Below, piece after piece: positions 1 through 64,000 of a stretch of DNA of 64,000 bases. Location: the NCBI GenBank assembly GCA_030584185.1, contig CP129495.1, forward strand, positions 1,469,469 to 1,533,468, given 5' to 3'. How positions within the stretch are numbered: position 1 is the stretch's first letter; the number at the start of each line of letters is the position of its first letter. The position numbers and the translations under genes are program-made. The notes under the pieces were generated by a model that was not told where the DNA came from, did no database searches, and saw only the letters and a program-made list of their open reading frames with translations. This DNA is from Acidimicrobiia bacterium (GTDB lineage: Bacteria; Actinomycetota; Acidimicrobiia; Spongiisociales; UBA11373).

Positions 1-183
1 ATTCCGGCGGCGTGCAGTGCCTCGACGAGGCGGGGCAGCTCGCGTGACACGCGTCCGTTCCCGGCCCGGGGGTTGACCACGAGGGTGAGCGAAGGCACGG
101 CGGGAGGCTACTCAGGGATCGCTACAGGAGCCCGCCAGACCCGCCGACAAGATCCCTGGCGAATACTGAGAGAAGGGGACCTC

Positions 184-2736
184 ATGTCCACCCGTCGGGC
201 GGCGCGCATGCGTCGCCGCGTGACATGGTTCGGGACGCTCATGGCAGTGATGGTGGCGGTGGCGATCCCGCTCTACCTGCTGGGAGCGTCGCGCGCCGTC
301 CCCGTGCCGGCACACGCCCTCGCCTGGTGGGCGGTCGCCGTCGGGTTCCTCGCCACCGAGGTGTTCGTCATCCATCTCGACGTGCGCCGCGACTCCCACA
401 CCTCGTCCCTGTCCGAGATCCCCCTCCTGCTCGGCCTCGCACTCGCCTCCCCGGAGGCTCTGATCGTCGGAAGGCTGCTCGGTGCCGGGACCGCCCTGGT
501 GCTGCATCGGGGGTCGCGCGGCGTGAAGCTCGCCTTCAACATGGCTCTCTTCTACCTGGAGACCTCGGCGGCCCTGTTCGTGTACCGGACGCTCCTCGCC
601 GATCGGCCGCAGGCATCCCTGGGTGGACTCGCCGTCGGGGCCCTCGCCCTGGTGGTGGCCCTTATCCTCGGTGCGGTGCTGGTGAGCCTGGCCATCGTGC
701 TCAACCAGCCGGGTCGACCCCTCGGAAGCGTGTTGCGCTCGATGGCCGCCGGCCTCGCCATCTCCACGGGCTCCACCGCCCTCGCCGTCGGTGGGCTGGC
801 CCTCTACGCCATGGAGCCGTTGTCGCTGGTGGCCGTGGCCGCACTCGCCGCCGTGCTCCAGGGCTCGCTGCGCCTGTACGGATCGCTCAACACACGCTAC
901 GAGAACCTGGAGGCCGCCTTCGAGTTCACCTCGGCGATCGACGGTGCGGTGGACACCGAGGAGCTGGTCGACTCGACCCTGACCAGCGTCAAGGACCTGT
1001 TCGATGCCGAGTACGCCGAGGTCGTGTTGTCGCGAGGCGTCGGGTCCACCGTCACCACCCGTCCGGTGGAGGGGCCCGATCGTCTACACCCGGCCCCTCC
1101 TGCGGTGCTGGCGGCACTCTCCCAGTGCCTGGCCGCCGGCCACACGTCGTTCCTGCTCTCAGACGCACCCGAGGCGCTGGCCGACCACTATCGGGCCGAG
1201 GGCATCGAAGACGCCATGTTCGTCTGCCTCGAGGGCGGGGGAGGGACCGCCACCCTGATCGTCGTGGGGAACCCGCGCGGAGCCGATTTCACCCGCGGCG
1301 AGATCGAGCTGCTAGAGACGCTGGCCCGGGAGGCCCGGGTCTCCTTCGAACGGGGGCGCCTCGTCGACCGGCTCCGTCGCGAGGTGGGGCAGAAGGAGTA
1401 CCAGGCCCTGCACGACGCCCTCACGGGGCTCCCCAACCGGCTCCATTTCAACATCGCCGTCGAGGAGGCCGTGCGGCGTGCCCGCCAGGACTCGACCCGG
1501 GTGGCGGTGCTCCTCATCGACCTGGATCGGTTCAAGGAGGTCAACGACACCCTGGGTCATCAGCGCGGCGACTCCCTGCTCCAGGACATCGCCATGCGAC
1601 TCTCGGAGGCGGTGGGTGGCGAGGAGTACGTGGCTCGCCTTGGTGGAGACGAGTTCGGGATCGTCCTGCGCGAGGTGGACGGAGTTCTCGAGGCATCGGA
1701 GTGGGCCCGCAAGATCGGCGACCTGGTGCAGCGGCCGTTCCTCAGCGAGGGTCTCTCGATCCAGGTGACCGGCAGCATCGGTATCGCCCTCGCCCCGGAG
1801 CACGGCTCCGACGGCGCCACCTTGTTGCGGCGCGCCGACGTCGCCATGTACGAGGCCAAGTCGGGTGGCTCCACCTTCGAGGTCTACGACCCGCATTCAG
1901 ACGGATACAGCACCCGGCGGCTCGCCCTGGCCGGGGAGCTGCGCCACGCCATCGAGTCGGGTGAGCTCGCCGTCCACTACCAGCCGAAGGCGTCCCTCGC
2001 CGACGGCGCCGTGACCGGGGTCGAGGCACTGGCCAGGTGGCACCACCCCCGCCACGGGATCGTGACCCCCGACGAGTTCATCGTGCTCGCTCAGCGCACC
2101 GGTCTGATCCGCCGCCTCACCGAGCACGTGTTGAGGGCGGCGCTGCGTGACATGTCCCGTCTGCGCGGCGCCGGGCACGAACTGTCGGTGGCGGTCAACA
2201 TCGCCGCCTCGTCGCTCAACGACCCCGAGTTCCCCGACCTGATCGTCCGTCTGCTCGACGAGTATCACACCAGTCCCGACCTGCTCGTCCTGGAGGTGAC
2301 CGAGTCGACGATGATGGCCGACTCGGCCCGTGCCCGCTTGGTACTCGCCGCACTCGACGAGGTGGGGGTGGGCCTGGCCATCGACGACTATGGCACCGGC
2401 TACTCGTCGCTCTCCTACCTGAGCCGCCTGCCCGTCGATCAGGTCAAGGTGGATCGGTCCTTCGTGATGGACATGGCGGTCGACGAGCGTCTCGCCAAGA
2501 TCGTCACCTCAACCGTCGCTCTCGTCCACAGCCTCGGCATGGAGGTGGTGGCGGAAGGGGTGGAGAACGGTGCCGTCTGGGACCTGCTGCGGGAGGCGGG
2601 ATGCGACCAGACCCAGGGCTTCTACGTGGCCCACCCCATGGGCCTGGCCGACCTCACCACCTGGCTCTCCTCCGGAATGCAGTTCCATGGCGAGTCCGGC
2701 CGGTACGTGGTCCCCGAGGCGTCATCCGATCGGTGA
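184..2736 (+). CDS. Membrane-anchored diguanylate cyclase/phosphodiesterase (GGDEF + EAL) with an N-terminal multi-TM sensor region
   Basis: The translation has a GGDEF-type segment (LIDLDRFKEVNDTLGHQRGD...RLGGDEFGIV) followed by an EAL domain (ELAVHYQPK...EVTESTMM...IDDYGTGYSSLSYL). The N-terminal ~250 aa is hydrophobic. I chose the ATG at 184 (MSTRRAARMRRR...) over the ORF-track start at 73. Confidence 0.85.
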   Translation: MSTRRAARMRRRVTWFGTLMAVMVAVAIPLYLLGASRAVPVPAHALAWWAVAVGFLATEVFVIHLDVRRDSHTSSLSEIPLLLGLALASPEALIVGRLLGAGTALVLHRGSRGVKLAFNMALFYLETSAALFVYRTLLADRPQASLGGLAVGALALVVALILGAVLVSLAIVLNQPGRPLGSVLRSMAAGLAISTGSTALAVGGLALYAMEPLSLVAVAALAAVLQGSLRLYGSLNTRYENLEAAFEFTSAIDGAVDTEELVDSTLTSVKDLFDAEYAEVVLSRGVGSTVTTRPVEGPDRLHPAPPAVLAALSQCLAAGHTSFLLSDAPEALADHYRAEGIEDAMFVCLEGGGGTATLIVVGNPRGADFTRGEIELLETLAREARVSFERGRLVDRLRREVGQKEYQALHDALTGLPNRLHFNIAVEEAVRRARQDSTRVAVLLIDLDRFKEVNDTLGHQRGDSLLQDIAMRLSEAVGGEEYVARLGGDEFGIVLREVDGVLEASEWARKIGDLVQRPFLSEGLSIQVTGSIGIALAPEHGSDGATLLRRADVAMYEAKSGGSTFEVYDPHSDGYSTRRLALAGELRHAIESGELAVHYQPKASLADGAVTGVEALARWHHPRHGIVTPDEFIVLAQRTGLIRRLTEHVLRAALRDMSRLRGAGHELSVAVNIAASSLNDPEFPDLIVRLLDEYHTSPDLLVLEVTESTMMADSARARLVLAALDEVGVGLAIDDYGTGYSSLSYLSRLPVDQVKVDRSFVMDMAVDERLAKIVTSTVALVHSLGMEVVAEGVENGAVWDLLREAGCDQTQGFYVAHPMGLADLTTWLSSGMQFHGESGRYVVPEASSDR

Positions 2737-3015
2737 CTAGTCCGAAGTGACCATCGGCCGGATGGCACTTCAGGATCCGGGGCGAAGGGTCGATCACATC
2801 AGAGCCACATGGACACGATCCACTCCCACTCGACATCGATGCAGAGGGGACGCTCACAGGGCCCCGGCTCCCACCGGGATCAAGCCCAGAGCAGTTCCTG
2901 GACCTGATTTTCGATCTTCGATCGTGCCTTTCCGTCACGGGCCCTCCGGGGCCCGTGACTCGTTTCCGCCCCCATTTGCCCTGAAGGTGGCGTCCGGGGG
3001 CGCCGATGGATCGAA

Positions 3016-3654
3016 ATGCAGCGGACCTGGCATCATCATGGAAGGCATCTCACCGGGCTCGGTGTCGCCGGCGCCATCACCTGGTGGGCGTTCGGGCTGC
3101 AGCGCCCGGTGCCGTTCCTCGACTGGTTCGACCTGGCGGTTCACGAGGCAGGGCACATGCTGGCCATGCCCCTTCCCAGGATCGCCATGTTCATGGCGGG
3201 GTCCTTCCTCCAGGTCGCCCTGCCGCTGGCGTTCGCCTGGTACTTCGGTGTGGCGCGTCGCGACCGGCTCGCCGGTGGGTTCTGCCTCGCCTGGGCGGGA
3301 ACCTCGGCGTGGGACGTCTCGGTGTACGCCGGCGACGCCGTAACCATGCGCCTCCCACTGGTCGGGGGCGGGGAGCACGACTGGGCGTACATCCTCGGCC
3401 ACTTCGACGCCCTGCACCTCACCGACCGTGTCGCCGCAGGCATCAGATGGGGCGGCCTGGCGATCTCCATGCTGGGCCTGGCGGTGATCCTCTGGAGCTG
3501 GTTACGGGAGGTTCGGCAGGCCGAGGCCGGGTCCCGGGTCCCGGACCGGAGCCAGCCTTTCGACTCAGGCGTCGAGGATCCGTGGCTGGCGGCGGCGAGC
3601 CTGCCCTTCCATCACGATCGGAGCCGGACTCAGTCGGGTTCTTCGGTGGGCTGA
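3016..3654 (+). CDS. Hypothetical integral membrane protein with an HExxH (HEAGH) motif, possibly a membrane zinc metalloprotease-like protein
   Basis: It is a 212-aa ORF with several hydrophobic segments and a DLAVHEAGHMLAM motif (HExGH, as in M50-type membrane metalloproteases). I see no other recognisable domain. Confidence 0.45.
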   Translation: MQRTWHHHGRHLTGLGVAGAITWWAFGLQRPVPFLDWFDLAVHEAGHMLAMPLPRIAMFMAGSFLQVALPLAFAWYFGVARRDRLAGGFCLAWAGTSAWDVSVYAGDAVTMRLPLVGGGEHDWAYILGHFDALHLTDRVAAGIRWGGLAISMLGLAVILWSWLREVRQAEAGSRVPDRSQPFDSGVEDPWLAAASLPFHHDRSRTQSGSSVG

Positions 3655-3857
3655 GGCGCCGGCCCGGCGTCGTCGGATGGTGGCTCCGGGGATGCCTTTC
3701 GCCCTCCGAGCAGGATCGCCAGGCCGACGGCCACCAGAGCGACCGGCCACAGCCGCTCGATGCGGATCGTCCACACATCGAGTGCGTCGAGCAGGAAGGC
3801 GGTGCCGATCACGATGAAGAGCAGGCCGCTGATCAGCGCATCCAGGTGCCGCTTCAT
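3630..3857 (-). CDS. Small membrane protein (75 aa), last gene of the PspC/LiaF-like module
   Basis: It has two hydrophobic helices and its start overlaps the stop of the upstream LiaF-like gene by 4 nt, which suggests translational coupling. Confidence 0.4.
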   Translation of the reverse strand: MKRHLDALISGLLFIVIGTAFLLDALDVWTIRIERLWPVALVAVGLAILLGGRKASPEPPSDDAGPAPQPTEEPD

Positions 3858-4453
3858 CCGGTTCGCACCTCCACCTTGCCGATCACTATGCGGGCGTCGA
3901 TCTTGAACTCCGGATTCGGGGGCGTTTCGACGACCTCGGGGGAGAATCCCGCCGAGGAGCGCCCGAGCACTAGGACGTCACCGATGCCGGCGGTGCCGCG
4001 CACCTCGACCACCGCCCCCTCGGGCACGACGACGACCAATTCCCCCATCACCAGGGACACCTCGATCACCTCGGGGAACTCGGTGGTCCCGGTGAGGTCG
4101 ATCACCATCTTGCCCACTCCCCAGCGGTACTCGGTGGCCGCTTCGGTCGGAGCCTCGTTTCGCTCCCCGATCCCTCCGGCAAGAGGCACCTCGGCGATCA
4201 CCTCGATGGCCGCCGAGAGCAACACCAAAATCGTGAGCACCACTCCAAAGCTGATCAGGCCGCCGTGGCGGCCGCTGGAAGATCCGAGCACCAGTGCCAA
4301 CCCCACGAGGATGAGGGCTGCCGGGAGGATCACCCCCCAGGAGACGTCGACGTCGGTGTACGCCTCGACCAGCCACATGCCGCCGATGGCCACCAGGAGC
4401 ACACCGGTGACGATCCGGCCCATGCGGCGATCGGTGTTGCCCGGGTGGGTCAT
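3854..4453 (-). CDS. LiaF-like / DUF2154-type protein: N-terminal TM helices followed by a beta-rich C-terminal domain
   Basis: The ORF runs 3854..4537 on the minus strand. I chose the internal start MTHPGNTDRR at 4453, which forms an ATGA overlap with the PspC-domain gene stop. The first ~90 aa are hydrophobic and the C-terminal repetitive V/E-rich domain is typical of proteins found downstream of PspC or LiaI. Confidence 0.55.
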   Translation of the reverse strand: MTHPGNTDRRMGRIVTGVLLVAIGGMWLVEAYTDVDVSWGVILPAALILVGLALVLGSSSGRHGGLISFGVVLTILVLLSAAIEVIAEVPLAGGIGERNEAPTEAATEYRWGVGKMVIDLTGTTEFPEVIEVSLVMGELVVVVPEGAVVEVRGTAGIGDVLVLGRSSAGFSPEVVETPPNPEFKIDARIVIGKVEVRTG

Positions 4454-4830
4454 CGGCGCATCCCCGTGGTGAGCAGGGCGGCGCCGACGAAGATGAGGAT
4501 CGCCGGTCCGATCAGCCTGCGCAGCGGTGCGACCCATTCCAGCATCGCCATCACCCCGACGGCCACCAGCACCGCCCCGATCACCAGGCGTGGCGTGGTC
4601 AGCCCGGCCGGGCCAGTCGAAGGTCCGGCTTCGTGGCCCTGGGGCTCCTCGGGGATGGCGATCCAGGCGATCACGTAGGCGAGCACGCCGACTCCGGTGA
4701 AGGCGAGGGCGACGAACGCGATGCGGATCAGCACGGGGTCGATGGTCAGGTACTCGCCTAGCCCGCCGGCGACACCGCCGAGCATGCGGTCCTCGGTGCT
4801 TCGGTAGACGCGCCGCAGGTCGGCTGCCAT
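4450..4830 (-). CDS. PspC-domain envelope stress protein
   Basis: The sequence LRRVYRSTEDRMLGGVAGGLGEYLTIDPVLIRIAFVALAF..GVLAYVIAWIAIPEE is a canonical PspC domain, and it is followed by a further TM segment. Confidence 0.8.
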   Translation of the reverse strand: MAADLRRVYRSTEDRMLGGVAGGLGEYLTIDPVLIRIAFVALAFTGVGVLAYVIAWIAIPEEPQGHEAGPSTGPAGLTTPRLVIGAVLVAVGVMAMLEWVAPLRRLIGPAILIFVGAALLTTGMRR

Positions 4831-4869
4831 GTCACCAAGAATAGCGTCGGTGGCCGGACGCTTCCTGGA

Positions 4870-5697
4870 GTGCGGTTCGATGGCGCCGGGCGCCTAGCTT
4901 GGTGTGTCATGGCAGCAAAGATCCGCTCCGGGAACTCGAGGGGATTCGATCCCACCCTCCCTTCGAACCGTTTCGTGCTCGGTGGCTCGGTGGTGGCCGG
5001 GGCGGCCGGAGGGTTCGCCGCCCTCGTCGCCGGGGAGCGTCTCGCCGAGGCGGTCGGGTGGGGTGTGGCCTCGGGAGGCGGGTTCTTCATCGCCTGGGCA
5101 CTCGCCCGCGAGCTGCACCCGGACCGGCCTGGGGTGGCCGCGGTGGCCGCCCTGCTCGGTCCCGTCTTTCTGCTGTTGGATCGCCCCAAGCTTCTGTCCT
5201 CCGGGGTCGTGCTGCTGGTCGCTCGCCTCGTCGCCGGCACAACCGGACGGCGGTTCCAATGGGTGGATGCCCTGGTCCTGCTGGTCCTGGCCGGGCTCTC
5301 GATCGGCACCCCCGTCGGGACGGCGGTCCTGGCGGTTGCAGCAGCGGCGACGGGTGCCACCTGGTTCGGGCCGAGTCGAGGAGGCCCGGTGGCGACCACG
5401 ACGATCGCCCTTGGGCTTCTTGCGGCCTGGTCGGCAGCGGCCGTGGAGGGCGGCCTTGTCTGGGGTCTCGAGGCGATCGATGGGGGAGTTGCGCTCTTCG
5501 GGCTGGCGGCCATCGCCGGGCCGGTGAAGGTCGTCACCGGCACCGACCGCGAGGGAGGCGTCATCCACCCCGGCCGGGTCCGGGCGGCGCGGGTGTTCGC
5601 GGCCGGGACCGTCGCTGCATCCGCGGCGCTCGGCGGCGTCGGTGTGCTGGGGCCGGTGGCCGCCGCCCTGATCGGCACCGCCCTCCGGCCTCGCTGA
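4870..5697 (+). CDS. Hypothetical polytopic membrane protein (Ala/Gly/Leu-rich)
   Basis: It is a 275-aa ORF with at least six hydrophobic stretches and no recognisable motif. The start could be the internal MAAKIR at 4909. Confidence 0.45.
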   Translation: MRFDGAGRLAWCVMAAKIRSGNSRGFDPTLPSNRFVLGGSVVAGAAGGFAALVAGERLAEAVGWGVASGGGFFIAWALARELHPDRPGVAAVAALLGPVFLLLDRPKLLSSGVVLLVARLVAGTTGRRFQWVDALVLLVLAGLSIGTPVGTAVLAVAAAATGATWFGPSRGGPVATTTIALGLLAAWSAAAVEGGLVWGLEAIDGGVALFGLAAIAGPVKVVTGTDREGGVIHPGRVRAARVFAAGTVAASAALGGVGVLGPVAAALIGTALRPR

Positions 5698-5706
5698 ATC
5701 GGCGGA

Positions 5707-6693
5707 TCAGCGGCGGGCGATCCGCTCCCAGTCGCGCAGGGCGAAACGGTCGGTCATCCCCGACACGTAATCGATGGCGGCGGCGGCCGCCCCGGCGTCC
5801 TGGTGGCGGTAGGTGTCGGGGACCTCGTCGGGACGCGCCGAGTAGTGGTCCACCAGGTCGCGGATGACGTCGATGGCGTGACGCCGCTGCTCGTCGGCCT
5901 CAGGGCGCAGGTACACCCGATCGAACATGAAGTCGCGCAGCAGGGTCATCGCCTCCAGGGCCTCGGGGTGCATGGTGACCGTTCCCGCCTCCACCGACGC
6001 CCCCACCACCGCCTCGATCATCACCGCGATCCAGGTCTCCGGCGGCCCAAACGCAGCCACCGCCTCCGCCGGCAGGTCGGAGTAGTCGAGCACCCCGACG
6101 CGCACCGCGTCGTGCACGTCGTGGGTGAGGTAGGCGATGCGGTCGGCGTACCGGCACACCATGCCCTCCTCGGTCTCCGGAGGGGGGTCGATCTTCCATG
6201 AGTGCGCTCGAATGCCGTCGAGGGTCTCGACCGTGAGATTGCACGGCTCCAGGACCTCGAACACCCGAACGCTCTGGGCGGCGTGATGCCACTCCCCGGC
6301 GACGTATGGGGTGAGTGCTTCTTCTCCGATGTGTCCGAAGGGCGAGTGCCCGACGTCGTGTCCCAGGCATATCGCCTCGGTGAGCGGCTCGTTCAGCCCG
6401 AGGTAGGCGGCGATGGAACGACCGATCTGGGTGACCTGCAGGGTGTGGGTGAGGCGGGTGACGAAGTGGTCACCGTCGGGGTTGATGAACACCTGGGTCT
6501 TGTGCTTGAGGCGACGGAACGCCTTGGTGTGCAGGATGCGGTCGCGGTCCCTCTCGAAGGCGGTGCGGTGCCGGTCCGGCTCCTCGGGCAGCCGTCGCCC
6601 GCCGCCCTGCGCCGATCGCGCGGCCCCCGGGGCGAGATGCTCCTGCTCCCACTGCTCGGCGATCTGGCGGGTCCGCCGGATCAGGCGGCTCAA
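5707..6693 (-). CDS. dgt: dGTP triphosphohydrolase-like HD-domain phosphohydrolase (short form)
   Basis: This is the C-terminal third of the 1067-aa artefact ORF 5707..8910. It contains RTAFERDRDRILHTKAFRRLKHKTQVF and the HD motif (ICLGHDVGHSPFGH), which match the dGTPase/Dgt family. No in-frame ATG is present, so I chose TTG at 6693, which overlaps the phnE stop (TTGA). Confidence 0.8.
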   Translation of the reverse strand: MSRLIRRTRQIAEQWEQEHLAPGAARSAQGGGRRLPEEPDRHRTAFERDRDRILHTKAFRRLKHKTQVFINPDGDHFVTRLTHTLQVTQIGRSIAAYLGLNEPLTEAICLGHDVGHSPFGHIGEEALTPYVAGEWHHAAQSVRVFEVLEPCNLTVETLDGIRAHSWKIDPPPETEEGMVCRYADRIAYLTHDVHDAVRVGVLDYSDLPAEAVAAFGPPETWIAVMIEAVVGASVEAGTVTMHPEALEAMTLLRDFMFDRVYLRPEADEQRRHAIDVIRDLVDHYSARPDEVPDTYRHQDAGAAAAAIDYVSGMTDRFALRDWERIARR

Positions 6694-8741
6694 ACGATGC
6701 GCTCCCGGATGCGGGCGGAGACGAAGTCGAGGGTCGACACCACGATGGCGATGGCCAGCATCTGCACCGCAGCCGCCCGGTACTGGAGCAGGTTGATGTT
6801 CTGCTGCAGCAGGAACCCGATGCCCCCTCCGCCGGCGAACCCGATGATCGTGGACATGCGGACGTTGATGTCCCACCGGTAGAGGGTGAAGGCGATGTAG
6901 GGCGGAACGATCTGGGGCACGACGGCGTAGACGATGGTCTGCAGCCGGGTGGCTCCGGTGGCGGTGACCGCCTCGATCGGACCGACCAGGATGCTCTCCA
7001 CCTGCTCCGAATAGAGCTTGGCCAGGGCGGCCGTGGTGTGCAGGGCGAGGGCGATGGAGCCGGCGAACGGTCCGATCCCCACCCAGACCACGAAGACGAT
7101 CGCCATGATCAGGGGTTCCACGGAGCGGATGCCGTTGAACAGCGTGCGCGCCGCGTAGTAGGTCGCCATGCCTGCCGGGAGCTGATCCCACCGTCGGGTG
7201 AGGAACACCCCGACGGCACCGAGCACGGCGCCGAGGAGGGCGGGCGCCCACAGCGTGCCCTCGGCTCCGAACGGCGCCATGGCGGCGTCGGCGGCCATCC
7301 CGAGGACGATTCCGAGGAACAGCCCGACGAGCACCCCGGCGATGCCGACCACGAAGCGGATGGCCGTGGCGAGCGCACCCCATCGATCGGGGATGGCGCT
7401 GCGGCCGAGCCGGCCCACCACGGCGCCGCCGGCGAGGGCGAGCAGGGCGCCGCCGGCGGTGGTGGCACGAGCGTTGGAGGTGGCGTTCAGCTGGTACAGC
7501 CACTGCACCATGGCGCCGATGGCGGCGGCGATCACGGCCACTGCCGCCCCTCCCAGCACCAGGCGCACGATCCCGGCCACCGACGGCCGAAGTCGCTGCC
7601 GGACCAGGTGACCGGTCCGGCTGCCGATCATGGCGAACACCACGCCGGTGGTGACGGCGGCGACGACGGTGAGGAATGTGGTGGTGAGGTCGCCGATCAC
7701 CCGGAAGAACCCGCCGAGGAACCCGAACGCCCCGAGGGCATCCTGCAGGTCGCCCCCCACCTCCAGCAGGAACCGGCCGAAGAACCCGAAGGCGAAGAGC
7801 ATGGCCACGGCCACGGTCATGCCCACACCCCAGCGAATCAGGCGCTCCCGGCGGGTGGGTGGCGCCTCGTCCTCCTCGGGGAGGGTGGCCCGCAGGAGGG
7901 CCCAGGCGGCGGCGGCGATGCCCAGGGCGAGCGCCAGCAGCAGCACCGGTTGGTCGCCAACTGCTTCGACGGAGTCGGTCACCCACCTTCCCAGTTGTCG
8001 TCCGACGAAGATTCCCGTGGGGAGGCCGATGATGAACAGCGCCACCGACGAGAGCGGCGCCTTGATGGTGCGCATCAGGTTGCGCGCCGAGAGGAAGGAG
8101 AGGGGGATCGCCACCGCCGTGCCCACCGTGGTGGCCACCAGGGCGAGCATCAGGGTCTCGATGATCTTGTCCCAGGTCTCGATCGTCGACTTCGACCAGG
8201 TCCAGCCGCCGGTGCGCACCTTGGTGACGAACCGCAGCTCCTGAACGGCGTCGTCGGGACGATCGGGGAGGGTGTAGGTGATCGAGAACGAGCCGGCGTC
8301 GTCGGCGGTGATCGAGGTCGTGTTCAGCCTGACCCCCGAGGGCGGGATGAACGAGAGCTGGCCCGACTGGCCGGGAGGGAAGTTGCCGCCGCGCACCGTC
8401 ACCTCGGACTCGGGCAGAGCACAGGTGGGGAACATCTCGATGAACGGCTCGCCCGCCTGTGGCGCCACCGGCTTGAAGCCGCCCAGGGGGCACGGTGTCA
8501 TCACCTGCACCGTGACCTGCGCCTCCTCGGTCTCGTGGGTGATCAGGTCGGGCCGGGCGAGGCCCCGGATGATGCGGATCAGCTGGGTCTGGCGCTGCTC
8601 GTCCTTGACCTCGGTGAGGTCGACGTCGGTGCGCTCGAAGGCGAAGGCGTAGACCACGACCACGGCGAGGATGGTGAGGACCAGGGTCAAGAAGCGCGTG
8701 ACCGGGTTGGCGTGCTGCTTCTGGCTCTCCTTGTGGGCCAT
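6690..8741 (-). CDS. phnE: Phosphonate-type ABC transporter permease: fused, duplicated PhnE with an N-terminal TM anchor and a ~180-aa extracytoplasmic domain
   Basis: Two PhnE signatures occur about 250 aa apart: ETLMLALVATTVGTAVAIPLSFLSARNLM in the middle of the protein and IAFTLYRWDINVRMSTIIGFAGGGGIGFLLQQ at the C-terminus. At 683 aa it is roughly twice the normal PhnE length, with an extra N-terminal domain. Confidence 0.85.
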   Translation of the reverse strand: MAHKESQKQHANPVTRFLTLVLTILAVVVVYAFAFERTDVDLTEVKDEQRQTQLIRIIRGLARPDLITHETEEAQVTVQVMTPCPLGGFKPVAPQAGEPFIEMFPTCALPESEVTVRGGNFPPGQSGQLSFIPPSGVRLNTTSITADDAGSFSITYTLPDRPDDAVQELRFVTKVRTGGWTWSKSTIETWDKIIETLMLALVATTVGTAVAIPLSFLSARNLMRTIKAPLSSVALFIIGLPTGIFVGRQLGRWVTDSVEAVGDQPVLLLALALGIAAAAWALLRATLPEEDEAPPTRRERLIRWGVGMTVAVAMLFAFGFFGRFLLEVGGDLQDALGAFGFLGGFFRVIGDLTTTFLTVVAAVTTGVVFAMIGSRTGHLVRQRLRPSVAGIVRLVLGGAAVAVIAAAIGAMVQWLYQLNATSNARATTAGGALLALAGGAVVGRLGRSAIPDRWGALATAIRFVVGIAGVLVGLFLGIVLGMAADAAMAPFGAEGTLWAPALLGAVLGAVGVFLTRRWDQLPAGMATYYAARTLFNGIRSVEPLIMAIVFVVWVGIGPFAGSIALALHTTAALAKLYSEQVESILVGPIEAVTATGATRLQTIVYAVVPQIVPPYIAFTLYRWDINVRMSTIIGFAGGGGIGFLLQQNINLLQYRAAAVQMLAIAIVVSTLDFVSARIRERIV

Positions 8742-8743
8742 GC

Positions 8744-9496
8744 TCAGCCCACCCTCTCCGCGTCCTTGCCGTAGATGCTCCTGAAAACCTCGTCGTCCAA
8801 GTCGGCTGGAGCGCCCTCGAACACGATCCGGCCCTCGTTGAGGGCCACCACCCGGTCGGCGTAGCGATGGACCAGGTCGAGGAAGTGGAGGCTGCAGAGC
8901 ACGGTGACATCGTCGCTCTGGTTGATGTCCTCCAGGTACTGCATGATCCCGTGGGCGAGCACCGGGTCGAGCGAGGCCACCGGCTCGTCGGCGAGGATCA
9001 TGCGGGGGTCCTGCATCAGCGCCCGGGCGATGCCCACCCGCTGCTGCTGCCCTCCGGAGAGCTCGTCGGCGCGCGCCGTCGCCTTGTCCTCGAGCCCCAC
9101 CCGGGCCAGCTGTGCATGTGCCTTCTTCAGGTCACTCGCCGGGAACCGGTTGATGAGGCTCATCGCCGGGTTGACGTACCCCAGCCTTCCGGCGAGCACG
9201 TTGGTGATCACCTTGGAGCGGTGCACCAGGTTGAAGTGCTGGAACACCATCCCGATCCGTCGGCGGATGCGGCGCAGGTCCTCCTGGTGGGCCAGGGTGA
9301 TGTCCTCGCCGTTCCACACGATGGTCCCGGCGGTGGGCTCGATCAGCCGGTTGATGCAGCGCAGCAGGGTCGACTTGCCGGAGCCGCTCAGCCCGATGAT
9401 GGCGAGGAACTCGCCCTCCGCCACCTCGAAGGAGATGTCGTCGAGGGCGAGAACGCCGCCCTCGTAGATCTTGGTGAGGTTCTTCACCTCGAGCAT
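8744..9496 (-). CDS. phnC: Phosphonate-type ABC transporter ATP-binding protein
   Basis: It has a Walker A (GLSGSGKST), the LSGGQQQR signature and Walker B (ILADEP). The N-terminus MLEVKNLTKIYEGG is PhnC-like. Its stop lies 3 nt from the phnE start. Confidence 0.9.
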   Translation of the reverse strand: MLEVKNLTKIYEGGVLALDDISFEVAEGEFLAIIGLSGSGKSTLLRCINRLIEPTAGTIVWNGEDITLAHQEDLRRIRRRIGMVFQHFNLVHRSKVITNVLAGRLGYVNPAMSLINRFPASDLKKAHAQLARVGLEDKATARADELSGGQQQRVGIARALMQDPRMILADEPVASLDPVLAHGIMQYLEDINQSDDVTVLCSLHFLDLVHRYADRVVALNEGRIVFEGAPADLDDEVFRSIYGKDAERVG

Positions 9497-9625
9497 CCGG
9501 CCCGGCCCTCCCCCGTAGTGTCGGCTCTTTCTAGCGCATCGGAGTGAGGCACACCTCGCCGACGCCGGGAACGAGGAAGGGGCGGGGCCTTGGGCCCCGC
9601 CCCTTCCTCCTCAGGTCGCTGTCGA

Positions 9626-11413
9626 TTACAGGTCGTCGAGGTCGAACCCGAGCGCCTCGAGCAGGGCCCGGATCACGTCGAACTCGGAGTCGTCGGTTTC
9701 GGTGACGCTGCTCCACGAGTAGGCGTCGAACGCCGTGGCGAACCCGTCGGGGTCGTCGGCGGCGAAGGCCTTCAGGGCGGCCACTATGTCGCCCTGCAGG
9801 TCGTCCGGGAACTCCGGCCCGAAGGCCAGGCCGTCGTTCGGGATCGGCTCGGACAGCGCCAGGATCCGCACCTTCTGGATCACGTCGGGCAGCTCCTCGC
9901 GCACGTTGCGGCGGGCGTCACGGGGACGCAGATCGCCGCAGACGAGGTCGCCTTCCACCAGACCGCAGCTCTCGATGGCGTCGGCCGGGATGTCGGCGTT
10001 CTCCGCCGTGCCGTCCCAGACGTCGTTGCCGTCGAGGTCGATGATCGGGCTGAAGAACGTGGTGCCGAAGTCGGCCTCGCCGTTGTAGACGGCCTTGACC
10101 ACGGCGGTGTGCCCGCCGGCTTCGACCGTCTCACCGGGCTCGATCCCCAGCGTCTCGAACATCCCCGAAGGAACCAGGAACCCCGAGGTCGAGCCGCCGT
10201 CCGGGTACGCCCACGAGGCGCCTGCGAGATCCTCGATCGACTCGAAGGCGCTGTCGCGGGCGACGATGAACTGGGTCCAGTACTCGGTGTAGTTGAAGCG
10301 CTCGGCCTTGAGGACCATCTCGACCCCGCAGAGGTCGTTGGCCAGGACATAGGCCTGAGCCGGGATGAACCCCATGGTCGAATCGGGGGCGGCGCACATG
10401 GCCTCCACCGTCGCCGCGTACGAGGTCGGCACCGACACCTCGAAGAAGAGGCCGGTGGCCTCGTTCAGCGCCTCGGCGAGCAGCTCGCCGCCGGCGATGA
10501 TCTCCTCGGCCGAGACCGAAGGCACGAACAGCACCTGGATCGGGTTGTCCTCGGTGCCGAGGGCGACCGGGGCCGGCTCCTCGTAGAGGACGCTTCCCGC
10601 CGGGGCGTCGAACCATGCGTCGTAGATGGCCTGGTAGGTGCCGTCCTCGAACATGTCCTCGAGCGCCGCGTTGAGCTGGGCGAGCAGCTCGGTGCGCTCC
10701 GGGTCCACGCCGAAGCCGTAGTCCTCGTCGGTGTCGATCACCTGGACGACCTCGAGGCCTGCCCGGTTGGCGGCCTCGGCGACGGCCGATGGCAAGTCGA
10801 AGATCACGCCGGTCACCTGGCCCGCCTCGAGGGCGTTGTAGGTGTCTGGGGCCTCGAGGAACTCGACCACCTCGACGCCCTGGGGCGTCAGGTTGGCCGC
10901 GGCCCAGTCGGCGCCGGTGGTGCCGGTCTGGACGGCCACCGAGTCACCGGCGCCGAGGTCCTCGGTGCCGTCGATGAACGGAGTCTCGTCGGTGTTGACC
11001 GTGAGCGCCTGCTGCGCCCGGTAGTAGGGAACGGTGAAGTTCACCTGCTGGGAGCGCTGTTCGGTGATCGTCGTTCCCGACGCCACCACGTCGAAGCGGC
11101 CCGTGGCCAGCTGGGTGAAGATCGTGTCGAAGTCGGTGTCCACCCACTCGACGGTCAACCCGAGACGAGAGGCCATCTCGTTGATCAGGTCGGCGTCGAA
11201 GCCGAGAACCTCTCCGGAGTCGTCGAAGAACTCGAACGGCTCCCAAGGAATGTCGGATCCGACGGTGAGCACACCCTCCTTCTGGGTGAGGCTGCTCGCC
11301 GCGGTCGTGGTGGTGTCGGCGGCGGTGGTCGTGGTCGCGGTGTCGTCGTCGCCGCAGGCGGCGGCTACGAGGGCAAGGACCAGGACCAACCCCAACAACC
11401 TGCGTACTCGCAT
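9626..11413 (-). CDS. Two-domain lipoprotein substrate-binding protein: an N-terminal polar-amino-acid SBP (SBP_bac_3-like) fused to a C-terminal PhnD-like phosphonate/phosphite-binding domain
   Basis: The lipoprotein signal is MRVRRLLGLVLVLALVAAACG, with the ATG at 11413 preceded by AGGAG. Residues ~60-300 resemble glutamine/amino-acid SBPs (VGSDIPWEPFEF...DVVASGTTIT). Residues ~330-590 resemble PhnD/SsuA-type SBPs (FIPAQAYVLAN...GGHTAVVKAVYNGEADFG). Confidence 0.8.
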   Translation of the reverse strand: MRVRRLLGLVLVLALVAAACGDDDTATTTTAADTTTTAASSLTQKEGVLTVGSDIPWEPFEFFDDSGEVLGFDADLINEMASRLGLTVEWVDTDFDTIFTQLATGRFDVVASGTTITEQRSQQVNFTVPYYRAQQALTVNTDETPFIDGTEDLGAGDSVAVQTGTTGADWAAANLTPQGVEVVEFLEAPDTYNALEAGQVTGVIFDLPSAVAEAANRAGLEVVQVIDTDEDYGFGVDPERTELLAQLNAALEDMFEDGTYQAIYDAWFDAPAGSVLYEEPAPVALGTEDNPIQVLFVPSVSAEEIIAGGELLAEALNEATGLFFEVSVPTSYAATVEAMCAAPDSTMGFIPAQAYVLANDLCGVEMVLKAERFNYTEYWTQFIVARDSAFESIEDLAGASWAYPDGGSTSGFLVPSGMFETLGIEPGETVEAGGHTAVVKAVYNGEADFGTTFFSPIIDLDGNDVWDGTAENADIPADAIESCGLVEGDLVCGDLRPRDARRNVREELPDVIQKVRILALSEPIPNDGLAFGPEFPDDLQGDIVAALKAFAADDPDGFATAFDAYSWSSVTETDDSEFDVIRALLEALGFDLDDL

Positions 11414-11499
11414 GGCTTTGGCTCCTGAATAGGCAATGTTCGGCGGCAGCCGGGGCTGCCACCACCGCGAGGCTATCACCTTCATGTGGCACTCTTCCC

Positions 11500-12396
11500 G
11501 TGGAAAGGTGCCTGATGAGCGGTGGGCTGCGGATCGAGGCCGGTTTGATGGCGGTAGTGCTGGCGGTCACCGACGATCGCCCGCGGGTGCTGACCGTGGT
11601 CTCCGATCCGCCTCGCCTGCCGGCAGGGCCCCTGGATCCGGCGTCCGACCGCACCCTGGAGCGGGCGCTGCGCCGATGGGTGGGCGAGACCACGGGATTG
11701 GACCTCGGGTATGTGGAGCAGCTGTACACCTACGGAGACGCCGGGCGCGGCGGTGAGAAGGACGTGCGCCAGTTGGCGATCGCCTACCTGGGGTTGGTCA
11801 GGGAGGGCCCGTTGGGCGGCCAGGCCGAGTGGCGTGACCTGTACGAGTTCCTCCCCTGGGAGGACCGCCGCCAGGAACCGGGCGGGGTGCCCCCGGCCGT
11901 GGGCACCTGGGTTATCGCTGCCGAGAACGAATCTCGGCGCCAGCGTGCGGCGATGGCTTGGGGAGGAGTCGGCTCCTGGGACCCCGAGCGGGCCCTGGAG
12001 CGCTACGAGCTGCTGTTCGAGGTCGGCGTGCTTCCCGAGGCGGGTGGTGAAGGCCTCGCCGGACTGCCGATGGGCCTCGACCATCGGCGGGTGCTCGCCC
12101 AGGCCCTGGGAAGGCTGCGCGGGAAGCTCCAGTACCGGCCGGTCGTGTTCGAGCTCATGCCTTCGGAGTTCACCTTGAGCGCCCTGCAGCGGGTGGTGGA
12201 GGCGGTGGTGGGGCGGCGCCTCCACACCGGGAACTTCCGCCGGCTCCTGGAGCGCACCGGGATGGTCGAGGGCCTGGGCCGGCGCGATGCCGGCACCGGG
12301 GGCCGCCCAGCCGAGCTCCACCGCTTCCGCAGGCAGGTGGTGTTGGAGCGGCCCGCTCCAGGGGTGGGCTTGCCGGGAATGCGCACCTCCGGATGA
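11500..12396 (+). CDS. nrtR: NrtR-like regulator of NAD metabolism (Nudix-related N-domain + C-terminal winged helix)
   Basis: The N-terminal part looks like a degenerate Nudix fold. The C-terminus (LQYRPVVFELMPSEFTLSALQRVVEAVVGRRLHTGNFRRLLERTGMVEGLG) is typical of the NrtR DNA-binding domain. The gene lies directly upstream of nadA-nadB-nadC. The start could be 11515 or 11548. Confidence 0.7.
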   Translation: MERCLMSGGLRIEAGLMAVVLAVTDDRPRVLTVVSDPPRLPAGPLDPASDRTLERALRRWVGETTGLDLGYVEQLYTYGDAGRGGEKDVRQLAIAYLGLVREGPLGGQAEWRDLYEFLPWEDRRQEPGGVPPAVGTWVIAAENESRRQRAAMAWGGVGSWDPERALERYELLFEVGVLPEAGGEGLAGLPMGLDHRRVLAQALGRLRGKLQYRPVVFELMPSEFTLSALQRVVEAVVGRRLHTGNFRRLLERTGMVEGLGRRDAGTGGRPAELHRFRRQVVLERPAPGVGLPGMRTSG

Positions 12397-12444
12397 ACGG
12401 TTGTCGATGGGCGATATACTCGCATTGAGCAAAAGGGAGCCCAC

Positions 12445-13473
12445 ATGACCATAGACCTCCTCCCGCTAGAGTCCCTCGACCAAGCCGAGCGGGATCGGCT
12501 CGACGAGCGCTACGCGACGCTCTCCGGAGTCGTGCCCGAGGCCGAGTGGGAGGCACAGGCTCCGTACGTCGCTGCCATCGAGCGCCTCAAGAAGGAACGC
12601 AACGCGGTGATCATCGCCCACAACTACCAGGTACCCGAGATCTTCCACGGGGCCGCCGACCTGGTGGGGGACTCGCTGGCCATGGCCTACCTCGCCGCCG
12701 AGACCGACGCCGAGGTCGTCGTGGTCGCCGGCGTCCACTTCATGGCCGAGACCGCCAAGTTGGTCAATCCAGACAAGACGATCCTCATCCCTTCCCTCGA
12801 GGCCGGGTGTTCCCTCGCCGAATCGATCACCGGCGCCGACGTGCGCCTGCTGCGTCAGAGGTTCCCAGGGGTTCCCGTGGTCACCTACGTGAACACCTCG
12901 GCCGAGGTGAAGGCGGAGTCCGACATCTGCTGCACCTCCTCCAACGCCGTCGAGGTGGTCGAATCGTTGGGTGTTCCCAGGGTGATCTTCCTCCCCGACG
13001 AGTTCCTGGGGAGGTATGTGGCGACCCAGACCGAGGTCGATGTGATCCTGTGGAAGGGTCACTGCATGGTGCACGAACGATTCACCCCGGAGGAGATCCG
13101 ACGATTCCGGGAGGCCTTCGCAGGAGAGATCGAGGTGCTGGCCCACCCCGAATGCCCGCCGGAAGTGCTCGCCGAGGCCGACTTCGTGGGCTCGACCGGT
13201 GGGCTGGTGAATCGGGTGGCGGCAACCAACCCGCCCCGAGTCCTGCTGATCACGGAGTGCTCGATGGCCTCCAACGTCGCGGTGCGGTTCCCCGACACCG
13301 AGTTCGTCCGGCCATGCAACCTGTGCCCCCACATGGGACAGATCACCCTGCGGCGAATCTACGAGTCGCTGGTCCACATGAAGCACGAGGTGGAGGTTCC
13401 GGCCGAGGTGGCAGGCCGGGCACGAGCCGCCGTGGAGAGGATGCTCGCCGTCGGTCGGGGTCGCGGTGGCTGA
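12445..13473 (+). CDS. nadA: Quinolinate synthase A
   Basis: Conserved NadA motifs ([29 protein letters not shown]) are present across a full-length 342-aa protein. Confidence 0.95.
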
Positions 13474-14977
13474 CCTGGACCGGGTGATCCGCACCGATGC
13501 GGTCGTCGTGGGGACCGGGGTCGCCGGCCTGACCACGGCGCTCTCCTTGCGGGGCTTTGATGTGGCCCTGGTGACCAAGACCGCGCTCGGGGGAGGCTCC
13601 ACCTGGTGGGCACAGGGTGGCATCGCCGCTGCGATATCCGCCGAGGACTCCCCCCGCCTCCACGCCGGCGACACCCTTGCCGTTGGCGCCGGCCTCAATG
13701 ATCCGGGCGCCGTCGCCCTGCTCGCCGAGAACGCCGTCGCCGGGATTCGCATGCTGCTGGAGCGGGGAGCCCGTTTCGATGTCGATGAAGCGGGCCGTCC
13801 CGTGCTGGGGCGGGAGGCGGGCCACTCGGTGCGCCGCATCCTGCACGCCGACGGCGATGCCACCGGGGCCGAGGTCAGCCGGGCCCTGGCCGCCGCCGCC
13901 GCAGGGGCCGATCACCTCGAGGTGCATGAGCACACCTTCGTCACCGACCTGGTCGTGGACGGGGGGAGAGTGGTGGGCGTCACCGCCAGAACCGGGGCCG
14001 GGGAGCGGATCGCCATCCTCGCCGGATCCGTCGTCCTCGCCACCGGGGGCATCGGCCGGGCCTACGCCAACACCACCAATCCGGTGGAGGTGACCGGCGA
14101 CGGGATGGCAATGGCCGCTCGGGCAGGCGCTCGGATAGGAGACGCCGAGTTCGTCCAGTTCCATCCGACCGCCCTCGATGCCGGGGTGGATCCCATGCCC
14201 CTGCTCACCGAGGCGCTTCGGGGCGAGGGGGCGACCCTGATCGACGACGCCGGGGAGCGGTTCATGCCAGGCGAGCATCCCGACGCCGAGCTGGCGCCGC
14301 GCGACGTGGTGGCCCGGGCGGTGTGGCGTCGGATCCGCTCCGGACGCAAGGTGTTCCTCGACGCCACCGCCGCCATCGGCGACGACCTTCCCGAGCGGTT
14401 CCCCACCGTGGATCGCCTGTGCCGGGCGGCAGGAATCGATCCGACCCGGGACCCGGTGCCGGTGGCACCTGCTGCCCACTACCACATGGGCGGGATCGCC
14501 GTTGGCCTGACCGGGCGCTCCACCCTGCCCGGGCTGTGGGCGGTGGGGGAGGCGAGCAGGACGGGTGTGCACGGCGCCAACCGGCTGGCGAGCAACTCCC
14601 TGCTCGAAGGCCTCGTCTTCGGCGAGTCGGTGGCCAGCGACATCGCCGGAGTCGGCGCATCCGCCTCTGTCCGAGTGGGCGAGATAGCCGATCCCGGCCC
14701 GAATCCGGAGCCGACCCCCGACGCCGTTGCCGCCGTTCGCGGGGCGATGTGGGAGGGGGTGGGACTGGTGCGCGATGCCGACTCGTTGCGCGGCGCCCTG
14801 GCGACGATCGGCCGGGTGACGGCCCGACTCCCTGCCGCCTCGGGCGAGGCCCGCAACCTGGCGGAGGTGGCTGCCATCGTGGCCGAGGCCGCCCTGGCAC
14901 GGACGGAGTCTCGCGGCGCCCACTTCCGGTCCGATCACCCGCATCCCGACGAGACCCACCTGGAAACCGCGCGATGA
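13466..14977 (+). CDS. nadB: L-aspartate oxidase
   Basis: It has an FAD-binding N-terminus ([14 protein letters not shown]), QGGIAAA, and the SRGAHFR motif near the C-terminus. It overlaps nadA by 8 nt. Confidence 0.95.
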
Positions 14978-15828
14978 GAGAGTTGCTCCCCGCGGAGGGG
15001 GAGTGGCGGCCACTCCTGGAGATGGCGCTCGCCGAGGACCTGGGCGAAGCCGGTGACATCACGACGGTGGCGATCATCCCTCCCGAGGCTGCGGCCACCG
15101 CACGCCTGGTCGCCAGGGAGCCCGGAGTGGCCGCCGGCGTCCCCATCGCCCTGCAGGCGTTCGCCATGGTCGACCCGGCCGTCACCTGGAGCATCGGCGT
15201 CGGGGAGGGGCACCCCTTCTTCGCCGGCACCCTGCTCGCCGAGGTGACCGGCCCGGCGGCACCGATCCTCACCGCCGAGCGGACCGCACTCAACCTGCTG
15301 GCCAGGACCTGCGGGATCGCCACCCGTACCGCAGCCGTGGTGGCGGCAGTGGCACACACCGGTGTCGAGGTGGCGGCCACCCGCAAGACCACGCCCGGGT
15401 TGCGGGTTCTGGAGAAGTACGCGGTTGTGTGCGGCGGCGGCTCACCCCACAGGTTCGGGCTCCACGACGCGGTGCTGATCAAGGACAACCACCTCGCCGT
15501 GGTGGGCTCGGTGGGAGCCGCCGTGGAGGCCGCCCGTCGCCGAGTGGCACCAGGAGTCGTCGTCGAGGTGGAGGTGACCACGCTGGACGGCCTCGACGAG
15601 GCGATCGCTGCCGGCGCAGACGTGGTGCTGCTCGACAACATGGATCCGGCGGGACTGCGCCTCGCGGTGGAGCGGGCTGCGGGCCGGGTTCGCCTCGAAG
15701 CCTCGGGTGGGATCACCCCGGACACGGTGGTCGCCTTCGCCGAGACCGGCGTCGACGTGGTCTCTCTCGGTTGGCTGACCCACAGCGCCCCTGCCCTCGA
15801 CGTCGCCCTCGATTTCGAGCCCATCTGA
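14974..15828 (+). CDS. nadC: Nicotinate-nucleotide pyrophosphorylase (carboxylating)
   Basis: It has the internal start [11 protein letters not shown] inside the long read-through ORF 14323..15828 and forms an ATGA overlap with the nadB stop. The QAPRT motifs (TRKTTPGLR, LIKDNH, LLDNM) are present. Confidence 0.9.
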   Translation: MRELLPAEGEWRPLLEMALAEDLGEAGDITTVAIIPPEAAATARLVAREPGVAAGVPIALQAFAMVDPAVTWSIGVGEGHPFFAGTLLAEVTGPAAPILTAERTALNLLARTCGIATRTAAVVAAVAHTGVEVAATRKTTPGLRVLEKYAVVCGGGSPHRFGLHDAVLIKDNHLAVVGSVGAAVEAARRRVAPGVVVEVEVTTLDGLDEAIAAGADVVLLDNMDPAGLRLAVERAAGRVRLEASGGITPDTVVAFAETGVDVVSLGWLTHSAPALDVALDFEPI

Positions 15829-15867
15829 GCCCGGACCGGCGTCACTCGACCCCGGTACCATCGACCC

Positions 15868-17634
<1,767 letters not shown>

Positions 17635-17695
17635 CCGGAACAGTCGAGGTCGAGGCGCGCAGTCTCGCTCCGGTCGTTGCCCTACCCTGCTCGAG

Positions 17696-18289
17696 ATGTT
17701 CGAGGCCCCGATCCAGAGGCTCGTCGACGAACTGGCCCGGCTGCCCGGCATCGGCCAGAAATCGGCGCAGCGCCTCGCCTTCCACCTGCTCCATGTCGAG
17801 CACGAGGATGCCCGGCGACTCGCCGAGGCGATCACGATGATGCGCGAACAGGTTCGTCTCTGCGTGCGCTGCTTCAACGTCACCGATTCCGAGGAGTGCA
17901 GCATCTGTCGGGACCTGAGGCGCGACCCGACGCTGGTGTGCGTCGTCGAGCGACCCCAGGACATCGTGGTCGTGGAACGCACCCAGGAGTTCCGGGGTCG
18001 GTACCACGTCCTGGGAGGGGCGATCTCTCCGATCGAAGGGATCGGGCCCGATCGTCTGCGGATGCGCGAGCTGGTGGCGCGTGTCGAGGCGGAGGGGATC
18101 TCCGAGGTCATCGCCGCCACCAACCCGACCGTGGAAGGCGACACCACTGCTCTCTACCTGGCTCGGATCCTGAAGCCGATCGGGGTCAAGGTGACCCGGC
18201 TCGCCAGCGGGCTGCCGGTCGGTGGCGACCTCGATTACGCCGACGAGATCACACTGGGAAGGGCCCTCACCGGGCGCCGCGAGCTGTAG
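17696..18289 (+). CDS. recR: Recombination protein RecR
   Basis: It has the HhH N-terminus ([20 protein letters not shown]), the C4 zinc finger ([16 protein letters not shown]) and a Toprim domain. Confidence 0.95.
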
Positions 18290-19286
18290 GTCCCGCTCCG
18301 ATCACTCCGTCGTAGGCGCTGGTCATCTTCCCCAGCCGGTCGAATCGATGGCTGGCCCTGATGAACCGGACGGTCCCGGTTCGGGAGCGCATCACCACCG
18401 TGTGGGTCTCGGCGCCCTGCGCGGTGTAGCGCACCCCGTCGAGAAGCTCCCCGGTGGTGACGCCGGTGGCGGCGAAGAATACGTCGTCGGAGTCGACGAG
18501 ACGGCTCAGCCCCATGATCTCTTCGAGATCAAGGCCGGCTTCGGCGGCGTAGGCGCGCTCCGAGTCGTCCCGGGGCCAGAGCCGACACTGCATGTCGCCC
18601 CCCAGACAGTGCAGGGCACACGCGGCAGTCACCGCCTCCGGCGAACCCCCGATCCCGAGGAGGATGTCGATGCCGCTGTCGGGCACGGCGGTTGCGATGG
18701 CAGCCGAGATGTCGCCGTCGCGGATCAGACGAATGCGCGCCCCGGCGGCCCGGACCGCCTCGATGTGTGGTCCGTTGCGTGGCCGGTCGAGGATGATGGC
18801 GGTCAGGTCCTCGACGTCCTTGCCCAGCGCCTGGGCGACCCTCCGCAGGTTCTCGGCGATCGGGGCCTCGAGGTCGATTGCACCCCGCGCCTGTTCGCCG
18901 ACGGCGATCTTGTCCATGTACACCAGCCGGCCCGGTGCCAGCATCGAGCCCCGGCCGGCGAGGGCCATCACCGCCAACGCTCCGTGGCCGCCTTCGGCGG
19001 TGAGCCGGGTGCCGTCGACGGGATCCACGGCGACATCGAGTTTGGGGCCGGTGCGGTTTCCGACGCGCTCGCCGTTGGCGAGCATCGGGGCGTCATCCTT
19101 CTCGCCCTCACCGATGACGACGACGCCGTCCATCGCCACCGTACCCAGGATGGCTCGCATGGCGTCCACCGCTGCCTGATCGACCGATTGCTTGTCGCCG
19201 CGTCCCTGGTAGCGGGCGGCTGCCATGGCGCCGGCCTCGGTGACCCTCGCCAGGTCGAGCGCCAGGTTGTGGTCGGCCTCGGTCAT
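18267..19286 (-). CDS. glpX: Fructose-1,6-bisphosphatase class II (GlpX)
   Basis: This is the C-terminal 339 aa of ORF 18267..20021 ([12 protein letters not shown]...VAVDPVDGT...). Its ATGA overlap with the thiolase stop defines the start at 19286. Confidence 0.9.
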
Positions 19287-20464
19287 GCCAGGACCTCGAC
19301 GATCAGGGCGTCGCCCTGACCGCCGCCACCGCACAGGGTGGCGGCGCCGATCCCACCGCCTCGGGATCGCAGGGCGTTTATCAGGGTGACCGTGATGCGC
19401 GCTCCGGTCGCCCCCAGCGGATGGCCCAGGGCGACCGCTCCCCCGTTCACGTTCACCCTCTCCAGATCGAGATCGAGCAGGCGCGCCGACCAGAGGGCGA
19501 CTGCGGCGAAGGCCTCGTTGATCTCGACCAGGTCGAGGTCGCCAGGAGTCATGCCCGCCTTCCCCAGCGCCGCCCGCAGCGCCTCGGCAGGCCGTTCGTG
19601 GAGGGTGGCGTCCGGCCCGCCGATCTGCCCGTAGGCGAGGATCCGGGCGAGGACGGGGAGGCCGGCTGCGGTGGCGGCGTCCTCTTCGGCCAGGATCAGC
19701 GCTGCGGCCCCGTCGGAGATCTGGGAGGCGTTGCCGGCCGTGATGGTGCCGGAGGGGTCGAACGCCGGAAGCAGGCCGGCCAGACCGGCAGCAGTGCTGC
19801 CGGGGCGAATCCCCTCGTCCTGACTCACCTCCGTCGGGTCGCCGCCCCGGCGGGGGACTGCGACGGGGGCGATCTCGCCGTCGAACCTTCCGTTCTCGGT
19901 GGCCTCGGCCGCCCGGCGGTGGCTCTCGGAGGCCCAGGCGTCCTGCTCCTCCCGCCCGATGCCCAGCGCCTTGTTCTTGAGGTCCGACGCGGCACCCATG
20001 GTGCACTGGTCGAATGCGCACCAGAGGCCGTCGTGGTTCATGGCATCGATCAGCCTGGTGTCGCCGATGCGCGCCCCCCAGCGGGCGTCGGGAGCCACAT
20101 ACGGGGCGTTGCTCATCGACTCCATGCCGCCCGCTATCACGAACGTCGACTCACCGAGGCGGATGTTGCGATCGGCCATGGCCACCGCGGTCATCCCCGA
20201 GAGACAGACCTTGTTGATCGTGGTGGCGGGAACGGTCATCGGCACGCCTGCTCGCACCGCCGCCTGACGAGCCGTGATCTGACCGGCCCCCGCCTGGATG
20301 ACGTGGCCGAAGAGGGTTTCGTCCACCTTGGCCGGATCGAGCCCGGATCGCTCCAGGGCGGCACCGATCGCGGCGGCGCCGAGCTCGACGGCCTGCAGCG
20401 GCCGCAGGACTCCTCCGAACCTGCCGATCGGGGTGCGAGCGATGCCGGTGACGACGGTTGGCAT
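19283..20464 (-). CDS. Acetyl-CoA C-acetyltransferase (thiolase II)
   Basis: It has the internal start MPTVVTGIARTPIGRFGG and the thiolase motifs (NKVCLSGM, GGMESMS, C-terminal NGGAVALGHPLGATG..CGGGG). Confidence 0.9.
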   Translation of the reverse strand: MPTVVTGIARTPIGRFGGVLRPLQAVELGAAAIGAALERSGLDPAKVDETLFGHVIQAGAGQITARQAAVRAGVPMTVPATTINKVCLSGMTAVAMADRNIRLGESTFVIAGGMESMSNAPYVAPDARWGARIGDTRLIDAMNHDGLWCAFDQCTMGAASDLKNKALGIGREEQDAWASESHRRAAEATENGRFDGEIAPVAVPRRGGDPTEVSQDEGIRPGSTAAGLAGLLPAFDPSGTITAGNASQISDGAAALILAEEDAATAAGLPVLARILAYGQIGGPDATLHERPAEALRAALGKAGMTPGDLDLVEINEAFAAVALWSARLLDLDLERVNVNGGAVALGHPLGATGARITVTLINALRSRGGGIGAATLCGGGGQGDALIVEVLA

Positions 20465-20556
20465 GGTTGCCTCCTCGGGGTGGGGATGATGGTAAAGCGT
20501 CGGCCACACCGCCCGGCGATGACGGCTCAGCCTGTCGTGGTTACCGTTGCTCGCCC

Positions 20557-20961
20557 ATGCTGCCGATCAACCTGCACCACACCGCGATCGCGGTTCGAGA
20601 CCTGGACGCAACGCTGGCGTCGCTGGCCGGGCTTTACGGCGTCGAACCGATCAGCCGCGAGATGGTTCCCGACCAGGGCGTGGAGGAGGCGATGATCCCG
20701 CTCGGAGGCTCCTACCTCCAGGTGTTGCAGCCCTTGGGGCCGGAGACGCCCGTTGGGCGGTTCATCGAGAAGAGGGGGGAGGGTCTGCACCACCTGGCCA
20801 TACAGGTGGCGGACATCGACCAGGCTCTCGCCCACCTCGAGGCCCAGGGCGCCCGGCTGATCGACCGGACGGCCCGGATCGGTGGCGGAGGGCATCGCAT
20901 CGCATTCGTCCACCCTCACCAAACGGGCGGCACCCTCATCGAGCTCGTGGAGGTGGAGTGA
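20557..20961 (+). CDS. mce: Methylmalonyl-CoA epimerase (VOC/glyoxalase fold)
   Basis: It has the internal start MLPINLHHTAIAVRDL, and GEGLHHLAIQVADI...HRIAFVHP matches the epimerase family. Confidence 0.8.
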   Translation: MLPINLHHTAIAVRDLDATLASLAGLYGVEPISREMVPDQGVEEAMIPLGGSYLQVLQPLGPETPVGRFIEKRGEGLHHLAIQVADIDQALAHLEAQGARLIDRTARIGGGGHRIAFVHPHQTGGTLIELVEVE

Positions 20962-21197
20962 TGGAGATCGTCGGCGAGCCCGGACCACTGCTGGCTGCGG
21001 CGATCGTCGCCGCCGTGGTGCGCCTCGAGGAGGAGGCGCGAATGCAAAGCTCCCAACCCCTGGAGAGGCCGATCCAGGCGCGATGGGTGATGGCAGGGAT
21101 ACCGCGACCGGTGCAGTCTCCGTTCGTCGCCCGGCCGGCACCGGTGCTCGGAGTGCGCGATCTGAATGCGACGGGGGCGGCGAACCCCGACGGCTAG
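20961..21197 (+). CDS. Small protein (78 aa), possibly an acyl-CoA carboxylase epsilon-subunit-like protein
   Basis: Its ATG overlaps the epimerase stop. The N-terminus EPGPLLAAAIVAAVVRLEEEA resembles ACC_epsilon subunits, and the context (epimerase) fits the propionyl-CoA pathway. This is a weak call. Confidence 0.3.
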   Translation: MEIVGEPGPLLAAAIVAAVVRLEEEARMQSSQPLERPIQARWVMAGIPRPVQSPFVARPAPVLGVRDLNATGAANPDG

Positions 21198-22465
21198 TTG
21201 ACCTCGGCGGCGGCGCGTTCGTCGGCTGCGGGGAGCGTGAAGCAGAACCGGGCACCGATGGGAAACCCGGGCTCGTACCAGACCTCGCCACCCATCGCCT
21301 CCACGAGGTGCTTCACCACGGACAGTCCCAGCCCGAACCCCGAGGCCAGGCGGGTGTGACCGCTCGGAACCTGCTCGAACCGCCCGAAGATGCGCTCTCG
21401 GTACTCGATCGGGACGCCGGGACCGTCGTCGGCGACCACGACCAGCCACTGGTCTTCGCGCCGTTCGGCCTCGACGGACACCCGATCGCCACCGTACTTG
21501 CGAGCGTTCTCCAGGAGGTTTCTCAGCACCTGTTCGACACGGTTGGGATCGGCGTTCACCCAGACGCTGCCTCCGATCGACACGGTCGCCGATCGTTCGC
21601 CTCCCGCCGGGAAGAGCAGGTCGGCGATCCGGTAGGCGGCAGGCTGCAGCGGGAAGGCGGTGATGTCGACCAGGAGCCGTCCCGCCTCCAGACGTGGGAT
21701 GGCGAGCACGTCGTCCACCAGCTTGCTGAGGTGCTCGGACTCGGTGACGATGATCTGTAGGAACTCCTCCGCTTCGGCCGGGTCCAGGTCCCGCCAGGTG
21801 TCGCTGAGCGTCATGGCGAAACCTGCGATGTTGGTGAGTGGGGTGCGCAGTTCGTGGGTGACCATCGACACGAACTCGTTCTTCATGTCCGAGGCGCGGC
21901 GTTCCGCAGCCACAGCATCCTCCTGGCGGTGTCGTGCTGCCGCCACCGCCGCCGCCGCCGCCGACAGGGAGAGCATCATGCCGGCCAGGAAGATGAGGAC
22001 AGCACCCCAGATCTCGGGCCCGGCCTCGGAAGCGGCGGGACCCGCCTCGGGGATGTCGAAGAGTTGACGGGCCAACAGGGCTGTGACGAGCGTGCCGATT
22101 GAGGCAAGCAGGGAACGCACTCCGGCGAAGGTCACCGATGCGGTGATCAGATAGGCGGCGGCGGCGACGAGCACCACGTGCAGGCGGTCGTCGAGCCCTA
22201 CGGCGAACGCGATCACGGCGGCATCGATGACCAGTGATTCGGTGATCGACCCGGCGCGACGCCCTCTGAGAAGGGCGTGGAGTAGCGAGACCGAGGCGGC
22301 TGCCGCTGCAATCCAGGCGTGGGGGGCACCCGAGGTCTGGGCGAAGACGGCGACGAGCGCCAGCAGCCCCGCCCCGACGATGCGAATCCGCTGGAACAGC
22401 GGGCGCAGCGAGGAGTAGTCGACGGCAGCGCCGAGACGCCTGAACGGATGTTCCCGTGTGGCCAC
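21194..22465 (-). CDS. Membrane-integral sensor histidine kinase (orphan)
   Basis: It has about five N-terminal TM helices, an H-box (MVTHELRTPLTNI), and N/G boxes (LLENARKYGG, DDGPGVP, GFGLGLSVVKHLV). There is no adjacent DNA-binding response regulator. Confidence 0.85.
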   Translation of the reverse strand: MATREHPFRRLGAAVDYSSLRPLFQRIRIVGAGLLALVAVFAQTSGAPHAWIAAAAASVSLLHALLRGRRAGSITESLVIDAAVIAFAVGLDDRLHVVLVAAAAYLITASVTFAGVRSLLASIGTLVTALLARQLFDIPEAGPAASEAGPEIWGAVLIFLAGMMLSLSAAAAAVAAARHRQEDAVAAERRASDMKNEFVSMVTHELRTPLTNIAGFAMTLSDTWRDLDPAEAEEFLQIIVTESEHLSKLVDDVLAIPRLEAGRLLVDITAFPLQPAAYRIADLLFPAGGERSATVSIGGSVWVNADPNRVEQVLRNLLENARKYGGDRVSVEAERREDQWLVVVADDGPGVPIEYRERIFGRFEQVPSGHTRLASGFGLGLSVVKHLVEAMGGEVWYEPGFPIGARFCFTLPAADERAAAEVN

Positions 22466-22519
22466 GTCTGTACATCGGAAGGCTTTGCCGCCCGCCTTAG
22501 GAGAGCATGGCGGGAATGG

Positions 22520-23437
22520 TTACTCCTGGGGAGTAGTGCGCCTGAGGAGGTCGCGTAGTGCCGGTGCGGCCCGAGTGAGGAAGAGGCGGCGGAAGTCGGT
22601 CTGGGGCGAGACGTCCAGCCTGGCGAACCGTTGTAGGTCGCCTTCTGAACGTACGAAGGCGACACCCGGATCTTCGGTGAGCCAGGTCTGGTAGAAGGAC
22701 CGGTTCTTGTGGTAGCTCACCGGAAGCAGTGCTGTCGGTTTTCCCATCATCGCCGCCACGACTGCTCCGTGAAGCCGGTCGCTGACGACACTTCGAAAAG
22801 GAGCGATCCGAGCCACAACACCTTCGAGGTCCTCTTCGAGGGTGACGTCGTGTTGGACTCCATTCGGAGTCAATGCGTGGTCGACGCGTTCCAGACAGGA
22901 CCCCGGCGTGCGCAGAATCCAGAGACTCTGCTCTCCGCCATGGGCTCTCGGGATCAGATCGGTGGCGAAGAATGCAGCATCCGGCACCAGTGCCGTCCGC
23001 ACTCCCGCTCTGGCCAGCAGGCGCTCCGAGACGCGGTCGCGCGCCCACACTGTCACCCTCCCATCCACCAGTGCCGGCTCCGGGGCTCTTGCCGACTGCG
23101 GCATCACCAGGAATGCTCGTGCCGCTGCGGCGTGCCCTATGACCGCCTGCCGGAGGCGTTCGCTCTCCGCGTAAATGCCGATGTTCCCGCCGCCACTGAA
23201 CACCACCAGGCCAGGGAAGCGCTCCAGGGCCTCGCCCACCGCCTCCAGGTCGCCAGCCACCGCCGCCGTCTCGAGGGTGCCGTCTGAGTTCCAGATGTCG
23301 AGTCCGGCGGCTCTGAGGAATCGCAGGCAGGCGGTCCGGATGAGATCGTCACCCGTGTTGCCTCCGGACGCCCCCAGCAGGATGGCATCGTGAAGCCTGG
23401 TCGGGACCGGTCCTCTCGCAAGGGCGGGAGTGGTCAC
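22520..23437 (-). CDS. Polysaccharide pyruvyl transferase family protein (CsaB/WcaK-like)
   Basis: The motifs AILLGASGGNTGDDLI and DRLHGAVVAAMMGKPT are typical of PF04230. I chose GTG at 23437, which forms a GTGA overlap with the upstream gene stop. Confidence 0.7.
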   Translation of the reverse strand: MTTPALARGPVPTRLHDAILLGASGGNTGDDLIRTACLRFLRAAGLDIWNSDGTLETAAVAGDLEAVGEALERFPGLVVFSGGGNIGIYAESERLRQAVIGHAAAARAFLVMPQSARAPEPALVDGRVTVWARDRVSERLLARAGVRTALVPDAAFFATDLIPRAHGGEQSLWILRTPGSCLERVDHALTPNGVQHDVTLEEDLEGVVARIAPFRSVVSDRLHGAVVAAMMGKPTALLPVSYHKNRSFYQTWLTEDPGVAFVRSEGDLQRFARLDVSPQTDFRRLFLTRAAPALRDLLRRTTPQE

Positions 23438-24711
23438 CGTCGCCGCCGGCGGAACCTGGCCCCCAGCCTTCCTGGGAGTCGGCGCAGAGTCTGCCCGGTG
23501 AGCCAGCGGGCGTGGTGCGCCCACATGGTGTCGAAGATTCGTTCGCGGTTGGGAAGTAGGAACTCGTGCCCGTCCTCGGCTTCAAGCAAGCCATTCAGGT
23601 CCACCGTGAGGCGGGACTTCGCCGAGGAAGACTCGTACGCGTCGACGCATCGTCTCATCGCCGGGATCAGTTCGTGTTCGATCGAACGCTCGGCAGCGAA
23701 GGCCAGAGCGTCGCGCCAGTGATCTACCGTGACTTCGTTCAGTTCGGTTCTCAAGACTTCGTCGACACCGATCGGGGACTGCAGCGTCGGGCATCTGTCC
23801 AGTGCCCCGACGAGTGCCAGCGCGATCCTGGTTCGGATGCACTTCTCGCATCGATTGCAGTTGAACTCACCGTTCGGGTTTCTCCAACACACCCGCAGGT
23901 GATCGAGGGCAACCTGGTGGTCGCCGAGTGCCGTCGCGCGGTCGATCCGACGTGATCCCCATCCGATCGGTTCGATGGCGACCCGATCTGACCCGAACAA
24001 TGGTGATGTCAGGGGATGTCCACCCCACGGGTACAGGTTCCGGTAGCTTCGGTCGGCGGTCGCCAACAACAATGTGATGCCGTCGCTGGCGACGTGGGCC
24101 ACCGCTGCCGGCGCCATCAGGTGGTACTGAGTCGCCCAGTCTGCCCAGGGCTCCGAGAACTGGCGTACGTTGGTGTCTGCCAACGCCAGCGGAAGGGAGA
24201 GTTCGGCGGCTGCCGAGGATAGATGCCCGATCACCGAGTCGATCAGTGCCTGATCCTGCTCGAGCATGTCCATGGCGCGGATGTAGAGGAGGCCGGTAAG
24301 GCGCGGCGCCTCGGTGATCGCCGTGTGAAAAGAGTCAACTCCGCCGCTGAAGAGGGCAAAGGTCGACTCCGGTCTATCGGCTGCGGGGGGCAGGTGCTCG
24401 GCCACGATCTCGACCGGTCTGAGGGTCGGGAACCAGCATGTATAGATCTGTTGTAGGCGATGGATGTTCTCGACCAGAGACGGTGACACGGGAGTCTCGG
24501 AGACCAGGCGGCTTGCCGTGGCCATCGCCGGCACCAGCGAAGCGAGGAGAAAACCGTCCCCGGGAGATTCCCGGCTGGCAAGCTCCCCGGGAACCTGAAA
24601 CCAGAGCCTGCGTGGCTCACCTGCGATATCGATGGGGGCTTCGAAGCGAACTTGATCGTCGCCGTCGAATCGGCTTGGTACACGACAGACGACTTCCTCC
24701 ACGGCGTTCAT
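23434..24711 (-). CDS. QueC-like PP-loop ATP pyrophosphatase with a C-terminal Zn-ribbon, plus N- and C-terminal extensions
   Basis: It has the internal start MNAVEEVV, with an ATGA overlap with the PHP gene stop. The PP-loop is ALFSGGVDSF. The Cys cluster CWRNPNGEFNCNRCEKC (C-x9-C-x2-C-x2-C) matches the QueC zinc site. At ~425 aa it is much longer than QueC (~220 aa). Confidence 0.65.
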   Translation of the reverse strand: MNAVEEVVCRVPSRFDGDDQVRFEAPIDIAGEPRRLWFQVPGELASRESPGDGFLLASLVPAMATASRLVSETPVSPSLVENIHRLQQIYTCWFPTLRPVEIVAEHLPPAADRPESTFALFSGGVDSFHTAITEAPRLTGLLYIRAMDMLEQDQALIDSVIGHLSSAAAELSLPLALADTNVRQFSEPWADWATQYHLMAPAAVAHVASDGITLLLATADRSYRNLYPWGGHPLTSPLFGSDRVAIEPIGWGSRRIDRATALGDHQVALDHLRVCWRNPNGEFNCNRCEKCIRTRIALALVGALDRCPTLQSPIGVDEVLRTELNEVTVDHWRDALAFAAERSIEHELIPAMRRCVDAYESSSAKSRLTVDLNGLLEAEDGHEFLLPNRERIFDTMWAHHARWLTGQTLRRLPGRLGARFRRRRR

Positions 24712-25547
24712 TCTGGCCGCCGCTCCTTCAAGCGGTCGAGCACCTCGTCGGGAACCACCAGGTCGCCTCGCCCCACGCCTACCTCCAGACCCGGCTTGCG
24801 CCGGCCGCCGTGGTGGTCGCTGCCCCCGCTGGGCACCAGGCCGTGTCGCTCGGCCATGGCCGCCATGGCGACGCGCTGGGCCGGGGGGTACTCCCCGTAC
24901 CAGCACTCCACCCCTGCGATTCCGGCCTCGGCGAAGGCGGCGAACGCCGATCGGAACCCGTCGGCGTCGTCCGCCACGGTGTGGGGGTGGGCGGCGACGG
25001 CGACTCCCCCGGACTCGACGATCAGGTCGACCGCCCGTCGCAGCGACCAGCGCTCCCGGTCGCGGTAGGCGGGGGCGCCGTCACCCAGCAGTGCCTCGAA
25101 CACCTCTGCGTTGGTGGAGAAGAGGCCCTTCTCGACGAGGACGTCGGCCATGTGGGGGCGTCCGATCACCCCCTTTTCCGCCCGATCTGCAACCTCGTCC
25201 ACCGTGATCGGGTAACCCATGGCGGCCAGGGCTTCGATCATGGCCACGTTGCGCATGCTGCGGAAGCGACGCACTTCGTCGAGGTGCTCGTCCAGTGCCG
25301 AGCCGGGGCCCACCCAGAGCCCGAGGAGGTGCATCTTGCGATCGCCCCACTTCACCGACAGCTCGATGCCCGGCACCAGCTCGAGCCTTCCTTCGGCGGC
25401 GGCCTCGGCCTCGGGGATCCCATCGAACAGGTCGTGATCGGTGAGTGCCATGGCACTCAGGCCCACCGTTACTGCGGCGTCCACCAGCCGTGCCGGTGGG
25501 TGGGTTCCGTCCGAGTAGAGCGAGTGGACGTGGAGGTCTATCGGCAC
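24708..25547 (-). CDS. PHP-domain phosphoesterase (TrpH/YciV-like)
   Basis: MPIDLHVHSLYSDGT...ALTDHD...HPH match the PHP metal-binding motifs. It is 279 aa. Confidence 0.85.
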   Translation of the reverse strand: MPIDLHVHSLYSDGTHPPARLVDAAVTVGLSAMALTDHDLFDGIPEAEAAAEGRLELVPGIELSVKWGDRKMHLLGLWVGPGSALDEHLDEVRRFRSMRNVAMIEALAAMGYPITVDEVADRAEKGVIGRPHMADVLVEKGLFSTNAEVFEALLGDGAPAYRDRERWSLRRAVDLIVESGGVAVAAHPHTVADDADGFRSAFAAFAEAGIAGVECWYGEYPPAQRVAMAAMAERHGLVPSGGSDHHGGRRKPGLEVGVGRGDLVVPDEVLDRLKERRPE

Positions 25548-25563
25548 GAGCCGGGGTTCCCGC

Positions 25564-26226
25564 TCAACGATCCACCGTCACCCGCTCCAGGTACAGCGTC
25601 TGCATCGGATATGACGGTTCGGCGGAGCCGGGTCGGAACCCGAGCGGTAGCCGGGCGATCTCGTCGATGACCTCGAAGCCGCCGACCACGCTGCCGAAAA
25701 CCGAGTAGGCGGCGGGGAGGTCGGTGTCGCCGAGGACGATGAAGAACTGGCTTCCGGAAGTTCCCGGCCCGGCGTTGGCCATCGCCACCACTCCGGCACC
25801 GTAGACGAAGCCCTCTTCGGGCAGCTCGTCGGGCAGCCGGTAGCCGGGGTCGCCCATCCCTGATGCTGTGGGATCCCCGGCCTGGATGACGAAGCCGGGC
25901 AGGATGCGGTGGGCGGCGGTTCCGTCGAAGTAGCCCTGCTCGGCGAGGAACACGAACGAGTTGACCGTCGCCGGCGCCAGGTCGGAGTCGAGCAGCAGCT
26001 CGATCTCACCGCAGGAGGTCTCCAGGGTCACCGCCACGGTGCCGGTGAGGCCCAGCGCTTCGGGTGCGGTGAAGGACATCTGGCGTGCCGGTTCCGGTCT
26101 CTCGGCCCCGCAGGCGGTGGGCTGGTCGCGAAACGCCCGATACTCGGGGGTGTCGACGGTGGGGGCGTCGTCGCCGCAGGCGACGATCGCCAAGGCGAAT
26201 GCGATGAGGGCGGCTCTGGTCTTCAC
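25564..26226 (-). CDS. Cyclophilin-type peptidyl-prolyl cis-trans isomerase, lipoprotein
   Basis: It has a lipobox ([10 protein letters not shown]) and the cyclophilin core ([15 protein letters not shown]...[15 protein letters not shown]). Confidence 0.9.
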
Positions 26227-26310
26227 GCGCCCGATGGTATCCCGTCACCGTGTCAGGGAGATCACGGTGCGGGCCAAGGGCTTGTCGCCCCCACTCCTAC
26301 ACTCGGCGCC

Positions 26311-27534
26311 ATGGCTCTCGTCGTGCAGAAGTACGGCGGCACCTCCGTGGGCGACGCCGATCGGATACGCGCCGTCGCCAAGCGGGTGGCGGCGCGCAGG
26401 CAGGCGGGCGACGACGTGGTCGTGATCGTCTCGGCGATGGGCCATACCACCGACGAACTGGTACGGCTCTCCGGCGAGGTGAGTCCCGCCCATCACCCAC
26501 GGGAGATGGACATGCTGCTCACCGCCGGCGAACGGATCTCGATGGCGTTGCTCGCGATGGCGATCAGGGATCACGGGGTGGAGGCGATGAGCCTCACCGG
26601 GTCACAGGCCGGGATCCTCACCGACACCTCGCACGGCCACGCCAAGATTCGTGACATCAAGGCCTTTCGCGTCGAAGAGGGTCTGGCGGCGGGGAAGGTC
26701 GTCATCGTCGCCGGCTTCCAGGGCGTCTCGCCCGACACCAAGGAGATCACCACCCTGGGTCGAGGAGGCTCCGACGCCACCGCCGTGGCCATGGCGGCTG
26801 CCCTCGGCGCCGACTGCTGTGAGATCTACACCGATGTCGACGGCGTGTTCACAGCCGATCCCCGTCTCGTCCCGGAGGCCCGCAAGCTGGACGAGATCTC
26901 CTATGAGGAGATGCTGGAGCTCGCCGGGGCGGGAGCGCGGGTCCTGATGCCGAGGTCCGTAGAGTTCGGCAAGCGGTTTGGAGTCCCCATCCACGTGCGG
27001 TCGTCGTTCCATGACGGTCCGGGGACCTGGGTCAAGGAGGAGGCGATGGAGCAGGCGGTGGTGAACGGCGTTGCCCACGACGTCTCCGAGGCCAAGATCA
27101 CGGTTCGCGGGGTACCCGACACCCCCGGGGTGGCGGCAGCCGTGTTCGGGCCGCTGGCCGAGGGTGGCGTCTCGGTGGACATGATCGTGCAGAACGTCTC
27201 CAGTGGCGGAAACGCCGACATCTCGTTCACCATCCCCAGGGAGCTGATTCCGCTGGCGGTCCCCATCGCCGAGTCCACCGCCGCCGCGCTTGGGGCCGCC
27301 GGCGTCGACGTGGACGCCACCATCGGCCGGGTCTCGATCGTGGGAAGCGGGATGCGTGCCTATCCGGCGGTCGCCGCCAAGATGTTCTCCGTGCTCGCCG
27401 CCGCCGGGATCAACATCGCCATGATCTCCACCTCACCCATCAGGATCTCCTGCGTGATCGACGAGGCGGCGGTGGAAGACGCCGTTCGCTTGTTGCACGC
27501 CGCCTTCGAACCCCCCGTCGGGACCCCCGGGTGA
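26311..27534 (+). CDS. ask: Aspartokinase
   Basis: It has the internal start [13 protein letters not shown] in ORF 25909..27534, and a kinase domain followed by two ACT domains. Confidence 0.95.
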
Positions 27535-28547
27535 GCAGCCGCGTAGCCGTCGTCGGCGCCACCGGGGCGGTGGGTCGCGAGATGCTGGCCACCCTCGAGC
27601 GTCGCTCGTTTCCGGTCGGCGACCTGCGGCTGTTCGCATCGGGTCGTTCCGCCGGGTCGGTGGTTGCCACCGCCTGGGGCGACGTGGTGGTGGAGGACCT
27701 CGCCGGGGCGGACCCGTCCGGGATCGACCTGGCCCTCTTCTCGGCAGGAGGCGACCGGTCGCGGGAGCACGCTCCCCGGTTCGCAGCGGCGGGGGCGGTG
27801 GTGATCGACAACTCCTCGGCGTGGCGAAGCGATCCCCGGGTGCCTCTGGTGGTGGTCGGGGTGAACGACGCCACGGCGCACACCCACTCCGGGATCGTGG
27901 CCAACCCCAACTGCACCACGATGATCATGCTGATGGCTCTTGCCCCCCTGCACCGGGCGGCCGGCGTCACCGAGGTGGTGGCCACCTCGTATCAGGCGGT
28001 GTCGGGGTCGGGGCACAAGGGTGTCGAGACCCTGGAGAGTGAAGCCGCCCACTTCGCCGCCGAGCCCGACCGGCTGCGAACCGGGGACTGGGTGGAACCC
28101 CCGCCCGGGTTCTATCCCCGTCCCATCGGCTGGAACGTGATCCCCTTCGCCGGCGCCGCCGCCGACGGCGGCTACACCGACGAGGAGATGAAGCTGGTCT
28201 TCGAGACGCGAAAGATCCTCGCCGCCCCGGATGTCCTGGTGGAACCGACCTGTGTCCGGGTGCCGGTGGTGACCGGGCACGGGGTGGCCGTCACCGCCTG
28301 GTTCAGGCGTCCCCTGGAGCCTTCGGAAGCCGGTGGCCTCATCGCCGCTGCCCCGGGGGTCGCGTCGTGGAACGATCGCATTCCGACCCCGCTCGACGCC
28401 GCCGGCCGCGACGAGGTCCTGGTCGGCAGGGTCCGGGCGACGGTGGGCCGGCCGGGTGGGATCTCGCTGTGGGCGGTGGGCGACAACCTGCGAAAAGGGG
28501 CCGCCCTCAACGCCGTGCAGATCGCAGAGGTGCTGGCGGAAGGATGA
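27531..28547 (+). CDS. asd: Aspartate-semialdehyde dehydrogenase
   Basis: It has [11 protein letters not shown], the active-site region NPNCTTM, and a GTGA overlap with the ask stop. Confidence 0.95.
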
Positions 28548-28579
28548 ACGCCCGGCGGAAGCCGCCGGGCGTCGTCTGC

Positions 28580-28654
28580 TGGTCGGGACGGCCGGATTCG
28601 AACCGGCGACCTCATCGTCCCGAACGATGCGCGCTACCAAGCTGCGCCACGTCC
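28580..28654 (-). tRNA. tRNA-Pro (anticodon CGG)
   Basis: The minus-strand sequence is CGGGACGTGGCGCAGCTTGGTAGCGCATCGTTCGGGACGATGAGGTCGCCGGTTCGAATCCGGCCGTCCCGACCA. It has a 7-bp acceptor stem, a GGTTCGAATCC T-arm, a TTCGGGA anticodon loop (U33, CGG) and an encoded CCA. It closely resembles E. coli proK. By my manual fold the D-stem/anticodon-stem junction is 2 nt short. Confidence 0.8.
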
Positions 28655-28717
28655 CGTCGGGAACCGGGAGTGTAGTCGGCCCGGAATCGGGCACACCGGT
28701 GCGCGACCCGGGCTCCT

Positions 28718-29968
28718 TCAGCGTGAGCGCACCACCCGAACTCGGTCGATGCGGTGCCGATCCATGACTGCGATCTCGAGGGTCAGGTCGGATACCTCCA
28801 CCAGATCGCCCACCGAAGGGATGCTCCCCATCCGGTCGAGGATGAGGCCCGCCACGGTCGTGTATTCGCCCTGGGGCAGCTGGATTCCGATCGCCTCGGA
28901 GGCGTCGGCGATCGGCGTCCTCCCATCGATGAACCACTCGCCGGGCCCCACCGCCACCACCCCCGGCTCGTCCTCGTCGTACTCGTCCTGGAGCTCGCCG
29001 ATCAGCTCCGAGACCAGATCCTTCATGGTTATGACTCCCTCGATCCCCCCGTGCTCGTCGGTGACGACGGTGAGCGTGAGGCGGTGATCGCGCATCTGGC
29101 CCAACAGGTCGAGAACCGAGTTCGACTCGGGCACGTACACCGGCTGCCTGATCACCCGGTGGATCTCGCTGGCCGACGGGTTGGCCGACAACCCGATCAG
29201 ATCCTTCACATAGAGAACCCCGACCATGTGATCGAGGTCGTCCTTGATCACCGGAAAGCGGCTGTGCCCGGTGGCGGCGACTGCGGCTCTCACGGCATCG
29301 ATGGTGACCGGCGACTGCAGGGCGTGGATCTCGGTGCGCGGCGTCATCACGTCCCGCGCGGTTCGATCGGCCAACCCGAAGACGGAGTGGATCATCTCCC
29401 TCTCGGGCGTCGCGATGTCTCCGGTCCGCTCGCCGAGCGAAGCCATGGCCCGGATGTCGTCCTCGGTGACGGCGTTGCGCGCCTGGCCGGGACCAGCCCG
29501 AAACAGGCGCAGCAGGCCGCGGGCGACGGCCAGGAAGAACCGGCTCACCGGGGCGATCAGCCTCGAGAGCCCGAAGATGAACGGCGCCACCATCAGGGCG
29601 TAGCGCTCGGGGTACCTGGTGGCGAGGGTCTTGGGAGTGATCTCCCCGAACACCAGGATCACGGCGGTGAGGGACCCGGTGGCCACCCACGGCCCCCAGT
29701 CCTCGCCGAGTAGGTCCACGAACAAGACCGTGGCAACCGAGGCGGCGAGGATGTTCACGAAGTTGTTCGCCACCAGCAGCGTGCTCAGCATCCGGTCTGG
29801 TTCGGCGAGCAGGCCTTCGACCAGGCGGGCTCGTCGGTCCCCGTCGCGAAGCTTGTGCACCCGTTCGCGCGGCACCGAGATGAGAGCGGTCTCCGACCCC
29901 GAGAAGAACCCGGAGAGGACCACGCATGCGGCCAGCACCACCAGGTAGGTCGTTTGCAGACCTGTCAA
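28718..29968 (-). CDS. CNNM/CorC-HlyC family transporter (DUF21 + CBS pair + CorC_HlyC)
   Basis: It has a DUF21 N-terminus (SGFFSGSETAL), CBS domains and a C-terminal transporter-associated domain. I chose TTG at 29968 to avoid an overlap with the upstream receiver gene, so the start is uncertain. Confidence 0.8.
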   Translation of the reverse strand: MTGLQTTYLVVLAACVVLSGFFSGSETALISVPRERVHKLRDGDRRARLVEGLLAEPDRMLSTLLVANNFVNILAASVATVLFVDLLGEDWGPWVATGSLTAVILVFGEITPKTLATRYPERYALMVAPFIFGLSRLIAPVSRFFLAVARGLLRLFRAGPGQARNAVTEDDIRAMASLGERTGDIATPEREMIHSVFGLADRTARDVMTPRTEIHALQSPVTIDAVRAAVAATGHSRFPVIKDDLDHMVGVLYVKDLIGLSANPSASEIHRVIRQPVYVPESNSVLDLLGQMRDHRLTLTVVTDEHGGIEGVITMKDLVSELIGELQDEYDEDEPGVVAVGPGEWFIDGRTPIADASEAIGIQLPQGEYTTVAGLILDRMGSIPSVGDLVEVSDLTLEIAVMDRHRIDRVRVVRSR

Positions 29969-30014
29969 GACCCACCCCTCCGGGTGTTCGTACTCGGAGG
30001 TTCTCCCCGGTCGG

Positions 30015-30380
30015 TCATCGGAGCACCTGGTCGATGGCGTGACGGAGGTCGGCGGCCCCGAAAGGCTTGCGAATCCAGCCCTCGGCGCCAGATCGCCCTG
30101 CCAGGAAGGCGTCGGCATCGCGATCGAGCAGAAGGATCACCGGCGGCGGCTGCTGGTCCTTGCCGGCAAAGGCGTCACGGATCGCCCTGGTCACGGCCAT
30201 CCCTCCCATCGAGCCGACCTGCATGTCGACGAGGACGGCGTCCGGAGAGGTGTCTTCGACCGTTGCCGCAGCCGAGCGAGGATCAGCCTGAGCGGCGATC
30301 CGGAAGCGCCCGTCGCCGAGGGCGGCCGCGACGTCGGTGACCACCCACGGCTCGTCGGCAACCACCAGGATGTCGGTCAT
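30015..30380 (-). CDS. Single-domain response regulator (receiver only, CheY-like)
   Basis: MTDILVVADEP...DAVLVDMQVGSMGG...KP is a receiver fold with its phospho-acceptor Asp, about 121 aa, and no output domain. Confidence 0.8.
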   Translation of the reverse strand: MTDILVVADEPWVVTDVAAALGDGRFRIAAQADPRSAAATVEDTSPDAVLVDMQVGSMGGMAVTRAIRDAFAGKDQQPPPVILLLDRDADAFLAGRSGAEGWIRKPFGAADLRHAIDQVLR

Positions 30381-30438
30381 GCCGGCAGGGTAGTGGCCGC
30401 CGCATCCGTGCCGACACCCCCTTCCTAACATCTCGGAG

Positions 30439-31677
30439 ATGCGCCTCCTCGTCGTCATGCTGTTCGGCGCCCTGCTGCTCTCGCCCAGCGCTTCGGCCCA
30501 GGACGCCGAGATGGCGGTGGACGTGGTGGTGGTCTCCGGTCCGATCGATGCCCGCACCGTGCGGTATGTGGAGGCGGCGATCGGGGACACCGACGCTGCC
30601 CTGGTCGTCCTGCAGTTGGACGCCGCCGCCGTCTTCGCCGACATCGACTCCCTGACGGCGCTTGTCGCCGATGCCGACGTTCCCGTCGCCGTCTGGGCCG
30701 GCCCCGCACCGGGGACCGTGCGTGGCGACGCCCTGCGCCTCCTGGCGGTGGCGCCGATCCGGGGCGCTGCGCCCGGAGTCGTGCTCGGGCCGGCGACTTC
30801 GGTGGCCGCGGGTGACGATGCGCCCGGCACCGGCCGTCTGCCGGTCGAGGTGCTCGAGGACGGAGTCGTCGTCGACGGGACCATCCCTGGGCTGGTCGAG
30901 TTCGTGGAACCGTCGATCGGTCAGTTCCTGGTCGGCCTCGACGGCGTAGAGGTCGTCGTCAACGGGGCACCCGTCGTACTCGACACCGCCGTCGAGGAAC
31001 TCGTTGACGGCGTACCTTCACTGAGGCCTGCCGGCACCGTTCGGTTCGTCGAGGAGGGGGTCCTGGATCGGGTGCTGCACACGGCTTTGCGGCCCGAGGC
31101 GGCATTCTTCTTCCTGCTCGCCGGTCTGGCTCTCGCCACCTTCGAGTTCTACGCCGTGGGGCCCGGGTTCGCCGCCGGGGTGGCAGTGTTGTTCACTCTC
31201 GAGGCCGGGTACGGACTGGCGGTGTTGCCGGTGTGGTGGCCTGCCCTCGCCCTGATCGCCGTCGGTGTGGGTCTGTTCGTCTGGGAGTTCCAGCGCAATG
31301 GCTTCGGTTGGCGAACGATCCTGGGAGCCGGAGCGCTCATGTGGGCCGGTCTCGGATTCACCGCCGGTGCGGATGGGATCACCCCTTCATGGTGGGTCGT
31401 GTCCCTCACCGTCTTGGGAACGACGACGTTCTTCGGCTTCGCCCTGACGGCGGCGGCACGGGCGCGCTTCTCCACCCAGACGGTGGGGCGGGAGCATCTG
31501 ATCGGTCGAACCGGCGTCGCCGTCGGTGCCATCGCACCCATGGGAGAGGTGAGCCTGGATGGTTCTCATTGGCGGGCCCGCTCGACCAGGCGCTCGGGTA
31601 TCGACCCGGGCGATGAGGTCGTGATCGTGGGCATCGACGGGATCGTGCTCGAGGTGGATCCGGCCCCTCAGTCGTGA
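30439..31677 (+). CDS. NfeD-family membrane protein (ClpP-like periplasmic serine-protease domain + TM region + C-terminal OB-fold)
   Basis: It has a signal peptide, a ClpP-like N-domain, about five TM helices, and a C-terminal OB segment GEVSLDGSHWRARS...DEVVIVGIDGIVLEV typical of NfeD. Confidence 0.8.
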   Translation: MRLLVVMLFGALLLSPSASAQDAEMAVDVVVVSGPIDARTVRYVEAAIGDTDAALVVLQLDAAAVFADIDSLTALVADADVPVAVWAGPAPGTVRGDALRLLAVAPIRGAAPGVVLGPATSVAAGDDAPGTGRLPVEVLEDGVVVDGTIPGLVEFVEPSIGQFLVGLDGVEVVVNGAPVVLDTAVEELVDGVPSLRPAGTVRFVEEGVLDRVLHTALRPEAAFFFLLAGLALATFEFYAVGPGFAAGVAVLFTLEAGYGLAVLPVWWPALALIAVGVGLFVWEFQRNGFGWRTILGAGALMWAGLGFTAGADGITPSWWVVSLTVLGTTTFFGFALTAAARARFSTQTVGREHLIGRTGVAVGAIAPMGEVSLDGSHWRARSTRRSGIDPGDEVVIVGIDGIVLEVDPAPQS

Positions 31678-31746
31678 CAGGATTTCCCTGGCGGCCGCTC
31701 GGGCGCGGTGGTACCGTCCCGCGCCGCCAACAGGGAGGATGTCACA

Positions 31747-32052
31747 GTGGGCGACGCGATCGCTGCCGCCGATCGGTCCTGGCAGGGCAAGGGTCTGTGT
31801 CGGGGCAACCACGCCTACCTGTTCTTTCCTCCGAGTACCGTCGAGCGCAAAGAGGACCGTGAGAGGCGGGAGCACAAGGCCAAGGCGATCTGTGGCGTGT
31901 GTCCGGTGACTTCCGAGTGCATGGAGTTCGCACTGGAGATTCGTGAGCCCTACGGCATCTGGGGCGGGCTCACGGAGACTGAGCGGCGCCAGGTGGCGAG
32001 TCGGCGGGCGGCGGCGGTAGGAGTCGGCGCAGATCTCCGCTACGGCGGGTGA
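31747..32052 (+). CDS. whiB: WhiB-family (Wbl) iron-sulfur transcription factor
   Basis: It has four Cys (C-x22-C-x2-C-x5-C), with CRG...ELFFP-like upstream and GIWGG downstream. AGGGAGG lies 8 nt before the GTG at 31747. The track ORF starts at 31708. Confidence 0.8.
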   Translation: MGDAIAAADRSWQGKGLCRGNHAYLFFPPSTVERKEDRERREHKAKAICGVCPVTSECMEFALEIREPYGIWGGLTETERRQVASRRAAAVGVGADLRYGG

Positions 32053-33778
32053 CCCCGGCCCGGTCCATCCACTCCAACAACGGGATGGCGTGCTTGCGGC
32101 TGATCTCGAGGGCGTCGCGGAAGTCGGCCACCGAGAACTCCTCGGGAAGGGCCTTCAGCGACTCGGTCAAGCCGGCGATGGTCTCGGGCAGGTAGAGAAG
32201 GTCCTCGGACACCGCCACCAGGTCACCCCTTCTCAGCAGGGCGTGGATCAGTTCCTCGTCGAGACCCAATTCGCCCCGGCGCGGCGGGGCGGCTCCCGCC
32301 GCCTCCAGGGTCTTTCTCACCGGCTGCCATGCGGCATCTGAGGACTCGTCGAGCCCGCCTCCGAACCCGACGAGGTGCACCACGGCACCGTTTCGGGCCA
32401 GCCGATCGGACCAGGTGACCACGGCCTCGAGGAGCGGAGCCGGGAGCCGCAGCGAGGTGGCCAGCGTGGGCAGCGGCATTCCCGGACGCAGCGGATTCTC
32501 CCGGTGGTACCGATCGAGACGGTCGACGGCGGCCGATTCGATCCGTCGCGCCTCATCGCCGGTGGTCGCCAGGTCGCCTGCCATCAGGGCGGGATCCGGA
32601 GTTCCACCCCCTGAGTCGGCGGCCAGCTCGCCGAGGGTTGCGCTCCGGCGGGTCGCCAGGAGGGCGTCCGCCCTTTCGTCGGGGGTGGCGGCGGTGCGTA
32701 GCCTCGGTAGCGACTCGATCACCTGACGCCGACGAGGGGGCGGTCGCGGGTCGAGCACCACGCCACCGGCGACGACAGCACGGCGCCCCACCTCGCGCAA
32801 CACGACGTGTTGTCCAGCCGCAACCGGTACCGGGGTGGCGAGGCGGAGTAGTGCTGCGCCCGGTGGGTCGTCGACCAGGGAGAGGCGAGCCGGATGCGAT
32901 CCACTGCCGATGTGGACGTGGAAGGACCCCCTGTCTCGAAGCGGTCCCGACGGACTGCGTACCAGCCGCAGGTCGACCACGATCCGATCCGACGAACGCC
33001 ACCGTCCCGGGAGGCCGAGCATGGCGCCGCGCGCCACCTCATCCCTTCCGACCCCGGCGAGGTTCACCGCCGCTCGGTTGCCGGGGGTGATCGAGGGCAT
33101 CGGCCGATCGTGGTTGTGCAGGCCGCGGACCCGCACCTCGCGTTCGTCCGGGTACAGCATCAGCACGTCGTCCACCGAGATGGTTCCCCCGACGAGGGTG
33201 CCGGTGACGACGGTTCCGGCGCCGCCGATGGTGAACGCCCGGTCCACCCACAGACGGGGTCGGTGGAGGTCGGGGGCGGGCGCCACCAGGCCGGCGAGGG
33301 CGGTGCGCAGAGCCTCCAGGCCTTCGCCGCGGGGAGCCGCCACCGGGAGGATGGCCACTCCCTCCAGGGAGGTTCCCGCCAGCTGCTCGGCCACTTCGAT
33401 CTCGGCCAACTCCAGGGTCTCGGAATCCACCAGGTCTGCTCGGGTGAGCGCCACCACGCCGCGGTCGACACCGATGAGGTCGAGGATCGCCAGGTGCTCC
33501 TCTGACTGGGGCATCCACCCCTCGTCGGCAGCCACCACGAACAGGGCGGCGTCCACACCTTCGACCCCGGCCAGCATGTTCTTGATGAAGCGCTCGTGAC
33601 CGGGGACGTCGATGAACCCGGTCTCGAGACCGCCTAGATGCGTCCAGGCAAAGCCGAGGTCGATGGTCATGCCCCGGCGGCGCTCCTCGGCCCAGCGGTC
33701 CGGATTCCTCCCGGTGAGGGCCTCGACCAGCGTCGACTTGCCGTGGTCCACGTGGCCCGCGGTGACGACTACCGGCAT
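31970..33778 (-). CDS. selB: Selenocysteine-specific elongation factor SelB
   Basis: It has a GTPase N-terminus (AGHVDHGKSTL, DVPGHERF), EF-Tu-like domains and a long C-terminal winged-helix extension. It is 602 aa. Confidence 0.9.
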   Translation of the reverse strand: MPVVVTAGHVDHGKSTLVEALTGRNPDRWAEERRRGMTIDLGFAWTHLGGLETGFIDVPGHERFIKNMLAGVEGVDAALFVVAADEGWMPQSEEHLAILDLIGVDRGVVALTRADLVDSETLELAEIEVAEQLAGTSLEGVAILPVAAPRGEGLEALRTALAGLVAPAPDLHRPRLWVDRAFTIGGAGTVVTGTLVGGTISVDDVLMLYPDEREVRVRGLHNHDRPMPSITPGNRAAVNLAGVGRDEVARGAMLGLPGRWRSSDRIVVDLRLVRSPSGPLRDRGSFHVHIGSGSHPARLSLVDDPPGAALLRLATPVPVAAGQHVVLREVGRRAVVAGGVVLDPRPPPRRRQVIESLPRLRTAATPDERADALLATRRSATLGELAADSGGGTPDPALMAGDLATTGDEARRIESAAVDRLDRYHRENPLRPGMPLPTLATSLRLPAPLLEAVVTWSDRLARNGAVVHLVGFGGGLDESSDAAWQPVRKTLEAAGAAPPRRGELGLDEELIHALLRRGDLVAVSEDLLYLPETIAGLTESLKALPEEFSVADFRDALEISRKHAIPLLEWMDRAGVTRRSGDLRRLLPPPPADSPPGAAQSP

Positions 33779-35094
33779 GCGGCGGCCAGGGCTCCGGCTA
33801 CGACGGCGTCATGTCGCGCGTCCACCGCCCGCAGGTCGATGAGCAGGCGGTCCCGATCGAGGCGTCCGACCACGGGAGGATCGGAGGCGAGCAGGCGGGC
33901 CCGCACCTCGGCGGCGTCGCCGGGTACGACGATCACCGGTCCCGGGATCCCCCGCCCCGGGGCCGAACCCGCACCGGGAAGCGACCGATCATCGGTGACC
34001 TCGCCGACTCCGGCAGTCGCGACCACGGCCCGGCATCGCCGGTCGAGCTCGTCGGCATGAATGGTCGCCATCGCCCAGAACGGGACCTCGCCTCCACGAC
34101 CGGCGGCGTAAAGGCTCAGCGTCGCCGCCAGCGATGCCAGCGCCTCCTTGGAGATGCGCACGGCGCGCGCCATCGGATGGCCGCTGATCCTTCGCACCAG
34201 GGCAGCCTTCCCGGCGATGATTCCGGCCTGCGGACCGCCGAGGAGCTTGTCGCCCGAGAACAACACCAGGTCGGCTCCCGCCTCGAGCGTCTGCCTGGCT
34301 GCAGGCTCGCCCTCCAGCCAGGCCGGCGGCGGGCCCTCCAGCCAGGGGAGGCGCTCGTCGAGAAGGCCGGACCCGATGTCGGCGACGAAGGGAACCTCCC
34401 GTGACCGGGCGAGGTCGGCCAGTGCCCCGTAGGACACCTCCTCGGTGAACCCCTCTACCCGGAAGTTGGACGGGTGCACCTTCAGGATCAGGGAGGCGTC
34501 GTCGAGGACCCGGGCGTAGTCGCGCAGCCGGGTGCGGTTGGTGGTGCCCACCTCGATGCTGCGGGCACCGGCGGTGGCGATGATCTCGGGTAGGCGGAAC
34601 GACCCGCCGATCTCGATCTGCTCCCCGCGAGACGACACGACGTTCCTGCCCCCGGCGAGAGCGGCCACGGTGAGCAGGAGCGCACCGGCGTTGTTGCCCA
34701 CGGCGAGTGCCGCCTCGCCCCCGGTGAGGGAGCGCAGCAGTGCCTCCACGTACTCGCCGCGACCCCCCCGCTCTCCCGTGTCGAGGTCCATCTCCAGGGC
34801 CGAGTACCCGCCGGCCGCCGCCGCGGCGGCAGCAGCCGCATCGGGATGAACCGGCGCCCGACCCAGATTGGTGTGGAGCAGCACGCCGGTGGCGTTGATC
34901 ACCGGTTCCGGCGCCGTGCGCCGTAGTCGCGCCATTTCGATTCGGGCGCGGTCCTCCGGATCGCCTTCGCCGTCGACCCTCCACTCGGCTATCGCCTGGC
35001 GCGCCACCTCGATCACGAGCCGTCGGGGAAGCGTGCCGTCGTCGATGACGCGAGCCAGGGCGTCCACCGAGGGTGGATGGGAGGACATGGGCAC
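33769..35094 (-). CDS. selA: L-seryl-tRNA(Sec) selenium transferase SelA
   Basis: It has the PLP-dependent SelA motifs (INATGVLLHTNLGRAP, FSGDKLLGGPQAG) and overlaps the selB start by 10 nt. Confidence 0.9.
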   Translation of the reverse strand: MPMSSHPPSVDALARVIDDGTLPRRLVIEVARQAIAEWRVDGEGDPEDRARIEMARLRRTAPEPVINATGVLLHTNLGRAPVHPDAAAAAAAAAGGYSALEMDLDTGERGGRGEYVEALLRSLTGGEAALAVGNNAGALLLTVAALAGGRNVVSSRGEQIEIGGSFRLPEIIATAGARSIEVGTTNRTRLRDYARVLDDASLILKVHPSNFRVEGFTEEVSYGALADLARSREVPFVADIGSGLLDERLPWLEGPPPAWLEGEPAARQTLEAGADLVLFSGDKLLGGPQAGIIAGKAALVRRISGHPMARAVRISKEALASLAATLSLYAAGRGGEVPFWAMATIHADELDRRCRAVVATAGVGEVTDDRSLPGAGSAPGRGIPGPVIVVPGDAAEVRARLLASDPPVVGRLDRDRLLIDLRAVDARHDAVVAGALAAACR

Positions 35095-35851
35095 AGCCTA
35101 CCGATGGCCCTATATTCGCCTGGTGGAACCGGCCGCCATCCCGGACGTCGTCCCCAGCCCAGCAGCAACGGTCATCGCACTGCGCAGGGTCTCGGGAGGG
35201 TTCGAGGTGCTCCTGGTGCGGCGGGCGCGAGAGGCCCGCTTCATGGGTGGGGCCCGAGTGTTTCCCGGTGGAGGGGTGGACGAGGTGGACCGAGGTCCGG
35301 CGGCTTCGGCTGCGGTGCGCTGGTCAGGTGATCCCGATGAGCTGCCGTGGAGGGCCGCGGCCCTGCGTGAGTTGGCCGAGGAGGCCGGGCTGCTCCTCAC
35401 AGATCGGCCGGTCTCGGTGGACGGCCTGTCCGGAGCCGGTCTCTATGACGCCATCGTCGCCGCCGGCGCCCGGTTCGATGCCGACACCCTGGTCTACCTG
35501 AGCAACTGGGTGACACCGCGCGGCCTGCCGAGAAGGTTCGACGCCCGCTTCTACGTGGTGGAAGTGCCTGCCGGGACGGTGGCGGTCTCGGACCGCGTCG
35601 AGGTGTACGACGCCGCCTGGGTGACGCCGGCTGCGGCCATCGCCGCCGCCGAGGAGGGCGCCTGGTACGTGGAGCACCCCACCCGGGTCCACCTGGAGAT
35701 GCTCGCCGCCGAGTCCGGCATCGATGAGGTGCTGGCCATGGCCCGCAGCCGGCCTGCCGAGCGGATCGAACCCCGCATCTACCTGGACGAGGCGGGCGAG
35801 TGGTCGATCGCCATGCCCGGCGACCCCGGATACGGCGAGGTCACGCCATGA
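35087..35851 (+). CDS. NUDIX hydrolase
   Basis: It has the internal start MGTAYRWPY and a Nudix box (RELAEEAGLLL). Its C-terminal half is unrelated to known Nudix families that I can name. Confidence 0.7.
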   Translation: MGTAYRWPYIRLVEPAAIPDVVPSPAATVIALRRVSGGFEVLLVRRAREARFMGGARVFPGGGVDEVDRGPAASAAVRWSGDPDELPWRAAALRELAEEAGLLLTDRPVSVDGLSGAGLYDAIVAAGARFDADTLVYLSNWVTPRGLPRRFDARFYVVEVPAGTVAVSDRVEVYDAAWVTPAAAIAAAEEGAWYVEHPTRVHLEMLAAESGIDEVLAMARSRPAERIEPRIYLDEAGEWSIAMPGDPGYGEVTP

Positions 35852-36621
35852 GGATCGAGTTGGTCCTGGCTCCGAATCCGGGCCCCATGACCGGCCCCGG
35901 CACCAACTGCTGGGTCGTCTCTTCTGGCGGCGAAGCCGTCGTTATCGACCCCGGTCCCGACGAGCCGGCACACAGGGAGGCGATCGTCGACGCCTCGACC
36001 GGCCTGACCGTTGCCGCCGTCCTCGTCACCCACCTCCACCCGGACCACACCCCTCTGGCCAACCCCTTGGGGGTGTTGCTCGGGGCGCCGGTCATGGGTG
36101 CCGCTTCGGGGCCCGGCTTCGACCCGGACAGGACGCTCGCCGACGGCGACCGCGTGGAGTTCGGTGATCGGTCGCTGGAGGTGATCGCGACCCCGGGGCA
36201 CACACCCGACTCGCTGTCGTATCGGGTCGACGACAGGTTGTTCACCGGGGATCACATCATGGGAGGGTCGACGGTGATCGTGGAGGACATGGCGCAGTAC
36301 ATGGAGTCGTTGCGCAAGGTCCTGGGAATCGGGGTGGAGGCGATCCACCCGGGACACGGTCCGGTGCTCGACCGTCCCGACGATGTCGTGGCCGAGTACC
36401 TCGCCCATCGTCTGGAGCGTGAACGGCAGGTCCTGGAGGCCGTGCGGTCGGGCGCCGGGAGCGTCGGCGCCGTGGTGGAGCGCGTGTACGCCGACGTCGA
36501 TCGGGGGCTCCACGCCGCGGCCGCCATCTCGGTCGAGGCGCATCTGCGAAAGTTGGCCGGCGATGCCCTGGTGCGGTTCCACGGTGCCGGGTGGCATGCC
36601 CCTGTGGAGCCCGTGCCATGA
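35848..36621 (+). CDS. MBL-fold metallo-hydrolase
   Basis: It has THLHPDHT, ATPGHTPDS and GDH, and an ATGA overlap with the NUDIX stop. Confidence 0.85.
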   Translation: MRIELVLAPNPGPMTGPGTNCWVVSSGGEAVVIDPGPDEPAHREAIVDASTGLTVAAVLVTHLHPDHTPLANPLGVLLGAPVMGAASGPGFDPDRTLADGDRVEFGDRSLEVIATPGHTPDSLSYRVDDRLFTGDHIMGGSTVIVEDMAQYMESLRKVLGIGVEAIHPGHGPVLDRPDDVVAEYLAHRLERERQVLEAVRSGAGSVGAVVERVYADVDRGLHAAAAISVEAHLRKLAGDALVRFHGAGWHAPVEPVP

Positions 36622-37790
36622 GGCGCCTCGCCGCCATCCTGTCCCTGGCCCTGCTGGCCGTCGGCCTCCCCGCGCTCGCCGATGTCTCTCAGGGCGACGT
36701 CGATGAGGCGCGCCAGAGGCTGCGCCAGGTGAACGAACAGCTGGCCGAGGAGGTCGCCGCATACGACTCCGCCGTTTCCCAGGAGGCCGTTCTCCGGGAC
36801 CGGCTCGACCGGCTGCTGGTGGAGCTGACGGCGCGAGAGCGGGAGCTGGTGGCGGCCCGCCGGGCGGCGCGCGACCGGGTCGCCGAGATGTACATGACCG
36901 CCGGGGCGGGAACTCCAGACGGGTCGACCGCCGGCGACTTCGGTCGGCTTCCGACCAGATACGTCTATCTGGAGTCGGTGTCGCAGACGGATCGAGGGGT
37001 GGTCAACCGGCTCGAGGCTTCCCGAAGGGACTACGAGCATCAGCGACAGCTCGTGGAGGAGGCGGTGGTCGATCAGGAGTCGCTGCGCGGCGAGATGGAG
37101 GAGTTGCTCGACCACATCTACTCCGAGCTGGAGACGGCCAACGCCGAGTATCAGGCGGTGAAGGCGGAGTGGGAGGCGCAGGAGGCGGAGCGGATCCGGC
37201 GCGAGGAGGAGGAGAGGCGACTTCGCGAGTTTCTCGCCACCTCTACGACCACCCGAGCGACCACGACGACCACCGCCCCGGCGGTCACCACCACGGCCCA
37301 GACGACCTCGTCATCCGGAGCGACGACCACACAACCGGTGACCACGACGACCGAGGCGCCTGCGCCCACGACCACGCTGCCGCCTTCCCCGCCGGGCACC
37401 AGGGTGTGCCCGGTGGACGGCGCCACCACCTTCACCGACTCCTGGGGTGATCCCCGCCCCGGGGGCCGCACCCACACCGGCACCGACCTGCTGGCCGCAG
37501 AGGGGACCCCTCTGGTGGCGATCGAGGCCGGCGCAATCTGGAGCCCGGGGTGGCACTCGGCCGGAGGTCTCGGTCTCTACATCAAGGGCGAGTCGGGCGA
37601 CACCTGGTACTACGCCCACCTCAGCGCCTACGTGAGCGGGCTCGTGGATGGGATGCCGGTGGAGGCCGGCCAGCGCGTCGGGTACGTCGGTCAGACCGGA
37701 AACGCTTCGACGCCGCATCTTCACCTGGGGTGGCAGCCCGGCGGAGGTGCCTATCAGAATCCGTATCCGGTGGTGGCCGGTCTCTGCTGA
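36618..37790 (+). CDS. Secreted M23 (LytM) peptidoglycan endopeptidase with a long N-terminal coiled-coil and a Thr-rich linker
   Basis: It has a signal peptide, about 200 aa of heptad-like charged sequence, a TTTTRATTTTTAP linker, and an M23 core (HTGTDL...YAHL...STPHLH). Confidence 0.85.
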   Translation: MRRLAAILSLALLAVGLPALADVSQGDVDEARQRLRQVNEQLAEEVAAYDSAVSQEAVLRDRLDRLLVELTARERELVAARRAARDRVAEMYMTAGAGTPDGSTAGDFGRLPTRYVYLESVSQTDRGVVNRLEASRRDYEHQRQLVEEAVVDQESLRGEMEELLDHIYSELETANAEYQAVKAEWEAQEAERIRREEEERRLREFLATSTTTRATTTTTAPAVTTTAQTTSSSGATTTQPVTTTTEAPAPTTTLPPSPPGTRVCPVDGATTFTDSWGDPRPGGRTHTGTDLLAAEGTPLVAIEAGAIWSPGWHSAGGLGLYIKGESGDTWYYAHLSAYVSGLVDGMPVEAGQRVGYVGQTGNASTPHLHLGWQPGGGAYQNPYPVVAGLC

Positions 37791-37843
37791 TGCCGACGAC
37801 TCCGGATCGCCTTTTTCCCTTGTTGGGTTAGCCTCCTGAAGGA

Positions 37844-38944
37844 ATGAATCGCCCTGCTCTGTCCCGACCGATCGTCGCCCTCGTCTCCCTCACCCTGGTG
37901 ATGCTGGTGGCGGCCCCGGCCTGGGGTGAGGTCACCAAGGCCCAGTTGAGCGAGGCCCGGGAGAAGGTGAACGAGCGCTCGGACAGCCTGGAGGAGCAGC
38001 TCGCCAAGATCGATGCCGTCCTCGTCCAGCAGGCGTTGTTCGAGGAGCGAATCGATCGCCTGCGCGAAGACATCGCCGAGCGGGAGCGCCAGATCGCCCT
38101 GTCGGCGTTTGCCGCTCGTGAGCAGGCGCGCGACATGTACGTAAACGCGGGCGCATCGGCGGTGACGGCGGCAGGCAGTCCGGAAACGATCACGGTTCTC
38201 GGCACCAAGGACGCCTACCTGGAAGCCGTCGTCGACATCGGTGTCGACGCCGTCAACCAGCTGGTGTTCCTGCAGCAGGACCGGCGCGCCCTCGAAGACC
38301 AGCTAGAGGCGCTGGTCGGACAGCAGGAGGATCTGGCCGCCGAGCTCTCGGCGGTGTCCAGCGAGATGATGCGGGAGCTCTCCGAGGCCAACGACGAGTA
38401 CCAGGTGCTGTACTCGCAGTGGGAGAAGGAGGAGGCGGAGCGCAGGCGCAAGGCGGCCGAGGAGGCGGCGCGAAGGAAGGCGGCGGCCGCCGCCGCCGCA
38501 GCCCGAGCCAACAACTACGCCTCCAGCGCCTTCGTGGACCCGAGCGGGCGAACCTGCCCCGTGGCAGGGGCCAACACCTTCCGCGACTCGTGGCTGGAGC
38601 CACGCCCGTACCGAAACGGGGTACACCACGGCACCGATCTGGTCGCCGCAGAAGGTACTCCGCTGGTCGCGATGGAAGCCGGCTACGTGTACTCGATGGG
38701 GTATCACTGGGCAGGCGGCAACGGGATCTACATCCGGGGCAACTCGGGCGACATCTACTACTACGCCCACCTCCAGAAGTTCGCCTCCGGGATCTCGACC
38801 GGCGACCGCGTCGGTGTGGCACAGACCATTGGATACGTGGGCTCGACCGGCGCATCCAGCATGCCGCACCTCCACCTGGGCTATCAGCCGGGTGGCGGCG
38901 CCCTGGTGAACCCGTATCAGCTGCTGCTCAAGCTCTGTCGGTAG
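37844..38944 (+). CDS. Secreted M23 (LytM) peptidoglycan endopeptidase, paralog of the upstream gene, with an Ala/Lys-rich linker
   Basis: It has the same architecture, and the M23 core (HHGTDL...YAHL...SMPHLH) is about 60% identical to the neighbouring gene. Confidence 0.85.
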   Translation: MNRPALSRPIVALVSLTLVMLVAAPAWGEVTKAQLSEAREKVNERSDSLEEQLAKIDAVLVQQALFEERIDRLREDIAERERQIALSAFAAREQARDMYVNAGASAVTAAGSPETITVLGTKDAYLEAVVDIGVDAVNQLVFLQQDRRALEDQLEALVGQQEDLAAELSAVSSEMMRELSEANDEYQVLYSQWEKEEAERRRKAAEEAARRKAAAAAAAARANNYASSAFVDPSGRTCPVAGANTFRDSWLEPRPYRNGVHHGTDLVAAEGTPLVAMEAGYVYSMGYHWAGGNGIYIRGNSGDIYYYAHLQKFASGISTGDRVGVAQTIGYVGSTGASSMPHLHLGYQPGGGALVNPYQLLLKLCR

Positions 38945-40115
38945 GCGCCCCCGCCGCCACGGCGTCGCCGGGAGTCGAACCCGAGAGCTGCTCCATGAGC
39001 ACGGCGATGCGGGCGGTGCAGGTTTCGTCGGCGGCGGGCGGCACCAGCTCCACCAGGCGGGTGGCCGCTGCGGCGAATGCTCGTGCCGACGGTGCCTCGG
39101 GATCGGCGACGACGACCGGCATCCCGCCGTCCCCGCCCTCGACGACGAGTGGGTCGAGGGGGATGGAGGCGAGCAGGGGGACGCCGAGGTCGTCGGCGAG
39201 TTCCTGGCCACCACCCTTCCCGAAGAGGTCGTAGTGCCGGCCGTCTTCGGTGGTGAACCCGGACATGTTCTCGATCACGCCGACCACCGGCATGTAGGAA
39301 CGGCGTGCCATGTCGGCGACGCGGGCGGCCACCTTCTGGGCGGCGCGCTGCGGCGTCGTCACCACCACCATCTCCGCCTGCGGCAGGAGCCGGGCGAGGG
39401 CCATCTGGACGTCGCCGGTGCCTGGCGGCATGTCGAGCACCAGGTAGTCGAGGTCCTGGGGCCAGGCGACATCCCGGAGGAACTGCTCGAGAGCCTTGCT
39501 CAGCATCAGGCCGCGCCACATCAACGCGGTCTCCTCGGTATCGACCAGAAGCCCGGTGGAGACGACGTGGATGCCGTGAGCCTGTGCGGGGACGATCTTG
39601 AGGTCCGAGTTCGCCTGCAGGCGATCGCCCGCCCCGACCATGCGGGGCACCGAGAAGCCCCAGATGTCGGCATCGAGAAGCCCGACGCGGTGCCCGGCCA
39701 TTCGCAGGGCCACGGCCAGGTTGACGCTCACCGACGACTTCCCCACTCCGCCCTTGCCCGATCCGACGGCGATGACCCGGGTCAGGGGGTTGACCATCGT
39801 CGGTTCTGCGTTCTCACGCGCACGGCGGCGGGCCACCGACATGAGTTCGGAGCGCTGTTCGGCGGTCATGGCGGTGGTGTGGACCTCGGTGGCGACGATG
39901 CCGGGCAGGGCGGTCACCTTGCGGCGCACGTCGGACTCGATCTGGTCCCGCATCGGGCAGGCGGCGATGGTGAGAGCGATCCCGACGCGGGCGATCCCGT
40001 CGGCGATCTCGATGTCGCGTACCATTCCCAGTTCCACGACGTCGGCACCCAACTCGGGGTCGACCACGCCGCGCAGGGCGGATTCGACGTCCTCGACGGT
40101 GGCGGTCTTGATCAT
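38928..40115 (-). CDS. mrp: Mrp/ApbC Fe-S cluster carrier P-loop ATPase (with N-terminal MIP18/DUF59 domain)
   Basis: It has the internal start MIKTATVED, a deviant Walker A (GSGKGGVGKSS) and a CxxC pair (DMPPGTGD...). The track ORF extends to 40520. Confidence 0.9.
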   Translation of the reverse strand: MIKTATVEDVESALRGVVDPELGADVVELGMVRDIEIADGIARVGIALTIAACPMRDQIESDVRRKVTALPGIVATEVHTTAMTAEQRSELMSVARRRARENAEPTMVNPLTRVIAVGSGKGGVGKSSVSVNLAVALRMAGHRVGLLDADIWGFSVPRMVGAGDRLQANSDLKIVPAQAHGIHVVSTGLLVDTEETALMWRGLMLSKALEQFLRDVAWPQDLDYLVLDMPPGTGDVQMALARLLPQAEMVVVTTPQRAAQKVAARVADMARRSYMPVVGVIENMSGFTTEDGRHYDLFGKGGGQELADDLGVPLLASIPLDPLVVEGGDGGMPVVVADPEAPSARAFAAAATRLVELVPPAADETCTARIAVLMEQLSGSTPGDAVAAGAPTDRA

Positions 40116-40214
40116 GACCTCAAGGTAGGCATCGCCGCTCCGGTACCGGAAGCGTCCACTGGTTAACGAGACGACCGGGCGTATACTTTCGCTCTCACAG
40201 GACGGGGAGCAACC

Positions 40215-40574
40215 ATGGAGTCGATCACGATCAAGCCTCGAGGCGCTGAGCCTCAGGTCGTTCTCACCGCGGCGGCCGCCGCCAAGGTCGCCGAGCTGAT
40301 CGCCCGTGAGGGTGACGAGGCGCTGGGCCTTCGCCTCGGCGTTCGCCCCGGAGGCTGTTCGGGTTTCTCCTATCAGCTGGAGCTCGACGCCAAGGTGGAC
40401 GCCGGCGACGTGGTGAACGAGTTCGAAGGGGTCCGCCTCGTCGTCGACTCGGAGAGCCTGGAGATGGTGTCCGGGGCAGAGATCGATTATCGCGACGGGC
40501 TGCAAGGGGCCGGGTTTCACATCAACAACCCGAACGTCACGCGCTCCTGCGGCTGCGGCAACTCGTTCTCGTAG
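40215..40574 (+). CDS. erpA: A-type Fe-S cluster carrier (IscA/ErpA/HesB family)
   Basis: It has GGCSGFSY and a C-terminal CGCGNSF. It is 119 aa and divergent from mrp. Confidence 0.9.
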   Translation: MESITIKPRGAEPQVVLTAAAAAKVAELIAREGDEALGLRLGVRPGGCSGFSYQLELDAKVDAGDVVNEFEGVRLVVDSESLEMVSGAEIDYRDGLQGAGFHINNPNVTRSCGCGNSFS

Positions 40575-40652
40575 GGCACCCGCCCCACCTCCCGATTCGG
40601 CATCGATGCGTCGCGTTACCCTTCGGGGTCCCGGTCCCGACGAGGAGGATCC

Positions 40653-41033
40653 ATGCCAAAGTCAGCGCCGCCTGCACCCAGGGGACCGCGCCCGGTGGGC
40701 CCGTACTCGGTGGTCACGGAGGCCAACGGGTTCGTGTTCATCTCCGGCCAGGTCGCATTCGATCCCGCCACCCAGGAGAGGGATGACGCCACAGTCGCGG
40801 CCGAGGCGACGCGGATCATGCGCAATCTGGGGATGATCCTCGAGGACCTGGACCTGGGCTACGACGACGTCGTGAAGACCACCATCTTCCTCACCGACAT
40901 GGCGGAGTTCGCGGCGGTGAACGAGGTGTACGGGGGGTACTTCACCGGCGCCCCTCCGGCGCGATCCACGGTCCAGGTGGCGGCACTGCCGGTCGGGTTT
41001 CGGGTAGAGATCGAGTGCATTGCCGCACGCTGA
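40653..41033 (+). CDS. ridA: RidA/YjgF family reactive-intermediate deaminase
   Basis: It has GPYS..VFISGQ, TIFLTDM and a C-terminal EIECIA. Confidence 0.9.
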   Translation: MPKSAPPAPRGPRPVGPYSVVTEANGFVFISGQVAFDPATQERDDATVAAEATRIMRNLGMILEDLDLGYDDVVKTTIFLTDMAEFAAVNEVYGGYFTGAPPARSTVQVAALPVGFRVEIECIAAR

Positions 41034-41045
41034 GAGGAGTTCACC

Positions 41046-42569
41046 ATGGACAGGGATGAGATCTTCGCCGCCCTTCGTATCGACGACGTCGAGCGGGGGG
41101 CATTCGCCGGCGGCTGGCTGAAGACCACGGGCACCATCCTCGAGGTGGAGAACCCGACCACTGCGACCACGATCTCTTCGATCGTGCAGGGATCAGGCAC
41201 CGAATACGAGGCCGTGATCGCCTCGTCGCAGGAGACGTTCCTGCGGTGGAGGATGCTTCCCGCACCCAAGCGCGGCGAGTACGTGCGGCAGATCGGAAAC
41301 GCCCTGCGAGAGCACAAGGAGGCGCTTGGGGCCCTGATCGCCCTGGAGATGGGCAAGATCGTCGCCGAGGGTGAGGGCGAGGTCCAGGAGATGATCGACA
41401 TCGCCGACTTCTCCGTCGGCCTCTCCCGTCAGCTCTACGGCCTCACCATGGCCTCGGAACGTCCCCGTCACCGGATGTACGAGCAATGGCATCCGCTGGG
41501 ACCGGTGGGGGTCATCTCCGCCTTCAACTTCCCGGTGGCGGTGTGGTCGTGGAACGCCTTCATCGCTGCCGTCTGTGGGGACACCGTCGTCTGGAAGCCG
41601 TCCTCGCAGACTCCGCTGTCGGCGATCGCCGTCACCCGCATCTGCGAGGACGTGATGAAGGGAACCGGGTTCGAAGGGGTGTTCAACCTCATCGTGGGGC
41701 GCGGGGCCGAGGTCGGCGACACGCTGATCAACGATCGGCGGGTGCCGCTCATTTCTGCAACCGGATCCTGCGGCGTGGGTGAGAAGGTGGGGATGGCGGT
41801 GGCAAAGAGGCTGGGCCGCTCCCTGCTGGAGCTCGGCGGCAACAACGCCGTCACGGTCCTCGACGACGCCGACCCCGATCTGGTCACCAGGGCGGTCCTC
41901 TTCGGGGCGGTGGGAACTGCCGGCCAGCGCTGTACCACGGTGCGCCGCATGATCATCGAGCCCGGGATCAAGGGTGAGGTGCTCAAGCGCCTCACCGACG
42001 CCTACGCCCAGGTCAGGATCGGTGATCCGCTCGACCGCAGCACGCTCATGGGCCCGCTGATCAACGCCCGAGCCGTCGACGACATGCTGGCTGCAGTGGG
42101 GATCGCCGAGGAACAGGGCGGCAGGATTCTGGCGGGCGGTGGGCGAGCAGCCGTCCCCGGCCTGGGCGGGCACTTCGTGGAGCCGACGATCATCGAGATC
42201 GACCGGGGAGCGCCCATAGTGCAGGAGGAGACCTTCGCCCCGATCCTGTACGTGATCGAGGCCGATGGCATCGACGATGCGATCGCGGTGCAGAACGGGG
42301 TACGCCAGGGGTTGTCGTCGGCGATCTTCACCGACAGCCTGCGGGCGGCGGAGAGATTCCTCTCCCACGAGGGATCCGACTGTGGGATCGCCAACGTGAA
42401 CATCGGCACCTCAGGCGCCGAGATCGGCGGTGCCTTCGGCGGGGAGAAGGAGACCGGCGGCGGTCGAGAGGCCGGGTCTGACTCGTGGAAGGCATACATG
42501 CGCCGGCAGACCAACACCATCAACTGGAGCACCGACCTGCCGCTCGCCCAGGGGATCGAGTTCGGCTGA
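41046..42569 (+). CDS. Aldehyde dehydrogenase, ALDH7/antiquitin family (piperideine-6-carboxylate / 2-aminoadipate semialdehyde dehydrogenase-like)
   Basis: It aligns along its length with ALDH7A1-type proteins (RSLLELGGNNA, GTAGQRCTT, ETFAPILYV, GSDCGIANVNIGTSGAEIGGAFGGEK). Confidence 0.9.
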   Translation: MDRDEIFAALRIDDVERGAFAGGWLKTTGTILEVENPTTATTISSIVQGSGTEYEAVIASSQETFLRWRMLPAPKRGEYVRQIGNALREHKEALGALIALEMGKIVAEGEGEVQEMIDIADFSVGLSRQLYGLTMASERPRHRMYEQWHPLGPVGVISAFNFPVAVWSWNAFIAAVCGDTVVWKPSSQTPLSAIAVTRICEDVMKGTGFEGVFNLIVGRGAEVGDTLINDRRVPLISATGSCGVGEKVGMAVAKRLGRSLLELGGNNAVTVLDDADPDLVTRAVLFGAVGTAGQRCTTVRRMIIEPGIKGEVLKRLTDAYAQVRIGDPLDRSTLMGPLINARAVDDMLAAVGIAEEQGGRILAGGGRAAVPGLGGHFVEPTIIEIDRGAPIVQEETFAPILYVIEADGIDDAIAVQNGVRQGLSSAIFTDSLRAAERFLSHEGSDCGIANVNIGTSGAEIGGAFGGEKETGGGREAGSDSWKAYMRRQTNTINWSTDLPLAQGIEFG

Positions 42570-42622
42570 TCGTTGTGGAGTCGCCGGAGAATGGCCTCTA
42601 AGGTGACGGTCCGGCGGTTCCG

Positions 42623-43621
42623 ATGCCGAGGGGGAACGCCTTGAGGTCGACCAGAATGCCAGGCAGCACGAGGATGGGGGTAGCGGTGGCCACCGCCATC
42701 GCCTTGCTCGCCATCCCTACCCCTGCCATGGCAGGGTCCAGCAACCTGGAGACCTCCCCCGATCCTGCCTGGGATTCCCCCCCGGCACCCACCCTCGCCG
42801 GGTTCACGCTTCCGATGGACTGGTCGCAGCGCACGTCTCCGTGTCCGCGAACGGCCGATGCCCCGCACCTCGAACAGCGCTTGGCATCGTTCGCCCGACC
42901 TGCCCTCTGTCCGGGTGACGTGTCCGAGGCGGTGGTCCACCTGCAGCGGCTGCTGACCGAGAAGAAGCTGTACCGCCAGCCGATCACCGGGGTGTACGAC
43001 ACGGCGACGCGCTACGCCGTCGCCGCCTTCCACAAAGTGATCGGACCCGCTCATCCCAACCCGGCGACGGCCGTGGCGGAGTGGCGGGCGGACCCGCCTC
43101 CCGAGGATTGGACATCCGAGGACTGGCTGCTGCTGGAGGCCTTCGATCCCCGACCGCCCAAGTTCCGTCGCAACCAGCCCGACCGGGTGGAGAGCGACAT
43201 CGGGCATCAGGTCCTGTACCTGATCCACGACGACGAGGTGGTGGCGATAATGCCGATCAGCACCGGCGCCGGCCGGGGAACGCGCGGGTGCACGTCCTCG
43301 GATACCTGCAGCGTGTCGGTCACTCCCCGCACCAGCAGGATGGTCGGTGGGAGCACCTTCTTCGGTGAGCACGGGTACTCCGCAGGGTGGTCGCCTCGTC
43401 CGGGCGACTGGTCCATCTACAAGGCGATCTTCTACCGCGGCCAGTACGGGGAGTGGAACTACGGGCTGCACGGGTACCGCCACGTCCCGCACTATCCGGC
43501 CTCCCACGGGTGCACCCGCCTCACCGTCTGGGACATGGACTTCCTGCGTCCCACCACGGCCCGCGGTGCTGCGGACTCGAGGGTATGGGTGGGGATGACC
43601 ATCCACGTCTGGGACGAGTAG
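42623..43621 (+). CDS. L,D-transpeptidase (YkuD domain) with an N-terminal peptidoglycan-binding-like domain
   Basis: It has a signal peptide, a PG_binding_1-like segment (VVHLQRLLTEKKLYRQPITGVYDTATRYAVAAFHKV), and a YkuD catalytic region (HGYRHVPHYPASHGCTRL). The start could be 42656 or 42674. Confidence 0.8.
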   Translation: MPRGNALRSTRMPGSTRMGVAVATAIALLAIPTPAMAGSSNLETSPDPAWDSPPAPTLAGFTLPMDWSQRTSPCPRTADAPHLEQRLASFARPALCPGDVSEAVVHLQRLLTEKKLYRQPITGVYDTATRYAVAAFHKVIGPAHPNPATAVAEWRADPPPEDWTSEDWLLLEAFDPRPPKFRRNQPDRVESDIGHQVLYLIHDDEVVAIMPISTGAGRGTRGCTSSDTCSVSVTPRTSRMVGGSTFFGEHGYSAGWSPRPGDWSIYKAIFYRGQYGEWNYGLHGYRHVPHYPASHGCTRLTVWDMDFLRPTTARGAADSRVWVGMTIHVWDE

Positions 43622-43922
43622 ACACATCGTCAGGCGGGATCATCTTTCCTCCCTCTGCAGGGGGGAGTACGGCGAAGCCGGGAGGTGGGCAGACCATGGG
43701 AGACCTGTGTCGCGTGTTGCCCCTCCGGCCCTTCGGGCCAGCTCCCCGGGGGAGGGAACTTCGCCAGACCCTCGTCGCGCCTTTGCCTCCTCCGGCCCTT
43801 CGGGCCACCTCCCCGGGGAGGGAACGTCGCCGTCGGCCCTCCTGGCTTCGGACCACTGCCCGCAAGACACCAGGCCCGAAAGCATGGGTGGGGATGACCA
43901 TCCACTTCTGGGACGAGTAGAC
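43585..43922. repeat. Repeat-rich ~260-bp segment flanked by 39-bp direct repeats (a duplication of the ldt 3' end), containing two ~67-bp tandem units with GGCCC-TTC-GGGCC hairpins
   Basis: 43585-43623 and 43884-43922 are identical at 38 of 39 positions (ATGGGTGGGGATGACCATCCAC[G/T]TCTGGGACGAGTAGAC). The interior has the units ...CCTCCGGCCCTTCGGGCCA[G/C]CTCCCCGGGG(G)AGGGAAC[T/G]TCGCC at ~43719 and ~43786, plus a CTCCC-TCTGCAG-GGGAG palindrome at ~43650. Confidence 0.6.
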
Positions 43923-43945
43923 GCCTCTCACCTAGCCTGGCGGCG

Positions 43946-44662
43946 ATGGATCTGCTCGCCGTCATCCGAACGGCCTCCGGGCGCCTCGCCGGCGCTGCCG
44001 CATCGAGGCCGGGTGCCTCGGTTCCCCGGTACCCGGGCTGGACCCTGCTCGACCTGCTGATCCACACCGGAAGTGCCCACCGGCGGGCGACCAAGGTGGT
44101 CGCCACGACGGCACAGGAGAAGGTCGAGCGGGAGTTCCCGCCTGACGAGGTGCCCGAGGTGGTGCTCCCCTGGTTCACCGAGGGGGTGGCATCGATGGTG
44201 GAGGCCCTCGAGCGAGCGGATCCGATCAGCGAGGTGTGGGGGTTCGGACCGCGTCCCACCGTCGCCTCCTGGATCCTGCGAATGGCTCTGGAAACCGAGG
44301 TCCATCGGTGGGATGCCGAGTGCGCCATGGGTTCTTCGAGCCCGATTCCCGCCTGGTTGGCTGCCGCTGGAATCGAGGAACTGCTCGCCCTCTGGGGAGG
44401 AGTGATGCCGCTCGAGCAGGCACCCTCGCTGGAGTTGGTCCTCACCGACCTGGGCGAGTCCTGGACGCTGAGCGCGGGGGAGGTAGGTGCACGCCTCGCC
44501 CCCGGCAGCCCGAGCGAACCGGGCGACGCCGTGGAGGGCGACGCCTCCGAGATCTACCTGTGGCTGATGGGCCGCCGCGACCTGGCCGGGCTGGTGTGCC
44601 ACGGCTCGGGGGCCGTGGTCTGGGACGCGGCTTTCAGGGCGCTGCCCGACGCCCGTCGCTAG
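43946..44662 (+). CDS. Mycothiol-dependent maleylpyruvate isomerase N-terminal-domain (MDMPI_N / DinB-fold) family protein
   Basis: It has the pattern typical of TIGR03083-like actinobacterial proteins (PGWTLLDLLIHTGSAHRRAT; WDAE motif). It is 238 aa. Confidence 0.65.
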   Translation: MDLLAVIRTASGRLAGAAASRPGASVPRYPGWTLLDLLIHTGSAHRRATKVVATTAQEKVEREFPPDEVPEVVLPWFTEGVASMVEALERADPISEVWGFGPRPTVASWILRMALETEVHRWDAECAMGSSSPIPAWLAAAGIEELLALWGGVMPLEQAPSLELVLTDLGESWTLSAGEVGARLAPGSPSEPGDAVEGDASEIYLWLMGRRDLAGLVCHGSGAVVWDAAFRALPDARR

Positions 44663-46008
44663 GTCGACCGCAGCGTCTCCAGCCGATCTGCCAGCAGGCC
44701 CAACTGCATCTCCACCGAGGCGAACGAACCACCTCCCGGGGATCGCCGCTCGGCAACCGACGATGCCGGGTCGAGGACTAGGACATCCTCCGGTGCGAAA
44801 GCGGGGTGGGCCGCCCTCAGGTCGGCTTCGGTGATGCCCGAGGGGTGACTCGCCACCATCTCTCCCACCACCTGATGAGCCTCCCGGAAGGCGACCCCCC
44901 GCTCCACGAGGACCTCGGCCAGGTCGAGGGCGCCCACCCATGGGCCCGGGGCAGGCGGGTGGAACCGGGCGGCGTCGAGCATGGCGGCGAGCACCCGCAG
45001 CGCCCCGGCCAGGTCGTCGTCCACCACGAAGAGGTGCTCCTTGTCCTGCTGCAGGTCGCGGTCGTAGGCCAGTGGGAGGCCCTTGACCACCGCCAGCACC
45101 CCGGTCAGGTGCCCGATGGCGGAGCCGGCCTTGCCCCGGGTCAGCTCGGCGGGGTCGGGGTTCTTCTTGTGGGGGAGGGCCGACGAGCCGGTGGTGTGCC
45201 GGTCGGCGAAGGTGACCCATCCGAACTCGGTGGTCGCCCACAGCGTCATCTCCTCGGCGAGCCGCGACAGGTCGACGAGGGCCTGGGTACAGCAGAACAG
45301 GTACTCGGTCACGGCGTCGCGGGAGGCGACGGCGTCCAGGGAGTTCTCGAACACTGCCGGAAGGCCGAGGAGTCGGGCTGCCACCGCGGGCTCCAGAGGG
45401 AGGCGGCTTCCCCCCCCGGCGCCGGCACCGAGCGGGGAGACCTCGATCCGGGCGAGGGACGAGACGAACCGATCGGCGTCGCGCAGCAGTGCCCAGGCGT
45501 GGGCAAGGAGGTGGTGGGCGAGGGGTACCGCCTGCGCCTGCTGCATGTGGGTGTAGAACGGCACCACCGTCGCTCCGGCGTCTTCGGCCCGTCGGGCCAG
45601 GACCCCGATGAGGCCGGCCAGGTCGGCGATCCGGTCGCGGGCCGCCCGACGCAGGTAGAGCCGGAGGTCGAGGGCGATCTGATCGTTGCGCGAGCGGCCG
45701 GTGTGCAGCTTCCCGGCCACGGGGCCGATCAGCTCTCCCAGACGCCGCTCCACTCCCGAGTGCACGTCCTCGTCGCCATCCGACCACGGGAAGGTTCCTG
45801 CCGCCGCCTCGGCGGCGATCAGTTCCAGCCCCGCGGTGATGGTGGCCACTTCCGCCGCATCGAGGATCCCGGCAGAGCCGAGGGCGGCGACGTGGGCGAC
45901 GGAGCCCTCAACATCCGCCTCCAGCAGCCTGCGGTCGGCTTGCGACGTCATGAACCCCCACGCCCCCGGGTCGGGCCCCTCGGAGAAGCGGCCTCCCCAG
46001 AGGGTCAC
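44659..46008 (-). CDS. argH: Argininosuccinate lyase
   Basis: It has [10 protein letters not shown], the fumarate-lyase signature [12 protein letters not shown], a GTG start at 46008 and a GTGA overlap with the argG stop. Confidence 0.95.
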
Positions 46009-47210
46009 TCGCCCTCCCCGATGCGCTTCTCCGCCAGGCTGCGCAGCCGCAGCGCCTGCAGTCGGATGAACCCGCCGGCGTCCGCCTGTTCGTATACGTC
46101 GTCCGCCTCGAAGGTGACCGTGGCCTGGTCGTAGAGGGTGTGTCGGTCGGAGCGGCGTCCATCGACCGTGATCGCACCCTTGAACAGCCGCAACCTGGCC
46201 TCTCCGTTGACGCGACGCTGCACGTCGTCCATGAACGCCTGCAGCGCTTCACGTTCGGGAGCGAACCAGAATCCGTTGTAGATCATCTCGGCGTAGCGCG
46301 GGACCAGTTCGTCCCGAAGGTGCTGCACCTCACGGTCCAGGGTGATCGACTCCACGGCACGGTGGGCGTGGTAGAGGATGGTCCCACCCGGGGTCTCGTA
46401 TACCCCTCGGCTCTTCATACCGATGAAACGGTTCTCGACGATGTCGACCCGCCCCACCCCGTGCCGTCCGCCTATCTGGTTCACCCTCTCGAGAAGCGCC
46501 ACCGGATCGAGGGTTTCGCCGTTCACCGCCACCGGGGTTCCCTGTTCGAAGGCGACGGTCACCCACTCCGGCTCGTCCGGCGCCCGTTCGGGGTCGGTGG
46601 TGCGCAGGAACATCCCCGGCGGCGGAGGGGTCCACGGGTCCTCCAACACCCCGCCCTCATATGAGACGTGGAGCAGATTGGCGTCGGTCGAGTAGGGGCG
46701 CTCAGGAGTCACAGGGATCGGGATTCCGTGACGCTCGGCGTAGGCCACGAGATCGGCCCGGCCCTTCAGGTTCCACTCCCGCCATGGTGCTATCACCTTG
46801 ATGCCGGGGCGGAGGGCGTATGCGGAAAGCTCGAAGCGAACCTGGTCGTTCCCCTTCCCGGTGGCGCCGTGGGCGATGGCGTCGGCGCCGGCCGCCTCGG
46901 CGGCGCGGACCAGGCCGCGAGAGATCGCCGGTCGGGCGAGGGCGGTGCCCAGCAGGTAGTAGCCCTCGTAGATGGCGTTGGCTCTCAGCGCCGGGAACAC
47001 GTGCTGCTCGACGAACTCGGTGCGCAGGTCTTCGGTGATCGCCTCCACTGCGCCGGTGGCCAGCGCCTTGAGGCGAGCCTCCTCGACCTCCTCCCCCTGA
47101 CCGACGTCGGCGGTGTAGGCCACGACTTCGACTTCGTAGGTCTCGGCCAGCCAGCGCAGGATGATCGAGGTGTCGAGTCCACCCGAGTAGGCGAGCACGA
47201 CCTTGCGCAT
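46005..47210 (-). CDS. argG: Argininosuccinate synthase
   Basis: It has the internal start [15 protein letters not shown] (PP-loop) and ArgG motifs throughout its 401 aa. The track ORF extends to 47774. Confidence 0.95.
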
Positions 47211-47310
47211 CAGGGCACCTCTCCGCCGACGAGTACCAAGGATCGCGCAACGGGACGAAGGGTGCGAAACCGCCGGATCTACGCTTCCCGGGGTCGAGGC
47301 CGGAGGGGGC

Positions 47311-48474
47311 GTGCAGGCGGAGGCATCGGAAGCGAGTGGACCGGGTCGTCTCGCCGAACTCGTTCGGCTGTTCGGCCGGCTGGGCGTAACCGCATTCGGC
47401 GGACCCGCGGCGCACATCGCCATGATGCACGACGAGGTGGTCATCCGTCGTCGCTGGATCGACGACCAGCACTTCGTCGACATGATCGGCGTCACCAACC
47501 TCATCCCCGGTCCCAACTCGACGGAGATGGCCATGCACGTGGGGCGGCACCGCGCCGGGTGGAGGGGCCTGATCGTGGCCGGAGCAAGCTTCATCCTTCC
47601 GGCTGCGGCGATCGTGCTCGCCTTCGCCTGGGTGTATGTCCGGCACGGGAGCACCCCAACCGGCGAGGCACTCCTGTATGGGGTGAAGCCGGTGGTGATC
47701 GTGATCGTGCTCCAGGCCCTGCTGAAGCTGGGGCGGACCGCCGTCAAGGGCTGGCTGACCGGCCTGGTCGCCATCGGCGGAGCCGCGGGCTACCTGGTGG
47801 GGATCGACGAGGTGCTGCTGTTGGCCGCAGGGGCACTGTTCGTGCTGGCATCGCGGGCGACACCCGGCCCGGGGAGCCTCGTCCTGCTGCCCGTGGCCAG
47901 TGGGGGGTGGGTGTCGGCCCCTGCCCTGGCAGATACGGCGTCGCTGGGGACGATCATCCTGGTCTTCCTCAAGGCCGGGGCGTTCCTGTTCGGGTCCGGA
48001 TACGTGCTGTTCGCTTTTCTTCAGGGGGACCTGGTCGATCGTCTCGGTCTGCTGACCGAGCAGCAGCTGCTCGACGCCGTTGCCGTCGGGCAGTTCACAC
48101 CCGGTCCCGTGTTCACCACCGCCACCTTCATCGGCTATCTGCTGGCCGGTCTGCCCGGGGCCGGAGTGGCGACCCTGGCGATCTTCCTCCCGGCGTTCCT
48201 CTTCGTGGGACTGATGGCACCACTGGTGCGGAGGGCTCGCGACCGGGTGTGGACGGCTGCTCTGCTAGACGGTGTCAACGCAGTCGCCGTGGGTCTCATG
48301 GGGGCCGTGACGGTGGTGCTGGTCGGAGACGCCGTGGTCGACGCGGTCTCGATGGTGGTGGCAGCCGTCGCCGGGTTGATTCTCTGGCGGACGCGGCTCA
48401 ACTCGGCCTGGCTGCTGATGGGTGCCGGGATCGCCGGCCTGATCGCCGGTGCTGCCGGCTGGTCCCCGGGCTAG
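47311..48474 (+). CDS. chrA: Chromate transporter ChrA (two CHR domains)
   Basis: [13 protein letters not shown] and GPNSTEMAM are in the first half, and a second CHR repeat ([17 protein letters not shown]) is in the second half. The start is uncertain; I chose GTG at 47311, which avoids overlap with argG. Confidence 0.75.
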
Positions 48475-48941
48475 GCGCTCGCCTCCCAGAGGTGCCGGGT
48501 GAGGGCCGCCTCATCGGCGTGACCCCGGAGGTGATCCACGGCGTGGACCAGTGCGAAGGCGGCGGTCATCTCTCTCACCGTTCCGTCGGCGCGCCGGAAC
48601 TCCCTCACGGTGCCCCAGTCGATCGGCTCCGAGGTGTCGAGGGCGGCGTGGCAGTGGTCGGCCAGGCCATCGATCATGTCCGTCATCGCGTCGGAGTCGA
48701 CGGCATGGGTGGCGAACTCGCCTTCCCGATCTCGTTCCGGCACCGGGAGGCCCACGGCGATGTGCAGCAGGAGCCTGGTGGCGTGCATGGCGTGTGTGGC
48801 CAGCACCGCGATCGAGTTGGCATCGTCGAAGCGCGGTCTCCAGTCGAGGGCTTCGACCGGCAGGTCGGACACGGCGCCTCGCAGCACTTCGAAGGCGTCA
48901 TCGCAGAGGGTGCGGGCAGCGGCGAGGAGTGGGTCGGTCAT
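48471..48941 (-). CDS. DinB_2/DUF664-family protein (mycothiol-dependent enzyme fold)
   Basis: It has a four-helix-bundle His motif pattern (HAMHATRLL...HAVDHLRGH). It is 156 aa. Confidence 0.65.
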   Translation of the reverse strand: MTDPLLAAARTLCDDAFEVLRGAVSDLPVEALDWRPRFDDANSIAVLATHAMHATRLLLHIAVGLPVPERDREGEFATHAVDSDAMTDMIDGLADHCHAALDTSEPIDWGTVREFRRADGTVREMTAAFALVHAVDHLRGHADEAALTRHLWEASA

Positions 48942-49009
48942 CGGCCCAGCCTATCGACCTGCCGGTACCCACTAGCCTGCTGCGACCGAACCACCGATGG
49001 GAGTGGCTC

Positions 49010-50779
49010 ATGACCTGGGATCAGGTGACGATCTTCGTCATCCTCGCCCTGGCCCTGGTCATGTTCGCCTGGGGGAAGTGGCGCTACGACCTCGTCGCAG
49101 TGCTCGCCCTGCTGGCGGTGACTATCACCGGGTTGGTCGAGACCGAGGCTGCGTTCCTGGGGTTCGGCCATCCCGCCGTGGTCACCGTGGTGGCCGTCCT
49201 GGTGGTGAGCAAGGGGCTGGAGCAGTCGGGCCTGGTCGATCTGGTGAGCCGCAGGCTCATCTCCCTCGGCGACCGGGGCACCCTCCAGTTCTTTCTGCTG
49301 ATCTCGATGGTGACGGTCACTTCCGCCTTCATCAACAACGTGGGGTCTCTCGCCTTGTTCCTTCCGGTGGCGCTGAGGGTGAGCCGGGAGACCGGGCGAT
49401 CGCCATCCCGGCTGTTGATGCCGATGGCTTTCGCCTCCCTCCTGGGTGGTCTGACCACACTGATCGGCACTCCGCCGAACATCATCATCGCCACCTTCCG
49501 CAAGGATGTGGCCGGCACTCCTTTCGGCATGTTCGACTTCTCCGCAGTTGGAGTACCCGTGGCACTTGTGGGCCTGCTGGTGGTGTTCTTCCTCGCCGGG
49601 CGACTCGTTCCCGAGCGTCGCAGCGGATCCGAGCCCGGAACCCTGTTCGAGGTGGCGATGTACCTCACCGAACTGCGGATTCCGGACAGTTCCGAGGCCA
49701 CCGGCATGCTTCTCGGTCGGTTGCTCGAAGGCTCGGACGCTGTGGTGGTCGGCCTGGTGCGCGATGGGCACACGGTCACCGAGGTCGCCATGTTCACCCG
49801 GCTGGCAGCCGACGACATCCTCATCGTCGAAGGCGACCCGGCGGCGATCGAAAGACTGCTCGAGAGGTTCGGTCTGGTGCTGGTCGGACGTGGCGCCGGC
49901 GAGGAGTCGAACATCGGGGACCTCAAGCTGTTCGAGGCCGTGGTCCCCCCGGCGGCTCACATCGTCGGCCGGACAGCCACCAGCATGCGGCTGCGCGGGC
50001 GTTACGGGGTGAACCTCCTCGGCGTCGCCCGTGCCGAGGAGCGAATCCACAAGCGGCTGGCGCAGGTGGAGTTCGCCGTGGGCGACGTGCTCCTCATCCA
50101 AGGTCCGGATCAGGCGGTGCGATCGGCGGTGGCCGATCTCGGCCTCCTCATGCTCGCCGAGCGGGAGCTGACCCTGGGACGGAGCCGTCGGGTGGTGCTC
50201 GGGGCGGGGATCTTCGCCGCCGCCGTGGCGGCCACCTCGACGGGGCTGCTTCCGGTCGAGGTCGCCTTCTCCGCCGCCGCCGCGGCGATGGTGCTGACGC
50301 GCCTGATCACCCTCGACGCCGCCTACCGGGCGGTGGACCTCCCGATCGTGGTGCTCCTGGGAGCCATGTTGCCGGTGGGGGCTGCGCTGGAAACGACGGG
50401 TGCCGCCGACCTGGTCGCAGAGTGGGTGGTCGGGGTCGCCGAGTTCTCCTCTCCCGAGGTGGTGGTGGTCCTCCTCATGGTGGTGGTGATGTTCCTCTCC
50501 GACGTGATCAACAACGCGGCGGCGGCGGTGCTGGTCGCACCGATAGCAATCCATGTGGCGACGGCGATGGAGGTGTCCGCCGACCCGATGCTGATGGCGG
50601 TGGCGATCGGTGCTTCGATGTCGCTGCTGACGCCGATCGGACACCAGTCCAACCTTCTGGTCATGGCACCCGGTGGCTATCGATTCGGTGACTACTGGCG
50701 TCTGGGGATCGTCGTCGAGGCGGCGGTGGTGGCCACGGCGACCGTCATGATCCTGAGGGTGTGGCCGCTCGCGGCGTGA
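49010..50779 (+). CDS. DASS/SLC13-type anion transporter with two central TrkA-C (RCK_C) domains
   Basis: It has the internal start MTWDQV, TM bundles at both ends, and two cytoplasmic segments with the TrkA_C pattern (LAGRLVPERRS...; VVPPAAHIVGRT...). It is 590 aa. Confidence 0.8.
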   Translation: MTWDQVTIFVILALALVMFAWGKWRYDLVAVLALLAVTITGLVETEAAFLGFGHPAVVTVVAVLVVSKGLEQSGLVDLVSRRLISLGDRGTLQFFLLISMVTVTSAFINNVGSLALFLPVALRVSRETGRSPSRLLMPMAFASLLGGLTTLIGTPPNIIIATFRKDVAGTPFGMFDFSAVGVPVALVGLLVVFFLAGRLVPERRSGSEPGTLFEVAMYLTELRIPDSSEATGMLLGRLLEGSDAVVVGLVRDGHTVTEVAMFTRLAADDILIVEGDPAAIERLLERFGLVLVGRGAGEESNIGDLKLFEAVVPPAAHIVGRTATSMRLRGRYGVNLLGVARAEERIHKRLAQVEFAVGDVLLIQGPDQAVRSAVADLGLLMLAERELTLGRSRRVVLGAGIFAAAVAATSTGLLPVEVAFSAAAAAMVLTRLITLDAAYRAVDLPIVVLLGAMLPVGAALETTGAADLVAEWVVGVAEFSSPEVVVVLLMVVVMFLSDVINNAAAAVLVAPIAIHVATAMEVSADPMLMAVAIGASMSLLTPIGHQSNLLVMAPGGYRFGDYWRLGIVVEAAVVATATVMILRVWPLAA

Positions 50780-50782
50780 GAT

Positions 50783-51142
50783 TCAGGTGATGGCGAAGAT
50801 GAGACCTGCGATCGCCACCAGGACGGTGACGATCCCCACGAGCACGGGTCCAATCGTCGAGGACTGATAGCTGTTGTCATCCAGCTGATGGTTGACACGA
50901 AGGAAGCGTGATGTGGAGGCGATGGCCGCCACGGCACCGAGGACGATGAGCGCCAGCCCCAGGATCTCGGCAGCGACCCCCTCGCTCTCGACCAGCTCGA
51001 CGGTGAGGATGCCCAGGCCGACGAAGGCCAGAGCGGTTCTCATCCAGGACAGGAAGGTTCGCTCGTTGGCGAGGTGATCCCGTGCCAGGCTACCCACGTT
51101 CTCGCGCGGCACCCCCCGGGTGATGTATCTCTTGATGCGCAC
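50783..51142 (-). CDS. DUF202 (YidH-like) small membrane protein
   Basis: LANERTFLSWMRTALAFVGLG matches the DUF202 signature, and there are three TM segments. Confidence 0.6.
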   Translation of the reverse strand: MRIKRYITRGVPRENVGSLARDHLANERTFLSWMRTALAFVGLGILTVELVESEGVAAEILGLALIVLGAVAAIASTSRFLRVNHQLDDNSYQSSTIGPVLVGIVTVLVAIAGLIFAIT

Positions 51143-51239
51143 ACCGAGACCCTACCGGGCCCACATCGTCAGTCCCGTGGTCGGTGCGCCGACGGCAGCA
51201 TCGGCTGAGCCGAAGACGCCGGCGCCGCCCCGGCAGGTC

Positions 51240-51887
51240 TCAGCCGAAGCGGTAGCCCACCGAGCGGACGGTGGCGATCCACGAGGCCCGCTCCTCGCCC
51301 AGTTTCGAGCGAAGCCGTCGCACGTGCACGTCGACTGTGCGGGCTCCGCCGTAGTAGTCATATCCCCACACCCGGTTGAGTAGTTGCTCCCGGGTCCAGA
51401 CGCGGCCGGTGTTGGTGACGAAGAACCGGAGCAGCTCGTACTCCATGAAGGTGAGGTCGATCGGCACCCCGCCGACTGCCGCCTGGTAGGTGGCCAGGTT
51501 GAGGGTGAGGTCCTTGAAGGTCACCACTTCCTCGGCCGCAGAGCCGGTGGAACCCAGGGCCAGCCGAGCGGCGCGCACCCGCACCTCGTCGGCGTCGAGC
51601 GGTCCGAGGACGAAGTCGTCGAAGGGTGCATCTGCGAGATCGAGAGTCTGCGAGCGAGCGGCCACCACGAGCACGGGAGCCGGGCAGCCCTCTGCGACCC
51701 GTCGGGCGAAGGCAAGGCCATTGGTGGGACGCTCTCCCAGTTCCACCACCACCAGGCCCCACCCCCCCTCGGGTTCCGAGTCGGTGATCGCCGACACCTC
51801 GGACACCGACACGGTGGTGAAGCCGGCAGCGCGCAGCGCCGCCACCAATGCCGGCGACGGCTCTTCGGGATGGATGGCTGCGAACAT
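51240..51887 (-). CDS. glnR: OmpR-family orphan response regulator with an atypical receiver domain, GlnR-like
   Basis: The C-terminal wHTH (LTFMEYELLRFFVTNTGRVWTREQLL...TVDVHVRRLRSKLG...VGYRF) is OmpR/PhoB type. The N-terminal ~110 aa is receiver-like but degenerate. It lies immediately downstream of glnA2 on the same strand. The start at 51887 was computed from MFAAIHPEE. Confidence 0.6.
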   Translation of the reverse strand: MFAAIHPEEPSPALVAALRAAGFTTVSVSEVSAITDSEPEGGWGLVVVELGERPTNGLAFARRVAEGCPAPVLVVAARSQTLDLADAPFDDFVLGPLDADEVRVRAARLALGSTGSAAEEVVTFKDLTLNLATYQAAVGGVPIDLTFMEYELLRFFVTNTGRVWTREQLLNRVWGYDYYGGARTVDVHVRRLRSKLGEERASWIATVRSVGYRFG

Positions 51888-51913
51888 CGGGTGCCCGTCC
51901 TCGGTGTGCACCC

Positions 51914-53242
51914 TCAGAGTATCGGCAGATACTCCTCGAGCTCGAACTTGCTCACATGGCGCTGATAGCGGTCCCACTCGGCTCGCTTGTTGCGCAGGAA
52001 CCACTCGAAGAGGTGCTCGCCGAGAGCCTCGGCGACCAGCTCCGATCTCTCCATGACGTCGAGGGCTCCGGCCAGGGTCTCGGGGATGCGCTCCACCCCG
52101 TTGGCCGTCAGTTCGTCGGCGGTGAGGGCGGAGACGTCGGAGGCGACTTCGGGGGGAAGGTCGTATCCGTTCTCGATCCCTGCCAGGCCGGCGGCGAGGA
52201 TCACCGAGAACGCCAGATACGGATTGCATGCCGGGTCGGGCGAGCGGTACTCGACGCGGGTCGAGGTCGGCTTCCCCTTCTTGGGCGTCGGAATGCGCAC
52301 CAGGGCGGACTGGTTGTTGCGGGCCCAGGTGATCCACACCGGGGCGTCGAAGCCGGTGACGAGACGCTTGTAGGAGTTGACCCACTGGTTGGTGACCGCC
52401 GTGATCTCCTGCCCATGACGCAACAGCCCGGCGATGAACCCCCGTGCCGCCTTGGAGAGCCCGTACTCGGCACCGCTCTCGTGGAAGGCGTTGCGGTCGC
52501 CTTCGAACAGCGACAGGTTGAGGTGGAGGCCGCTTCCGTCGAACTCCTGCAGTGGCTTGGGCATGAAGGTGGCGTAGATGCCGTGCTCCAGGGCCACCTC
52601 CTTGATGGCGAGGCGGGTGGTCATCAGGGCATCGGCCATGCTCAGGGCGTCGGTGTAGCGCAGGTCGATCTCGTGCTGGCTGGGTGCGACCTCGTGATGG
52701 GACGCCTCGACCGGGATCCCGAAGCTCTCCAGCGCCATGATGGTTCGGCGCCGGTACTCCTGGGCGACATCGAGCGGAGTGAGGTCGAAGTAGCCGCCCC
52801 GGTCGAGGGTCTTGGGGTCGGGGCCGGAGTCGGCGAAGTAGAAGTACTCGACCTCGGGGCCGACGTGGAACGAGTAGCCGAGGTCCGAGGCGCGCTTCAG
52901 GTTGCGCTTCAGCACCGACCTCGGATCACCCTCGAACGGCTCGCCGTCGGGAGTGGTCAGGTCGCAGAACATGCGGGCGACGCCGGCATGGTCGTCCCGC
53001 CAGGGGAGGATCTGAAAGGTGGTGGCGTCCGGGTGGGCCAGCATGTCGGCTTCCTGCACCCGGGAGAACCCGTCGATCGCCGAGCCGTCGAACTGCATCC
53101 CCTCGGCGAATGCGGTCTCCAGCTCCACGGGGGTGATGGCGAACGACTTGAGGTACCCGAGGACGTCGGTGAACCAGAGGCGGATGAAGCGGATGCCTCG
53201 TTCCTCCACCGTGCGCAGCACGTACTCCTGCTGTTTGGCCAT
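51914..53242 (-). CDS. glnA2: Glutamine synthetase, GlnA2-type
   Basis: It has the internal start MAKQQEY with a GGAGG RBS, and the GS beta-grasp and catalytic domains (FDGSAIDGF, GPEVEYFYF, NQWVNSYKRL). Confidence 0.9.
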   Translation of the reverse strand: MAKQQEYVLRTVEERGIRFIRLWFTDVLGYLKSFAITPVELETAFAEGMQFDGSAIDGFSRVQEADMLAHPDATTFQILPWRDDHAGVARMFCDLTTPDGEPFEGDPRSVLKRNLKRASDLGYSFHVGPEVEYFYFADSGPDPKTLDRGGYFDLTPLDVAQEYRRRTIMALESFGIPVEASHHEVAPSQHEIDLRYTDALSMADALMTTRLAIKEVALEHGIYATFMPKPLQEFDGSGLHLNLSLFEGDRNAFHESGAEYGLSKAARGFIAGLLRHGQEITAVTNQWVNSYKRLVTGFDAPVWITWARNNQSALVRIPTPKKGKPTSTRVEYRSPDPACNPYLAFSVILAAGLAGIENGYDLPPEVASDVSALTADELTANGVERIPETLAGALDVMERSELVAEALGEHLFEWFLRNKRAEWDRYQRHVSKFELEEYLPIL

Positions 53243-53307
53243 GGTCGTTCCTCCGGCGGGGCATGGTACGGACAAGGCGGCCCGGTGAGAAGAGGCCGCG
53301 GCGCCCG

Positions 53308-53362
53308 GAAACAGAGCGTTAACAATCCGGCAACTGCGCCGTAACCGCCCGTGGGTAGAAAC
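53308..53362. promoter_or_regulatory. Putative GlnR-box-like array: NNAAC pentamers phased every 11 bp in the glnA2/glnA divergent intergenic region
   Basis: GAAAC(53308)-n6-TTAAC(53319)-n6-GCAAC(53330)-n6-GTAAC(53341), with a further GAAAC at 53358. Compare the actinobacterial GlnR consensus gTnAc-n6-GaAAc. Confidence 0.4.
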
Positions 53363-53396
53363 GGTGCGACCGTTGAGATGTCGATTGGAGGAACCC

Positions 53397-54818
53397 ATGG
53401 CCGGAGCCAAGGACGTAGTGCGGCGGCTCGCCGACGGCGATTACGAGTTCGTCGATCTCAGGTTCTGCGACCTGCCCGGACAGGTGCAGCACTTCACGGT
53501 CCCCGCCTCGGAGGTCGACGAGGACGCCTTCGTGGAGGGCTTCGGCTTCGACGGCTCCTCCATCCGTGGGTTTCAGGAGATCCAGGAGTCCGACATGCTC
53601 CTGATCCCCGACCCCGACACCGCCGTGGACGACGCGTTTCGCGATCGGCGCACCCTGATCCTCTACTGCTGGGTGCGCGATCCGGTCACCGGCCAGCCCT
53701 ATGACAAGGATCCCCGCTACGTGGCCGCCAAGGCCGAGGCCTACCTCAAGGCGACCGGCCTCGCCGACGTCTCCTACTGGGGCCCTGAGGCCGAGTTCTA
53801 CATCTTCGACTCGGCCCGGTACCACCAGGATCAGAACTCGGCGTTCTACGAGGTCGACTCGGTGGAGGGGGCCTGGAACTCGGGCGTCGACGAGGAGGGG
53901 GGCAACCTGGCGTACAAGCCCCGCTACAAGGAGGGGTACTTCCCGGTGCCTCCCACCGACCACTTCCAGGATCTGCGGTCCGAGATGTCGGCGCGGTTGA
54001 AGGAGGCCGGGATCCATGTCGAGGTGCAGCACCACGAGGTGGGGACCGCCGGCCAGGCCGAGATCGACATCCGCTACGGCCCGCTGCTGCAGACCGCCGA
54101 CAAGGTGACCCTGTTCAAGTACATCGTGAAGAACACCGCCTGGCAGCACGGCAAGACGGTGACCTTCATGCCCAAGCCGATCTTCCAGGACAACGGCTCG
54201 GGTATGCACACCCATCAGAGCCTTTGGCTGGACGGCAAGCCGCTGTTCTACGACGAGAAGGGCTACGCCGGTCTCTCCGACATGGCCCGGTACTACATCG
54301 GAGGGCTTCTCCACCACGCTCCGGCCTTGCTGGCGCTGGCGGCGCCGACCACGAACTCCTACCGGCGGCTGGTGCCGGGGTACGAGGCCCCGGTGAACCT
54401 GGTGTACAGCCAGCGCAACCGGTCGGCGGCGATCCGGATCCCGGTGTACAGCCGCAAGCCGGCACTGAAGCGGCTCGAGTTCCGCTGCCCCGACCCATCC
54501 TGCAACCCGTACCTGGCCTTCGCCGCCATGCTGATGGCAGGCCTGGACGGGATCGCCAACAAGATGGACCCGGGGGCGCCTGTGGACAAGGACCTCTACG
54601 ACCTTCCTCCCGAGGAGATGGCAAGGGTTCCGATGGTTCCGGGGTCGCTGGAGGACGCCCTCGACGCCCTCGAAGCGGACCACGACTTCCTGCTGGTGGG
54701 CGACGTGTTCACCGAGGAGCTGATCGAGGACTGGATCGCCTACAAGCGGCGCCATGAGCTCGACGCCGTCCGGCTCCGCCCCCACCCCTGGGAGTTCATG
54801 CTCTACTACGACTGCTGA
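53397..54818 (+). CDS. glnA: Glutamine synthetase type I (GSI-beta), with an adenylylation-site Tyr
   Basis: It has the start MAGAKDVV with a GGAGG RBS and the canonical GSI motifs ([40 protein letters not shown]-like [10 protein letters not shown]). Confidence 0.95.
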
Positions 54819-54888
54819 GGCCGGCTGCGGTCGAGCGGCGGCGTTAGCCTCCCCTGCGAGCACCCGCCCCGGGGCGCGGAGGTGACCT

Positions 54889-55962
54889 TTGCGGATTCCC
54901 ATCTCGCTGCTGCTGGCGATTTCTGCCTTCGGGGTGGCCCTGGTGGCCACGCCGCTGGTGATGGTCCTGGCCCGACGGATCGGGGCTGTGGATCGACCCG
55001 GCCCGCGGCGGGTGCACACCAAGCCCATCCCCACGGCGGGCGGCCTGGCGGCGGCGATCGCCGTGCTCGGCGTCGCCTGGGGGGCGCGGTTGGTGTCGGA
55101 GCGGATCCGTGAACTCGACACCCGGCCCCTCATCGGGCTGACGCTCGCCGCCGTGGTGATCCTGATCCTGGGCCTGGTCGACGACGTGAAGGGGGTGCGG
55201 CCCTGGTGGAAGATCGCCGGGGTGGTCGCGGCGGCGGTGGTGCTGTACGCCTACGGCTACGGGATTCCCCTGATCTCCAACCCGTTCGGCGATGCGATCG
55301 GTTCCGGCGTGTTCAACCTGCCGCTGACGATCGGCTGGGTTCTGGTGGTGGTGAACGCCATCAACCTGATCGATGGGCTCGACGGACTGGCCACCGGGGT
55401 GGTGCTGATCGCCTCGTCGGCGATGTGGTTCGCCGGGCGTACCAACGGCGACCTCTACGTGATGTTTCTCACCGCCTTGGTGATCGGGGCCACTGCCGGG
55501 TTCCTGCGCTTCAACTTCCCCCCCGCCCGGGTGTTCATGGGTGACACCGGCAGCCAGTTCCTCGGTCTGGTGCTGGCGGCGGTGGCGCTGCTGGAGAACC
55601 AGAAGGGGACGGCCGCGGTCACCCTGCTCTTCCCACTGGTCGCCTTCGCCGTTCCGGTGGCCGACTCGGTGATCGCCTTCCTCAGACGCGCCTTCGGCGG
55701 TGGGTCGGTGTTTCGCGCCGATGCCGAGCACATCCACCATCGGCTGCTGCGCTTGGGCCTGTCCCAGAAGCACGTCGTGTTCGCACTGTGGTTCCTGAGT
55801 GCCTACTGCGCCGTCATGGCCGTGATCCTGGCCACACTGGAGCCGGGGCTGGCCGTGGTGCTCGCATTGTTCCTGGGCGTGGGGATCTTCTTCGCCTTCA
55901 AGGCGCTCGACTTCCTCGATCGGCAGCTCTCGGGCGGTTCCCGGACAACTCGAGCGGATTGA
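54889..55962 (+). CDS. Glycosyltransferase family 4 polyprenyl-phosphate sugar-1-phosphate transferase (MraY/WecA/WbpL family)
   Basis: The motifs DDxxD (LVDDVKG), NAINLIDGLDGLA and VFMGDTGSQFLG are present, with 10-11 TM helices. Confidence 0.85.
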   Translation: MRIPISLLLAISAFGVALVATPLVMVLARRIGAVDRPGPRRVHTKPIPTAGGLAAAIAVLGVAWGARLVSERIRELDTRPLIGLTLAAVVILILGLVDDVKGVRPWWKIAGVVAAAVVLYAYGYGIPLISNPFGDAIGSGVFNLPLTIGWVLVVVNAINLIDGLDGLATGVVLIASSAMWFAGRTNGDLYVMFLTALVIGATAGFLRFNFPPARVFMGDTGSQFLGLVLAAVALLENQKGTAAVTLLFPLVAFAVPVADSVIAFLRRAFGGGSVFRADAEHIHHRLLRLGLSQKHVVFALWFLSAYCAVMAVILATLEPGLAVVLALFLGVGIFFAFKALDFLDRQLSGGSRTTRAD

Positions 55963-55972
55963 CCGGGAGGGC

Positions 55973-56656
55973 CTAGCCCTCGGTCGTGCTGCTGCTGCTG
56001 GTGTCCCCGCCGGTCGTGCTGGTGGTCGAGGAGTCGACGGTGCCGCCCTGAGCGACGATTCGGAGGTCGGCGATGGCGTCGAGCACCTGCTGCACCTCGA
56101 CCTTGAACTCCTCCACGGCGGCACGCCGCTGGGTGCCATCGTCGGGGGCCTCCAACCCGAGGACGATGTCCCCCACCTTGGCCGACAGGTCGGACACCTG
56201 GACGATCAGGTCGACGTGGGCCTGAGCCAGGAGGGTGGGCACGCCGGCCACTTCGGTCACCGTGTTCTCCCACTCGTCCAACTGGGTCTGCAGCTCGAGG
56301 AACCTCGTGCGAGCCTGGGCGTAGGTGAGCCCGGTGTTGATCCGGTCCTCCCAGTCGGTGTTCACCTGGAGGACCTGGTCGCGGTATGCGGTCGCCTGGT
56401 TCTCGAACACGTCGACGGTGGCCATGAAGGCTGCGATGTCCGCCGGCAGCGTCGTGGTGGAGCTGGCGGAGTCGGTCGGGAACGGAGGCTCGGCATCGGT
56501 CGTGCCCGTCGGATCCGTTGCCGGTTCCAGCGAGTTCACGAAGGTGTAGGTGAGGATCACCATGGCCGCGATGATCAGCGGCAGGATCCATCGACCGTGT
56601 CTCGGGTCTTCGATCACCATTTCCGGGGAAACGGTAGTCGCCAGTCGGGCATGCAC
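55973..56656 (-). CDS. Hypothetical membrane-anchored protein with a Ser/Thr-rich C-terminus
   Basis: It has a single N-terminal TM (WILPLIIAAMVILTYTF), a coiled-coil-like middle and an STTSTTGGDTSSSSTT tail. I see no recognisable domain. Confidence 0.45.
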   Translation of the reverse strand: MHARLATTVSPEMVIEDPRHGRWILPLIIAAMVILTYTFVNSLEPATDPTGTTDAEPPFPTDSASSTTTLPADIAAFMATVDVFENQATAYRDQVLQVNTDWEDRINTGLTYAQARTRFLELQTQLDEWENTVTEVAGVPTLLAQAHVDLIVQVSDLSAKVGDIVLGLEAPDDGTQRRAAVEEFKVEVQQVLDAIADLRIVAQGGTVDSSTTSTTGGDTSSSSTTEG

Positions 56657-56679
56657 CGCGTAGCGGCGGGCTGGCTAGC

Positions 56680-57411
56680 GTGACATCCATGGAGCTGCAG
56701 GGTGTCACCGCACTGGTCACCGGGGCCGGTCGTCGGGTCGGTAGGGCCATCGCACTGGGGCTCGCCGGCGCCGGCGCCAACCTGGTGGTCCACTACAACC
56801 GCTCCGCCGACGAGGCGGAGGAGGTGGCCGGCGAGATCCGCAGCCTGGGGGTGGAGGCGACCACCGTAGGCGGCGATCTCGGCGGCGAGGCGGCGGCGGT
56901 GATGGCGGGCGCAGGCCCGCTGGCACCGGTGCGGGTGCTGGTGAACAGCGCCGCATCGTTCCCTGACGACACGCTCATGGACGTGGATCGAGACGGATGG
57001 GACCGGACCTTGGCGGTGAACCTGACCGGTCCCGTGTTCCTCACCCAGGCGTTCGCCGCTGCACTGCCTTCCGACGCCGAGGGGGCGGTGGTCAACATCA
57101 CCGACTGGCGGACCTCTCGGCCTTATCGGGATCACTTCTCCTACACGGTGGCCAAGGGGGCGCTGGACACCTTCACCCTGGCTGCGGCAGAGGCGCTCGC
57201 CCCCCGCATCCGGGTGAACGCCGTCGCCCTGGGTGCCATCCTGCCTCCCCCCGGGCGCGACTCGGCCTACCTCAGGGAACTGGCCCGGGAGATCCCGGTG
57301 CAGCGGGTGGGGGGCACCGAGCCGGTGGTGGCGGCGGTGCTGGCGCTGCTCGCCAACGACTTCATCACCGGGGAGATCCTGCGGGTCGATGGCGGGGCAC
57401 ATCTCAGGTAG
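56680..57411 (+). CDS. SDR-family oxidoreductase (pteridine reductase/FolM-like by context)
   Basis: It has the Rossmann motif TGAGRRVG and the catalytic YxxxK (YTVAKGA). It is immediately upstream of folB-folK-folE. Confidence 0.8.
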   Translation: MTSMELQGVTALVTGAGRRVGRAIALGLAGAGANLVVHYNRSADEAEEVAGEIRSLGVEATTVGGDLGGEAAAVMAGAGPLAPVRVLVNSAASFPDDTLMDVDRDGWDRTLAVNLTGPVFLTQAFAAALPSDAEGAVVNITDWRTSRPYRDHFSYTVAKGALDTFTLAAAEALAPRIRVNAVALGAILPPPGRDSAYLRELAREIPVQRVGGTEPVVAAVLALLANDFITGEILRVDGGAHLR

Positions 57412-57449
57412 CCCGGTGTTGCACGGGCGCCCCCGGTAGCCTCGTCGCC

Positions 57450-57809
57450 ATGGACCGTATCGTGATCCGGGACCTGCTGGTGCGCGGCATCGTGGGGATC
57501 AACCCGGAGGAGCGCAAGAACCGCCAGGACATCGTGGTCAACCTGACCATGTGGGCCGACATCGCCGACGCCGCCCGCAGCGACGACATCGCCGACGCGG
57601 TCAACTACCGGACGGTGGCGAAGCGGATCCTGGAGCACGTCGAGCAGGGATCGCCGATGCTGGTGGAACGTCTCGCCTCGGAGATCGCCGGGATCTGCTT
57701 CGACATGGACGAACGGGTGGCCGAGGTGGAGGTGTCGGTGGAGAAGCCGGGCGCCCTGCGCTTCGCCCGCTCGGTGGGGGTGGTGTTGCGCCGGGAGCGT
57801 CCCCAATGA
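57450..57809 (+). CDS. folB: 7,8-dihydroneopterin aldolase
   Basis: It has the internal start [26 protein letters not shown]. It is 119 aa and its stop overlaps the folK start (ATGA). Confidence 0.9.
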
Positions 57810-58906
57810 CGCGGGCCGTGATCGCCCTGGGGAGCAACGTGGACCCGGACCGCAATCTGCCGGTGGCGCTGGCACGGCTCCGGCATCGCCGCGACCTAGT
57901 GGTCCTGGACCAGAGTCCCTGCTACCGCTCCGAGGCGGTGGGGAGTGACGGTCCCGACTTCATGAACGCCGCAGCCCTGGTGGAGACTCCGCTCGATCCG
58001 GTGCAGCTGCGTTCGGTGCTGCGCTCAATCGAGGCGGAGATGGGCCGGGAGCGCACCGAGGATCGCAACGCCCCCCGTCCCATCGACCTCGACATCGTCC
58101 TCTACGAGGGGTTCGAGGGGGAGATCGAGGGCACCGAGATCCCTGATCCCGACTTGGCCACCCTGGCCCATGTGGCGGTGCCGGCCGCCGATGTCGCTCC
58201 CGACTGGGAATACCCGGGGCCGGGTTCGACCTTGAAAGCCATCTCGGAGAGGTTCCGTCGAGAGATCGAGGTGTGCATGACAACCGGGATCGTCCGCATC
58301 AACGGCCGCTACGCCACCGAGCAGGGGATGGAGGCGACCTCCAACGAGGTCTACGACCCCGAGATGGAGGAGATCGTCGGCCGGATGCTGATCCAGCTCG
58401 GCGAGGACCCGGAGCGCGAGGGCCTGGTGCGCACCCCGTTGCGGGTGGCCAAGGCCATGGACTTCCTCACCAGCGGCTACGTCGGGTCCCTGGAGGAGGT
58501 GGTGAACAACGCCATCTTCGAGAGCGACTCCGACGAGATGGTCCTGGTCAAGGACGTCGAGTTCTACTCGCTGTGCGAGCACCACATGCTGCCGTTCTTC
58601 GGCAGGGCGCACGTCGCCTACATGCCGAACAAGCGGATCATCGGGCTGAGCAAGATCGCCCGGATCGTGGACCTGTTCGCCCGGCGCCTGCAGGTTCAGG
58701 AGCGTCTCACCAATCAGGTGGCCGACGCCATCGAGGAGGTGCTCGACCCCCATGGTGTGGCGGTGGTGATGGAGGGGAGCCACTTCTGCATGATGATGCG
58801 CGGTGTCCAGAAGCAGGGTTCTTCGATGGTGACCTCGGCGATGCGGGGCGGGTTCAAGACCAACCCGCTGTCGCGTTCGGAGTTCATGGGCCTGATCAAG
58901 GCCTGA
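57806..58906 (+). CDS. folK-folE: Bifunctional fusion: 6-hydroxymethyl-7,8-dihydropterin pyrophosphokinase (FolK) + GTP cyclohydrolase I (FolE)
   Basis: It is a single in-frame ORF with no stop. The N-terminal ~158 aa is HPPK ([12 protein letters not shown]...PIDLDIVLY...DWEYPGPG). The C-terminal ~200 aa is GTP-CH-I ([12 protein letters not shown]...CEHHMLPF...[10 protein letters not shown]). I confirmed the junction codon by codon around 58250-58290. Confidence 0.8.
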
Positions 58907-59040
58907 TCATCGACCCCCTTGAGGGTGGTCTCGTGGGGCGATAGGTTCCGCATACAGCCACGCCCCTGACGGGGCTCGGCGCTTCCCTGGACCGTGCGGT
59001 CCGCCGTCGCCCCCGTGGGCCCGAGTCACCGGGGAGCCGC

Positions 59041-59895
59041 ATGCCGGGTATCGACGTCGACGAGCGCGAGGACATGGAGCACGTTCCCTGGGCCGATCTG
59101 ATGGCCCAGGTGGAGCCGGAGGATCGGCGTCGCAAGGCGCTGTATCAGGCCGCCGGGTTTCTGGGGGCGCTGGTGGTGGGGGTGATCGTGGCCCGTTCCT
59201 GGTGGGCGGCCCCGGTGCCGCCGGTTCCGATCGCCCCGGGGACCACGATCGTGCCTGCCGAGGGGTCGGGGGGCACCACGCCGACCCTTCCCCTGTACAG
59301 CGAGGCGGACCTGATGGCCGACCCGCCCGACCCCTCAGCCCGGGCCGCCATCACCAGGGCCGAGTGGTTCGTCACCGACTTCTTCACTGCGGATCTGGAA
59401 CCTTCGGGGTCGGCGGAGGTGCGTGCCGCCCTGCCGGGCTGGGTGACCGCCGATCTGGCCCAGGAGGGGTCGGACTCGGTGTCCTACGTGGAGTGGGCGA
59501 GGGCGTTTCGCGTCGAGGAGGCAGGTGGGGGCCTGTACCGGGTGGCGGTGGCGTTCCGTGCGTTGGGGGCACCTCCGGATCGGGGGTTCACCCGTCTTCC
59601 GGTGCGGGCTGTGGAGGTGCTGGTGGCCGTGGGTGAGGACGGGGGCACCACGGTGGTCGACCTGCCCGAGCCGGTGGCGTTGCCGCCGGGCCCGGAGCCG
59701 GAGGAGCCGGGTTGGGTGGAGGGGTCCCCTCCGCAGTCGGTGGTGGATGCGGTGTCGGCCAGGGCTTCGGTGTGGGGGAGCGAGCCGCGGATCCTGTCGG
59801 CGGTGCATCTCGATGGCGATTGGCGGGTGGTGGTGTCGGTGGCCGACGCCGTGGGCCTGCGCTGGCCGCTGGCGATGCGGGTGGCCGAGGGGTGA
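59041..59895 (+). CDS. Hypothetical membrane-anchored/secreted protein
   Basis: It is a 284-aa ORF with one TM near residue 40 (ALYQAAGFLGALVVGVIV) and no recognisable motif. The GC3 pattern is coding-like. Confidence 0.45.
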   Translation: MPGIDVDEREDMEHVPWADLMAQVEPEDRRRKALYQAAGFLGALVVGVIVARSWWAAPVPPVPIAPGTTIVPAEGSGGTTPTLPLYSEADLMADPPDPSARAAITRAEWFVTDFFTADLEPSGSAEVRAALPGWVTADLAQEGSDSVSYVEWARAFRVEEAGGGLYRVAVAFRALGAPPDRGFTRLPVRAVEVLVAVGEDGGTTVVDLPEPVALPPGPEPEEPGWVEGSPPQSVVDAVSARASVWGSEPRILSAVHLDGDWRVVVSVADAVGLRWPLAMRVAEG

Positions 59896-59900
59896 GGCCC

Positions 59901-60401
59901 TCACACGAACAGCTGCACGTCGGCATCGGCGGCGAAGTCGAGGAAGGCGGCCGCACCTGCGATCTCGCACCCCGGGATCAGGTCCTCCGCCTCGACCCCC
60001 ATCACCCCCATGGTCGTGGCGCAGGCGAAGAAGCGAACCCCGAGGCCCTGGGCCATCTCGATGAACTCGGGTACCTGCGGCATCCGGGACCGCCGCATCC
60101 ACCGCTTGAGCATCCCGGTGGCGCCGGCCGTGGCCCCGGGGAGCGCTCCGAGAAGGGTCGGTACCCGGATGGGGCCCGCCGGGTTCCCCACCGCAGCCGC
60201 CTTCAGCCGGCGATGCCGCTTGGCGTGCAGGATGTCGAGGCCGTGGAAGGTGAAGTACACCCCTGCCTCCCATCCCATGCTGGCGGCCGTGGTGGCCAGG
60301 ATCAGCGGGGGGTAGGCCTGGTCGAGGGTGCCCTTCGACGCCACCAGGGCTATCCGTCTGCGACCGACCGGGCCGCCTTCGCCTGCGGGCTGGTCGACCA
60401 T
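59901..60401 (-). CDS. DsrE/DsrF-like sulfur-relay family protein
   Basis: It has the internal start MVDQPAGEGG, and RIALVASKGTLDQAYPPLILATTAASMG...FFACATTM matches the DsrE_2 family. Its start overlaps the TusA stop (TGATG). Confidence 0.7.
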   Translation of the reverse strand: MVDQPAGEGGPVGRRRIALVASKGTLDQAYPPLILATTAASMGWEAGVYFTFHGLDILHAKRHRRLKAAAVGNPAGPIRVPTLLGALPGATAGATGMLKRWMRRSRMPQVPEFIEMAQGLGVRFFACATTMGVMGVEAEDLIPGCEIAGAAAFLDFAADADVQLFV

Positions 60402-60634
60402 CACGCAGCCCCCTTCTCGATGCGGAACACCTGGGTGTCGCCCCGGTCCTCCGCCGAGACCAGGCGGTCGCCGCGCTGTCGCGCCATCGCCGGGATGTCC
60501 TCGAGGGCCCCGGGGTCGGTGGTGATCAGCTCCAGCACCTCGCCGGGGCTCATCCGGCCGAGCGCCAGTCCCGCCTTGTACACCGGCAGCGGGCACAGCA
60601 GCCCGGAGGCGTCCAGGGTCGTGGTTTCGGTCAT
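60401..60634 (-). CDS. tusA: TusA-like sulfurtransferase (SirA/YedF/YeeD)
   Basis: It is a 77-aa ORF with LDASGLLCPLPVYKAGLAL, containing the CPxP active-site motif. Confidence 0.85.
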   Translation of the reverse strand: MTETTTLDASGLLCPLPVYKAGLALGRMSPGEVLELITTDPGALEDIPAMARQRGDRLVSAEDRGDTQVFRIEKGAA

Positions 60635-60648
60635 GCCTCTCTCTCCTC

Positions 60649-61614
60649 TCATGCGGGGAGACCCTCGTCGCCGAGGAGCTCCGCGAAGTAGCTCGTGTAC
60701 TTGAGGCCGGAGTCGGGGGAGACCCCGACGGCCACCCCCTTGCCGGCCACCCGGGTGGCGGCATGGACGATCGCCCCGGTGGACGGCCCCACCATCAGCC
60801 CCTGCTCCCGCCACAGGCGCAAGGTGGTGGAGTAGGCGGCCTCGTCGTCGACCAGGATCACCTCGTCGACCAGGCTGCGGTCCAGGATCCCGGGCTCGCT
60901 CGCCTCGGCGAAGCTCTTCAGCCCGGGGAGCCGGTGACCCTTCTGCGGCTCTATGGCCACCACCCGGATCGATGGGTCCTGCTCCTTCAGGTACCGCCCC
61001 ACCCCGGTGATGGTCCCGCAGGTTCCGAAGCCGGCCAGGAACACCCGCACCTCGCCTTCGGTCTGCCGCCAGATCTCCGGGCCGGTGGTCTCGTAGTGGG
61101 CGCGCACGTTGTCCGGGTTCTCGTACTGGTTGGGCATGGCGAAACGGGTCCCGCCCTCGGATGCGGCCAGTGACCTGGCCAGGGCGATCGCCCCGTCCTT
61201 GGGATGGTCGACCGGGCACAGGTCGTCGGGCGTGGCCCACACCTCGGCGCCGAGCATCCGCAGCATGATCTGCTTCTCCATCGGCACCCCGTCGGGGATG
61301 GTCACCGTCAGGCGGATTCCCCGCCGCGCCGCCAGGGCGGCCAGAGCGATGGCGGTGTTGCCCGAGGACGGCTCCACCAGCTCCCGACCCGCCAGCTCGC
61401 CACGCTCCTCCATCCCCCGGAGCATGTAGGCGGCGGTGCGGTCCTTGATCGATCCGAACGGGCTCATCCACTCCAGCTTGAGGTGCAGGTCGAGCGTCGC
61501 GTCGATCGGCACCCGCACCAGGGGCGTCGGCTCGTCCCGGCCGGGGAGCAGATCCTCGATCGTCTCGTATCTTCGGACCGTTCGGTCCGTTCCCAACGCC
61601 GTGGTGGTGGTCAT
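60649..61614 (-). CDS. PLP-dependent cysteine synthase family protein (CysM/CysK-like)
   Basis: It has the PLP-lysine motif SIKDR, the glycine loop GTCGTITG, and a fold-type II pattern throughout. It is 321 aa. An RBS GGAGAGG precedes the ATG. Confidence 0.9.
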   Translation of the reverse strand: MTTTTALGTDRTVRRYETIEDLLPGRDEPTPLVRVPIDATLDLHLKLEWMSPFGSIKDRTAAYMLRGMEERGELAGRELVEPSSGNTAIALAALAARRGIRLTVTIPDGVPMEKQIMLRMLGAEVWATPDDLCPVDHPKDGAIALARSLAASEGGTRFAMPNQYENPDNVRAHYETTGPEIWRQTEGEVRVFLAGFGTCGTITGVGRYLKEQDPSIRVVAIEPQKGHRLPGLKSFAEASEPGILDRSLVDEVILVDDEAAYSTTLRLWREQGLMVGPSTGAIVHAATRVAGKGVAVGVSPDSGLKYTSYFAELLGDEGLPA

Positions 61615-61628
61615 GTACTTCCTCTCCA

Positions 61629-61666
61629 GAAAAGAAAAAACCCGCTCCGGTTGCCCGGTGCGGGTT
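61629..61666 (-). terminator. Strong intrinsic terminator hairpin in the 5' leader of the cysM-like gene (candidate attenuator/riboswitch expression platform)
   Basis: The minus-strand RNA reads AACCCGCACCGG-GCAA-CCGGAGCGGGUU, an 11-bp stem with a GNRA loop, followed by UUUUUUCUUUUCU. It ends ~25 nt before the start codon, leaving room only for the RBS. Confidence 0.5.
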
Positions 61667-61852
61667 GGATTCGGCTCTGTCGTCCCGTTCTAGGTGGACA
61701 CGCCCTTCCGCCCGTCACCGGGGTGGCAACAGGCGCAACAGCAGACGGCTGCGGTGAGGTTCGGCATGTTCACGGAGGGCAACTGTAGGGGGTGCCGGCG
61801 CGTGGTCAAGGGGGATTCCTGGTGGCGGGCTAGCCTCGCCGCGGTGCGCCGC

Positions 61853-62101
61853 TCACCCGAAGGTGGTTTCGAGGATTCCCGTCACCTCGGGCACGATCTC
61901 GTCCCAGAACGCCTCGGGCATCTTGGAGACGGTCACGAAGTCGGCAGTCATGAACACCGAGGCGACGCCGGGCACGGAGAGCAGCGGTCCGGCCACGGGG
62001 TCGTCCGACTGTCCGACGAACGACCTGGGGGCGTCGAACATGGTGCCCACGGTGAACTTGAGGGCGTTCGGGTTGGGCGTCTGGCTGATGATCACCGGCA
62101 T
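61853..62101 (-). CDS. Nfu/NifU N-terminal-domain-like small protein
   Basis: It is an 82-aa ORF, and MPVIISQTPNPNALKF...ASVFMTADFVTVSK matches the Nfu_N domain pattern. Confidence 0.7.
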   Translation of the reverse strand: MPVIISQTPNPNALKFTVGTMFDAPRSFVGQSDDPVAGPLLSVPGVASVFMTADFVTVSKMPEAFWDEIVPEVTGILETTFG

Positions 62102-62145
62102 GGTGTGTCTCCCGGGGTGGGCCGGGGCATCGTAGTGGCGGGCCG

Positions 62146-64000
62146 ATGCCGGTAGGGGTCGACGTCGGCGGCACCTTCACCGACGTCGCCTTCTGGGACG
62201 GCGAGACCCTGATCGCCGCCAAGGTCCCGACCACCCCCGACCAGTCCGAAGGGGTGATGTCGGGGATCGCTGTCGCCGGTGCCACCGGCGCCGCACTCAT
62301 CCATGGCACCACGGCGGCGACCAACGCCGTCCTCGAGCGGGCCGGGGCCAGGGTGGCGTTCGTCGCCGACGAGGGTTTCGAAAACCTGATCGAGATCGGC
62401 CGGCAGGATCGCCCGTCGCTTTACGACACGGCGGTCACCCGACCCGAGCCGCTGGTCCCGGCGCAGATGCGCTTCGGTGCCCCCGGCCGGGCGGCGGCGG
62501 ACGATCCCGGTGTCGTCGGCGACCTCGACGCCCTGGTGGAGGCGGTTCGGGAGGCCGGACCGGAGGCGGTCGCAGTGTCGCTGCTGTTCGGCTTCGCCCA
62601 CCCCCAGCGGGAGCGCCGGGTGGCCGAGGCCCTCCGGGAGGCACTGGGGGAGGTTCCGGTTTCGCTTTCCTCCGATGTCGCCCCGGAGGTCCGGGAGTTC
62701 GAACGCGCCTCGACGACCATCCTCAACTCCTACGTGGCCCCGGCGACGTGGCGCTATCTGCGGCGGCTCGCCGATCTGGTGACGGCGGCCGGCGCCACTG
62801 CGGAGCCGATGGTGATGCGCAGCAGCGGCGGGCTGATCGGCATGGCGGAGGCGTCCCGCCTGCCCGCTTCGATCCTGCTCTCTGGACCCGCCGGCGGTGT
62901 GGTGGCGGCTGCGGCCCTGGGCGATGCGCTCGGCCTGGGGACCCTGATCTCGTTCGACATGGGCGGCACTTCCACCGACGTGTGCCGTATCGAAGGTGGC
63001 CGGCCCGGGGTCGCCTACCGGCGGGCCATGGCCGGGTACGCCTGCACGCTGCCCTCGGTGGCCATCCACACCGTCGGCGCCGGTGGCGGGAGCATCGGGT
63101 GGATCGACCCCGGCGGCGCACTCAGGGTGGGGCCGGCGAGCGCCGGGGCCGATCCGGGACCTGCGGCTTACGGGCGGGGCGGCACCCTGCCGACCGTGAC
63201 CGACGCCGACCTCCGGATCGGGCGCCTGGGAGCGGGCACCAGGCTCGCCGGAACCCTCGCCCTCGACGCCGCTGCCGCCACCCGGTCGCTGGATGCCGTG
63301 GGCGGGCTGCTCGGGATCGGCGCTTTGGAAGTGGCAGCGGGGATGGTCGAGGTGGTCGAAGCCCACATGGAGCGCGCCGTGCGCCGGGTGTCGGTGGAGG
63401 AGGGCGCCGATCCGAGAGGTGCCTCGCTGATGGCATTCGGTGGCGCCGGCGGGCTGCACGCCACCGCCCTGGCACGCCGGCTCGGCATGGGGTCGGTTGT
63501 GATCCCGCCGCACGCCGGGGTGTTCTCGGCACTCGGCCTGCTTCTCGCCCCGCCCCGAGTGGATCTGTCGCGCAGCGTGGTTCTCGACGGGATGGCCGGA
63601 CTCGATCAGGCGTTGGGCGAGATCGCCGACGCCGCCCGGAGAGCGCTGCCGTGCGCCCGGGTGGAGGCGTACGTCGACCTCCGCTACCGGGGGCAGTCGC
63701 ACGAGACGACCGTGGTGGCTTCGCTCGGGGAGAGCCGGGAGGCACTCCTCGAACGCTTCCATGAGGCGCATCAGCGGCTCAACGGATTCTCGATGCCCGG
63801 TGAGCCGGTGGAGGTGGTGACGGTGCGGGCGGAGGCGACCGGCACCCCGGCCCTCGACTGGGAGCGGATCCCTCCCCCGGTTCCCGAGGGTGAGGCGGCC
63901 GCCGGGTGGCGGACGGTGCTGCTGGACGGATCATCGGTGGAGGCGTCGGTGTGGCGCCGTCCGGGGCTCCGTCCGGGTGACGCCGTGGTCGGCCCGGCGG
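62146..64000 (+). CDS. Hydantoinase/oxoprolinase family protein, HyuA-like (N-methylhydantoinase A), 3' partial at the window end
   Basis: It is absent from the ORF track because no stop occurs before the end of the window. The ATG at 62146 gives MPVGVDVGGTFTDVAFWDGE... and later DMGGTSTD, which are typical of Hydantoinase_A. The frame stays open to 64000. Confidence 0.85.
   Translation, partial: MPVGVDVGGTFTDVAFWDGETLIAAKVPTTPDQSEGVMSGIAVAGATGAALIHGTTAATNAVLERAGARVAFVADEGFENLIEIGRQDRPSLYDTAVTRPEPLVPAQMRFGAPGRAAADDPGVVGDLDALVEAVREAGPEAVAVSLLFGFAHPQRERRVAEALREALGEVPVSLSSDVAPEVREFERASTTILNSYVAPATWRYLRRLADLVTAAGATAEPMVMRSSGGLIGMAEASRLPASILLSGPAGGVVAAAALGDALGLGTLISFDMGGTSTDVCRIEGGRPGVAYRRAMAGYACTLPSVAIHTVGAGGGSIGWIDPGGALRVGPASAGADPGPAAYGRGGTLPTVTDADLRIGRLGAGTRLAGTLALDAAAATRSLDAVGGLLGIGALEVAAGMVEVVEAHMERAVRRVSVEEGADPRGASLMAFGGAGGLHATALARRLGMGSVVIPPHAGVFSALGLLLAPPRVDLSRSVVLDGMAGLDQALGEIADAARRALPCARVEAYVDLRYRGQSHETTVVASLGESREALLERFHEAHQRLNGFSMPGEPVEVVTVRAEATGTPALDWERIPPPVPEGEAAAGWRTVLLDGSSVEASVWRRPGLRPGDAVVGPA

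Follow-up and report, generated by a model that had tools for sequence, protein, structure and literature searches.

A conserved polycysteine leader ORF and a predicted terminator hairpin suggest cysteine-responsive attenuation of a cysM-tusA-dsrE2 operon in Acidimicrobiia

Leader-peptide attenuation is textbook knowledge for Trp, His, Leu, Thr, Phe and Ile/Val, and SAM-I and SAM-IV riboswitches are found in the 5' leaders of actinobacterial sulfur operons, some of them with a terminator as expression platform. The record for cysteine attenuation is thin. A survey of actinobacterial Cys leader peptides described them as 'without obvious terminators' (Seliverstov et al., 2005, PMC1262725). Mycobacterial polycysteine leaderless small open reading frames (sORFs), among them Ms5788A and Rv2334A, are cysteine-responsive attenuators (Canestrari et al., 2020, bioRxiv 10.1101/834739; Mol Microbiol 114:93). 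The same study stated that uORF-mediated attenuation for cysteine was previously undescribed, demonstrated a translational mechanism and left the mechanism of the sORFs other than Ms5788A open (bioRxiv 10.1101/834739). Upstream of cysS in Rhodobacterales, uORFC-8-2 has been predicted to be a ribosome-mediated attenuator with tandem Cys codons in a stem and an intrinsic terminator (Brewer et al., 2021, PMC8632094).

The operon analyzed here lies on the minus strand of a 64-kb stretch of DNA from an Acidimicrobiia bacterium (the window, to which all positions refer). Its first gene encodes a PLP-dependent cysteine synthase family protein (CysK/CysM-like, 321 aa; 60649..61614, minus strand; Pfam PALP, E 7e-64) and carries the Shine-Dalgarno (SD) sequence GGAGAGG (61621..61627, minus strand). 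It is followed by the gene of a TusA-family sulfur carrier (77 aa, CPLP motif of the form CPxP; 60401..60634, minus strand; Pfam TusA, E 2e-20) and by a DsrE2-like gene (166 aa; 59901..60401, minus strand; Pfam DrsE_2, E 7e-40), whose ATG overlaps the TusA stop codon by one base (TGATG). Scores of the cysM-like protein stayed below the NCBIfam curated cut-offs for cysKM (258 bits, cut-off 344), cysK (237, cut-off 351) and cysM (230, cut-off 394), and the closest solved structures are the O-acetylserine sulfhydrylases 1ve1, 2jc3 (CysM) and 2q3b. These matches place the protein in the PALP fold and the cysteine-synthase superfamily. The DsrE2-like protein likewise scored 137 bits against NCBIfam DsrE2, under the cut-off of 210. 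TusA follows the cysM-like gene in about 25 loci, and the DsrE2-like gene is kept as the third gene in 18. The upstream neighbor, an Nfu_N-domain gene (61853..62101, minus strand; Pfam Nfu_N), stands outside this conserved unit: it precedes the cysM-like gene in 0 of 80 orthologues from the genome collection and was found there only in a 98%-identical strain.

The intergenic gap between the Nfu_N gene and the cysteine-synthase-family gene measures 238 nt (61852..61615, minus strand) and contains an sORF that is absent from the annotation (61690..61773, minus strand). It runs from GTG (61773) through AAC and ATG (61767) to TAG (61692-61690) and encodes (V/M)NMPNLTAAVCCCACCHPGDGRKGVST. Five Cys codons lie within codons 11-16 of its 27 codons, in the run UGC UGU UGC GCC UGU UGC (61726..61743, minus strand), which reads CCC-A-CC, with five Cys in six codons, and is termed region 1 below. 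Homologues were identified by position in 21 other loci, and in the relatives at 82% and 85% identity an ATG takes the place of the GTG of the window sORF. The whole window has only two stop-free stretches with four or more Cys in six codons, the leader sORF being one of them, and across the related loci such stretches occur at about 0.018 per 450 nt with the true cases counted in; Cys makes up about 0.9% of the codons in the long ORFs of the window. The second stretch (plus strand, about 55987) was rejected as an antisense artefact, lying opposite the poly-Ser C-terminus of a minus-strand gene (55973..56656). We also considered codon choice as a signal. UGU and UGC stand at 63:42 in the 22 sORFs, versus 24% UGU in the long ORFs of the window, a comparison confounded by GC content and RNA pairing, and the window sORF on its own (2 of 5, p = 0.36) is not significant; UGU enrichment was accordingly discarded.

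To the 5' side of the sORF, a promoter scan identified a -35-like hexamer TTGACC (61804..61809, minus strand) and a -10-like hexamer TACAGT (61782..61787, minus strand), the latter 8 nt upstream of the GTG. This TTGACC-16-TACAGT arrangement (61809..61782) is the only sigma70-like site in 3.1 kb (59500..62600), with 0.1 sites expected from shuffled sequences. Including the window, a TAnnnT hexamer precedes the sORF start by 6-10 nt in 21 of 22 leaders (20 of the 21 relatives), whereas it is found 5-11 nt upstream of 2.4% of all ATGs in the same loci, and a match of at least five of six bases to TTGACA at a spacing of 16-17 nt is seen in 7 of the 22. None of the 22 leaders has an SD-like motif before the sORF start. 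Since this motif is missing and the candidate promoter ends 8 nt before the start codon, the sORF is probably translated as a leaderless mRNA.

Downstream of the sORF lies the hairpin AACCCGCaCCGG-GCAA-CCGGaGCGGGUU (61639..61666, minus strand; regions 3 and 4), a predicted intrinsic terminator with a dG of -20.6 kcal/mol. A GNRA loop caps its stem of 11 bp, in which there is one A/A mismatch, and its U-rich tail UUUUCUUUU (61630..61638, minus strand), taken with two U's of the stem, reads U6CU4. From the end of the stem to the ATG of the cysM-like gene there are 24 nt. A simple terminator scan did not pick up this hairpin because of its internal mismatch. These data agree closely with a preliminary description of the DNA, which had placed an 11-bp GNRA-capped hairpin and a U-tract ~25 nt before the ATG and its SD GGAGAGG, at the end of a leader of ~240 nt between an Nfu-like and a cysteine-synthase-like gene. 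Pfam and the coordinates also bear out the gene order that it had given, with TusA and DsrE-like genes behind the cysM-like gene and TGATG coupling, and the candidate site at 61809..61782 lies where it had expected a promoter, namely upstream of the hairpin. The polycysteine sORF has no place in that earlier account.

To what extent these elements belong together can be judged from the orthologous loci. In 21 of them, mostly from metagenome-assembled genomes of Acidimicrobiia and other Actinomycetota, with two labelled Acidobacteriota and one unclassified, a polycysteine sORF with 3-6 Cys in six codons lies 130-300 nt upstream of the same gene. A hairpin with a dG of at most -15 and a U-rich tail, within 200 nt upstream of the orthologous gene, was present in all 21 loci with the sORF (21/21) versus 3/57 without it, more often than chance would give. 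The earlier proposal that the hairpin is under read-through control is retained in our reading of the leader. Together with the window these loci give 22 leaders, which are mutually related and do not count as independent observations. In all 22 the sORF is followed by a hairpin with a U-rich tail (dG between -15 and -27), and the distance from the sORF stop to the hairpin is 22-39 nt in 21 of them (20 of the 21 relatives); the remaining value, 58 nt in L010, was measured to the second of two hairpins in tandem. Most loci have the hairpin 40-80 nt from the start codon. Its common form among the relatives is ACCCGC...GCGGGU with a U-rich tail, and the core CCGC/GCGG is invariant. Compensatory changes are found at flanking stem pairs, with AU/GC/UA, CG/UA and CG/GC at three positions, respectively. 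MAFFT/RNAalifold recovered a double change at 1 of 8 pairs with an invariant stem core; as the MAFFT alignment shifts by 1-2 columns between subgroups, a table of pairs anchored on the stem was used in its place. The near invariance of the terminator core confines covariation support to these few positions.

The substitutions that set the 98%-identical strain apart spare the Cys run, both terminator arms and the segment behind the Cys run that we term region 2. Among the leaders, promoter, start codon, Cys codons, region 2 and terminator account for every conserved position, and the spacer between sORF stop and terminator is poorly conserved. The polycysteine sORF is absent from the orthologous loci of Planctomycetota, Verrucomicrobiota and deltaproteobacteria. 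One deltaproteobacterial locus (L075) with CCC at -60 was rejected as a leader, as this motif follows the adjacent upstream gene at a distance of about 10 nt, within the short gap that precedes the cysM start, and is absent from the sister loci. Unrelated contigs from metagenomes carry a like design ahead of sulfite reductase genes and of cysH; the pattern scan behind this result was loose, with about 85% of its 80 loci being chance matches, and we kept only loci that cleared filters for hairpin, U-tail, stop codon and Cys.

We analyzed the pairings open to the leader RNA. The sORF segment that follows the Cys run, CCGGUGACGGG, is able to pair either with the Cys codons or with the 5' arm of the terminator. 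The first option is a hairpin (1:2; 61709..61735, minus strand; dG -18.8) between CGCCUGUUGCC, which comprises the last Cys codons, and GGUGACGGGCG, and it would sequester region 2 as long as no ribosome occupies the Cys codons. In the second, region 2, the antiterminator 5' strand CCCGGUGaCGGG (61711..61722, minus strand) in the 3' part of the sORF, forms a duplex with the complementary terminator 5' arm (2:3; dG -22.5). The energies in the window are thus similar for 1:2 (-18.8), 2:3 (-22.5) and 3:4 (-20.6). A segment whose start is about 15 nt or less from the end of the Cys run and that is complementary to the terminator 5' arm was found in 22/22 leaders, with dG from -8.6 to -23.5. This complementarity only moderately exceeds that of GC-rich dinucleotide shuffles (mean z -1.84 over the 22 leaders, single loci from -0.02 to -4.2). 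The whole-leader minimum free energy (z -0.98) is not unusually low and is uninformative.

The window, like about two thirds of the loci, kept the terminator in equilibrium folds of the full transcript despite a mask for a stalled ribosome. Because the terminator persists in these folds, we used nascent transcripts that lack the 3' arm, and the argument for a switch rests on kinetic, co-transcriptional folding. Three states were compared: free RNA, a ribosome masked at the Cys codons, and a ribosome at the stop codon. Upstream pairing in the window took up 0 nucleotides of the 5' arm in the free state, 10 with the ribosome stalled at Cys and 0 with the ribosome at the stop codon. With the stalled mask on the first Cys codon, and in that state only, 61721..61711 pairs with 10 of the 12 nt of this arm. 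The mean paired fraction of the arm in the 22 leaders was 0.39 (free), 0.76 (stalled) and 0.34 (at stop). The folding of terminator and antiterminator alternatives had been suggested in the preliminary description; the nascent folds switch with the stalled mask, while the equilibrium fold of the full transcript keeps the terminator. In the nascent-RNA model, an antiterminator that excludes the terminator is formed, depending on the position of the ribosome.

Our evidence, all of it computational, shows that the elements are present, conserved and consistently placed, and that the alternative pairings are possible. From their arrangement we infer where transcription starts, that the sORF is translated, that termination takes place and that the operon responds to cysteine. 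The leader is probably a ribosome-mediated, cysteine-responsive transcription attenuator that senses cysteinyl-tRNA, and it could operate as follows. Transcription from TTGACC-16-TACAGT would start at or beside the GTG at 61773, and a 70S ribosome would translate the 27-codon sORF as a leaderless message. With ample Cys-tRNA(Cys), the ribosome would reach the stop codon and region 1 would pair behind it with region 2 (GGUGACGGGC), leaving region 3 free for region 4, so that hairpin and U-tract would end the transcript 24 nt before the start of the cysM-like gene. With charged tRNA(Cys) scarce, the ribosome would stall at the first Cys codons and cover region 1; region 2, now free, would pair with the emerging 5' arm of the terminator, termination would be blocked and RNA polymerase would read into cysM-tusA-dsrE2. 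If the sORF is not translated at all, both 1:2 and 3:4 would form, predicting OFF as the default state.

A polycysteine sORF could also sense cysteine and yet act through translational attenuation by SD masking or through Rho-dependent polarity, with the hairpin playing a minor or RNA-stabilising part. The only characterised polycysteine sORF, Ms5788A of M. smegmatis, does act on translation, Rho-dependent termination was put forward for the actinobacterial Cys leader peptides in the 2005 survey (PMC1262725), and the minimum free energy structure of the window pairs the SD with CCUCaCC near the 5' end of the sORF (P(paired) about 0.9). However, the best duplex between the SD and the leader (-11.9) is no better than in shuffled sequences (z +0.56), lies outside the Cys tract and lacks conservation among the closest relatives. 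Moreover, a hairpin 40-80 nt away from the start codon, as in most loci, cannot mask the SD, and the U-rich tail that follows it in 22/22 leaders is needed for termination only, which makes this output rather unlikely. It is much less probable still that the hairpin is a plain terminator of the nfu-like gene, with an unregulated promoter for the cysM-like gene and a Cys-rich ORF that arose by coincidence. No other terminator follows the nfu stop codon, and nfu transcripts therefore probably end at the hairpin, for which double duty is plausible. But the 24 nt between hairpin and ATG are filled by the U-tract and the SD and leave no room for a promoter, whereas a promoter-like site is found upstream of the sORF. 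The sORF and hairpin are kept with cysM in 21 loci that have other genes, and no nfu, upstream. As the upstream gene varies among the loci, the hairpin goes with cysM and not with nfu. The comparative data thus contradict a possibility raised in the preliminary description, that of a mere nfu terminator overlapped by a cysM promoter.

The terminator could instead serve as the platform of a T-box or of a metabolite riboswitch for SAM or another sulfur metabolite, and terminator-type leaders are indeed frequent on Gram-positive sulfur genes. Yet an Rfam search of 61300..62300 at E <= 10 returned no riboswitch or T-box, only noise from miRNA, lncRNA and sRNA families, and no Rfam family reached its gathering score in the 21 related loci. 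The promoter, start codon, Cys codons, region 2 and terminator leave no conserved position for an aptamer to explain, and the spacer between sORF stop and terminator offers just 22-39 poorly conserved nucleotides; we consider a riboswitch or T-box exceedingly unlikely. The preliminary description had listed a leader-peptide attenuator among its options, an idea that the polycysteine sORF sustains, while its favored example, a SAM-type riboswitch, found no match in the Rfam check that it had proposed. GGCAACC and GGCACC, which it had likened to SAM-I/IV cores, are real strings, but they correspond to the terminator loop and the promoter spacer. Its further proposal, a comparison of leaders at orthologous operons, yielded the sORF and hairpin in the 21 loci. 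Very improbable, too, is a functional Cys-rich micropeptide (metal-binding, redox or RiPP-like) that is merely cotranscribed and senses nothing. Conserved non-Cys residues could mean peptide function according to Canestrari et al. (bioRxiv 10.1101/834739), and subgroups of our leader peptides do share C-terminal motifs such as AARGGS. These motifs, however, overlie the G-rich stretch of RNA pairing with the terminator arm, and peptides of different subgroups have nothing in common beyond the Cys run. An NCBIfam search with ten leader peptides matched no family, and the design recurs before three different sulfur-assimilation genes.

If the leader is such a cysteine-sensing attenuator, its predicted signal is specific for cysteine supply, and the otherwise ambiguous trio of cysM-like, TusA and DsrE2 genes can be assigned to cysteine biosynthesis. 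TusA and DsrE2 feeding sulfur to the cysteine-synthase homologue is compatible with our data and would draw indirect support from such a cysteine-specific signal, and the assignment renders protein-mediated sulfur delivery to a CysM-type enzyme directly testable. A wider proposal is conceivable, although we would put it at slightly less than an even chance: in uncultured Acidimicrobiia and further bacteria of soil and sediment, leaderless polycysteine sORFs with intrinsic terminators may form a widespread, uncatalogued class of Cys-tRNA-sensing transcription attenuators. As a 'Cys attenuon' they would jointly control several sulfur-assimilation operons, here cysM-tusA-dsrE2, sulfite reductase genes and cysH, and would mark TusA and DsrE2 as assimilatory proteins that pass protein-bound persulfide or thiosulfonate sulfur to the CysM-like enzyme for cysteine synthesis. 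The leader element is shared by many uncultured Acidimicrobiia and has no counterpart in Rfam or NCBIfam. It could be used in annotation as a simple signature of a regulatory RNA and of a gene that annotations lack, and as a compact cysteine-responsive part for high-GC hosts.

Among the closest known systems, the mycobacterial polycysteine sORFs share several features with the sORF described here: both are unannotated, lie near a transcription start (predicted in our case), lack an SD, contain consecutive Cys codons and are located in cis upstream of cysteine or sulfur operons of Actinomycetota, and stalling at the Cys codons is the proposed sensor in both. The window sORF thus has the at least two consecutive Cys codons upstream of a cysteine-related operon by which Canestrari-type sORFs are recognized. 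The output is where the two would part. In the Ms5788A sORF, a 3'-terminal Cys tract pairs with the SD of the next gene, and the mechanism is translational and has no terminator; no such sequestration by the Cys tract was seen in the window leader, nor any SD-sequestering complement better than in shuffled sequence. Here, by contrast, the 11 codons after the Cys tract encode the antiterminator strand, and hairpin and U-tract follow. Class (Acidimicrobiia) and operon (cysM-tusA-dsrE2) differ as well, and the peptides are unrelated to curated families. The Rhodobacterales element uORFC-8-2 differs in being alphaproteobacterial, placed before a cysteinyl-tRNA synthetase gene and equipped with two Cys codons only in another architecture, with no match in sequence or structure. 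Unlike SAM-I and SAM-IV leaders, ours has neither an aptamer nor an Rfam match, and its proposed sensor is a translated ORF.

With E. coli trpL, Salmonella hisL and the actinobacterial trp and ilvB attenuators (Seliverstov et al., 2005, PMC1262725), the leader shares an sORF rich in codons for the end product, mutually exclusive 1:2, 2:3 and 3:4 pairings, a terminator before the first structural gene and, as predicted here, a default OFF state without translation. It departs from these classical attenuators in that cysteine would be sensed and the sORF is apparently leaderless rather than SD-led. With its polycysteine sORF, four pairing regions and predicted U-tract terminator, the leader would supply the classical form that has been missing for cysteine. 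Taken together, it looks like a familiar type of regulation in an uncatalogued form, in which a leaderless polycysteine sORF of the mycobacterial type is joined to a classical terminator/antiterminator.

Four consecutive minus-strand genes of the window encode an Nfu_N-domain protein (62101..61853), a PLP cysteine-synthase-family protein (61614..60649; hereafter cysM), a TusA protein (60634..60401) and a DrsE_2/DsrE2-like protein (60401..59901), the ATG of the last overlapping the TusA stop codon (TGATG). The first gene of the operon, cysM, falls in the CysK/CysM superfamily and reaches none of the NCBIfam equivalog cut-offs, and the closest solved structures to its product are O-acetylserine sulfhydrylases, CysM included. 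At its 3' end, the 238-nt gap between the Nfu_N gene and cysM (61852..61615, minus strand) holds a hairpin, AACCCGCaCCGG-GCAA-CCGGaGCGGGUU (61666..61639, minus strand), of 11 bp with one A/A mismatch and a GNRA loop (ΔG −20.6). It is followed by U6CU4 and then by the Shine-Dalgarno (SD) sequence GGAGAGG of cysM (61627..61621, minus strand), and 24 nt separate the end of the stem from the ATG. The preliminary description was accurate in this anatomy (gap, hairpin, U-tract, SD and gene trio), coordinates included, and the mismatch is the only reason why the hairpin was missed by the automatic terminator scan.

Divergent from the Nfu gene, a hydantoinase/oxoprolinase-family gene (62155..64000, plus strand) runs past the end of the window; the call is based on its N-terminus, MPVGVDVGGTFTDV..., read by eye, and on Hydant_A_N and Hydantoinase_A on L201, a 98%-identical contig. 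Also on the plus strand (56680..58906), translations read by eye look like a folate/pterin cluster in the order short-chain dehydrogenase, FolB-like, FolK-like and GTP cyclohydrolase I-like.

Only one sigma70-like promoter, TTGACC-16-TACAGT (61809..61782, minus strand), was found in the 3.1 kb scanned, where 0.1 would be expected in shuffled sequence. A short ORF that is absent from the preliminary description starts 8 nt after the -10 hexamer (sORF; 61773..61690, minus strand). It reads GTG AAC ATG CCG AAC CUC ACC GCA GCC GUC UGC UGU UGC GCC UGU UGC CAC CCC GGU GAC GGG CGG AAG GGC GUG UCC ACC UAG, giving the peptide (V/M)NMPNLTAAVCCCACCHPGDGRKGVST, and no SD was found upstream of it. Five of six consecutive sORF codons (61743..61726) specify cysteine, compared with ~0.9% of codons in the long ORFs of the window. 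The only other stretch with at least four Cys in six codons in the 64 kb, SCCCCWC at 55973..56040 on the plus strand, is an artefact rather than a leader, since it results from reading the minus-strand ORF 55973..56656 antisense across its poly-Ser/Thr C-terminus.

When GTDB species were searched with one genome each, 80 loci with orthologues at 56–82% identity were obtained, the closest being that of an Acidimicrobiia MAG. In 21 of the 80, a polycysteine sORF lies 130–300 nt upstream of the orthologous gene, the background frequency of Cys-rich frames being ~0.018 per 450 nt with the true cases counted in. These loci are mostly from Acidimicrobiia/Actinomycetota MAGs, with two labelled Acidobacteriota and one unclassified, and examples of their leader peptides are MITDTRPMSSCCCCCCHPAGAERKRVVI, MKTYPTATCTCCCTTVSCGEVGV, MKRPLTSAAMCCCCCANAARGGS and MNFATCLCCCCPGANPRGECRA. 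Orthologues from Planctomycetota, Verrucomicrobiota and deltaproteobacteria were without the sORF, and where sORF-negative loci were inspected, another sulfur-related or cofactor gene immediately precedes the orthologous gene. Together with the window, 22 leaders were compared. Of these, 21 have a TAnnnT hexamer 6–10 nt upstream of the start codon, compared with 2.4% of all ATGs in the same loci (measured over 5–11 nt upstream), and no SD-like motif precedes the sORF in any of the 22. Cysteine is encoded by UGU more often than by UGC in these sORFs (63:42, or 60% UGU, versus ~24% in the long high-GC3 ORFs of the window), which may be due to slower decoding or to constraints from RNA pairing; UGU in the window sORF (two of five) is not significant.

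A hairpin with a U-rich tail follows the sORF in all 22 leaders (ΔG −15 to −27), beginning 22–39 nt past the sORF stop in 21 and 58 nt past it in locus L010, where one of two tandem hairpins was measured. With a threshold of ΔG ≤ −15 plus a U-rich tail, such a hairpin was counted within 200 nt upstream of the gene in 21/21 sORF-positive versus 3/57 sORF-negative loci. The stem core CCGC/GCGG is invariant among the leaders with compensatory changes in the flanking pairs (AU/GC/UA at one position, CG/UA at a second, CG/GC at a third); the stem of an 85%-identical relative is GCCCGC...GCGGGC. Conservation of the leader upstream of orthologous genes, which the preliminary description had left to be checked, is borne out by the sORF and hairpin kept in 21 loci.

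Two loci labelled Acidobacteriota, L010 (2755-2947) and L043 (1139-1306), have two tandem hairpin-plus-U-tract terminators after the polycysteine sORF instead of one, and the leader of L043 lies ~300 nt from the gene. In L014 (2670-3000), an Acidimicrobiia locus, cysM-tusA-dsrE2 is present and the polycysteine sORF absent; two tandem copies of a ~115-nt element adjoining tRNA-3'-end-like sequence (GGTTCGAGTCCCC...) lie upstream, which suggests that the leader was replaced by insertion or rearrangement.

All four regions of a classical attenuator are present in the window leader on the minus strand, namely the Cys codons (region 1), CCGGUGACGGG within the sORF just 3' of the Cys run (region 2; 61721..61711) and the 5' and 3' arms of the terminator (regions 3 and 4). 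In the 98%-identical strain, the Cys run, region 2 and both arms of the terminator are free of substitutions. The alternative pairings in the window have comparable energies (1:2, −18.8; the antiterminator duplex 2:3, −22.5; the terminator 3:4, −20.6 kcal/mol). Nascent RNA was folded without the terminator 3' arm in three ribosome states. In the window, the 5' arm is unpaired in the absence of a ribosome, because region 1 occupies region 2, and with the ribosome at the stop codon, while 10 of its 12 nt pair with region 2 when the ribosome is masked on the first Cys codon. On average for all 22 leaders, the paired fraction of the 5' arm is 0.39 for free RNA, 0.76 with the ribosome stalled at Cys and 0.34 with it at the stop. 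In every one of the 22, the segment complementary to the 5' arm begins no more than ~15 nt from where the Cys run ends, and 2:3 complementarity relative to dinucleotide shuffles has a mean z of −1.84 (range −0.02 to −4.2). Invariance of CCCGC in the 5' arm is consistent with a strand obliged to pair with two partners. The stability of the whole-leader fold is not unusual, and equilibrium folds of the full transcript retain the terminator in most loci despite the stall mask; therefore, the switch must be kinetic.

On this comparative and folding evidence, the leader is quite probably a cysteine-responsive leader-peptide transcription attenuator. With ample Cys-tRNA, the ribosome would pass the Cys run, 1:2 and 3:4 would form and transcription would end before cysM. 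With scarce Cys-tRNA, the ribosome would stall on region 1, 2:3 would form and the polymerase would read through.

The attenuator part of the regulatory reading first proposed for this leader is supported by the sORF and the predicted terminator and antiterminator, but its riboswitch part is not. A permissive Rfam scan of 61300..62300 (E ≤ 10) returned only noise and no riboswitch match, the gathering score was reached by no family in 13 orthologous loci and 8 further related leaders, and of the strings first compared with SAM cores, one is the loop of the terminator (GGGCAACCGG) and the other the spacer of the promoter. Masking of the cysM SD, as in the Mycobacterium smegmatis leader Ms5788A, is not supported either. 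In the full-leader MFE fold, this SD does pair with CCUCaCC (61759..61753) near the 5' end of the sORF (P(paired) ~0.9), but even the best duplex between SD and leader does not outdo shuffled sequence, leaves out the Cys tract and is absent from relatives, and in most loci the hairpin lies 40–80 nt from the start codon. The pairing in the window is probably fortuitous, but could make a minor contribution at the level of translation in this strain.

The comparative data also contradict the view that the hairpin is solely the nfu terminator: an Nfu gene lies upstream only in the 98%-identical strain, and therefore the leader module travels with cysM, not with nfu, whose transcripts are probably stopped by the hairpin as well. 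It is unlikely that the sORF product is a functional micropeptide, as the subgroups have different peptides outside the segments required for RNA pairing, and no peptide matches an NCBIfam family.

Metagenome contigs were scanned with a loose pattern (Cys run, spacer and ACCCGC...GCGGGU), most matches to which arose by chance. Filtering left further leaderless-looking polycysteine sORFs with an ACCCGC...GCGGGU hairpin and U-tail on soil and sediment contigs. Such leaders lie upstream of NIR_SIR sulfite/nitrite reductase genes (contigs L082, L095 and L099) and of a PAPS-reductase gene (CysH, PAPS_reduct; L105), and the frame downstream in L122 was recognised only by the conserved N-terminal motif of NIR_SIR reductases that it encodes. 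The sORFs have up to 10 Cys (for example MILCCQNSCCSCCCGCCCAPITSGAGKVV and MDSCTRIKNCLPCACCCRSHGWHGCLQSD), and none of these leaders is represented in Rfam. Since similar leaders precede NIR_SIR and cysH genes, our results suggest that uncultured bacteria have a cysteine attenuation network spanning several operons.

The gene order cysM-tusA-dsrE2 is kept in 18 loci, and cysM-tusA without the third gene in 7 more. Because a cysteine-specific attenuator sits on this operon, we infer that the operon product raises cysteine supply, which would fit the idea of a carrier-mediated sulfur route. CysM uses thiosulfate to form S-sulfocysteine, and the sulfur carried by TusA-family YeeD and by DsrE3/TusA is in thiosulfonate or persulfide form (PMC11073785).

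Seliverstov et al. (2005; PMC1262725) reported Cys leader peptides in Actinobacteria that lacked evident terminators, and proposed that termination there depends on Rho. Canestrari et al. (2020; 10.1101/834739) noted that no attenuation by a uORF had until then been described for cysteine; they showed that Ms5788A, a leaderless polycysteine sORF, unmasks an SD and thereby acts at the level of translation, and left the mechanism of the remaining sORFs open. Cysteine genes are still described as under translation attenuation in a 2026 M. tuberculosis paper (PMC13236596), and for cysS of Rhodobacterales, Brewer et al. (2021; PMC8632094) predicted an upstream Cys-Cys uORF together with an intrinsic terminator. 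The sORF of the window leader is probably of the actinobacterial leaderless polycysteine type, but occurs in another class and on another operon. What is new here is that such a sORF is joined to all the predicted elements of a classical terminator and antiterminator.
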